41,423 nt of DNA, from IMG/VR virus record IMGVR_UViG_3300017655_000068, positions 1 through 41,423 of that record. One strand, 5' to 3'. This stretch comes from a virus (lineage: Duplodnaviria; Caudoviricetes). Position 1 is the first letter of the stretch; the number at the start of each line of letters is the position of its first letter. Position numbers and translations under genes: made by a program. The notes beneath the pieces were generated by a model. It saw only the letters and a list, made by a program, of their open reading frames with translations. It searched no databases and had not been told where the DNA came from. Shown here in pieces: positions 1 through 41,423 of the stretch.

Positions 1-429
1 ATTTAAGTTATCGCGTAGAAGCCCGACGTCCTTGCGTATGTCAGCGATATCAAACGGAAAGTCGGTGGCGAGTAATTGCGGCTGAGGAAATCGGATAGTC
101 ACAACGTTGCCAGCCGTCGTTACCTCGAGATCCTCCGTTTCTACGCCGATCTTGAACGTTCCCTTTACGGTGAGTTCGTAGTCCTTATCGCCGTACCATT
201 TGGCGTCCGAGTAGCCGACCGTCTTCGAAGCTGTTCCGGTTAAGCCGACGAGTTCTGGCGTGTCGGTTAGCGCTTCAATGACGGCAGCTCGGTCGATGTA
301 GTGTGCGGATGCCTCAGTGACGGGTTTGAGCGACGGTGCTTCGGATGTGGTGCCGCCGATGTTATTTACCGCGAAAAGGGATACGGCGACGACTCCGGAT
401 AGGACGTAGAGTTTCGTTTTCATTCGCAT
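1..429 (-). CDS. Secreted/membrane-anchored protein, DUF4230-like (runs off window edge)
   Basis: Hand-translated, not in the ORF track: AGGAGG RBS then MRMKTKLYVLSGVVAVSLFAVNN... hydrophobic N-terminus; later VKGTFKIGVETEDLEV...VVTIRFPQPQLL resembles DUF4230; open to position 1. Confidence 0.6.
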   Translation of the reverse strand, partial: MRMKTKLYVLSGVVAVSLFAVNNIGGTTSEAPSLKPVTEASAHYIDRAAVIEALTDTPELVGLTGTASKTVGYSDAKWYGDKDYELTVKGTFKIGVETEDLEVTTAGNVVTIRFPQPQLLATDFPFDIADIRKDVGLLRDNLN

Positions 430-471
430 GGGCTGGCGCCTCCTTTCTTCGGAATATCCTTGAATTACGAA

Positions 472-591
472 CTACTCAACCCATTTATGACCGCATCTAG
501 CACATTGACGTTGTATACTATTCCATAACCAAGACTTTGATATATTTGACCTTTTATGACCGAATAACTTACACTTCCAATTCTTAAACAA
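472..591 (-). CDS. Small Cys/His prophage protein, DUF1660-like (39 aa)
   Basis: Hand-translated: AAGGAG RBS, TTG start, MFKNWKCKLFGHK...QCARCGHKWVE; CKLFGHK plus CxRCG pattern. Confidence 0.6.
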   Translation of the reverse strand: MFKNWKCKLFGHKRSNISKSWLWNSIQRQCARCGHKWVE

Positions 592-627
592 TAAATTCAC
601 TCCTTCGCTTTTTCCATCAAATTCGCA

Positions 628-1281
628 TTACCACGACAAGTTATCCGCATGTTGCGCCAGCTTACCGCGGAAGTTAACGTTCAACTCAACAACTTCACAA
701 TACGGCTGACCTCGGAAGTGTTCGATATAAGGAGCGAATCCGCTTTTACTTTCGTCGGGCAAATCGCATTGTCCCGTATGACCTTCGATAATAACGGTAC
801 AACTATCGTGTATTCGTGTAAGAATCTTCTTCATATCGCCGCGTGTATAATTCTGACTTTCCGCTAGGATGACCGTTTTATCTTTTAAGTTAATACCGCG
901 AGCGAATATGTGGCTCATCGGATACACCCAAACGTGACCCGCCTTTAACGCTTCCGTATTCTCTTCGTTATAAACGACTTTCTCCGGAACCTCTCCGATT
1001 TCGAGCAGCGCATCCTTTAATGGCGTTAAATATTCGCTTTCCTTTTCGGCTTGCGTTCCTGGTCGGAATCCCATCTTCTTTTCTTCGACCGGAGAGAATA
1101 CGTATACTAACGGCTTGCCGATAATCTTGGCGCAAGCTACGCCTAACGTTGTCTTACCGGTCCCTGACCTAGCGTTGACTATCGTTAACTGGTTATCGAA
1201 AATACTATCGACATATCGGCGTTGCTCATCGGTTAGTTTCGGTTCAAATCCGAAAAGTAAATTATTCGTTGGTAACGGCAT
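628..1281 (-). CDS. phoH: PhoH-family ATPase
   Basis: LTDEQ..., Walker A ARSGTGKT, MGFRPG, RGINL, ESQN, GHTGQCDL PhoH motifs. Confidence 0.9.
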   Translation of the reverse strand: MPLPTNNLLFGFEPKLTDEQRRYVDSIFDNQLTIVNARSGTGKTTLGVACAKIIGKPLVYVFSPVEEKKMGFRPGTQAEKESEYLTPLKDALLEIGEVPEKVVYNEENTEALKAGHVWVYPMSHIFARGINLKDKTVILAESQNYTRGDMKKILTRIHDSCTVIIEGHTGQCDLPDESKSGFAPYIEHFRGQPYCEVVELNVNFRGKLAQHADNLSW

Positions 1282-1440
1282 TACTTCGCCCCCTCATTCG
1301 TTTTAGACTTCGTAATTGCTTTCGCTTTTGTTCCGCTATCTTTCTCCGAAGTAAAATACGCTACGCCAATCGCGACCGTCAGCACGATCGAAGCGCCGAG
1401 TCCTAGCTGCTGAATTAGCGCGTAGTGTATTTTATTTCTT

Positions 1441-1477
1441 ACACTTATTTAGACGGAGAAAAGTGGCGGTCGTCAAA
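1441..1477 (-). promoter_or_regulatory. Phage-specific promoter motif, copy 1
   Basis: Minus strand TTGACG-N15-CGTCTAAATAAGTGTAAG; same motif at 14641 and 21311. Confidence 0.65.
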
Positions 1478-1486
1478 AACCGCCGC
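1459..1486 (-). terminator. Intrinsic terminator after RNR beta gene, overlapping the promoter -35
   Basis: Minus GCGGCGGT-ttttgacg-ACCGCCAC-TTTT. Confidence 0.55.
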
Positions 1487-1496
1487 TAATTTATTT

Positions 1497-1892
1497 TTAC
1501 AAATCGTCAAATCCGTTATCTACGTTATTAACCTTCGTATACTGGCGACTCTTCTGCTCGAAGAAATCCGATTTCCCTAAGTCGACTTCCTCATACGCCT
1601 TAATCCAACGCATAGGATTCTTACGCGGTGTCTCCGGAAACGCATCGTGACCATATCCGAGCTGATTGCAACGAACGTTAGCGTAAAATTTGATATACTG
1701 CTCGAGATCCGCCATCGAAATACCGTCGATTTTGTTACCGATAATAGAACGACCCCATTCGATTTCTAATTCGGCAGCCTTGCGGAATGTATCGATAGCA
1801 AATTGGCGTAACTCTTCCGTATCGTATTCCGGATTCTCAGCGAGGACTTGACGGAAAATCTTAACGAAGATGTCTACGTGAATCTGTTCGTC
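1497..1892 (-). CDS. nrdB: Ribonucleotide reductase beta subunit, exon 2
   Basis: Starts DEQIH, completing the R-DExxH iron ligand motif with exon 1; ends KSDFFEQKSRQYTK; 396 nt, in frame. Confidence 0.92.
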   Translation of the reverse strand, partial: DEQIHVDIFVKIFRQVLAENPEYDTEELRQFAIDTFRKAAELEIEWGRSIIGNKIDGISMADLEQYIKFYANVRCNQLGYGHDAFPETPRKNPMRWIKAYEEVDLGKSDFFEQKSRQYTKVNNVDNGFDDL

Positions 1893-2680
1893 CTTAATGT
1901 TCACGCAAGGTCGCTACTCTTGCGCCGTCTTTCGACCGCTCGTACTTTCATACGAGAACAGACTATATCATCGCCCGTTTAGAGCGCCTCCCGCTTCCGG
2001 CCGCTTGGCCGTACTCTACTCGCTTCGGACATTAACGCCCGGCTTTCGATAGTCGTTGAACGTTCCATACGCCCCCAAAGTGCTTTCCATCGCCTTTTAT
2101 GTCGGATTAAACTTACGTAACGTGGGTGTAGGCTGTATTTGTCGCCAGCATCATCGTTACTCATTCCGTTGAGTAAATCGTTAATTAACCGCTCGGCTTG
2201 ATCGTCAGACAGTTTCGATTGTGAGTTGCGCTCACCTTTCGCAACAACTCGTAACCCTGTCGTGTCGGCATGCCGTATATTTTCGCTATAAGTTACGATC
2301 TCTAAATTATCTACGTGGTTATTCTGCTTATCTCCGTCGCGATGATTGACCGCCATCCCTTTCGGAATTGGTCCGATAAAATATTGCGCGACTAATCGAT
2401 GTACGTAGAAATTGTGAGTCTTCGCTACTTTGTTATCTCGATAGTTAACGGTGACATATCCGTTCCTATCTACAAATAGCTTTCGCGGCTTATTAGTTTT
2501 CTTCGAAATGATTTCTCCTGTTTCGGTAATGTACCACGGCGCTTCTTTCACTTCTTTTCGCATATTCCCATCCCCTTTGTAATTATTCGATGGGAACGTA
2601 TGGCTTCGCTGCTGATTGCCGTCGACTTTACGTTACGGGTTCCCAGCAATTCAAGAGGTTTTACAACCGCTCACTATTCA
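1893..2680 (-). mobile_element. Group I intron (788 nt) in RNR beta gene
   Basis: 5' splice site after AACCGU with P1 partner GCGGUU (U-G pair); P AAUUGCUGGGAA, Q AAUCAGCAG, R GUUCAACGACUA, S GAUGAUAUAGUCUG; terminal G; removal fuses YINR|DEQIH. Confidence 0.93.
1979..2563 (-). CDS. Intron-encoded HNH homing endonuclease
   Basis: [32 protein letters not shown] motif; C-terminal GERNSQSKL plus HTH-like segment. Confidence 0.92.
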
Positions 2681-3328
2681 ACGGTTGATGTAATTTATCA
2701 TCGTAGACGTTGCGACCATCTTCTGATTACGCGCCAGGTTATAGAAGAACGCAAATCCGCTGTAGAAGAATAATCCTTCGAGAATAACGTCGTAAATAAT
2801 CGATTTTAAGAAGTTCTCAACGTTAGGATTTTCGGCAAAGTCGCGATATCCGCTCGTTACGAAGTCGTTTCGGTCGCGTAGCGTCTGTTCCGATCGCCAA
2901 TAATCGAATACTTTGTCTTGCGTAGCCTTCGGAACTAGCGATGATAAAACGTAAGAATACGAATGGTTATGGATAACTTCCTGTTGCGCCAACATAATCA
3001 TAAGTGCATTAACCGCTGAATCCGTTAAATAGTCCGCTGCTTTGCCGGCATAGTCCGATTGAATCGAGTCTAATAACGCTAATAGACCGATAATCTTTAA
3101 GAATGCATCTTTCTCTGTTTCGGATAGGTCCGGATATTGTTTGATATCTTGCGCCATATTTATTTCAAACGGTGTCCAAAAATTCGATAGCATCTTCTTA
3201 TACTTTGGATATGCCCACGAATAAGCAACGTCATCCCAATTCAACACATTCGAACATTCACCGTTAATAATTCCCGTAGATTTATTCGGAGCATTTACGT
3301 TCATGATTTCTCGTTTTTTCATCGTCAT
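2681..3328 (-). CDS. nrdB: Ribonucleotide reductase beta subunit, exon 1
   Basis: FWTPFEI, LDSIQ, QEVIHNHSY, EGLFFYSGF di-iron/radical motifs. Confidence 0.93.
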
Positions 3329-3361
3329 ATATATAATCGTCTCCTGTCGTTGTTTGTTCGG

Positions 3362-3389
3362 AAAAAAGTAAGGCGGAAATTAATCCGCC
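3362..3389 (-). terminator. Terminator-like hairpin between RNR alpha and beta genes
   Basis: Minus GGCGGA-ttaatt-TCCGCC followed by ttacTTTTTT. Confidence 0.5.
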
Positions 3390-3390
3390 A

Positions 3391-5667
3391 TTAGCTAGAA
3401 CACCAATCGCATTCTTCGATAACGCTCGAAGTATTCCGCAAATAATACGATGTCTTCAAACCTTCGCGCCATGCCACCATATGCAAATCGAGCAGATCCT
3501 TCGCCTTAATCGTATTCTGAACGTAGATGTTAAACGAAATCGCCTGGTCTATATGGCGCTGCCTTTTCGCATTCTGACGGATACTCCATTGTTGATCGAT
3601 AAGGTAAGCCGTCTTTTTATAGATTCCGTACGTCTTATAATCGATATCAGGCGCCGTTACCGGAATCTTGTAGTCTTTCTTTTCTTCGCTGTACTCTATG
3701 TTAAATATCGGATCTATTGACGCTGTTGATCCGGCAATAATCGAAGTAGATGCGTTAGGAGCTACCGCCATTAAGTATCCGTTACGGATTCCGAATTCTT
3801 GAATACGCTCGGCTAGTTCGTTCCAATCCGCTGAATCATATCCGCGCTTAACGAAATAATCCCCGGTTGACCAGTCCGAACCTTCAAACGCTGGATATGC
3901 GCCTTTCTCTACCGCTAGTTCCATCGATGCTTTTATCGTTAAGAATGCGATCTCTTCGTATAATTCGTCCGCAAACTCGACCGCCTCTTCCGATTCCCAT
4001 TCGATGCCTTTCAACGCTAATAAGTGGTGCCATCCGAAAGTACCGAGTCCGACTGCGCGATACTTTTGATTCGTAAGTTGCGCTTGTTTAACCTCGATAT
4101 TGTTAAGGTCGATGACGTTATCTAATGCGCGTACTTGTATCGGAATCAAACGGTCTAATACGTCGTCCATTACGGCTCTTGCAAGATTGATAGACGATAG
4201 GTTACATACGACGAAATCTCCTGGCGTTTTAATCGTTATGATCTTACCGTCTTCCGTAAACTGCTCGTCGATGGTAGTTGGTGATTGATTTTGGCTGATT
4301 TCTGAACATAAATTTGAGCAGTAAATCATTCCGATATGGTTATTCGCATTCATCCGGTTAACTTCGTCACGATAAAACATAAAAGGAGTTCCCGATTCAA
4401 GTTGCGATACCATGATACGCTTCATAATTTCGATAGCTGGCACGATTTGTTTGCTTAATCGATTATCGTGAACACACTCGAAGTATTTCTCACGGAATGA
4501 GCCGTCGCCTTTCTTCTCATCGTAGAAGTCTTCGATAGAATAGCCCATTATCTTCCGAACCTCATGCGGGTCGAATAAGTACCAGTCGCCACGTTTTTCG
4601 ACTTGTTCCATAAATAAGTCCGGAAGGCATACGCCAGTAAATATATCGTGCGTTCTCATTCGCTCATCACCGTTATTTAACTTAGCGTCAAGGAACGAGA
4701 ATATATCTTTATGCCAAACGTCGAGGTAAACGGCAATAGCGCCTTTACGCGTGCCAAGCTGATCTACCGACACCGCCGTATTGTTTAACTGTTTCATCCA
4801 CGGAATTACGCCGCTCGATGCGCCTTTATGTCCGCGAATATCCGAACCTCTAGCGCGAACTTTTCCGAGATACACGCCAATTCCGCCGCCCGATTTCGAT
4901 AGGTTAGCGATGTCCGTATTCGAGTCGAAAATGCCTTGTAACGAATCGTCAACCGTATCTATAAAGCATGACGATAATTGTCCGGTCGTTTTACCTGCGT
5001 TCGCTAATGTCGGAGTGGCAACCGTCATATATAAATTAGAGAGCGCCCAATAGAACGTTTCAACGTATTCCTTACGCTTTTCCTTCGGCTCTTGCGACAT
5101 TAGATGCATCGCGATAACTAACCAACGCTCTTGCGGTAACTCATACGTAGCTTTAGTCGCTTTATCTTGCGCAAGGTAACGGTCGCTTAGCGTTCTAAGT
5201 CCGATATAAGTAAACAACTTATCTCGCTCAGGATCGATAATTTTCGCTAACTCAACGATTTCTTCTTTCGAATAACTTTCGAGAATAGTCGGAGAATAAA
5301 CGCCTTTTGTCGCTAACGTCGTCAACAGCCCGTAAAAGTCGCCGTATTTCTTGCTTGCGTCATATACGCGGTTTCTTGACGCTTCTTTATATAGCTTTCG
5401 CATGTGAACGTACGAAGCAACGAACGTCCAATTTGGCGCTCCCATATCGATATTTTCTAGCGCAGTCATAATAAGTAAATTCGTAATCTGGTCCGCCTTA
5501 TAAACGTCCTGTGACGTAATAGTTGCGATAACTTTATCCGTATATGAATCGACATCTAGCGAAGGATATTCGCGTGTTGCCGATTTAATAAACGCTATTA
5601 AGCGAGGTTCATCGAAAGGTAATTCGCGTTTGCCACCGTTTTTAGTAATCGTTGTATTCTTCGTCAT
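3391..5667 (-). CDS. nrdA: Ribonucleotide reductase class I alpha subunit
   Basis: ATPTLANAG, LSSCF, SNLCSEI, VCNLSS, APNAS, KTSYY, C-terminal ECDWCSS; start moved to the ATG behind the GGGAG RBS. Confidence 0.96.
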   Translation of the reverse strand: MTKNTTITKNGGKRELPFDEPRLIAFIKSATREYPSLDVDSYTDKVIATITSQDVYKADQITNLLIMTALENIDMGAPNWTFVASYVHMRKLYKEASRNRVYDASKKYGDFYGLLTTLATKGVYSPTILESYSKEEIVELAKIIDPERDKLFTYIGLRTLSDRYLAQDKATKATYELPQERWLVIAMHLMSQEPKEKRKEYVETFYWALSNLYMTVATPTLANAGKTTGQLSSCFIDTVDDSLQGIFDSNTDIANLSKSGGGIGVYLGKVRARGSDIRGHKGASSGVIPWMKQLNNTAVSVDQLGTRKGAIAVYLDVWHKDIFSFLDAKLNNGDERMRTHDIFTGVCLPDLFMEQVEKRGDWYLFDPHEVRKIMGYSIEDFYDEKKGDGSFREKYFECVHDNRLSKQIVPAIEIMKRIMVSQLESGTPFMFYRDEVNRMNANNHIGMIYCSNLCSEISQNQSPTTIDEQFTEDGKIITIKTPGDFVVCNLSSINLARAVMDDVLDRLIPIQVRALDNVIDLNNIEVKQAQLTNQKYRAVGLGTFGWHHLLALKGIEWESEEAVEFADELYEEIAFLTIKASMELAVEKGAYPAFEGSDWSTGDYFVKRGYDSADWNELAERIQEFGIRNGYLMAVAPNASTSIIAGSTASIDPIFNIEYSEEKKDYKIPVTAPDIDYKTYGIYKKTAYLIDQQWSIRQNAKRQRHIDQAISFNIYVQNTIKAKDLLDLHMVAWREGLKTSYYLRNTSSVIEECDWCSS

Positions 5668-5692
5668 TAAATCCGCTCCCTTTTCGTTTATA

Positions 5693-5869
5693 TTAGTTAA
5701 ACAATCCGCCAACTATTACGCCCGCCGGAATCGCTACGCAAGCCAATCCGACTATCTTTCCGACAATTGCGCCTGGCTTTCCGTCCGTATCTGCGATTAG
5801 ATAACATAGCGCCAAGAATCCGAGGCATATTAGCGCTATAATTGAGAATGCCGTAGTTATTGCCGTCAT
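5693..5869 (-). CDS. Small two-TM membrane protein (58 aa)
   Basis: Hand-translated MTAITTAFSIIALICLGFLALCYLIADTDGKPGAIVGKIVGLACVAIPAGVIVGGLFN; ATGA overlap with upstream gene, GAGGAG RBS. Confidence 0.7.
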   Translation of the reverse strand: MTAITTAFSIIALICLGFLALCYLIADTDGKPGAIVGKIVGLACVAIPAGVIVGGLFN

Positions 5870-6081
5870 TCCGTTTCCTCCTCTACGATTTCGATTCCGC
5901 TAGCTTTTACGATTTTCAAGTCGTAAATCTGCGCTCTATACGATCGTTTCGATTGCGAGTATCCACGCTTAGCGCCCGTTAAATCGTCGTAACCCGATAT
6001 CGCATTATTACGTCCTTTACGTACATACTCTACGAAACTACCGTCTTTATCGAAATAAGCCAATACGTATAATTCGTTCAT
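5866..6081 (-). CDS. Hypothetical phage protein
   Basis: ORF with overlapping start/stop codons in operon, good RBS. Confidence 0.7.
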   Translation of the reverse strand: MNELYVLAYFDKDGSFVEYVRKGRNNAISGYDDLTGAKRGYSQSKRSYRAQIYDLKIVKASGIEIVEEETE

Positions 6082-6266
6082 CGCTTCCTCTCCTTTTCGA
6101 TTAAACTTTCGATAGCCCTAATCGCCTCTGTCGCCGATTCATATTCGAGGCGCTGTTCGATAAGCTTCCGTTCCAGGCGCGCTATTTCGAATTCAGCGTC
6201 AGCTTGGCGTTGTTGCTGTCCGTTAAGTAAGGCTGCGAGGTTGGATGGCGTAACTCCTTCGGTCAT
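6078..6266 (-). CDS. Hypothetical coiled-coil protein
   Basis: Coupled ORF with heptad-like pattern. Confidence 0.7.
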   Translation of the reverse strand: MTEGVTPSNLAALLNGQQQRQADAEFEIARLERKLIEQRLEYESATEAIRAIESLIEKERKR

Positions 6267-6766
6267 TTCGCGATCACTCCCTTTTCGATTAGATACGCTA
6301 GACCAATTCCGATCGCGTCGCTTTCATCGTCCGACTTGAACGTAAAATCGTCCGGTAATTTCAGCCACTTTCGGACGTGTTCTTCGACTTTATCCTTATC
6401 CGCCTTACCGTCGCCTGTTACGAGAAGCTTAACTCTCGATGGCGTTATCTCCTCCGTAACTTTGTATCCGTATTTTCCGAGGCCAATATCGATAGCAGCC
6501 CAAGCGCCGAAAACCGTCTGTGTCGATCGTTTGTTACGTCCTTTCGTAAAGTGCTCGCGGACTATAACGTCGAATGGTGAATACTCATGCGCTACCATAG
6601 TCGCCAATGCTTCGATGTAGGAGTAACGTTGACTGTCCGGGTTATCCGTCGAAGTCTTAACCGATGTAACGTGGACGAGCGACACTTTAGCGCCCGCCTT
6701 TAGTTGCTTCACGTCGAGTACGGCGAAACCTGGATTCGTTGATATGTCGATTGCTAAGATCCGCAT
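6263..6766 (-). CDS. ruvC: RuvC-like Holliday junction resolvase
   Basis: MRILAIDIS, VIVREHF, PSRVKLLVTGDGKADK, DDESDAIGIG; start at 6766 behind AGGAGG. Confidence 0.88.
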   Translation of the reverse strand: MRILAIDISTNPGFAVLDVKQLKAGAKVSLVHVTSVKTSTDNPDSQRYSYIEALATMVAHEYSPFDVIVREHFTKGRNKRSTQTVFGAWAAIDIGLGKYGYKVTEEITPSRVKLLVTGDGKADKDKVEEHVRKWLKLPDDFTFKSDDESDAIGIGLAYLIEKGVIAK

Positions 6767-7851
6767 TACATCGCCTCCTTGTTCCGCACTCCTTCGATAA
6801 ACTCTAATGCCTCCATAAATCGCTGCTTCTTCCATTCGGGTAATCTCGATTTTCTAATACGCTCAAACTGCGCCTTCAAATTCGCTAACTCTTCGTCACT
6901 TATCGTTTTAGCAATCGAAGTTTTATAATCGTTGAATCCCCAACCGTCAATTATATCTAACGGAGGAGCTTCGGACAGTCGGACAGCTTTCGTTACCTTC
7001 GCAAACTTAGCGAACAATTCATCGCGGTCTGCTTGCGTGATGTATTTACCGAACGTTTTATTGCGGTTAATTTCCTTCTTCCAATCGACGCCATACGTTA
7101 GGTGGTAGAGAACTATATAGTAATCGAGGTTATACATTTCGGAATACATGACCGTTTGCATGGCGTGATCATCTTTCGGCTTCTCGACTTTCTTGAAATC
7201 TACGTAACTCTTTTGGAACGACTTAACTTCGAGTCCAACGCGATACTCCTTACCGTCATCGTCCGTATAAATTAAGATTCCGTCGGGCAATCCGTTGAAT
7301 GCGAATTTCTCACCGTTAAAATCCATCTCGTGCATTTTCTTAACGAAATGTTCAAACGCCGGCTCGTTGCGATTAGTACGTTCGAATCTAAACCTCGGTT
7401 TCTTACCGCTCAACTTTTCGTAATGTCTTTCGATAAGCATAATCTCGCGCTGAATATATCCGCCTACTTGCGATCCTAGCCCGGTCCAGTCGCGCTGATT
7501 TGCTGACGGCCGCTTCTTATCACGCATTGCCTTACGAGCCTTTTCGTAAAGTTCGCGCTCAGACTTATTCGCAGCGCTTGGCGAAAATGCCGGTCTAGGT
7601 GTTCCGTCAGGTGCCGTCTTCCAGTTGAAGTAATTCCATTTCGATTGTTCGCGTAATACTCTCGCATACATTTCGTAAAACTCAGCGTCCATAGCATCGT
7701 CGTAAGGTTGTTCGTAAGTATGGAAATCGTAAAGTAGGTCGTTAAATTCTTGCGCTATTTTATCCGCCATTTGTTGGTCGGTAGTTTTCATAAATTCGCC
7801 AAGTCCCGCACGTAAAGCCGCCGCTGCTGTTTTTGCGTTTAGTTGTCCGAT
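6766..7851 (-). CDS. PD-(D/E)XK exonuclease (lambda-exo/Cas4-like fold)
   Basis: FSPS, GLPDGIL, GLEVKS, HAMQTVMY motifs; start uncertain (ATC behind AGGAGG, or ATG at 7791). Confidence 0.75.
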   Translation of the reverse strand: MGQLNAKTAAAALRAGLGEFMKTTDQQMADKIAQEFNDLLYDFHTYEQPYDDAMDAEFYEMYARVLREQSKWNYFNWKTAPDGTPRPAFSPSAANKSERELYEKARKAMRDKKRPSANQRDWTGLGSQVGGYIQREIMLIERHYEKLSGKKPRFRFERTNRNEPAFEHFVKKMHEMDFNGEKFAFNGLPDGILIYTDDDGKEYRVGLEVKSFQKSYVDFKKVEKPKDDHAMQTVMYSEMYNLDYYIVLYHLTYGVDWKKEINRNKTFGKYITQADRDELFAKFAKVTKAVRLSEAPPLDIIDGWGFNDYKTSIAKTISDEELANLKAQFERIRKSRLPEWKKQRFMEALEFIEGVRNKEAM

Positions 7852-7864
7852 AAAGCATCGCCTC

Positions 7865-8059
7865 CTATATAACTTCAACGTAAGATATTTTTGTAATGTC
7901 GATACAAACGTTTCCTTTGTTACTGTTGTCTCCGAAAAGAATGTAATAGCGCTCCTTCGTTAACTCCGTTAGAAAATCGCCAAATGTTTTCGAGGTATCA
8001 TTCGGGGATAACCTAAATTCCTTACCGCAATCCATAACGATTTTTATTTTTAACGCCAA
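7865..8059 (-). CDS. Hypothetical protein
   Basis: GGAGG RBS, TTG start, fills operon. Confidence 0.65.
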   Translation of the reverse strand: MALKIKIVMDCGKEFRLSPNDTSKTFGDFLTELTKERYYILFGDNSNKGNVCIDITKISYVEVI

Positions 8060-8134
8060 TTACAACGCCTCCCATCCGAATAATGTCAACGCCAGGATTA
8101 CGCAAGTAATAACGAACCCTCTCATCGCATCCAT
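8060..8134 (-). CDS. Small hydrophobic peptide (24 aa)
   Basis: Hand-translated MDAMRGFVITCVILALTLFGWEAL; TAATG coupling upstream, abuts next start. Confidence 0.5.
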   Translation of the reverse strand: MDAMRGFVITCVILALTLFGWEAL

Positions 8135-8415
8135 TACTTCGCTTCTTTCGCAATCTGAACGCAATCTCGGAATTCGTCCGGTATAGCAAACCCGTGCGAC
8201 TTCGCCATGAGTACGTCGTTTCGATAAAAGAGCATGAACGGTACTGATTGAAACGGTAAGTTATCGCGTTCGTCTTCGGTTAAATCGTTCATGACGTCGA
8301 TGGTCTCGATCGTTAAGTTTTGTTCGGCGATAAAGTCGGATTCTGAGCGTAGGTAAGCGTCAACCATTCGGCATGCTGGACAGACTTCTTTAGCGTATTT
8401 TTTAATCGTAATCAT
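8134..8415 (-). CDS. Thioredoxin-like protein (probable RNR reductant)
   Basis: CPAC active site, QSVP cis-Pro motif; ATGA overlap supports start 8415. Confidence 0.85.
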   Translation of the reverse strand: MITIKKYAKEVCPACRMVDAYLRSESDFIAEQNLTIETIDVMNDLTEDERDNLPFQSVPFMLFYRNDVLMAKSHGFAIPDEFRDCVQIAKEAK

Positions 8416-8708
8416 ACGTTCACCCATCTCGTAATTGTGACTTCGCGTTTTTCTACTTCGGTTAAATCTCCGTCGTTGTAATCTTTTTCGAACGAGTAAT
8501 CTTCGTAACCGTAACGAATCCAGAATAGATCTACACGAAAATACTTACCGTCTGATTCGCGTTGGTAAATATGCGATACATAACGGCCATTATCGTCCAT
8601 ATCTTCGTCTAACTCTGCGACGTGATTATATTTAATTCCTTCGATTTCCACATCGTAACTCTCACGTACCTCTTCGCTTAATTGATCGAATGTTAATTTT
8701 AATTTCAT
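8412..8708 (-). CDS. Hypothetical acidic protein
   Basis: Coupled ORF. Confidence 0.7.
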   Translation of the reverse strand: MKLKLTFDQLSEEVRESYDVEIEGIKYNHVAELDEDMDDNGRYVSHIYQRESDGKYFRVDLFWIRYGYEDYSFEKDYNDGDLTEVEKREVTITRWVNV

Positions 8709-10942
8709 TCCGATTCCTCCTTCGTTTTAAACCACTTTTCTACAGGAACGCCTTCGCCCCATCTACGCATCACTTCGAGATCAGTACCGTTAGGCACAAC
8801 GTCACCCCAACGATAAGACTCGACCATTATGTCGCGAATATCTTCCGCCTCTGCTGGCATAAAATCCTCTGGTACTTCGAAAATTAACTCGTCGTGAACG
8901 CTTGCCCATAACGACCATCTAGGTTTATTAGCGCAATATTCATGCGCTCGTAGCATCGTAACTTTCGTTTGTATTGACGAACTGCCTTGAACGCGAGCAT
9001 TAGTCGCCTGCCTTAGCGCTCGATTAATGGCTGCGTTATGCTTACGAGACTCTTCGTATTTCGGATCGTTCCATTTTCCATACGGAATATCCTTTCGCTT
9101 CTTTTTAGCGTCAGGCAATCGTCGTTTACGCGCTTGCTTATCCGTCCAAACGAATCCGTTCTTCTCTACGAATTTCTTATTTCCGTCGATCCATGCGTTA
9201 AGTTTCGGCATACTTTCGAATAAGTCCGATTGGAATTGAACCGCAGCCTTAACGTCTACGCCGAGCATTTCCGCGAGTGAGTACTTAGACATTCCGTAAA
9301 GTGTCGCAAGCCAAACGACTTTCATCTGCTTACGTTCCTTCGTATCGGAGCCGTCTTCGTTCTTATAAACTTCCTCGTACGGTCGCTTGTAGAAGTTCGA
9401 TGCCATCATTGCGTAAGGATCTCGTTCTTCTAAGAAGGCGTTAATTAGTACCGGTTCCCCTGACAAGTACGCTACGCAACGGATTTCCTGCGCTTTAAAA
9501 TCGGCACCGATTAATACTTTTCCGGGAGGAGCTACGAACATCGGACGCGCCTCTTGCGGTTGATTCTGCGCGTTAAATCCTTGACCCGTCGTATCTTCTT
9601 CATCCTTGCCGGAACTGAAACGGCCTGTTACGGTTCCCATCGGATTGTATCGGGAGTGCCACCGCTTAGTCGTCGGATTCTGTTTCGTAGGTAAAGCATC
9701 GATGTAAGTTCCGGACAGTTTCGTTATTTTCTTGTATTCGAGTAAATCCGCTATAACTTCGAAGTCGTTTCGCAAAGGTTTCAGCGTTCTCTTGGCGTCC
9801 ATATTCGGTAACTGCTTGCCGATCGCTTTCGATAGTGCTGGGCGCATTTGCTGCGTAGAGTTTAAGTTCAACGGCTCATCACCTTCGTGAAACGGCGTCA
9901 ACACTTCGATTATCTTAGCGCTTAACTCTTCCGCTCGCTTACGTAACTTTTCTCCGTAGTCTTTCGAAAATTCTAAGTCGAGGATATATCCGTTAGCTTC
10001 CATTTCGACGATTACGTAAAGTAACGGAACCTCAACCGTTTGATAGTACTCGAGAATCGGAGGCATCTTCGCCATGTGATTTCGCTGAAATTCGTATAGT
10101 TTCCACGTTAATTCCGTATCCTTTGCCGCATATGACAACGCGATATCTAACGGAATATCTTTAAACTGCGCGTTCTTACCGAATAAGGTGGCGAACGTAT
10201 CAGACGGTGCGTTCAAGTATTTCGGCGCCAGATCCTTCAACTTAAACGATTCTTCATTTTCGTTTAGTAAATGCATTCCGGTCATAGTGTCCCATACAAC
10301 GCCGAGTAAATCGGAGCCGTGACGTCTGAACATCGCTATATCGAATATCGCATTATGGAGAACCTTTCCGATTGACTCGTCGTATAGAATCGGCTTCAAT
10401 CCGTTTAAAACGTAGTCTCGCGATAACTGTTCGCAATCCGTATGATCGACCGGAATATACACGTGCTTATCCGCTTTCGGTAAAGAGAAGGACATCCCGA
10501 CGATAACGTCCGTATAAACGTCAACGCCGGTTGTCTCAGTATCGACTGCGATAATTTCCTCGGTTTCCAACTCCGCTAACAACGATTCGAATTGCCGTTC
10601 GGTCGTTATTAGTTCGTAATTGGCCGGCGTTTCTTCGACCATCTTCCGTAATGTCTCTTCGCGTTGACTCTCCGCCAGTTGCTTATGCAGACGGAGCGCC
10701 TCCGCTTTGCTGAATCTTTTTCCGACGCTAGAGGGGTCTCTGCCTAACAGCCCCTCGCTAAACGCCGCTTTTACTTCGAGTAACTTCGCTTGATCGCTCT
10801 CGCTATTCTTCATCGATAGAATCCGTTGCCACGCGTCCTCCATCGTTTCCGTCGCCGCCTTCTTACGTTCGCCCGCCGCTTTGATGCGCTCAGTGGCGTC
10901 GTTATTACCTTCCGTTAAATTTAATCGTAGTTTTGGCGTCAT
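8705..10942 (-). CDS. polA: DNA polymerase family A with 3'-5' exonuclease
   Basis: AVDTETTG, LHNAIFD, YAAKD exonuclease motifs; TVTGRFSS, ADFKAQEIR, RKQMKVVWLATLYG, VHDEL. Confidence 0.96.
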   Translation of the reverse strand: MTPKLRLNLTEGNNDATERIKAAGERKKAATETMEDAWQRILSMKNSESDQAKLLEVKAAFSEGLLGRDPSSVGKRFSKAEALRLHKQLAESQREETLRKMVEETPANYELITTERQFESLLAELETEEIIAVDTETTGVDVYTDVIVGMSFSLPKADKHVYIPVDHTDCEQLSRDYVLNGLKPILYDESIGKVLHNAIFDIAMFRRHGSDLLGVVWDTMTGMHLLNENEESFKLKDLAPKYLNAPSDTFATLFGKNAQFKDIPLDIALSYAAKDTELTWKLYEFQRNHMAKMPPILEYYQTVEVPLLYVIVEMEANGYILDLEFSKDYGEKLRKRAEELSAKIIEVLTPFHEGDEPLNLNSTQQMRPALSKAIGKQLPNMDAKRTLKPLRNDFEVIADLLEYKKITKLSGTYIDALPTKQNPTTKRWHSRYNPMGTVTGRFSSGKDEEDTTGQGFNAQNQPQEARPMFVAPPGKVLIGADFKAQEIRCVAYLSGEPVLINAFLEERDPYAMMASNFYKRPYEEVYKNEDGSDTKERKQMKVVWLATLYGMSKYSLAEMLGVDVKAAVQFQSDLFESMPKLNAWIDGNKKFVEKNGFVWTDKQARKRRLPDAKKKRKDIPYGKWNDPKYEESRKHNAAINRALRQATNARVQGSSSIQTKVTMLRAHEYCANKPRWSLWASVHDELIFEVPEDFMPAEAEDIRDIMVESYRWGDVVPNGTDLEVMRRWGEGVPVEKWFKTKEESE

Positions 10943-10956
10943 ATTACACCGCCTTT

Positions 10957-11130
10957 CTATAGATCAACGCTAACTACGTGTTTCCGCTGATACTCCGACA
11001 CATGCTCCGTCAGCCATTCTGCATGACACGTCCGGTCGCAAAAGTAGGCGTCGGCTAGTTCGTCATAAGCTGCCGATTGACCTTCGTTAAGTGGTCGCGA
11101 ACAGTTGGCGCAGGTTGTTGACGGAATCAC
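10957..11130 (-). CDS. Small zinc-finger protein (57 aa)
   Basis: Hand-translated GTG start MIPSTTCANCSRPL...YFCDRTC; GTGA overlap, GAGG RBS. Confidence 0.7.
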   Translation of the reverse strand: MIPSTTCANCSRPLNEGQSAAYDELADAYFCDRTCHAEWLTEHVSEYQRKHVVSVDL

Positions 11131-11519
11131 GCGCTGACCTCTTCGTTAATTTCCGTTGCAGTCAACTCGATCCAACGCTTGCTTGCCGTAGCTTCTGACG
11201 CCCAATATTCCATTAATCCGGAGCACTCAACCATATACACAGTGTCGCCGTCCACACCGAGCATGTAATCGACTTCCGACGGTTGATACGCTACTCCGTT
11301 ATTCTTGCGCCCGATGATAACCATTTCGTTATTACGGTCGGTTCTCTTACGCAAGGACTTCACCTGGAACGTTTTCCACTGCTTGTTTACCGGATCTTTC
11401 GCTACTAAATCGTACTCTTCCGCCATAACCGGTTGAGAAACCTCATACCCATTTGCAATTAGCGCCAATGTTGCGGTGATTTCCGATACCTTGCCGAGAA
11501 TTTGCGTTGTATGTGCCAA
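11127..11519 (-). CDS. PD-(D/E)XK endonuclease (PDDEXK_5-like), free-standing
   Basis: GKVSE...LIANGYEVSQP...YDLV...FQVKS, Y..SEVDY. Confidence 0.75.
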   Translation of the reverse strand: MAHTTQILGKVSEITATLALIANGYEVSQPVMAEEYDLVAKDPVNKQWKTFQVKSLRKRTDRNNEMVIIGRKNNGVAYQPSEVDYMLGVDGDTVYMVECSGLMEYWASEATASKRWIELTATEINEEVSA

Positions 11520-11520
11520 A

Positions 11521-11823
11521 TTACTTCGCCTCCTTTTTCGCTTTTAATATTTCGATAATTTCTTCGCGAGATTTTCCGAGTAGATTAAAAGCTTCTAATA
11601 ATATTTCGTAATCTTCGAAGTCCTCTCCGCGACAAAACTTACAACTTGTTTCTTGCTCCCATTCCGATCCTTTCGGAGTAAATCCGTCTTCCTCCGGACG
11701 TACCCCATCGCTTTCTGCGCACTCATCCGAACACCATCGATAACCGCATTCGCAAGACACGAAATAACCCGCGTCCGGAAACGTTTCTCCACAACTTTCG
11801 CAAGGATACCAATCTACGCCCAT
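11521..11823 (-). CDS. Cys-rich putative zinc-binding protein
   Basis: CESC, CEC, CSDEC, CKFC. Confidence 0.7.
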   Translation of the reverse strand: MGVDWYPCESCGETFPDAGYFVSCECGYRWCSDECAESDGVRPEEDGFTPKGSEWEQETSCKFCRGEDFEDYEILLEAFNLLGKSREEIIEILKAKKEAK

Positions 11824-11878
11824 TCAATCGCTCCCTTTCGTATTTTAATTAGCGTTGCTTTACGGAAGCTACGACCGC

Positions 11879-12664
11879 TTAAAAGTCGTAGCTATCCGCC
11901 TCAGTTTGTTCACCAATCTCCGTTACATCGTCATCGTTTCCGCCTTGACCGCTATTACCGCCGATAGATAATCCGATCAGAGTAATATCGAAGCCTGCTG
12001 CGACTAAGTTTTCGATTTGCGTCTTTTCGTCAGCTTCGAATAGGATACCGTCAAACAGTCCGACATTAAACGGCTGATCCGCTTTTTCAAAGTTAGCCCG
12101 CTCTACGTCCGTTAAATCTTCTTCCATATCGATAATTGGAGATAGCGAAACTTTAGTCGCTGTGCTTGCGCCAGTTTTCGATAGTTCGAACGCAATCTTG
12201 CCGAGTCTCTTCTCATACTTCGTGATAACCGCGTAAATGTCTAGCGCCTGTTGTTTCGTTAAATCGACGACGAAATCTTCGCCAGTTTCGAGGTTATGGA
12301 AGCCGAGCAAGAACTTCTCTTTACCGCGATATTTATAGCCTTCCTTCTGTAATTCGTCTTTCTTTACCGCGTCAGATTCAGCGTTAGCCTTATCGTAGTA
12401 GTATTGCGCTGCTTTATCCCACGGCGTAGGGTTTGCCGTAATAAATCCGCGCTCGTTTCTTTCCGCTGGATTCTTCGGTACGAACGAATGTACTTTCTTG
12501 AAAATTCCGTAGTTAAAATATTGCATCAAGTCCTCCGTACCTTTTACGCGAACCTTGAACGTAGTACCGGATTTGAACGGAGTAATTTCCGCCTTCGGTC
12601 CGTTATCGCTCCCTCCGCTTTGTAACGCTCCAAGTGCCGCAGCTCCCGTTTTAAATTGACTCAT
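11879..12664 (-). CDS. Probable single-stranded DNA-binding protein
   Basis: Gly-rich linker and acidic tail ending SYDF; lies in replication cluster. Confidence 0.6.
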   Translation of the reverse strand: MSQFKTGAAALGALQSGGSDNGPKAEITPFKSGTTFKVRVKGTEDLMQYFNYGIFKKVHSFVPKNPAERNERGFITANPTPWDKAAQYYYDKANAESDAVKKDELQKEGYKYRGKEKFLLGFHNLETGEDFVVDLTKQQALDIYAVITKYEKRLGKIAFELSKTGASTATKVSLSPIIDMEEDLTDVERANFEKADQPFNVGLFDGILFEADEKTQIENLVAAGFDITLIGLSIGGNSGQGGNDDDVTEIGEQTEADSYDF

Positions 12665-12853
12665 TTGACCGCTTCCCTTCGTTTCTATTATTCGAACACC
12701 GGATCCTTTCGGGTTAAAAACCCTTTCCCGCGTCCGTTGCGAGATACGAGTGTAAGTTACGTCCGAACGACGTTAGCCGCCGCGCTCTTTCTTAACGGAT
12801 CGCCATCGTATCTTCCAACGGAAGCAAGCGTAGCCTCCGTATTTATCGCTTCC

Positions 12854-12961
12854 TTATTCGTTACCTTTCCGTTCTTCCTTCGTAATAAAATGCATCGCTA
12901 CTATCGCCAAGAATACCGTACCTACTCCGAATATTAAATACGCCCAATCTTGCGTAGTCAT
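12854..12961 (-). CDS. Small single-TM peptide (35 aa)
   Basis: Hand-translated MTTQDWAYLIFGVGTVFLAIVAMHFITKEERKGNE; AAGGAG RBS, ATGA overlap. Confidence 0.65.
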   Translation of the reverse strand: MTTQDWAYLIFGVGTVFLAIVAMHFITKEERKGNE

Positions 12962-13521
12962 AAGTAAGCCGCAACTCCTTTCGCGATTATCGATTTCTCG
13001 CGTTTTACTTCGATAATTTCGTTATTTAACTCGTCGATACGCATCTCGACCGCTGACTTGCGAGCCTTTAGCGACATTATCTTCGCTTCAGATCTAGCGC
13101 GTAATAGACGGTAGTCAATCTCCGCTAGCTCAATTCGTAGCTCAGCGATGATTAGCGTATTTTTACGTTCGATCTTGCGTTCGTTAGATTCGAATCGTTC
13201 AAGTTCGCGCTGTACAACTTTCGCAACCTTTTCGCTAAGGAACGTTGGTACTTCGGATAATTTCGGACGTGGCGCTTCCACTTCGGTATGCTCCGGAAAC
13301 TTATAGACCGTCACTATTTCGTTAGCATCGCTTACGATAAATCGGATACGGTGGTTATGGTTGTCATAAACGTTTGCGACCGTACCATATCCGGTAGTCC
13401 TTCCGTTATAATAAGCCGTTTGCATTAGTTGATTAAGACGATTTTCCGCCTCGTTCTTCGTAAATCCAAGACGCTCGATCGCTCGATTAACGGCGTGCTT
13501 CGTAACTTCGTACCGTTTCAT
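12958..13521 (-). CDS. Hypothetical protein with C-terminal coiled coil
   Basis: N-terminal VTKHAVNRAIERLG...IVTVY, helical C-terminus. Confidence 0.75.
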   Translation of the reverse strand: MKRYEVTKHAVNRAIERLGFTKNEAENRLNQLMQTAYYNGRTTGYGTVANVYDNHNHRIRFIVSDANEIVTVYKFPEHTEVEAPRPKLSEVPTFLSEKVAKVVQRELERFESNERKIERKNTLIIAELRIELAEIDYRLLRARSEAKIMSLKARKSAVEMRIDELNNEIIEVKREKSIIAKGVAAYL

Positions 13522-13685
13522 CCGAGACGCACTCCTTTGATGGCGCGAAGGTAGTCCGCCGAGTCTTCGTCTGGTCCGATTGAACCGTTATAAATAAAAT
13601 CGCAGTTTTTCGTTAAAGGTTCGTTTACGTCGTTAATTACGCTAGAACCGTTTATATTCGTGGCTTTATCGTTATTTTTAATCAT
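13518..13685 (-). CDS. Small hypothetical protein
   Basis: GGAGG RBS before ATG 13685; overlaps next start. Confidence 0.55.
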   Translation of the reverse strand: MIKNNDKATNINGSSVINDVNEPLTKNCDFIYNGSIGPDEDSADYLRAIKGVRLG

Positions 13686-13746
13686 ACTTTCCGCCTCCAA
13701 CCCTTAGTCTATAAGCACTAAAGTAAATTTATTTTTACAAAAATGG

Positions 13747-13775
13747 TTTACAACCGCAGGTTGTTTGGCTATAAT
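13747..13775 (+). promoter_or_regulatory. SigA-type promoter, antisense to the main operon
   Basis: TTTACA-N17-TATAAT with A/T-rich upstream element. Confidence 0.75.
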
Positions 13776-13781
13776 AATCAA

Positions 13782-13935
13782 TGTAAGGCATACAGAAAAA
13801 CCTGTATTAGCCGTAACAAATAAGCCTACGGTTTGCCGATCGTTGGTCTTAAACAAATGTATTGCAATCAAACGTAATGCCTAAGCGTTTGATTCTAAAT
13901 TAGTCAAACTGTAGTCGCCAACTCTGTTTGACACT
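13782..13935 (+). ncRNA. Putative antisense/regulatory RNA with four hairpins
   Basis: Follows the sigA promoter, no ORF; stems TACAG/CTGTA, CCGTA/TACGG, AATCAAACG/CGTTTGATT, GTCAAAC/GTTTGAC with CGCCAA loop. Confidence 0.55.
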
Positions 13936-13979
13936 TAAACTCAAAACAAATTAACCATTAAGCATTTCGGTGATATTGA

Positions 13980-14600
13980 TTATCCTGCCAGGTAATCAGC
14001 GAGTCTGCCAAACTCATTTTCGTCGAAGTGCTTACCGAGATTTTTTAATCTGTACTGAACGGTTTGCTTTGATTCATTAACGAGGTTGCCAACCTCTCTC
14101 AAAGACAATTCCGGATTACTTTTAAAACAATTCACAATTTTTATAACTTTAGCGCCGTTCTTGCCTGAACGAGCTACTAATTCAGAGACCAACGCCAATT
14201 GGTCTTTTTTGCTGTTGACCGATAATTCCATTTCAGACTTCGCATTATACTTTAAAGTATCCGATTTATAATCCGCCTCACCTAGCTCGTCAATGTCTCG
14301 ATGTCCTTCGGGGTACCAATCCCTAATTACATCGGTGACTGCGTTCTGTGATGCTCGGAACCAGTATGTAGAAAACGCTGCCCCCATTTCGATTTTCCAT
14401 CGGGTTAATGCGATAACAAACTTTTCTCGAAGCGCACTCATGAATTCGTCTCTTTCGATGTCAGTTTCGATAGACTTTACGGCAGCCAACCGTTTCATCT
14501 TCGGCTCAAACATCGTATAGAGTCGTTCGAATGCCTCCTCATCTCCGTTTTGATAATCGCAAGCTAACTGATTAACTAAGATGCGGTTAACTTTGGACAT
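13980..14600 (-). CDS. Phage-encoded RNA polymerase sigma-70 family factor
   Basis: YQNGDEEAFERLY...AAFSTYW region 2; C-terminal HTH LSLREVGNLVNESKQTVQYRL. Confidence 0.8.
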   Translation of the reverse strand: MSKVNRILVNQLACDYQNGDEEAFERLYTMFEPKMKRLAAVKSIETDIERDEFMSALREKFVIALTRWKIEMGAAFSTYWFRASQNAVTDVIRDWYPEGHRDIDELGEADYKSDTLKYNAKSEMELSVNSKKDQLALVSELVARSGKNGAKVIKIVNCFKSNPELSLREVGNLVNESKQTVQYRLKNLGKHFDENEFGRLADYLAG

Positions 14601-14640
14601 TCACATCGTTCCTCTCATTATTTAATTGTTGTTTTTTCTT

Positions 14641-14677
14641 ACACTTATTTATACGGAGAAATTAGCCTAGCGTCAAA
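14641..14677 (-). promoter_or_regulatory. Phage-specific promoter motif, copy 2 (upstream of sigma gene)
   Basis: Minus TTGACG-N15-CGTATAAATAAGTGTAAG. Confidence 0.7.
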
Positions 14678-14845
14678 AAACTTTTAAAATATTTTTCTAT
14701 TTTATTTTGTCGAGTAGGCTTGGGTTAATTTACCGTATTTTCATTTTACTACTTAGGTTACAAAAAGACAACCATTAATTCGAAATAATTGAAACTTTTT
14801 TGAGGGTCGTGCGTAATGTGGTATAATCTTCCTCGGAGGTGCGAA

Positions 14846-15070
14846 ATGACGGTCGAAGTACGCATCAAGCGTTGTCTACTTCGCGACCGACGCAAGCGCG
14901 CTGGCTTATCGCAGCAACAAGTCGCAGAACTGCTAGGCGTAAGCAAGTCACGCATTTCCGAGTATGAAAACAGCGAAATCAACATGTCCATTCTTACCGC
15001 TAAGAAGCTCGCTGTCATATGCGGCTGTGATATTAGCGATCTATTTATCTTCGAAATATCACGCAAGTAG
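14846..15070 (+). CDS. XRE-family HTH regulator
   Basis: RKRAGLSQQQVAELLGVSKSRISEYEN; GGAGG RBS; extended -10 TGGTATAAT at 14819-14827. Confidence 0.88.
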   Translation: MTVEVRIKRCLLRDRRKRAGLSQQQVAELLGVSKSRISEYENSEINMSILTAKKLAVICGCDISDLFIFEISRK

Positions 15071-15192
15071 GTCGGTCGCAGACGGAGGTATTTAATTTTC
15101 TCGCTCCGTCTAGGCGAAAGTTCCGCTCTACCGTAACTTGTATTTATTATACTACTTTAACGGTTAGACTTTCGACATATATTCGTCGACAT

Positions 15193-16167
15193 TTAGGGTC
15201 GCATCTTGTCGAATCTAAGCGATTCTACCGAATTGGTACGAATTACCTGTAGATTTTCCGTGACTAAAGCCTCGTTTGCATCCTTCGCTTGTATCCCACG
15301 CCAGTCCACCGACTCTAATTCGACGTAACCTCGCATCTTTCTTTCGACCTGTTCCACCAACTTAGCGCCAGCCTTATCGTTATCCGCCGCGATTATTAAA
15401 TGCTCGATCGGACTACGCTTAATCATATCCGCTTGCACGTCCGTAAAATTGACGCCACCGACGGCTATTCCGAACTTCCCAACGCTCGCCCACGACATCG
15501 CATCTATTTCCGCCTCACATAGGACGGCCGACCTAATCGAACGCGAGTGTACCACGTTGAGCCCGTAGACTAATTCGCGAATAGGAACCGCTCCTTTTTC
15601 GTACCAGAACGTTTTCCCTCGGATCAACCGATATTTAACGTTAGCAAGCCGTCCTCGCGCGTCATACCACGGAATTACGACCGCTTGCCTATTGCGGTCA
15701 TAACCAACGTTATATAACCGCTGAATCTTATCCGGGATTGCCCGCTTCTCTAAATACGGATGCCGATAGCGATATTCCGATAATAGATCCTCGCTAAGAT
15801 AGCGCCGTTCCTTTGCGATTTCTAGCTTCGGCAGCTTCAGCGTTATTTCACCGCCTGACCAATCAGCCGCGTAGCTTTCGAGCAAATAATCCTCCGTCTC
15901 CTCAAACGTTTCATTACGCAGAAACGATAGTAACTTAACGAAACCGCCCGACTTCCACTCTTCGTCATAATATCCGGAATCGCTCCAGGTGCCTGCGTAA
16001 TCGCCTTCGGAAAGGTTTACAAAGAACGACGGCGTTCGGTCATATCTGAATGGACTTGCTGCGAGTAGTTTATCGGAAGTCCAACGTGGTCTCGTCCACT
16101 CGAACGCTTCAAGCTCCGCCACTAAGTCGACGTCCACCGGTCGACTGCGTACTCTTATTATCGTCAT
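15193..16167 (-). CDS. DNA primase (Toprim)
   Basis: SPFRYDRTPSF, VLCEAEIDAMS, AADNDKAG, KDANE. Confidence 0.9.
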   Translation of the reverse strand: MTIIRVRSRPVDVDLVAELEAFEWTRPRWTSDKLLAASPFRYDRTPSFFVNLSEGDYAGTWSDSGYYDEEWKSGGFVKLLSFLRNETFEETEDYLLESYAADWSGGEITLKLPKLEIAKERRYLSEDLLSEYRYRHPYLEKRAIPDKIQRLYNVGYDRNRQAVVIPWYDARGRLANVKYRLIRGKTFWYEKGAVPIRELVYGLNVVHSRSIRSAVLCEAEIDAMSWASVGKFGIAVGGVNFTDVQADMIKRSPIEHLIIAADNDKAGAKLVEQVERKMRGYVELESVDWRGIQAKDANEALVTENLQVIRTNSVESLRFDKMRP

Positions 16168-16169
16168 GT

Positions 16170-16364
16170 TTATTCTCCTCTCTTTTTAAAGTAAAATTCC
16201 ATATCCAATGCTTCGAATATTTTCAAACATATTCGGTAATCGTAATTTACGTTTCCTTTTTCGTATTTACTAATGCATTGCTGAGTTACACCTGCTTTTA
16301 CCGCAAGTTCTTTTTGAGTTAGCCCTGCATTGAGTCTAAAACGTTTGATTTCTTTCCCTACCAT
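16170..16364 (-). CDS. XRE-family HTH protein
   Basis: GLTQKELAVKAGVTQQCISKYEKG; AGGAGG RBS. Confidence 0.88.
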   Translation of the reverse strand: MVGKEIKRFRLNAGLTQKELAVKAGVTQQCISKYEKGNVNYDYRICLKIFEALDMEFYFKKRGE

Positions 16365-16677
16365 GATGTATACCTCCTACGTAAATCAACTCCCACTTAT
16401 TGTATAATAAATTTATAAGGTACGTTTGGTTCTATTCGGGCATAATTTAATGTTTTTATTAACATTTTCATTCTAGGAACGTAGTATACATCAGCATTTT
16501 GCTAGGATTGTTGCTGTTTCCCAAAGCTATCCTACAGATGCACCAGTCCCATGTAAACCACCACTTCCTACTGTTTTTTCGAACAATTTACCTATTGAAA
16601 AAAATAATGGACATCTACTACCTTGAGAACATCTTGTTACGTATTATAACAACAAACATTGTGAATTCACATACAAA

Positions 16678-18015
16678 TTAGAAATCGAACTGACTCGCTG
16701 CAGACGGACCGGTCTCCATTTGGCGCACGATTCCGTAATTCGGCAGATAAAGAACTTCGACGCGCGTTCCCTCTCCGCCATTACGCCCCTTACCGATCTC
16801 GATAATACCGGCGCCATCCAACGTATCTATGCCGAATGTGTTCGCAGCATCCTCGAGCACCGCCTTCGTTTTTTTGATTTCGGCACGTTTCGGCGGTCGT
16901 AACTCGCGATTCCCATCTCCGTCAGTATCATCGCGAACCTCCTCCGCCTGAGTAATAACATGAATAACCGATTTAGTATAACCGGCAATATGGCGCAGTT
17001 TCTTCGACGTATTAGCGACATCCCCTCCCGCCGTTTTCGACGTATTTGCTTCGTAATCGAGGTAGTAAATAGGATCGATAACAACGACGTCAGCCTTCGT
17101 TTGTATAATGTCCGCTTCTAACTGCTTAACTCCGCGCTGATAAAAGTCTTCGTCATCGACCGCCCTAACAATTATATTCCCCGGAATCTTCTCGTTAATC
17201 GTCGCCAGGAATATTTCGAACGCCGCTTCGAATTCTTCGTCAAGTCCGCCCATGAGAAGCGCCTTATTTTCGAAACCGACTTCGTAATCTATGCCGTTTA
17301 TCTTATCGACGATGAGCCCTTCGCGAGCTGATATCGAAGAGTAAGCGCGAGCCATCCATTCGAACTTCGACATCTCTAGCGCCCATATTAGGACGTTAGC
17401 GCCTTGAAACGCTGACTCAATCGCCTCTTCCATTGTGAATACGGATTTACCGCGACCGGACCGTCCGTACCAGGTGTAAAGGTTTCCGCTAAGGTATCCG
17501 CCAATTTGTTCGTTTACTAACGGAAACTTCGAGCGCCATATCTTAAATGATTCTCCGGACTTACGTCGGCGGTATTCGTCTAGGAATGCGTCGGTTTCGG
17601 TCTTAATGTTCGTACCGATTATAGAACGAGTGTTCGTATTAATTTTAATCGATTTTAAGTCATCAATCAAGTCATCTAATAAAATATTACCATCAGTCTT
17701 CGCAAAAGCCTCCGATAACTTATTTTCGATAAGATCCTTTAGCGCCAACTTTGCCGACTGCGACTTAATCTGACGCGTTAGATATTCGTAGCCGTCCGAC
17801 ACCTGTTCGACGTAGGTGAAGTCGCTAAACTCTCCGACCATTGTTGCGTAAGAGGGCGCTTGGCCCCGGTTCTGTTCGGCGTATGACGTAATGAAATCGT
17901 AAATACGTTTGTCGGCATCGGTCGGCATGTCGGTGCGTTCGATATTATGGCGCTTTAGGACGCCAGGATCGTTGCTGTCGATAAGTTTCGAGAATAATAG
18001 TGACGTATAATTCAC
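16678..18015 (-). CDS. dnaB: Replicative DnaB-like (SF4) helicase
   Basis: GRSGRGKS, ALEM, VVIDPIYY, ITQA, KGRNG. Confidence 0.92.
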   Translation of the reverse strand: MNYTSLLFSKLIDSNDPGVLKRHNIERTDMPTDADKRIYDFITSYAEQNRGQAPSYATMVGEFSDFTYVEQVSDGYEYLTRQIKSQSAKLALKDLIENKLSEAFAKTDGNILLDDLIDDLKSIKINTNTRSIIGTNIKTETDAFLDEYRRRKSGESFKIWRSKFPLVNEQIGGYLSGNLYTWYGRSGRGKSVFTMEEAIESAFQGANVLIWALEMSKFEWMARAYSSISAREGLIVDKINGIDYEVGFENKALLMGGLDEEFEAAFEIFLATINEKIPGNIIVRAVDDEDFYQRGVKQLEADIIQTKADVVVIDPIYYLDYEANTSKTAGGDVANTSKKLRHIAGYTKSVIHVITQAEEVRDDTDGDGNRELRPPKRAEIKKTKAVLEDAANTFGIDTLDGAGIIEIGKGRNGGEGTRVEVLYLPNYGIVRQMETGPSAASQFDF

Positions 18016-18059
18016 GCGATCAACCTCCTTTTAGTTTCGTAATTTCTTTGAAATGTGCA

Positions 18060-18305
18060 TTAGTTACAGTCCACAACTCCACTAGCCTTATATAGAGGTG
18101 ACATAGCTGTAGTTCTATAAGTACCAGCACCATCTACAACAAAAATATATTTGCAACCTGTTTCTGAATCAGTAATAATGTTGATATACTCAGCGTTAAT
18201 GCCATTAAATCTAGTCTCACTTGGTGTAATTTCCGTTACAACAGTTTCTTTTCCACACCCAACTAAAGCAATAGTAGCTATTAAAAACGGTATTATTAAC
18301 TTCAT
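18060..18305 (-). CDS. Small lipoprotein (AT-rich moron)
   Basis: Signal peptide with LVGC lipobox; IITDSETGCKYI. Confidence 0.8.
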   Translation of the reverse strand: MKLIIPFLIATIALVGCGKETVVTEITPSETRFNGINAEYINIITDSETGCKYIFVVDGAGTYRTTAMSPLYKASGVVDCN

Positions 18306-18338
18306 TTCTTCCTCCTTGTTTTATGTCGCTTTTTAAAT

Positions 18339-18950
18339 CTATTCTTCATTACGTAATTTCACAATCTCTGCCATCACCGTCTCCATCGCTTCCTTATCGC
18401 GCCTGTCTTGCGTTCTCTCAAACTGCCGCTTAAAGAAGTTATAACGGTCCAACTCGTTATCTAACTTTTCTTTCCGTTCCTTACGCGCCTTCTTCATTTC
18501 CTCCGCCAACTTTGCCGACAATTCCCTCGCAGTAGGTTTTCGCTCTTGCTTCGCCATATTACCGCCTCCCATATCGTTTTTATTAGCGCTCCAACCGTCT
18601 CCATCTGGCGCCGACCACATTTCCATAAACGACTTCGGATAATTCTCGTAATCTATTGTCTGCATATAAACGTCGGCATCTTCAGCGTCGGCGAGTAACT
18701 CAACGTCATCAGCGTCCGCTTCAAGCCATTCGCCATTCACAGCGTCGATAAGCTCGTAAACTACGTCGACCCATTCGCGCTCCTCCGTAAAGCAGTTTTC
18801 GATACGATAGCCGAAGACGCGAAAGACTCTAACGCCATACCCTTCGACTTCAACTAGGTCGGCGAAAGTGGCCGGAAGATCAACTTCGATGATTTCGTCG
18901 ATGATGCGTTCGTCTTCGTTTTCGTTGTTGCTGTTATTGGCGTTGGTCAT
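18339..18950 (-). CDS. Hypothetical protein (acidic N-terminus, basic helical C-terminus)
   Basis: GGAGG RBS before ATG 18950. Confidence 0.7.
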   Translation of the reverse strand: MTNANNSNNENEDERIIDEIIEVDLPATFADLVEVEGYGVRVFRVFGYRIENCFTEEREWVDVVYELIDAVNGEWLEADADDVELLADAEDADVYMQTIDYENYPKSFMEMWSAPDGDGWSANKNDMGGGNMAKQERKPTARELSAKLAEEMKKARKERKEKLDNELDRYNFFKRQFERTQDRRDKEAMETVMAEIVKLRNEE

Positions 18951-19183
18951 TCGGACACCTCCGAGTACCATCCGCATTTGTGGCGAATCATTAAGTCGAT
19001 ACTTTCGCAGTCTAAATAAATCTGCATTAACTGAATGTCGTTACTTTTCGATAACTCGCGAATATCTTGACCGCATTCTTCGATTACAGTTTTTTCAGGT
19101 ACATCCGTATACCAAACTAAGAATTCGACCGCCCATCGATATAATTTATCGGAATGTTTCTTTCTAATACGTTTATTCATCAA
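18947..19183 (-). CDS. Hypothetical protein
   Basis: Coupled ORF MNKRIRKKH. Confidence 0.65.
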   Translation of the reverse strand: MMNKRIRKKHSDKLYRWAVEFLVWYTDVPEKTVIEECGQDIRELSKSNDIQLMQIYLDCESIDLMIRHKCGWYSEVSE

Positions 19184-19953
19184 CGTAGCCCCCTTTGGTC
19201 CTGCTTACGCACTCCGCGATGTGATTCACCGCCGAATTCTAACGTTAAACATTGGTCGCGCATCCTATCGTAAAGCCTCGCATCAAATACCGTCTTCATT
19301 TCTTCGATAGGTAAATTCGATGTAAATACCGTCGGTAATCCGTTAGTCGTTCGATAGTTAATAATCGCATGGACATACGATCTAAACGCTTCTGACGCTG
19401 AACGAACGCCAATATCATCTAATACGGCAAACGGCGATAGCTGAGTCCGCTTAATTGTCGCCTTAATTTCGTTCATTGCCGATTCATCATTCGTCATAGT
19501 TGCGAGGTTATAGTCCGTTTGAAAAGCGTTAACGTCCAAAAAGTACGCCGCTCTCTGATCCGCCTGCCTACCGCGTTTCAAAGATCCGATATAATTGGCG
19601 ATGAGATATTCGTTAATTAACGCGCTCGCCGTCGTCGTCTTACCGGTGCCTGGCGATTCCGAATAGAGGTAAAGCGACTTGATTCGGTTGTCATCACCGT
19701 CCTCAAATTGGCGCTCAAACGTCGTTATATACTTCGCTAGTGTTTCGTATATCTTCGGTTGCTCCGTCGCTACAGGCGAGCTCTCTAGCGTCACAAGCCG
19801 ATACTCTTTCGGTAGACCAGTTGCCGCAGATCTTCCGCCTGAGCCTGACGCGCCGTGTAGACTAATCCAGTGCGGACATTGACCGTTGCATTTCGCTGAG
19901 TTGGCGACTTTGCATCGTGAGGATAGTACGCATGATTTAGCGTGATTGTTCAT
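19180..19953 (-). CDS. DnaC/IstB-like AAA+ helicase loader
   Basis: N-terminal Cys cluster, SPGTGKT, VLDDIG, FTSNL, RLYDRM; start 19953 behind AAGGAG. Confidence 0.9.
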   Translation of the reverse strand: MNNHAKSCVLSSRCKVANSAKCNGQCPHWISLHGASGSGGRSAATGLPKEYRLVTLESSPVATEQPKIYETLAKYITTFERQFEDGDDNRIKSLYLYSESPGTGKTTTASALINEYLIANYIGSLKRGRQADQRAAYFLDVNAFQTDYNLATMTNDESAMNEIKATIKRTQLSPFAVLDDIGVRSASEAFRSYVHAIINYRTTNGLPTVFTSNLPIEEMKTVFDARLYDRMRDQCLTLEFGGESHRGVRKQDQRGLR

Positions 19954-19967
19954 TAGAAAACTCCTTT

Positions 19968-20069
19968 CTATCCGAATATTCTTTCGAGTATTGCGATAGT
20001 TAATATTGACGTTATCCCACCGACAATACCGCAAACTAATCCGATCCACCAAGCGTGACTAATTTTCAT
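19968..20069 (-). CDS. Small single-TM peptide (33 aa)
   Basis: Hand-translated MKISHAWWIGLVCGIVGGITSILTIAILERIFG; perfect GAGGAGG RBS. Confidence 0.7.
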   Translation of the reverse strand: MKISHAWWIGLVCGIVGGITSILTIAILERIFG

Positions 20070-20129
20070 CCGCTAACCTCCTCGTAATATAATGGAAATC
20101 TAATTCGATAAATCACACGGGCTATTTCG

Positions 20130-20534
20130 TCATAACCATCCGTCTAACTCATCCGCACTCATTCCGACCGACTCTACCGCCTCTGCCTGGCGCTGCTTCG
20201 TAGCCTCTTCCGCAACTAACCTCGCCCACACGTCCGTCTTCCACTTATACAGCCACGTGAAGCTGACGGTAGGATACTGCGGTGTACACCTATGGATTCG
20301 GAAGCATTCGTCTATGAAACGTCTCACTAACTCCGGCTCATATTTGCGAGGCTTGGCGTTCTTTCCGCGAGTTCCGATAAGCGTTCCAATAAGGCCGCGC
20401 TCGATTTGCCAGTTGCGTCCAGGCGGTAGGTATTCCGTTCCGTAGACTTCGAGGTGGCGGTCGGATAGATAAGCGAGAAAGTCGTTCGTTGTCCAGTTAG
20501 CGACAGGTTTATCGTTGTATTTTTTAACCGTCAT
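20130..20534 (-). CDS. Hypothetical replication-associated protein
   Basis: AAGGAG RBS; lies between putative origin and loader. Confidence 0.7.
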   Translation of the reverse strand: MTVKKYNDKPVANWTTNDFLAYLSDRHLEVYGTEYLPPGRNWQIERGLIGTLIGTRGKNAKPRKYEPELVRRFIDECFRIHRCTPQYPTVSFTWLYKWKTDVWARLVAEEATKQRQAEAVESVGMSADELDGWL

Positions 20535-20678
20535 AATATCGTTCTCCTTTCGTTATAATACCGTTAATTAAAACCGTTACCTCATATACTATCGTATATT
20601 CGGCTATGCCTTTACCGATAAATACATTCCTATTATAACCATAGCGACAATACGTTTTTGTATTGGCGTAACGTACTT

Positions 20679-20770
20679 ATTCTCTTTAAATAATTCTTTT
20701 TAAAGATATTCTTTTTCAGTTACACTAGCGTAGTTTATTAGTTATCCTAGCGTAACTATAAGTTATCCGG
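20679..20770. other. Putative replication origin
   Basis: Repeats CTAGCGTA x2, AGTTATCC x2, and AT-rich ATTCT(C/T)TTT x3, directly downstream of initiator-like gene. Confidence 0.5.
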
Positions 20771-21218
20771 GTGTAAGTTTAGCCTTTAACACCTTCCCTA
20801 CGAGATGTTTCGCCTTATCATTTTCGGCTATATACGCAACCAACCGCGCCTCAATCTCGATATTCTTTTCGCGAAACCTCTCGCGATCTAACGGATCGTG
20901 CACGACGTAATAAATCTTATCACGACCCCTTCCGATATTTTTCGTCTCAATCGAGATCAATCCGCTAGCTTCGAGTATCGCGTCAAGATGCGGTAACGTC
21001 GAATACGATAACTGGAATTTCTCCGCGACACCTTTCCGCCCTTGCCACGACTTTCCGTAAGAGTCTCCGCCTTGTTCGTTGTTACGATAACGAAGCAAGT
21101 ACGTATAGTACAGCGTTGCCTTGTCGCCGATTAACGGATGATATAAATCGAATAGTTCGTGATATACGAGTGTGAATCCGCTGCGAACGTTACCTTGTCG
21201 GATGTGTACTTCGGTCAA
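20763..21218 (-). CDS. Winged-HTH replication initiator-like protein
   Basis: GFTLVY...LYYTYLLRY...SWQGRKGVAEKFQLS...LEASGLI; first gene of early operon. Confidence 0.65.
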   Translation of the reverse strand: MTEVHIRQGNVRSGFTLVYHELFDLYHPLIGDKATLYYTYLLRYRNNEQGGDSYGKSWQGRKGVAEKFQLSYSTLPHLDAILEASGLISIETKNIGRGRDKIYYVVHDPLDRERFREKNIEIEARLVAYIAENDKAKHLVGKVLKAKLTPG

Positions 21219-21310
21219 CCTAGCGCCCTCCTTTCCGTATTTAATATCTTACACGTCATAATACGTTGAAAACTAATTACCTCGCGCAGTATTCCGTGTA
21301 ATTTTTCTTT

Positions 21311-21346
21311 CGCTTATTTATACGGAGGAAAATGGCGGTCGTCAAA
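21311..21346 (-). promoter_or_regulatory. Phage-specific promoter motif, copy 3 (lytic side of switch)
   Basis: Minus TTGACG-N15-CGTATAAATAAGCG. Confidence 0.7.
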
Positions 21347-21440
21347 AAACGAATAAAATAAATAAATAAAAAGTTTTGATTTTGACTATAATGATGGTAA
21401 ATTATACTTATGAGATAGGTTTTCATTTGGAGGAGAAACG

Positions 21441-21911
21441 ATGAAAGATAATAATGAATTTGGGGATTTGTTACGCGAAGCTCGCAATGCCTCGAAGCTA
21501 TCCGCAAGAGAAGTTTCCGAAAAGGTTGGCGTATCTTTAACGTTCATTTACGATATAGAGAAGGGGAGAAAATCTCCGAAATTAGAAACCGTTACGAAGT
21601 TAGCTGATTTATACGATAGACCAGAGCTAATAAGCTCGTTTAACGAAATACATAAAATTCCGATAATTCCCGTTTTAGATCCCGAAGTTTATAAAGTATT
21701 CGATAGATGGCGCGAATTAAACGGAGATAAATTTTTAGAAGCCGATCACATCAAGCCGAAAGAGATATACGAAAGCGCCCGAGACTTCCGTAATATGATG
21801 GTCCACGGAATGGTCGACGATTTAATAGAAAAAGACCCGAAGAAAACTACGGAGATAATGTTATTTTTACGTAAATTAGCAGAAGACCTTACGAAAGAAG
21901 GTGACGAATAA
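21441..21911 (+). CDS. XRE-family repressor (probable immunity repressor)
   Basis: N-terminal HTH LSAREVSEKVGVSLTFIYDIEKG; divergent from replication operon, next to integrase. Confidence 0.82.
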   Translation: MKDNNEFGDLLREARNASKLSAREVSEKVGVSLTFIYDIEKGRKSPKLETVTKLADLYDRPELISSFNEIHKIPIIPVLDPEVYKVFDRWRELNGDKFLEADHIKPKEIYESARDFRNMMVHGMVDDLIEKDPKKTTEIMLFLRKLAEDLTKEGDE

Positions 21912-21940
21912 ACTCGCCGCTTCCTACCGTAAGGTCTTTT
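21884..21940 (+). terminator. Long hairpin between convergent repressor and integrase genes
   Basis: AGACCTTACG...CGTAAGGTCT followed by TTT. Confidence 0.55.
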
Positions 21941-21944
21941 ATCG

Positions 21945-22910
21945 TTAGAATAATTTCTCAACCGGACTGAACCGCTTATGGCTCTCGAACACATCGCTGC
22001 TAAATAAGTTAACGTAATTCCGCACCATCTCTAACGAAGTATGTCCGAGTACCGCCTGCAACGCGAAAACGTCAGCGCCATTCTGTACGGACATTTTAGC
22101 GAAAGTATGCCGAAACGTATGTGGCGAGCACCTCACGTCTTTAATATTCGCCATTCTTCCGTATTTACTGATCCGCTCTTGCACCTGGCGAATCGTCAAC
22201 GGAGTATTATCGATTGTTACGAATAAGGCATCGCTCTTAACATCGCCACGCACCGCTATATATTTCCGCAGTTGCCTCTTAGTTGTCGTCTGTATCGGCA
22301 CCAACCGGTCCTTATAGCCCTTTCCGTTAATTAATACTTGCGAATCTTCCCATCGAATATCTCTTACGCTAATCTCCGTTAATTCACGAACCCTAACGCC
22401 AGTCTCAACGAGAAATAACATCAACGTATAGTCGCGTAGCCCCGTAAACGTTTCGAGATTAGGTTGGCGTAGGATCGTCCGTAATTGCTCGCGGCTAAAC
22501 GTTTCGATAACCTCTTTCTTCTGCTGGATTAACGATAACTCCTTCGCCGGATTCTCCGTTATCATACGCTCCTTTTCGAGGAAGTTAAAGAACGAACGGA
22601 TTGCGCGAAGTCTCGTATTAATCGACGTCTCCTTCCGCTCTAGCGTCTCCATCATATAAAGGATTACGTTTTCCTTTATAATCTTCAGCGTCACCTTTTC
22701 GGGCGTTGTCGATAGTCCCTGCGCCTCTAACAGCGAACGGAATCCGATCAATTCGTTCTTATAATATTTCAACGTATGCTCGCTTAGATTGCGTATTTTA
22801 CAGTCGCGTAAAAACATATGAAGCGATGTCTCGAAGTCCTCCGTTACGACTTCCGGTTGCTTTTCCTTTTCTACGGTTTCTACTACGATTTTATTACTAC
22901 GGCGAGCCAA
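21945..22910 (-). CDS. int: Tyrosine integrase/recombinase
   Basis: TGVRVREL, GKG, HTFRH, LGHT, Y catalytic set. Confidence 0.95.
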   Translation of the reverse strand: MARRSNKIVVETVEKEKQPEVVTEDFETSLHMFLRDCKIRNLSEHTLKYYKNELIGFRSLLEAQGLSTTPEKVTLKIIKENVILYMMETLERKETSINTRLRAIRSFFNFLEKERMITENPAKELSLIQQKKEVIETFSREQLRTILRQPNLETFTGLRDYTLMLFLVETGVRVRELTEISVRDIRWEDSQVLINGKGYKDRLVPIQTTTKRQLRKYIAVRGDVKSDALFVTIDNTPLTIRQVQERISKYGRMANIKDVRCSPHTFRHTFAKMSVQNGADVFALQAVLGHTSLEMVRNYVNLFSSDVFESHKRFSPVEKLF

Positions 22911-22969
22911 AGCGCACCACCTCCGAATATTATTTCGGACATATGAAACGGTCGTACGCGGTAAACACG

Positions 22970-23000
22970 AAAAGAGCGACCCACATATCGTGAATCGCTC
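22970..23000 (-). terminator. Intrinsic terminator between att core and integrase
   Basis: Minus GAGCGATTCAC-gatat-GTGGGTCGCTC-TTTT. Confidence 0.7.
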
Positions 23001-23048
23001 GTCATATCAACGTTTATAGTCATCGGCGTTATTCCGTGCACAACTTCG

Positions 23049-23089
23049 GATTTTGAGTCGTGCGCGTCTGCCAATTCCGCCACACTGGC
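23049..23089 (-). other. attP: 5' half of tRNA-Leu(CAA), not a complete tRNA
   Basis: Minus GCCAGTGTGGCGGAATTGGCAGACGCGCACGACTCAAAATC = acceptor 5' strand, D arm and anticodon loop CTCAAAA; no T arm follows; adjacent to integrase. Confidence 0.88.
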
Positions 23090-23119
23090 ACGTTATCAAT
23101 GAATACGACGGTTATCACC

Positions 23120-23155
23120 GCGTACTATCCGATATGACTGCGTACTATTCGATAT
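23120..23155. repeat. Direct repeat in attP arm
   Basis: GCGTACTAT(C/T)CGATAT twice with 20-bp period. Confidence 0.7.
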
Positions 23156-23226
23156 ATCCCCGAAAATCGCGCGGCATATCACCGCCTAGTCAAATCGTAC
23201 GTGAGCGTTTCATCGTCACGAACATA

Positions 23227-23255
23227 AATATAACACGGTTTCTTACGCCTGTCAA
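23227..23255 (-). promoter_or_regulatory. Strong sigA promoter upstream of the tRNA half
   Basis: Minus TTGACA-N17-TATATT with TG extension. Confidence 0.8.
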
Positions 23256-23278
23256 CACGTATATACGAAAATCGTACG

Positions 23279-23611
23279 CTACCGAATTCCGGTCAACTCC
23301 CGGAAGTTCAAACGCGTTACGGCGCCAGTCTCCTCAACGATTCTCAGCTCCTTCGTCAAAGGGTCCACGTAATGTACGCGCCCGACCACGCTACTAACGA
23401 AGCCATCTCGCCAGTACCGAAACTCTAGCGCCGCATTCTCTTCCATCGCTAAATGAATCCGCGCTTCTATCTCTTCGATCTCATATTCGTCAAGTATCGG
23501 CTGCTCAATCCGACCACCCTCAGCGAAATAATCTCGGAGTAGTCCGACATGATCCGTCAGCATGAGCGAAGTCCATTTCTTATTACCGCGGTCTTTAATC
23601 ATTTGCGTCAA
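23279..23611 (-). CDS. YolD-like protein
   Basis: IKDRGNKKWTSLML.DH...PILDE YolD signature. Confidence 0.88.
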   Translation of the reverse strand: MTQMIKDRGNKKWTSLMLTDHVGLLRDYFAEGGRIEQPILDEYEIEEIEARIHLAMEENAALEFRYWRDGFVSSVVGRVHYVDPLTKELRIVEETGAVTRLNFRELTGIR

Positions 23612-23634
23612 TCCTTTCGAATCCTTTTGACGTT

Positions 23635-23664
23635 ATTATATACGAATATACGTTCGATATGCAA
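23635..23664 (-). promoter_or_regulatory. SigA promoter with LexA (Cheo) box
   Basis: TTGCAT-N18-TATAAT with CGAACGTATATTCG (23643-23656) in the spacer. Confidence 0.75.
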
Positions 23665-23672
23665 CCGCCAAC

Positions 23673-24092
23673 TTAGAAAGCCTTCGCCATATCTACGATA
23701 ATATTCATAAGCATCGGCGCCATCTGAACGATAATGTATCCGAAGCCAGCTCGCTGTATCATCGTCATCGCCCGATCTTGATTTCCGATCATCCAAATGA
23801 TGCCCGCCGACAACATAACGATAAGCGCGACCGGATACGAAAGCCCTTGTATTAAATCGATAATCGGATCGAAAGCATTAACGGTCTTCTGTACGATAGC
23901 GCCTTCGATTGGTCCTGCGCTCGCTCCTATCGGTCTAAATATCGCAGTCACCGTCGAAAGTGTTGCCGCAACTAGCGCCGTCTTTTCTTGACGTTCGCGA
24001 TACTCGATAACCGACCGTTTCTTATTACCGCCCTTTCCGTAATCCCCCGACATAAATTCCCTAATCGTTCCTACACGTTTAATTTTCGCCAC
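23673..24092 (-). CDS. Membrane protein, TrbC/VirB2 pilin-like
   Basis: Leader ending ASA, then two hydrophobic helices (LSYPVALIVMLSAGIIWMIG; AGFGYIIVQMAP). Confidence 0.6.
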   Translation of the reverse strand: MAKIKRVGTIREFMSGDYGKGGNKKRSVIEYRERQEKTALVAATLSTVTAIFRPIGASAGPIEGAIVQKTVNAFDPIIDLIQGLSYPVALIVMLSAGIIWMIGNQDRAMTMIQRAGFGYIIVQMAPMLMNIIVDMAKAF

Positions 24093-24107
24093 TATAAACG
24101 CCTCCTA

Positions 24108-24710
24108 TTAATGAAAATCGTTAACCGTAAATATCTGAACGTCAAGTCCTTCGCAAAGTTTCGCTAGTTGTTTCCTCCGATAATCTGTCACCGTCATCCA
24201 TACGAATCTTGGCGCAACCTTGAACGCGCCTATTTCGATTAGCTTCCGATACTTCTCAATCTTCGCTCGGTTGGCGGACATCTTCTGCGTATGGTCGATT
24301 TCTACGATATGATAGCGACCGTCAGATACGAAAGTAGCATCGGCAATTATTCGTAGCTCCTTCCGTTCTTTTATCGCAAATCGTTGCTCGTTCTTCCAAG
24401 TAGACGGAGATCCGAACGCGATGTACAACGAATTACGCATGATAAAATGACGCGCTTGTAACGTTTTCTTTCGGATGCGACTAGCGCCAATTCTATCGCG
24501 ACCTTCTCGGCTGAGGTAATAAACCTTTTCGCCATCTCGGAAGCTGTTAACATACGCTGAGTCTTCGAGTTCCTTCATTATACGCGACGTCGAACGCGAG
24601 CTTCCAATACCATGCAACACCTGGATCTGCGATCGCGTCAGATAGTCAAGCGTCTTCAACGATAAGAGTATAGCTTCCTCCCGTTGCTCCCGTTTTATTA
24701 CCGCCTTCAT
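24108..24710 (-). CDS. Replication-relaxation family protein (wHTH + PD-(D/E)XK)
   Basis: LTRSQIQVLH HTH, HFIMRN, IADATF, IVEID...KIEKY. Confidence 0.8.
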   Translation of the reverse strand: MKAVIKREQREEAILLSLKTLDYLTRSQIQVLHGIGSSRSTSRIMKELEDSAYVNSFRDGEKVYYLSREGRDRIGASRIRKKTLQARHFIMRNSLYIAFGSPSTWKNEQRFAIKERKELRIIADATFVSDGRYHIVEIDHTQKMSANRAKIEKYRKLIEIGAFKVAPRFVWMTVTDYRRKQLAKLCEGLDVQIFTVNDFH

Positions 24711-25980
24711 TATCCGCATTCTCCTTTCTCGCTCGAATAGTTACGTGAGGCTCGATGGTCTTTCGGATATATTCGTTTTCTATAAACGGAGTCTGAACGA
24801 TTTGCTTACCGTCAGGCGTCAGATAAATCGCCCGTCCTTTTATTTTCGGCAAGGATTCCGCTCCGTCTTCGTCAAGTACGACATTACTTGCTATCGACGT
24901 TTGTAACCGGAAGCACACTTTCGTATCAGCATTCTGTTTGATTTGTCTCGGTAACGTGTCGGCGGTCGGATATTGCGTACAGAAGATTAACCGATAGCCA
25001 AGTCCGCCTCCAACTTGCGCAATCTTTGCGAGTATCGTTTCGCATTCAATCCGCATCTTCCTTTCGTCCGTGTCCGTTATTCCTTTACTCGCTAATTGCG
25101 CCGCTTCGTCTACTACGATAAAGTGTCGTCGTGGATCTTTCGCTTCTCGGATATCTTCGTAACCTTTGGCGAGATAGTCGGCTTGCTTCTCGGTCATGTC
25201 GTCGAGTATCGCTCTTAGAGCGTCAAGACTTTCGGATACATCTTTCGCAATCGTTTCGACTTGCTTTGCGCCATTATATCGGGCAAACGTTAAGCCGCCT
25301 TTTAAATCGATAAGCGTAAATTTAACGTCGTTAGGCTTGCGTGCGATTAGCGATGTTATGGCGTTTTTAAGAAATACCGACTTACCGTAACGAGTTGCGC
25401 CAGCTACGACCATATGTCCGAGTTCCGTGTCATGCGTTATGAAACCTTTCCGCGTCTCCCCTATCGGAATCTCCCACGACTTACACCGCCCGAGTAGTTC
25501 GTCGCTAAACGGAACAAACTCGGCAAGCGCTTCGTTATAAACGCGGATCTTCAGCATGCCGTCGAATTCCATTTCGATTTCCTTGCGACCGTGCGAGCGC
25601 TTTTTAATGAGTTTACGTATTTGTTCGACGATATCTTTCGGATGCTTGCGCCAATTTATCGCTTTGAAGTCGCTGAGTGATACGTTTATCACCGACCTTT
25701 TTACGTTTAAGCCATCCTGGAAATTACTCCGCTTATTTTCGAAGTCAGCGAACGAAAGTCCTAACGGAATCTGATAAACGTATTCGACGTAGCTGTCCGT
25801 TTTAGTCCGACGGAATATTCGAATCTTTCGTTTTAAATCACCGTCCTTTACGATGAGTCCGCAAGCAGCCGCGATTTTTTCTATTTTTCGGTGATCGTCT
25901 CCGCCGCTTCCGTTCTTCTTTAAATGTGCACCGGCAACTATACCGCCCATTGCTAGCGATGAAATTATTTCGATAATCAA
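24646..25980 (-). CDS. FtsK/SpoIIIE-family ATPase
   Basis: HMVVAGATRYGKS, LIDLKGG, IVVDEAA, CTQYP, GAESL..IKGRA; TTG start behind GGAGG. Confidence 0.9.
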   Translation of the reverse strand: MIIEIISSLAMGGIVAGAHLKKNGSGGDDHRKIEKIAAACGLIVKDGDLKRKIRIFRRTKTDSYVEYVYQIPLGLSFADFENKRSNFQDGLNVKRSVINVSLSDFKAINWRKHPKDIVEQIRKLIKKRSHGRKEIEMEFDGMLKIRVYNEALAEFVPFSDELLGRCKSWEIPIGETRKGFITHDTELGHMVVAGATRYGKSVFLKNAITSLIARKPNDVKFTLIDLKGGLTFARYNGAKQVETIAKDVSESLDALRAILDDMTEKQADYLAKGYEDIREAKDPRRHFIVVDEAAQLASKGITDTDERKMRIECETILAKIAQVGGGLGYRLIFCTQYPTADTLPRQIKQNADTKVCFRLQTSIASNVVLDEDGAESLPKIKGRAIYLTPDGKQIVQTPFIENEYIRKTIEPHVTIRARKENADNEGGNKTGATGGSYTLIVEDA

Positions 25981-26250
25981 AAGCGCCACCTCCACCGTTT
26001 ATATTCGAAGAATAGTTCCGCTTATTTCGCCATGATTTAACGTGCCTAGCGCTTGATCTGACGGGTTTTAGCTTGGCGATATACCTAACGAACCTTGACG
26101 AACAATAAGCGCTAATTTGCGACGTTGGATACGTCATTTGTTTTGTATGTTATATCGTATTAGCGACTGTTCGTCCGTTATGCCATTATTTTTGCCACGT
26201 TTAACAAATGTAATTTTCGGACAGACTGACGGATAAAAAGAGCGAAGGGA

Positions 26251-26484
26251 TTGGCGAGTATGTTCGGACTAGGAAAACCGCGCAGTAAATTCGGAAAGTG
26301 GTTAGATCGAAAAGGTTTAAAGCAAACGGAAATAGCGAAGAAGGCGAAGATAAGTACAGCGACGATGACGAGGATTTGCGATGATTCGAAGCATGTGCCG
26401 AAGATTTCTACGTGGGTTAAAGTGGAGCGAGCGTTAAAGTCGATGGGCCACGACGTTGACCGCGATAAGTTTTTCGATATATAA
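26251..26484 (+). CDS. XRE-family HTH regulator divergent from FtsK module
   Basis: MFGLGKPRSKFGKWLD...KQTEIAKKAKISTATMTRIC; start may be ATG 26260. Confidence 0.85.
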   Translation: MASMFGLGKPRSKFGKWLDRKGLKQTEIAKKAKISTATMTRICDDSKHVPKISTWVKVERALKSMGHDVDRDKFFDI

Positions 26485-26488
26485 ACGC

Positions 26489-26524
26489 AAAAAAAAGGCG
26501 CCCGACCGTTAAGCCGAAGCGCCT
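26489..26524 (-). terminator. Intrinsic terminator (probably bidirectional)
   Basis: Minus AGGCGC...GCGCCT followed by a long T tract. Confidence 0.75.
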
Positions 26525-26531
26525 CGTTATT

Positions 26532-26852
26532 TTATCGCCAATTAATCACCGTTAGTTGACGGCATTTAGGACAATCGAAGTTTTCTTTCGTTTTCAATAC
26601 TTTCGTACGTTTTCCGCAGTGAGCGCATTTAACTTGCTGGAATCCTTGCGCTCCGATAATTAAGCCTACCGACATAACCATTAACGGAAATCCGATAAGT
26701 ATTCCGATAATCGTCAGACATAAAGCCGCGCCAATAATGACGCCAAAGATTCCGAGTGAAACTCCGATGAATTTACCGACTGCTCCGGCCGGTGTCTTTT
26801 TCTTTACGACATCTATCGTTTTGAACGTTGAACTTGCGCTTGCTTCCGTCAT
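26532..26852 (-). CDS. Membrane protein with C-terminal zinc ribbon
   Basis: Two TM helices (LCLTIIGILIGFPL), CAHC...CPKC. Confidence 0.78.
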   Translation of the reverse strand: MTEASASSTFKTIDVVKKKTPAGAVGKFIGVSLGIFGVIIGAALCLTIIGILIGFPLMVMSVGLIIGAQGFQQVKCAHCGKRTKVLKTKENFDCPKCRQLTVINWR

Positions 26853-26970
26853 TGTAATCCGCCCCTTTTCGTTTGGTATTATTATACTATATTTCCGGTG
26901 ATTACCGCTACGTTAAATATGTATGCGAAGCCTTACGGTGTAATACGCAAGAGCTTCGTAAAAGTTTCGT

Positions 26971-27228
26971 TTACTTAGTCGTACCTTCCCGTTTTGTACC
27001 GAGTTCGAAGAGTCCTGTCGCAGCTAATCCCGCAAACCCTCCGGCCCACAACCGCAGAACCGTATCTAAATCCGTAAATGGGTACGCGATGTAGCCTAAC
27101 GCAATTCCGAGCAAGAAACTTACTAACGGTATTATATTAACCGGTAAATTAACTGTCTTTTTAACGAGGTGGACTAACGCGGTGAGAATCGGAGCTAACA
27201 CCGTTGCAAACAATAATACTTCTTCCAT
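26971..27228 (-). CDS. Holin
   Basis: Three TM segments, LWAGGFAGLAATGLFE; coupled to endolysin. Confidence 0.88.
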   Translation of the reverse strand: MEEVLLFATVLAPILTALVHLVKKTVNLPVNIIPLVSFLLGIALGYIAYPFTDLDTVLRLWAGGFAGLAATGLFELGTKREGTTK

Positions 27229-28235
27229 TACGAAAGCACCTCCGCTAGTTTATTTTTCGTCTTAGGTCCGTAAACACCGTCATCAGCTAAGTCGGCATAC
27301 ATCGATTGGAATCGGCGTACGGCATCTTCCGTATTACCTCCGTAAATTCCGTCGATAGTACCAGGATCGAAGTTAGCCGCTTTAAGCGCTCGTTGTAGTT
27401 GCTTAACGGAATTGCCACGGTCGCCTCTACGTAATACTCCGCCAGGTAACGGGTAGCTAGACGACTTGATCGCCTTCTTAATCGGAGCATTTTTCGCAAG
27501 CGCCGCTAACGTATTCGGACCGACGATTCCGTCCACCGATAAGCCGTGCGCTTTCTGGAACGCTTTGACCGCCGTTTCTGTTGCCGGACCGAAGTCGCCG
27601 TCTAATGCGATATTGTGACCGTGCTTTTTAAGTTCGGACTGTACGGCACGAACCTCCGCACCTTTATCGCCTCTTCGTAAAAGTATCTGTTTAGGCGCAA
27701 CGACCACTTCGGACTTAACTTCCGTTTTAGGCGCTGATACCGTAACGCTTCCGCTAGCCTTTCCGTTAATTATCGCTTTGAAATCGAAACAACAGCAGTC
27801 TTTCCAAGCATATCCCGGAAATTCGCGATGCTCTCTAGTACGATTGTACTTCGTCATATCGCGTTTTAAACAGTCGTGTAACGCTTTTAAGCTCGCCTTT
27901 TGTTGGTCCGTAGGTTCTTCGCTACGGAAATCTCCGACTACGCAGATGCCAACCGCGAATTTGTTTGAATTACCGACGTGATACGATTTAATTCCGAGAT
28001 TATGATTCCATTCAATCGTGCCGTCTTTTAAGATAACGAAGTGATACGCAACTCCCGGCCATCCGAGACTTCCTACGTGATAGTTTGCGAAGGCCGCGCT
28101 ATTCCCCGTTTTAGTTAACGAGTGGTGAATCGCAATATCCGTCTTACTATTTACGCCATAATCCGTATATGAACCTTTACGTTTCGTCTTGCCTCGTAAG
28201 TCCTTTAACTTCGCTAATTTTTCGAAGCTTGCCAT
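27228..28235 (-). CDS. N-acetylmuramoyl-L-alanine amidase endolysin with two peptidoglycan-binding domains
   Basis: IAIHHS, YHFVI, HVG, HREF..KDC; two LRRGD.G...DG.G..T..AV..FQ repeats. Confidence 0.94.
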   Translation of the reverse strand: MASFEKLAKLKDLRGKTKRKGSYTDYGVNSKTDIAIHHSLTKTGNSAAFANYHVGSLGWPGVAYHFVILKDGTIEWNHNLGIKSYHVGNSNKFAVGICVVGDFRSEEPTDQQKASLKALHDCLKRDMTKYNRTREHREFPGYAWKDCCCFDFKAIINGKASGSVTVSAPKTEVKSEVVVAPKQILLRRGDKGAEVRAVQSELKKHGHNIALDGDFGPATETAVKAFQKAHGLSVDGIVGPNTLAALAKNAPIKKAIKSSSYPLPGGVLRRGDRGNSVKQLQRALKAANFDPGTIDGIYGGNTEDAVRRFQSMYADLADDGVYGPKTKNKLAEVLS

Positions 28236-28326
28236 TGTCCAACCGCTTCCTTTCGTTTATAATTTATCTAAGGTCGGCGCCGCGTTTTGTAACGTAGCCA
28301 ACGGACAGTCGCGGCGACCGACTGGC

Positions 28327-28593
28327 TTATGTGAAAACTGCGATTCCTATCGAAACAAGGATCGCTGCTACCGTTAGGATCGTCCCCCAAACCCATTTGC
28401 CGTTCGCCTGCATGTCGCGAATGTCTTGTCGGTTCTCTTCCGATAAAGCTAGCGCCTTATCTGCCTTAGCTTCCGCTTCTTCCGCCGTACTTTTAACTTC
28501 GTTAAAGTAGTCAACTTTCGTATCAATTCGCACTAACCATTCGCGTATGTCTGCGATTTTTTCGTTAAGCTCATGCCCGCTTGGCTCCGACAT
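28327..28593 (-). CDS. XhlA-like lysis protein
   Basis: Coiled coil followed by KWVWGTIL TM helix; upstream of endolysin. Confidence 0.78.
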   Translation of the reverse strand: MSEPSGHELNEKIADIREWLVRIDTKVDYFNEVKSTAEEAEAKADKALALSEENRQDIRDMQANGKWVWGTILTVAAILVSIGIAVFT

Positions 28594-28619
28594 TGTTTGC
28601 GCCTCCTTTTCGGCAAATT

Positions 28620-28644
28620 AAAAAAAGCCACCGCAAGGGTGACT
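28620..28644 (-). terminator. Intrinsic terminator after moron
   Basis: Minus AGTCACC-cttgc-GGTGGCT-TTTTTT. Confidence 0.7.
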
Positions 28645-28688
28645 TCGTGATTTTAGTTACTGCGCATTTTTCTCCAATTCAACATTAA

Positions 28689-29183
28689 CTATTTTATAAT
28701 ATTCCTAGCTGGCACACCTACTGCGGTTGCTTTAGCAGGAACATCCTTAATAACAACTGCGTTTGCACCTATTATGGCACCATCACCAATTGTTACTGGA
28801 CCAATGATCTTAGCCCCTGTGAAAATAGTAACGTTATTACCAATAACAGGCGCAGATACAGCCTTATGCTTATTTGCTTCTTTATAAGCTTCATCAAAAT
28901 TCCCCAGACCATGCCCACCAATAGTGACTTGATGATAAACAGTTACGTTGTCGCCTATCTTTGCATGATGGTGGATAACAACACCCTTCCCACCGTGAGC
29001 CAATATAAGACCCTTTCCTATATCTGTTTCTGCGGGAATCTCTGTACCTAAAATAAAATCTATTAAAAATTTATTCCAGATTTTATAAAGCATCCATAAG
29101 AAATTGTCTACAAATACTAATTTTCTTTTGTTTAATATCCATTTTCCAAACTTTAAATTTAAAATAATAAAATTACTTCTCAC
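28689..29183 (-). CDS. Hexapeptide-repeat O-acetyltransferase (CysE-like)
   Basis: IGKGLILAHG..GVVI, HQVTIG, IGANAVVIKDVP, VGVPAR. Confidence 0.88.
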   Translation of the reverse strand: MRSNFIILNLKFGKWILNKRKLVFVDNFLWMLYKIWNKFLIDFILGTEIPAETDIGKGLILAHGGKGVVIHHHAKIGDNVTVYHQVTIGGHGLGNFDEAYKEANKHKAVSAPVIGNNVTIFTGAKIIGPVTIGDGAIIGANAVVIKDVPAKATAVGVPARNIIK

Positions 29184-29199
29184 GTCATTTCCACCTATA

Positions 29200-30039
29200 T
29201 TAAGATTCTGTAATTAAAGTTAATTCTCTGCCTAGATAACGCCACATTTCGTCGTATCCTTTTTGCACAGGATGAGATCCTGTTGTTTCAAACATTTTAT
29301 CCAATTCAATGTTATTATTCTTCGAGTATTCCATCAAATGATCATAAAATGAAATGTAATTATAACACTGATCTTCACAAATAGCTTTAACAACTTTGTT
29401 TATCTCATCCATACCAAATGAGAATCTGTTATCGTTTAAAGTAGGTGGGGGACAAAGGACATACATTAATTTTGAGTTGTTACTTATATTGTCAAGTAAT
29501 TCTTCTAGGTTTGTTTTGTATTCATCTAAAGAAGAAGAATCCCATCTATCATTTGTGCCCAGCATTACAAATACTATATCCTCATTATTGTTGATTAAAT
29601 AATCTTTGTTAGTGTTAACCCATTTAGCAGATTTTCCACCAATTCCACAATTGATTAAATCTACACTTGGAAAATTTTTATTAACGTAGTGTCGAAAATA
29701 ATTACTCCAAGACAAGATTGTATGATGTGGTTCGTAATAAACTTCTCCTTTTTTATTATCGAATATTACCTTACTTTTCTTATTTTCGTAATAACTTAAC
29801 ACTCCTACACCAGCAGTAATACTATCACCAATTAATTTTATCCTTTTAACGTCTCCGGCCGATAATCTTTTATATAATTCACTGTATTGAGTCGTATTTT
29901 CTGATACTTCTTGACTACGTTCAATTGCATTATACTTTTTAGTTAATAATAGCCTTTTGGCTTTTTCACTTTTCCAAAAAGTATAATGCAATGATTTTTT
30001 CATTACTTTTCGACTAAATTTCTTGACTTCAGTATACAA
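29200..30039 (-). CDS. SGNH/GDSL hydrolase
   Basis: GDSIT, NCGIGG, LGTND, SHP..GY; TTG start behind AGGAGG. Confidence 0.88.
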   Translation of the reverse strand: MYTEVKKFSRKVMKKSLHYTFWKSEKAKRLLLTKKYNAIERSQEVSENTTQYSELYKRLSAGDVKRIKLIGDSITAGVGVLSYYENKKSKVIFDNKKGEVYYEPHHTILSWSNYFRHYVNKNFPSVDLINCGIGGKSAKWVNTNKDYLINNNEDIVFVMLGTNDRWDSSSLDEYKTNLEELLDNISNNSKLMYVLCPPPTLNDNRFSFGMDEINKVVKAICEDQCYNYISFYDHLMEYSKNNNIELDKMFETTGSHPVQKGYDEMWRYLGRELTLITES

Positions 30040-30125
30040 GAACTTTCCTCCTAAACCTATTATTACCAATATATTATAATAGATAGGAATTGAGGTCTAT
30101 GAAAATTTGAATATTTTATCCTAAT

Positions 30126-31454
30126 TTAAAAAGGTAGAACCTTGATTTTACAATTGTAGTTTGCACCTGAAGCCCAAGGGATTCGCAAATATGTCCCAGT
30201 GCTTTTCTTTATTGGGCAAGGGTAAATCTTGTTAGTTGATGCCCACGAGATATAAGGTTGGTCTGCATCTTTAGCGTAATAACCACCTAATCCAAAGTTA
30301 TTATTGATTTCTTGAATCATTTTAAAAGTACGGTCATGTGCCATAAATTCAAGACGATTTACTTTTACGTTTGTAATGGTTCCCGATGCTGAATTTATTG
30401 TAACTACTTTTGTGTTCCCGTCAGTACCCGACATTCTACATTGAGCAGCAGCACCATGAGCACCGTCCATCGCCATGATAAATCCATACCAAATATTAAT
30501 ATCAATATCTTCTCTTGCTTCAATAAACATATCTACATCCATCACAAGAGGTTCTTTGAAACGGTACTCAACATCTAAGTTTAATACCTCACGCCCTCCT
30601 CCCGTTGAAAGCATGGTGTTGTAGGCTTGAACTCTTTGCTGTGCCTTAATATAAACATCATCAGCATAATAGGAGCCTGCCGTTGTGACTGTTGTTTTTA
30701 TGTTGTCATAAAAGATGTCTAGGATATAGTTTTTTGCAGTTGCTAATACTGTGTTTGGTGAAAGTGCTCCAATACCTCCGTTATAATCATGAAATCCACC
30801 TGTAAAACGAAAACTTGTATCTTTGTCTACCCAATCACCAGTAGCGTTTGCGACTGCTTTTACGACAAACGGTGATATAAAATCTGTCCCACCACTTAAT
30901 TTAGGTGTTCCGATAGAGGTAAAATCATTTGAAGGGTACTTATCAGTATTGCTAAACAGGTATATCCTTGTGAATTGCCATGTGCCATTTACATTCAAAT
31001 TAGTAAATTCAAAACGGATGTCTTGTGTTGAGTTTAACCGCATACCCACATAGATTTTTGAAGAAGATACGTATAGAACAAACTTCTTTTTGCTTCCTTT
31101 GGTTTGAAGCGTTGAAACATCTGTTTGGTTCGCTTTGTCTGCCAACTGCGCATCAACTGCATCCGCACGCTTCCCCGCCGTCTGATACGTTTGCCCCGTA
31201 ACGGAACTCGTGCGGAAGTCCACTAATTCCGAAATAGACGGATTCTCATTCGTCATATTCGCAATCTGTTCGTCATATTTCGTCTCTAGTTGCGCCTGTC
31301 TTACTTCCGTAGTTTTGCTACGCTCATTAGATTCTTCGGAAATCTCGGCGGACTTTTCGATACCTTCCGCCAAGGACTCCCGTACCTCCGCACCATAAAT
31401 TTTCGTACGTATATCATCCGCTAACCTTTTTATCGTTTCCGGTATTTTCGCCAT
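30126..31454 (-). CDS. Tail fibre / receptor-binding protein
   Basis: Follows Tal; N-terminal IRTKIYGAEVRESLA anchor and coiled coil, beta-rich variable C-terminus. Confidence 0.7.
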   Translation of the reverse strand: MAKIPETIKRLADDIRTKIYGAEVRESLAEGIEKSAEISEESNERSKTTEVRQAQLETKYDEQIANMTNENPSISELVDFRTSSVTGQTYQTAGKRADAVDAQLADKANQTDVSTLQTKGSKKKFVLYVSSSKIYVGMRLNSTQDIRFEFTNLNVNGTWQFTRIYLFSNTDKYPSNDFTSIGTPKLSGGTDFISPFVVKAVANATGDWVDKDTSFRFTGGFHDYNGGIGALSPNTVLATAKNYILDIFYDNIKTTVTTAGSYYADDVYIKAQQRVQAYNTMLSTGGGREVLNLDVEYRFKEPLVMDVDMFIEAREDIDINIWYGFIMAMDGAHGAAAQCRMSGTDGNTKVVTINSASGTITNVKVNRLEFMAHDRTFKMIQEINNNFGLGGYYAKDADQPYISWASTNKIYPCPIKKSTGTYLRIPWASGANYNCKIKVLPF

Positions 31455-31527
31455 TAGCACGAACCTCCTTAACTAATTTCTCCGCTAGTTCTTTTACCTC
31501 TTTCGCCAATTCCGCTATCTTAGCCAT
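31414..31527 (-). CDS. Small helical protein (37 aa)
   Basis: Hand-translated MAKIAELAKEVKELAEKLVKEVRANGENTGNDKKVSG; fills gap between Tal and RBP. Confidence 0.4.
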   Translation of the reverse strand: MAKIAELAKEVKELAEKLVKEVRANGENTGNDKKVSG

Positions 31528-33061
31528 TAGTTCCACCGCTTTCGAGCGCAGCCACTCTCGCTTCTAATGCGTCTAAGTCAATCGGATTCACTACCGTAAT
31601 TAAGCCGAGTTTCGCTTTTAGCGCGTCTAAATCTACCGCAGTTAATACGCTAACTAAATCTAATTTCGACTTATCTCCGCTACTCATAAGCCCGTCAGAA
31701 TCGGCGGTCGCACGTTGATAGTTCGGAATAGCATCGATAGCTTCGTTAAGACTGTTTATCGCGTCTTGTAAATCGGATACGGCGTTCTCTAGTGCCGGTA
31801 TGTCGTTTTCCTCTAACGTAATCTGAATCGTCGTTACTGCGTTATTTACGTCGTTAATTTCGTTCTTTAGATTTCCGATAGATTGCGTTTGCCTTTCGAC
31901 CGTCTGCCTAAGCGCGATTACTTCTTGCGCCGATTTATTTCCGGTCTTTTGGTACTCCGTTAATGTTCGCGACTGCTCGCCAAACTTTAGCGATGATTGT
32001 TGCGAATTAGCGATGTCTATTCCCTTTTCGATAATCTGTAGCGATTCTCTATCGACAATGTACGGATTATCTACGTAATACCAATTACCGACGTTAAATC
32101 CTTCAATATCCAATCCGATAAGTGACAGGTCTAGCGCGGTAATATCGTACGTCTCGATAGCCGCTTTCTGTGTCGCCAAGTAATCGTTACCGCGTGCGAG
32201 CAAGTTTGTCGCAATCGTAACATCGTCCCACGTAACTTCGCCTTCAATCACGCCGAATTCCGCTTGCAGGGCTAAATCGTCGAGGTAATCTATTCCGCCG
32301 TTCACTGACGCAATTGTAAGGCGTGGATTAGCCGCGCTATTACTGCCTTCTTCGCTAACTTGCGCACCCAACGGTACCAACCGCGTAATAACGTTAGTAG
32401 GGTCGACGTCTCGCGATATACTTTTCAGATTCCTCCGAATACTTATCGTCGTAGGACTGACTTCCCCTACCGATTCCAAATAGTCGATATATGTTCCGTC
32501 AAGTTCTTCGCGGACGACTAAGTAACCGCCGAGCCGGTCGATTAACTTCGACTTAATCGTGTCGTAAGTCTTCGTATAATCTACGTACCTATACACGTTA
32601 TCGGTCGAATTAGTAACCGTGACATTGCCGACTTTGAAACGTTTATGTTCGCTAACCGATTGGTTGTGGCGGTCGATAAGCATGGCGAAGAAATCGCGTA
32701 CCGTCGTATTGTGAACCTCCGCAAATCGTTGCGTTGAATCGTAAAGGTACGCGAGTTTCGATTCGCAATTATACGAATCTACGAACGCACCTCCGTCAGA
32801 CATTTCGTACTGCGGTTGTAATACTCTACCGTCAAACTCGACCGCTCCCGTCTTAGCGTTTGTTACTTTAATTAACGTTGTCATCGGCTTGATTTTCCGA
32901 TAGCCTGGATTCGACGGATTTATCGTAAAACTAAAATCGTCAATGCCTACCAACTTCTGCGTAATACTTCCGCTAGATAATTTAACGCCATCTACGTAAG
33001 GAGAATGGACGACAATGCCGGTCGAATCGTTTGGACCATCGTAAATTTTAACGAGATACAT
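31520..33061 (-). CDS. Tail-associated (Tal / prophage tail endopeptidase-like) protein
   Basis: Follows Dit; FDGRV, NLKSISRDVD..VITRLVPLG, C-terminal coiled coil. Confidence 0.85.
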   Translation of the reverse strand: MYLVKIYDGPNDSTGIVVHSPYVDGVKLSSGSITQKLVGIDDFSFTINPSNPGYRKIKPMTTLIKVTNAKTGAVEFDGRVLQPQYEMSDGGAFVDSYNCESKLAYLYDSTQRFAEVHNTTVRDFFAMLIDRHNQSVSEHKRFKVGNVTVTNSTDNVYRYVDYTKTYDTIKSKLIDRLGGYLVVREELDGTYIDYLESVGEVSPTTISIRRNLKSISRDVDPTNVITRLVPLGAQVSEEGSNSAANPRLTIASVNGGIDYLDDLALQAEFGVIEGEVTWDDVTIATNLLARGNDYLATQKAAIETYDITALDLSLIGLDIEGFNVGNWYYVDNPYIVDRESLQIIEKGIDIANSQQSSLKFGEQSRTLTEYQKTGNKSAQEVIALRQTVERQTQSIGNLKNEINDVNNAVTTIQITLEENDIPALENAVSDLQDAINSLNEAIDAIPNYQRATADSDGLMSSGDKSKLDLVSVLTAVDLDALKAKLGLITVVNPIDLDALEARVAALESGGTNG

Positions 33062-33774
33062 TAAGCCATTACCTCCTTGTAGAATTCGAATTTAATCGTG
33101 CCGGCGCCCGTAATTTTAATCGGATTCTCTCCGACTTCTAACCGGAATAGTTCGTCTTTCGTTGTTCCGCTTGGTACATTAAATATTACGCCGTTCTTTT
33201 CGAGTGACATCGCGCTTGAAGCCGTAATCTGCGGAACTGAACCACGCGAACCTACGTTATACAACGTTATCTCTTTCGAGCCGTTAACTTCGTAAGAAAC
33301 CGTCTGCGCTACGTCAAGTTCGAAGTTAAACGTATCCCATATATCGTTACCTTCCGCTTGCTCTGCGACCATAAACGGATAACAGTCGAAGGTAGCCGAC
33401 ACGACAAGCGCGTTATCGGTATGACTATCCTCGACCGTGACTTCCGTAAACTTTCCGAGCCAGTAATATCCGATGTCGTGCGTATCGTATAACGGTTGTA
33501 TACCCGCCGTCATTAACCACTGCTTTATTTTAATCTCCGCTATTTTACGGCTAGGATACGAACGCTTCGGCAGTAATAATTGATACGTTATATTACGATT
33601 TTCGAAAACGCGCTCGCCGAGTATGCTCGAAAAGTCGTAAACGCCATGCATGAACGGAACGCTTTCGACGATAACCTTTTCGGAAGGCGATGGCGCTTCA
33701 CGTCCGACTAAACGGTAGCCGGATTCCATCGTCGACTTGCCTGCGAACGTAAATCCTTCGTTTATTTCCGCCAT
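33061..33774 (-). CDS. Distal tail protein (Dit)
   Basis: GFTFAGK, SVPFMHG.YDFS, FDCYPF, LEVGEN; follows tape measure. Confidence 0.85.
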   Translation of the reverse strand: MAEINEGFTFAGKSTMESGYRLVGREAPSPSEKVIVESVPFMHGVYDFSSILGERVFENRNITYQLLLPKRSYPSRKIAEIKIKQWLMTAGIQPLYDTHDIGYYWLGKFTEVTVEDSHTDNALVVSATFDCYPFMVAEQAEGNDIWDTFNFELDVAQTVSYEVNGSKEITLYNVGSRGSVPQITASSAMSLEKNGVIFNVPSGTTKDELFRLEVGENPIKITGAGTIKFEFYKEVMA

Positions 33775-33777
33775 GTG

Positions 33778-35906
33778 CTAACCCCACCTTTCCGATAATT
33801 TAACCTTGTTACCGCCGTAACGGTCGTAGTCGTTATACGTTACATGTACGAGTTCCTTACCGTTGATACTTATTGACGTATCTTTGTGTAACAATTGTTC
33901 GAGTAGCGCTTCGACTCTTCGCATGCTTACGCCTTCGGAATTGCTTTGCGATTGTCTTGCCGGAATTGGTTGCGCCGTATAATTTGCAGAAGGTTTCGGT
34001 ATTTCCGGCATAGCTGCATCAACAACGGAACCCGCCGCCTTGCTTACCGAATCCATACTTCCGAGCATTCCGTCGGCTATCCCCGGAGGAATCCAACGTC
34101 CAATTTCCTTATTCATGACTCGCGACGGTGAATTAATGTCGAACGCACCTTTTATCGTATCTGTTACGCTCGATGCGATAGATTTCGCTTTATCCATCAA
34201 CGAACCCATCATCGAACCTATACCGGTAATTAATCCCTGGATAATGTTCTTACCGACGGACACCAAGTTAATCGACGATAAGAAATTCTGCGCCGCGCTC
34301 CAACCGGACTGAATTACGCCTTTAATACCGTTCATTACGCTTGATATCGTGCTTCTCATCGCATTGAATCCGCTCGTAATAAACGACTTTATTCCGTTAA
34401 TGACCGACGATATAACCGATCTGATACCGTTCCATACCGAAGTAATTACGCTCCGAATCGTTCCTAGCGTGTTGGTTACGAATGACTTAATAAAGTTAAA
34501 TCCGGACGTTATCGCGTTTCTGACCGCTCCGATTGACGCGGTAAAGACGGTCTTGATTACGTTCCATAAATTCGTTATCTGCGACTTCATTCCCGAAGCG
34601 AATATCTTGACCGCTCCGACAATCTTTCCGATAAACATTACGGAAATTAAGTTCCAAACGAACTGAACCGCCCCTCCGATGATTTGCTTGATTGCGTCCC
34701 ATAGCGCCGACCAGTTTCCGGTAAATAGCGCCGCGAACGCTTTGATTACGCCCATAATCACGTTGAGTGCTCCGTTGATTACGCCTTTTATCGCTTCCCA
34801 TGTCGATATAATAAGGAATTGAATAACCGGCCATATCGCTTGCATTACCGACCAAATAACGTTCATGACCGTCGATATAATCGTGCTTATTACGTTCCAA
34901 ACGTTAGTCGCCGCTTGCATAATCATCGCGCCATTTTCGTCCCAAAACGCTTTAATTTGCGCTAGTTTTTCGCCGATAAACGCGCTTACCGTAGTCATTA
35001 CCGTTTGTACGATTCCTTTAATAAACGTTAACGCCGTATTAAATGCGGTCTTAATCGCTTCCCACGCCGTATTAACCATATTCCGGAACCATTCGACCTT
35101 CTTATACGCCACAACAAGACCAACGCCAATTCCGACTATTGCTGCGATAACTAACGCTACGATTCCAATAATAGGCAATATCGAAGCTATAAACGGTAAT
35201 ACTGTCGCCGTTAGTACCGTAAAGCCTGCCGCTATCATCGGTAATATTCCGACCAGTAACAATAACGGACCGACAACTAATAACGCTACCGCGGTCAATG
35301 CCGCCACTATCGTAATTGTCGACTGTACTGACGATGGAAGTCCGTTGAACCAGTTGATTAACGTAGTTAATGCGTTCGTTACCGCTTGAATAGCCGGCGT
35401 AAGCGCGGTTCCCATCGAAATCATAAGCGTTTCAAATGCTCCGCCCAATTGTTCGACAGCGCCTTTTAAGTTATCTTTCATCGCGGTTGCCGTCTTTTGC
35501 GCCGACCCTTCGGAGTTTTCCAGTTCTTCCGTAAACTTCCGCAACTTTTCGGGCCCAGCGTCAATTACCGTTAACATACCGCTCGCCGCTTCCGCTCCGA
35601 ATATCGTCGATAATGCCGCTAGTTTAGCCGCGTTACCCATTCCGTCGGTGCTTTCCGCTAGTTGCTGTATAATATTATCGAACGGAAGCATATCGCCGTT
35701 AGCGTCTTTGAGCGTAAGTCCGAGGTCTGCGATAGCTTTCGCCGCTTCATTCGGTGGATCGGATAATCGGATTAACGCCATTCTTAGCGTTGTACCGGCT
35801 TGTTCACCCTGCATACCGGCATCTGTCATGATCCCCGTTGCTGCCGCTAATGTTTCCATCGATATTCCGAGTGTGTTTGCCAAAGGTGCAGCGTATTTAA
35901 ATGCAT
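33778..35906 (-). CDS. Tape measure protein, exon 2
   Basis: (Y)AFKYAAPLANTLG...; Trp/Phe-periodic repeats; spliced product 888 aa. Confidence 0.92.
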
Positions 35907-37281
35907 CAATATGTTATCCTACCGACATTTAATCTGGTAGTTCTTATAGTTTCCTATAAGTTCAGACTATATCTTCACCTACAGCATATCTGTTTAGGTG
36001 GCAAGCGCTCTTGGGTCTTTACTGTCCTCGACTCTACGTTAGGACTCCTTGACCTAGTCGTTACACCTTCCGTTTATTTCTAAACGGCTTGGCTCGGTAT
36101 TAACGTACTTTTGGCGAATTAAAAAGACCTATGAAGTACATAGGTCTAGATTTCTAATAAAGTCATTCAATATATCGTTAATATTGTCAAACTTATAATA
36201 AGGGATGCGTAAAAGAGGGATATCATTTTTTCTGCAATATTCGGTTTTAATCGCGTCTCGCTCTTTTACTTTCTCTAGGTATTCCCGCCCTCCATAAAAC
36301 TCTTTCTCGATGAAATGTTGCTCACCATCAAACTCTATCGCTAGTTTTACCTGGTCGGTATGGAGCACAACAAAATCGAACGGGAGTGACCTAATATACC
36401 TGCAATCCTCGAAACGAAATTCTCTTTCGTACGAAATTTTATGCTTTTCTAAGTAATCTCTTATTGCGCTCTCTCCGTGAGATGCTTTGCAGTTAGGACA
36501 TCTTCTTCCTCTTAAGAATTTGTCAGGATTCACTTTATATACATAACCACAAATGTTATGTTTTATATCTAATTTAGTTTTATTAGTAACATAACTACCT
36601 AACACGACATACTCATCGCCCACTATGTTATACACTTCTTCCTTAAATTGTGTTGTGTCTTTTTTAACATTATTTCCAAAACAAAAAGGACACCTACTAT
36701 TTTTACTAATAATGTTGTTTGGAGTGGCGCTGAAAACTTTCTCGCATGTATCGTGTCTTATCGTAACCTTTTCGTTTGATTTAGTGTACTTCGTTAATAG
36801 AGTATAGTCAGGTAGGTTGTTTATAAAGAAATCATCAAAATCCTTCGGCTCGTTTCTTTTAAATTCTCCACTACAATCATTACTACAAAAATCTTGTTTC
36901 TTAGTTGCAGAAAAGGTATTACCACACTGTTTACATGAGTATGTGTGAAATTCTTTTCTTTGTGCTTTTCTGCATTCCTTACACTTACCTTCGTAACCAT
37001 CTTTAGTATTCTTATTCTTAGCGAATTGAGATATTTCTAACTCAACTCCACATCGTTTACATATTTTTTTCACAAAACCACTCTCCCGAAAGTAGTTTCC
37101 CGAAGTATTAAAAGTAAGGAAAGGTATTCGGGAAAACACCCTTATCACAAACGGCTCGCGACTTCCGTTGCTATCCTTATCTATAATTTATCATAAAAAT
37201 ACCTTCGCCAAAAGGTTAGTCTTCACCGAATTCACTTGCTTCTTTATGCTGCAAATTTCTTCGCAACCGGGCAGCATTTCC
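35907..37281 (-). mobile_element. Group I intron (1375 nt) in tape measure gene
   Basis: 5' splice site after GGGU with P1 partner GCCC; P GAAUUCGGUGAA, Q AAUACCGAG, R GUGUAACGACUA, S GAAGAUAUAGUCUG; terminal G; removal gives DLG-Y-AFKYAAP in frame. Confidence 0.92.
36129..37073 (-). CDS. Intron-encoded endonuclease: zinc-finger repeats plus Vsr/DUF559-like nuclease domain
   Basis: Multiple CxxC and HxxC...CPxC repeats; SHGE...LPFDF...IEFDGEQHF...LLRIPY; GTG start behind GGGAG. Confidence 0.85.
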   Translation of the reverse strand: MKKICKRCGVELEISQFAKNKNTKDGYEGKCKECRKAQRKEFHTYSCKQCGNTFSATKKQDFCSNDCSGEFKRNEPKDFDDFFINNLPDYTLLTKYTKSNEKVTIRHDTCEKVFSATPNNIISKNSRCPFCFGNNVKKDTTQFKEEVYNIVGDEYVVLGSYVTNKTKLDIKHNICGYVYKVNPDKFLRGRRCPNCKASHGESAIRDYLEKHKISYEREFRFEDCRYIRSLPFDFVVLHTDQVKLAIEFDGEQHFIEKEFYGGREYLEKVKERDAIKTEYCRKNDIPLLRIPYYKFDNINDILNDFIRNLDLCTS

Positions 37282-37819
37282 ACCCTAAGTCGTTAACATC
37301 CGCGCTCGACTTATTTGCAGTCATCGCCATAATGTCCGCAACCCTTGACGCTTCGGACGCTTCGAGTTGGAACGAATTCAACGCCGAAGCTACAACGTTA
37401 GATACTAACGCCATGTCTTCGCCTGACGCTTCCGCCGCCGCGATAATTCCGGGCATAGCCGCGATTACTTCGTTAACCTCGAATCCTTTTTTCGCCATTT
37501 CTTCCATGCCGAGCGCTACTTCACTTGCGCTTTTACTCGTACTCGCGCCGAGGTCTAACGCCGTCTGACGTAAGTCGTTTAGTTGGTCGCCTGTTGCGTT
37601 TGATACCGCCGATACTCGCGACATTTGAGCGTTAAAATCTGTCGCCGTTTTAACCGCATAACCAAGTCCGACCGCGATGCCGGCGCCTGCTGCGGTCATT
37701 CCGGCTCCTAGCGTTCCGACCGCTTGAAATGCGTTAGACGTTTCTTTATTCAGCTTCGACATTGTTTTACTGAAATCGTCGATCGCTGAGATTTTAAAGC
37801 TAATGTTGAGTCCGCTCAC
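37282..37819 (-). CDS. Tape measure protein, exon 1 (TP901-type core)
   Basis: FNAQMSRVSAVS.ATG, LGAST.KSASEVA.GM, AMPG...AAEASG. Confidence 0.92.
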
Positions 37820-38165
37820 CTAATCACCGCCTCTCCGAGAATTTCCGTTAGGTAATCGAGTTCCTTTCGTTTCTCATCAAGCGATACTACTCGACCGCTC
37901 TTTTTCGTTTGTTTCCGTTCTTTATTTCCGAGGATGTAATCTAGCGTTTTATGTTTCTTCGAATCTTTCGAACGCATCTGCATAATTACGAGGTCTGCGT
38001 TTTCATAACGCTTGGCCTCACGCTTTAACTCGTAACCGCGCATAAGATTCGAGTATTCCCTCGGCTCTAAATCGTAAAGTTGTTCCGGCATTAAATTTAA
38101 GTAAGCGAAAGCCTGCGCCTCTAATTCGTTCCAATCGTAGGAACTATCGTTAGAGGCTTCCGTTA
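37816..38165 (-). CDS. Tail assembly chaperone C-terminal extension (gpGT-like, -1 frame)
   Basis: Frame is open from the slippery site: KLTEASNDSSYDWNELEAQAFAYLNLMPEQ... Confidence 0.8.
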
Positions 38166-38172
38166 GTTTTTT
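38117..38172 (-). promoter_or_regulatory. Programmed -1 ribosomal frameshift signal
   Basis: A AAA AAC heptamer at stop of chaperone; 3' stem GCCTCTAA/TTAGAGGC with inner GTTCC/GGAAC. Confidence 0.85.
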
Positions 38173-38504
38173 TCGTCGCCCTCGCCGTTACTTTCGTTAA
38201 GTGACTTGATAATCTGCGCGCCCTCAATCGTCTCTTTCAACTTGTCGGATAAGTCCGTTATAGATACTTCTCCGCTATCTAACGCTTCATCTAGCAAGTC
38301 CTCGACCTTTTCGAAAGTTAGCGACTTATCTTTCGGCTTTAAGCATGCGTAATAAAATGCCGATAATGCTTCGAGCGATTCGAGTGTTTCCGTTTGCTTC
38401 ATAATCTTGTTAATCGGTTGTTTAAAATACGCCTCTAACGTACGCATCGATTTGTACGAAAACCGCATCTCGCGCGCCTTACCGCCTAATGTAATTTCGA
38501 CCAT
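38163..38504 (-). CDS. Tail assembly chaperone (gpG-like)
   Basis: Between major tail and tape measure genes; ends EKN at slippery site. Confidence 0.85.
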   Translation of the reverse strand: MVEITLGGKAREMRFSYKSMRTLEAYFKQPINKIMKQTETLESLEALSAFYYACLKPKDKSLTFEKVEDLLDEALDSGEVSITDLSDKLKETIEGAQIIKSLNESNGEGDEKN

Positions 38505-38526
38505 TCCGTTACCTCCTCGTTATAAA

Positions 38527-38549
38527 TAAAAAGCGAGCCGAAGCCCGCC
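38527..38549 (-). terminator. Terminator after major tail gene
   Basis: Minus GCGGGC-TTCG-GCTCGC-TTTTT. Confidence 0.75.
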
Positions 38550-38969
38550 TTACGGTGTTACGTCTGCATCAACTTTCGTATATGCGCCTTTGCCGTTTAA
38601 TGTAAGCGAGTATGTCGCAGTATCATCGTAAGGAGCTTCGACACTGAAATCGGAAATAATCGCAGAACCTTCGTAATTGTTTCCGGCTTGTGTTTGAAAT
38701 CGGCAGAATACGTACTTAGCGTTTTCGAACGCATCTTCAAGCGCTAAAAATCCGGCATCATCTTCGACTAAAAGACCGTCGGCTTCGATTGACCAAGACG
38801 CGTTACCGTATTCCTCGTCCGACCATCCCATGTTGTCCTTCGACGTAACATCGATTGTGTCGTATTCCCTCGTTAATGTTCCGCCACGTTGTCCGGCTAC
38901 TTTCGTCCATGTCGGCGTTTCTTCCGTTCCTGTGTTTACGTATAATAAAAAGTTAACTCCGCGTGCCAT
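38550..38969 (-). CDS. Major tail tube protein (TP901-1 type)
   Basis: VAGQRGGTL, IDVTSKD, WSIEADG, EAPYDD.ATYS..L.G.G. Confidence 0.9.
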   Translation of the reverse strand: MARGVNFLLYVNTGTEETPTWTKVAGQRGGTLTREYDTIDVTSKDNMGWSDEEYGNASWSIEADGLLVEDDAGFLALEDAFENAKYVFCRFQTQAGNNYEGSAIISDFSVEAPYDDTATYSLTLNGKGAYTKVDADVTP

Positions 38970-38984
38970 TAAAATTCCCCCTTT

Positions 38985-39443
38985 TTATTGTTCGAACTGT
39001 GCGCTTCCATTCCGGTAAATAGCCGGAACTTCTACGTCAAAGTAAACCTTGTGCTTATTCGTTTCGTCCGCCGTATTCTCGACCGGCATCGGAGTTACTG
39101 CGGTTACATCGCAATAAAAAAAGCCTGCGCTTGTAGGCGTAGGACCATCGGTATTAAATAACGGTATATTCGGTTGTAATAAAGCCTGGCGCATCTTCTC
39201 GGTCAACTTCGCACGTTCGGCGGTACTTCTCGCAAGCAAGCCGATTTGAAACCGATAGATAGTTTCGTAATATGCGCGTTCTTTCGCTATGACCGTCGTA
39301 TCATCTTGCATTTGTTCAACGATTGCGAACGGCTTAGTACGACCAGTTAACGTTACACCGTCATAAATCCATACGACGTCGTTTAATTCCGTTACTGTTT
39401 CGTTTAAATGTCGGATAATTGAGTATTGTATAGCGTGGAGCAT
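38985..39443 (-). CDS. Probable tail terminator/completion protein
   Basis: Position just upstream of major tail gene; size. Confidence 0.6.
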   Translation of the reverse strand: MLHAIQYSIIRHLNETVTELNDVVWIYDGVTLTGRTKPFAIVEQMQDDTTVIAKERAYYETIYRFQIGLLARSTAERAKLTEKMRQALLQPNIPLFNTDGPTPTSAGFFYCDVTAVTPMPVENTADETNKHKVYFDVEVPAIYRNGSAQFEQ

Positions 39444-39458
39444 TCGGACACCTCCCGC

Positions 39459-39830
39459 CTAGTTATCAAGTTTCTTTATTTCGGATTCAATCGCTTTTCT
39501 AAACGGCTCTCTCCGCTTCCATAACGCTTTTCGGAAATAACCTTTGCGCGACTTATGCTCGTATTCCTGGCGCTGTGCATACGGCATATTCGAGCCGATA
39601 GTCCGCGATAGTTTAACGGGCTTACCGTATAACTTAATCGAACGTTTAAGATTTCCGTCCTTTTGCGGAGCATTGTTCTTCGCATCATTGACGGTCATTA
39701 ACGCTTGCTTTTCGACGACAATATCGAGGTCATCCGCTAACCTTTTTGCACCTTCCGAACCAAGTTTGCGAAGTACCGCTTCCACTCCGTTCGCCTTTAC
39801 GGAGAATTTAACTCCGCCACTTCTCGCCAT
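39459..39830 (-). CDS. HK97 gp10-like neck protein
   Basis: AKNNAP.KDGNLKRSI, PYA..QEY, YFRKA. Confidence 0.82.
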   Translation of the reverse strand: MARSGGVKFSVKANGVEAVLRKLGSEGAKRLADDLDIVVEKQALMTVNDAKNNAPQKDGNLKRSIKLYGKPVKLSRTIGSNMPYAQRQEYEHKSRKGYFRKALWKRREPFRKAIESEIKKLDN

Positions 39831-40211
39831 CTAAACCACCTGCCTAGCGATGCATTCATAACGGTTAAGCTCGCCGATTCCCTTTTCGTCAATCGCGATA
39901 AGTTCGTATGTGACTTCGGCTCTAATAACGTTAGTAACGTCCGACAAATCTACGTCACTATTAAACGAAACTTTAACGTCGTTCTGCTGTAGTTCAACGC
40001 CAGCAACTACGGAGCGATCACCGTTCGCGACCGTCGAGTATTCCTTCCATACAACGTCGACTGTTTCCGGAGTTTCAATCATAGATGATTCTCCGGTATA
40101 CGGATCTTTAACGCCTTCTGTTACGTGTATAATTTCGATCGATTCGGTACGGTTTTGAACAAGCTCCGACCGATTCGATTTAATAAATGCGATGTCGTTT
40201 TCCGTTAACAT
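39831..40211 (-). CDS. Probable head-closure/head-tail adaptor
   Basis: DPYTGE motif, position; ATG 40211 behind GGAGG. Confidence 0.65.
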   Translation of the reverse strand: MLTENDIAFIKSNRSELVQNRTESIEIIHVTEGVKDPYTGESSMIETPETVDVVWKEYSTVANGDRSVVAGVELQQNDVKVSFNSDVDLSDVTNVIRAEVTYELIAIDEKGIGELNRYECIARQVV

Positions 40212-41023
40212 TACCGTACCTCCTCGTCGATTAATACGTAAGTGTAATGCGATGTACAATTTACGTGAGGATTGAATATTTCGGAATCTGTCGGTAAATA
40301 AACGCCGGCTCCCATTCCGTATTTATCAATCCGCTCTAACTGCGTACATCTATGTTCTGGACGATTCGCTCGCCCTCGGTGAATCTTTAATCCGCGAACG
40401 ACTTCGCTCTCTTGCGCATAATAAGCCTCGCTAACCCTCTGCGCCGTAGCACCTTCCGTAACTACTAATCTCCGAATCTTCCACGTCTCATTCTCGTAAA
40501 CTTTCCGAATCGCAGCCGTCATCGTATTAACGGAGTCACCTCGGATAATACCGCTTCGCAACGTCCGACTAAGTGCGTCTCGTTGATCTCCCGCTAAGTT
40601 CCAAACGCGATCGGATAACGTCAAGCCGTCTTCACCAAATCGGTTAACAACGTATTTCAATACACGCTCGTCAATTCGATCAAAAACTACACCGGTTAAA
40701 GCTGTCGCGCCTACTATTTCCGTCATTGCACCGCTAACCGCTGCCGTAGTTATTGCCGAAGTTTCCGAGACTATCGATTCTAACGCGATCATTCCGGTCT
40801 GCCTTACCGACTTTTCTATCGCCTCTAAGTCGCGAAGCAACGAGTTTAAGCGCCTCTTTGCGATTATGCCTTCGCTATCTGCGTACTCTGCGAGCATGTC
40901 GACGATTTCCAAGCGTACACGTCCGATTTCTTTGATTGCGAATACCTGCTGCTTGGCGTTAAGTTTTCGGTAGTCGATCGCTATCTTGGCGAGTTGTTTA
41001 TCGAGTTGTTCTTGCGTACTCAT
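40211..41023 (-). CDS. Head morphogenesis / minor capsid protein (Mu F / SPP1 gp7-like)
   Basis: LSDRVW, RLVVTE, C...GVY...PHVNC. Confidence 0.75.
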   Translation of the reverse strand: MSTQEQLDKQLAKIAIDYRKLNAKQQVFAIKEIGRVRLEIVDMLAEYADSEGIIAKRRLNSLLRDLEAIEKSVRQTGMIALESIVSETSAITTAAVSGAMTEIVGATALTGVVFDRIDERVLKYVVNRFGEDGLTLSDRVWNLAGDQRDALSRTLRSGIIRGDSVNTMTAAIRKVYENETWKIRRLVVTEGATAQRVSEAYYAQESEVVRGLKIHRGRANRPEHRCTQLERIDKYGMGAGVYLPTDSEIFNPHVNCTSHYTYVLIDEEVR

Positions 41024-41388
41024 CGGTCGCCCCTAATTAATCCGCGAAATTTAGATCCGCTAACGGACGACTTTTTGCCGTCATACTCGGATTTCAAGTC
41101 TAACGAAAGTTTACGATATTGCTCCGACACCATCGTCTTATCGACTTGTTCTTCTGCGTCGGTATACGTGAAATAATGCGCCGTGGAGATCGAGATTTGA
41201 CGTGCTCCTTCATATTGAGCGTATAAGAGGATTAACGATTCTTTATCGGACGGGACGGTTCCATTTGACGAATAACCGTGTTCAAGCATCGCCTCTTCCG
41301 TCCAGTCGGTAGCGTCTTCGATTGTAATATTAGGTACGCCCTTAAAACGTTTGAATAAACGCTGTGACAATTCGGTTAAAGTCGCCAT
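41020..41388 (-). CDS. Probable head-tail connector protein
   Basis: Position, size, AGGAGG RBS. Confidence 0.55.
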   Translation of the reverse strand: MATLTELSQRLFKRFKGVPNITIEDATDWTEEAMLEHGYSSNGTVPSDKESLILLYAQYEGARQISISTAHYFTYTDAEEQVDKTMVSEQYRKLSLDLKSEYDGKKSSVSGSKFRGLIRGDR

Positions 41389-41423
41389 ATGACCGCCTCC
41401 TATTCCGTCTTAGATTTAGCGCG

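What the first reader, a model, noticed from the sequence alone, without database searches (positions are those of the whole stretch)
13747..13935. Candidate antisense RNA with a CGCCAA/UUGGCG kissing loop gating the operon downstream of the phage sigma factor
Seen: a near-consensus sigA promoter (TTTACA-17-TATAAT) fires against the main direction into an ORF-free 200 nt. This stretch folds as a three-way junction (GGCA/TGCC closing two hairpins) followed by two more hairpins, the last with CGCCAA (13916-21) in its loop. The opposite mRNA, running from the sigma gene toward SSB/Pol/RNR, would display UUGGCG in the matching loop. Known: CGCCAA/UUGGCG U-turn loops are the recognition elements of plasmid antisense systems such as ColIb-P9 Inc RNA. 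Inference: a host-sigA-driven RNA attenuates the phage-sigma-driven replication operon, a possible RNA-based second immunity layer.
Basis: partly seen in the sequence, partly recalled or inferred. Interest (0 to 1): 0.78.

Follow-up and report, generated by a model that had tools for sequence, protein, structure and literature searches.

The report
Antisense RNA brake on phage sigma
A Bacillus-type temperate phage has a host-type promoter and a terminator hidden inside its own sigma-factor gene, which together would make a ~430-base opposite-strand RNA studded with repeated GCC-loop hairpins; this RNA likely holds the predicted self-amplifying sigma gene below its switch-on threshold, a design shared by many related phages and by the studied SigN system of plasmid pBS32.

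Summary
The promoter and the CGCCAA hairpin are real. The three-way junction is not supported, and the RNA is larger than proposed. A sigA-type promoter (13747-13775, +) faces the 3' end of an ECF-like phage sigma gene (13980-14600, -), and an intrinsic terminator lies inside that gene (14184-14212). The predicted antisense RNA is ~430 nt.

Among related loci (111 after removing near-duplicates), 70/111 have the antisense promoter (sense 4/111) and 91/108 have the embedded antisense terminator (sense 1/108; synonymous shuffles 12-26). Hairpins with YGCCR loops cluster inside the predicted RNA (233 vs 40 expected). RNA-library contigs of one relative tile the predicted span; strand and level are not shown.

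A repeated non-sigA promoter motif precedes the sigma gene itself, which suggests positive feedback. The closest known system is pBS32 SigN with its asiN antisense threshold: SigN is a distant homologue, and its locus shows the same anatomy with inverted loops. This is not a ColIb-P9-type system, and no sense terminator for classical attenuation was found. Verdict: a new variant of a known kind. The embedded terminator and loop array were not in the papers I could search.

The parts
13747..13775 (+). sigA-type promoter of the antisense RNA (-35 13747-52, -10 13770-75; start predicted at about 13781-83)
   Evidence: an antisense promoter in 70/111 loci (strict) and 97/111 (relaxed)
13750..13764 (.). 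Inverted repeat in the promoter spacer (candidate operator or mRNA hairpin); arms kept, centre changed in L013
   Evidence: single copy in the window
13782..14212 (+). Predicted ~430-nt cis antisense RNA covering the intergenic region and the 3' ~230 nt of the sigma gene
   Evidence: promoter plus terminator; fold z -4.95, 0/100 shuffles; relative L081 RNA contigs
13787..13850 (+). Hairpins H1 and H2 at the 5' end (not a three-way junction)
13866..13894 (+). H3, conserved intergenic hairpin, loop AUGCCUA (13877-83), covarying stem with a recurrent mismatch 4 bp below the loop
   Evidence: 47/111 loci vs 68/6660 background sites; covariation 0.717 vs 0.217, 0/500 shuffles
13903..13932 (+).
13976..14171 (+). 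Four more GCC-loop hairpins (13976-99 over the sigma stop, 14001-15, 14082-96, 14156-71)
   Evidence: GCC unpaired probability 0.77-0.94 on +, GGC 0.73-0.92 on -; 3 at strict threshold in the sigma CDS vs 0.23 expected, 0/100
14184..14212 (+). Intrinsic terminator embedded in the sigma coding sequence, loop CGCCAA (14193-98)
   Evidence: 91/108 loci; 97.5% of cells paired, 7 of 9 pairs with two-sided changes
13980..14600 (-). ECF-like phage sigma factor (206 aa), distant homologue of pBS32 SigN; predicted target
   Evidence: family profile hits SigW E 7e-8; top fold hits are sigma factors; SigN
14649..14676 (-). Repeated non-sigA promoter-like motif before the sigma gene (also at 21318-45 and 1449-76); candidate phage-sigma promoter, hence self-activation
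   Evidence: 268TH002 has a different motif at the equivalent places
13518..13685 (-). Small acidic conserved ORF (55 aa); its ribosome-binding site is predicted to be occluded when the RNA-covered leader is removed
   Evidence: synteny; +6.7 kcal/mol in the window
12958..13521 (-). phrog_5083 protein: N-terminal domain weakly like the colicin D tRNase fold, plus a helical hairpin; coupled to the small ORF
   Evidence: E 0.04-0.07, weak
14816..15070 (+). XRE repressor-like gene divergent from sigma, with its own sigA-type promoter (14800-14827)

Best explanation
The region is the 5' part of a predicted ~430-nt cis antisense RNA that likely acts as a threshold brake on the phage's own, probably self-activating, ECF-like sigma factor. 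Shown in sequence: a sigA-type promoter facing the sigma gene, an antisense-only intrinsic terminator inside its coding sequence, and an array of YGCCR-loop hairpins between them, conserved across diverse relatives. Inferred: host RNA polymerase makes the RNA constitutively in the lysogen. Its GCC loops kiss the complementary GGC loops of the sigma mRNA at several sites, and the ~430-bp duplex is destroyed (RNase III-type) or left untranslated; collision of the two polymerases may add to this. The sigma promoter also appears to drive the co-transcribed small ORF-phrog_5083-SSB-Pol-RNR operon, so that operon is held down too, and in some lineages the cut leader is predicted to refold over the next ribosome-binding site. 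Lysis would start only when sigma mRNA exceeds the antisense pool (after repressor release or, in AimR-bearing relatives, arbitrium read-through), after which positive feedback locks it on.
For: Antisense promoter 70/111 vs sense 4/111, shuffles 8+-2. Embedded antisense terminator 91/108 vs sense 1/108 and synonymous shuffles 12-26; covarying stem rich in antisense G-U pairs. Its loop maps to at least three alignment positions with different amino acids. YGCC-loop hairpins 7.7/kb inside the predicted RNA vs 1.8/kb in flanks, 79 loci; 233 vs 40+-5 in the sigma 3' end, with little or no excess in primase, aimR or phrog_5083. Among 33 sigma representatives below 40% identity: 28 have the promoter, 24 the terminator, 17 two or more loops. 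In relative L081 (predicted RNA 5735-6001), RNA-library contigs of runs X10 and X16 (one study) tile about 5740 to 6001 and 5940; X20 and X22 (second study) tile the 5' part from 5956. A repeated sigma-type motif precedes sigma in the window and in 268TH002. Experimental precedent: pBS32 SigN/asiN (PMC10601692, passages); SigN is a distant homologue and its locus has the same anatomy.
Against: No expression data for the window itself. Contigs cannot show strand, ends or level; the X10 end at 6001 carries a loose end; in X20 high-depth contigs continue to 6066, past the predicted start; 3 of the 7 runs laid were uninformative. Kissing, cleavage and self-activation are untested. 17 of 108 loci have no detected GCC hairpin and 17 of 108 no terminator by my script. 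GCC is preferred on the antisense strand in this family, which pure symmetric pairing does not require. The ribosome-site switch is lineage-limited: 28 up, 11 down of 61. Loci are related, so counts are not independent.
Confidence: 0.72

Rival explanations
1. One reading: a short RNA uses the 13916-21 loop to attenuate transcription or translation only of the genes downstream of sigma (pT181/ColIb-P9 style).
For: Promoter and loop exist. The downstream operon has no copy of the sigma-type motif, so it depends on read-through. Removing the RNA-covered leader raises the opening energy of the next ribosome site by 6.7 kcal/mol in the window and by about 3-8 in most B. subtilis-group loci.
Against: No + strand terminator after H4 and none on the - strand in the intergenic region; sense T-run after the conserved hairpin in only 6/47; H4-type loop in 1/79 loci and no sense CGCCAA partner; most loops and the terminator lie inside sigma.
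Confidence: 0.1
2. The repeated loops are protein-binding sites (a nut/boxB-like antitermination array on the mRNA, or a CsrB-like sponge on the antisense RNA), and base-pairing is secondary.
For: Repeated short loops on variable stems are typical of protein-binding RNAs (my knowledge). GCC is favoured on the antisense strand, including Arg codons CGG/AGG in 31 of 49 Arg-Gln loops. The operon is ~13 kb long.
Against: The loop is exactly inverted in 13 of 108 terminators and in all three pBS32 sigN hairpins. The array is bounded by the antisense promoter and terminator and absent from downstream genes.
Confidence: 0.1
3. Silencing is by transcriptional interference (convergent polymerases), with the RNA product dispensable.
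For: Strong convergent promoter; two or more antisense promoters in 29/111 loci. PMC10601692 (passages read) does not separate the two mechanisms.
Against: Interference alone would not select for covarying hairpins with fixed loops inside the coding sequence.
Confidence: 0.05
4. The loops mimic a tRNA-Gly(GCC) anticodon arm and serve as decoy or substrate for the downstream colicin-D-like protein (antitoxin, or a feedback cut that removes the brake).
For: Some 7-nt loops read YUGCCAA; the phrog_5083 N-domain has weak colicin D fold hits and an invariant His. The anticodon resemblance is recalled.
Against: The array is denser in the 22 loci lacking phrog_5083 (3.8 vs 2.6 hairpins). Most loops are not centred 7-mers. 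Loops invert.
Confidence: 0.03

Closest known systems
SigN and its antisense transcripts (PasiN1/PasiN3) on B. subtilis plasmid-prophage pBS32 (PMC10601692: abstract, introduction and passages read)
   Same: Self-activating mobile-element sigma factor held below threshold by promoters downstream of, and facing, the gene. SigN is a distant homologue (hhalign 93.6%; profile E 1e-12). Its locus has an antisense extended -10 75 nt past the stop, three hairpins with a repeated loop, and a hairpin plus T-run 248 nt into the gene.
   Different: About 13% identity; loops are inverted (GGC on the antisense strand); the sigN hairpin after the stop is followed by a sense T-run (terminator-like), whereas here an operon follows. 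This is an integrating ~65-kb phage family, a third of the loci with AimR. LexA and AbrB control not tested here. The paper's main text has no 'terminator' or 'hairpin'; supplements not read.
Lambda OOP RNA / cII (PMC5869508 and PMC12197685, passages)
   Same: Convergent antisense RNA from a host-type intergenic promoter, overlapping the 3' end of a lysis-lysogeny regulator and ending at its own terminator; RNase III-linked decay.
   Different: OOP overlaps 52 bases of cII and favours lysis; here ~230 nt of a sigma gene, many loops, predicted to favour lysogeny. Sequence homology not tested.
ColIb-P9 Inc RNA / repZ and R1 CopA/CopT (titles seen in the reference list of PMC10724649; mechanism recalled)
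   Same: Same CGCCAA/UUGGCG loop hexamer; imperfect upper stems.
   Different: Those are short RNAs with one recognition loop acting on a plasmid rep leader; no leader-peptide pseudoknot partner here.
Arbitrium 'RP' architecture (bioRxiv 10.1101/2025.11.23.689978, parts 1-3 of 7 and passages)
   Same: 37 of 111 related loci have aimR directly upstream of this sigma gene.
   Different: The window has no aimR. The paper explains the aimX-aimC-aimL systems and has no mention of 'sigma'; I did not assign these AimR proteins to a clade.

Membership tests
pBS32 SigN/asiN-type antisense threshold | Sigma factor homologous to SigN | tested here: met
   hhalign 93.6%, E 2e-7; profile E 1e-12; distant (13% identity), may reflect only shared sigma-70 ancestry
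pBS32 SigN/asiN-type antisense threshold | Promoter(s) downstream of and facing the sigma gene | tested here: met
pBS32 SigN/asiN-type antisense threshold | Sigma activates its own promoter (positive feedback) | tested here: inconclusive
   Repeated bipartite motif before sigma and two other operons in the window and in 268TH002; activity not shown
pBS32 SigN/asiN-type antisense threshold | Antisense transcript lowers sigma accumulation | not testable with these tools
   needs knockout or reporter
pBS32 SigN/asiN-type antisense threshold | LexA-repressed sense promoter; AbrB-repressed antisense promoter | not tested
   no binding-site search was run
ColIb-P9 Inc / I-complex replication control | CGCCAA loop on antisense RNA, UUGGCG on target | tested here: met
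   13916-21 and 14193-98
ColIb-P9 Inc / I-complex replication control | Short single-loop RNA (recalled, about 70 nt) | tested here: not met
   first + strand terminator is ~430 nt from the start; family median 270-280 nt
ColIb-P9 Inc / I-complex replication control | Activating pseudoknot between target loop and a complementary hexamer before the rep ribosome site (recalled) | tested here: not met
   no sense CGCCAA in 13681-13980, only a 5-nt GCCAA; the target is not a plasmid rep gene
pT181/pIP501 transcriptional attenuators | Sense intrinsic terminator induced in the leader | tested here: not met
   none on - strand in 13685-13980; sense T-run in 6/47 homologous hairpins
Lambda OOP-like architecture | Convergent RNA from an intergenic host promoter overlapping the 3' end of a regulator's coding sequence, with its own terminator | tested here: met
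Lambda OOP-like architecture | RNase III-dependent decay of the target | not testable with these tools
   needs rnc mutant or in vitro cleavage
Bacillus type I toxin-antitoxin (bsrG/SR4 type) | Antisense overlaps the mRNA of a small hydrophobic toxin (recalled) | tested here: not met
   the overlapped gene is the sigma factor; the nearby 55-aa ORF is acidic and not overlapped
Rfam families | Match to a curated RNA model | tested here: inconclusive
   no match at gathering score in the window or at E <= 10 in 12100-15550

The most novel reading that the evidence does not exclude
A whole family of Bacillales temperate phages, and pBS32, use a dual-coded multi-loop kissing array written into the sigma gene as their lysis-lysogeny threshold device. 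In the AimR-bearing members this RNA titration is the missing output of 'RP-only' arbitrium systems, and the same duplex also flips a ribosome-site switch that keeps a putative nuclease and the replication operon off.
Probability: 0.3. Interest if true: 0.85.

Novelty: new variant of a known kind. Interest (0 to 1): 0.62.

Why it matters
Antisense thresholding of a self-activating sigma factor has been shown for pBS32 SigN, where the authors call it perhaps a first for sigma control. The same logic appears to be a conserved switch in a large phage family. It comes with precise, mutable parts (promoter, embedded terminator, 6-8 loops) and with isolated B. subtilis phages (268TH002, phi18-2) to test it in. 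It predicts undescribed loops and a terminator in asiN itself, and offers a concrete output for arbitrium systems that lack the aimX-aimC-aimL module. Other agents of this scan reached the same reading on other genomes; that is not independent evidence.

Tried and rejected
- Direct DNA or sigma-protein searches found no close relatives; relatives were reached through the SSB.
- Three-way junction: rejected.
- G-U asymmetry first suggested that H3 works on the sense strand (35 vs 12), but this nearly vanished when stems were chosen on Watson-Crick pairs only (34 vs 31).
- Pairing of the H3 loop with the small ORF's start codon: not consistent across loci (by eye).
- tRNA-mimic or nuclease decoy: the array persists without phrog_5083.
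- Loop hairpins in replication genes (claimed in e1-10027070): no clear excess at my threshold in 18 other window genes or pooled primase (131 vs 116+-9).
- The spacer palindrome does not recur in the window.
- The VIA search of phrog_5083 was filled by the coiled coil and says nothing about the N-domain.
- RNA runs X8 and X11 gave long flat contigs and X17 mixed pieces: uninformative. X10, X16 and X22 show no cover downstream of the intergenic region, but lack of cover proves nothing.
- The 12 listed loose ends of X20/X22 carry one adapter on one side, which would fit an antisense RNA under the usual stranded protocol; the library type is unknown.
- My terminator script required a G-C closing pair and so missed the window's own terminator, found.
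- L001 and L126 (the window's own sequence) were dropped; L198 is near-identical to the window and still counts as one of the 111.
- Paper searches found no description of this phage family's RNA. The 2019 arbitrium survey was not held, subscription papers are not searched, and no supplements were read; any of these may describe it.

Full report
Context. The window is a 41-kb virus record of a temperate Bacillales siphophage. Nearly all genes are on the - strand: tail, lysis, integrase, replication initiator, helicase, primase, a 206-aa gene at 13980-14600, then a 55-aa ORF, phrog_5083, SSB, polymerase and ribonucleotide reductase. The SSB links it to B. subtilis phages 268TH002 and phi18-2 and Sporosarcina phage Lietuvens, which keep the same gene order; the first two add aimR before the sigma gene. 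A profile of the 206-aa family hits SigW (E 7e-8) and other sigma factors, and the model's top fold hits are sigma factors.

Observation. The promoter is real (11/12, best in 10 kb) and CGCCAA at 13916-21 sits in a loop. The three-way junction has a pair probability of about 0.002. The next + strand terminator is at 14184-14212, inside the sigma gene, and its loop is CGCCAA too. The whole 431-nt unit folds far better than shuffles (z -4.95).

Comparative evidence. An SSB alignment retrieved 200 loci. Of all loci held, 158 contain the sigma gene and 111 remain after removing near-duplicates; the window's own copies were dropped. A strict sigA promoter points antisense from the intergenic region in 70 of 111 loci, sense in 4, against 8+-2 in shuffles; a relaxed scan gives 97 and 10. 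An antisense intrinsic terminator lies 170-260 nt before the sigma stop in 91 of 108 loci, a sense one in 1, against 12-26 after synonymous shuffling. In 49 of these, all from the longer-distance class, 97.5% of stem cells pair and 7 of 9 pairs show two-sided changes, with many G-U pairs on the antisense strand (rows were chosen as antisense terminators). The loop is CGCCAA in 39, UUGCCG in 24 and the exact inverse UUGGCG in 13 of 108, at different protein positions. The intergenic hairpin H3 has a fixed AUGCCUA loop on a freely covarying stem: 47 of 111 loci against 68 of 6660 background sites, covariation 0.717 vs 0.217 (rows chosen for pairing).

These two are members of an array. YGCC-loop hairpins occur at 7.7 per kb inside the predicted RNA and 1.8 per kb in its flanks (79 loci). 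There are 233 in the sigma 3' ends against 40+-5 expected, with little or no excess in primase, aimR or phrog_5083. Some excess extends up to ~80 nt past the terminator. Among 33 sigma representatives below 40% identity, 28 have the promoter, 24 the terminator and 17 two or more loops.

Expression. For relative L081 the predicted RNA is 5735-6001. Seven runs were laid. In X10 and X16 (one study) 239 and 113 contigs were laid, nearly all between about 5740 and 6001 (X16 to about 5940), while one contig of depth 7-9 spans the upstream part of sigma. X20 and X22 (second study) tile from 5956 to about 6006 (X22) or 6066 (X20). X8, X11 and X17 were uninformative. Contigs show neither strand, level nor true ends, and the 6001 end carries a loose end, so this is a hint that fits the prediction, not proof. 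It is not the window's own phage.

Why a brake. A bipartite non-sigA motif precedes the sigma gene, the replication initiator and phoH in the window (38/50 and 37/50 matches, next best 27). 268TH002 has a different motif at the equivalent places, plus one copy inside its annotated aimR. I infer that these are promoters of each phage's own sigma, hence positive feedback. No copy lies between sigma and the reductase genes, so the SSB-Pol-RNR operon likely depends on read-through from the sigma promoter. Removing the RNA-covered leader raises the energy to open the next ribosome site by 6.7 kcal/mol in the window and by about 3-8 in most B. subtilis-group loci, but family-wide only 28 of 61 rise and 11 fall.

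Mechanism. Shown: promoter, terminator, loop array, their conservation and bounds. Inferred: constitutive synthesis, multi-site kissing, duplex decay, self-activation, threshold behaviour. Loop-loop starts with U-turn motifs, and concurrent use of two loop pairs, are documented for Bacillus and plasmid antisense systems (PMC6562991, passages). Rivals are downstream-only attenuation, protein-binding loops, pure interference and a nuclease decoy; the last is weakened because the array is denser where phrog_5083 is missing.

Known systems. A look-up of this scan's notes pointed me to pBS32 SigN. There, antisense promoters downstream of sigN set the threshold for positive feedback (PMC10601692; abstract, introduction and passages). 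SigN is a distant homologue of this family. Its locus has an antisense extended -10 75 nt past the stop, three hairpins with a repeated loop in inverted polarity, and a hairpin with T-run 248 nt into the gene; the paper's main text mentions neither terminator nor hairpin. Lambda OOP has the same convergent layout (PMC5869508, PMC12197685; passages). ColIb-P9 shares only the hexamer (titles; mechanism recalled). Rfam has no match. Ten library searches found no account of this RNA; the 2019 arbitrium survey, subscription papers and supplements were not seen.

Verdict. Observation partly confirmed; interpretation partly supported and redirected to the sigma mRNA. It works like SigN/asiN and is probably a distant relative of it; it is not a ColIb-P9 member. 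New variant of a known kind, interest 0.62.

Noticed in passing
window 1497-3328 (-): Ribonucleotide reductase beta gene is split by an HNH endonuclease ORF (1979-2563), probably a group I intron; Rfam gave no hit at gathering score.
   Followed up: no
window 33778-37819 (-): Tape measure gene is split by a homing-endonuclease ORF (36129-37148), probably an intron in a tail gene.
   Followed up: no
window 23049-23089 (-): About 40 bases resembling the 5' half of a tRNA-Leu (recalled likeness) upstream of the integrase; candidate attP core. ARAGORN finds no whole tRNA.
   Followed up: partly
window 12958-13521 (-): phrog_5083 has an invariant His in an N-domain with weak colicin D tRNase fold hits and DUF3781 hits in 3 of 69 members; possible phage RNase coupled to a small acidic ORF.
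   Followed up: partly
window 23279-25995 (-): YolD-like, pilin-like (TrbC/VirB2), replication-relaxation and FtsK genes in a phage genome.
   Followed up: no
window 12664-12958 (-): Long intergenic region before SSB with two terminator-like hairpins (12939-56, 12726-44), which read-through would have to pass.
   Followed up: no
L207 36325-37480 (pBS32 sigN): Three hairpins with a repeated UUGGCAG loop on the antisense strand and a candidate antisense terminator 248 nt inside sigN.
   Followed up: partly
L206 10957-11076 and 35071-35184 (268TH002): A second repeated promoter-like motif follows the first at two operon starts; the phage has a second annotated sigma gene.
   Followed up: no
L003/L004/L081, intergenic region after sigma: In B. 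subtilis-group phages a long-range sense helix competes with a hairpin over the small ORF's ribosome site; the antisense RNA covers one arm of the helix.
   Followed up: partly
L198, copy of window 14001-15: A near-identical phage has a synonymous change giving the loop CUACCAA, which I recall as the ColE1 RNA II loop.
   Followed up: no
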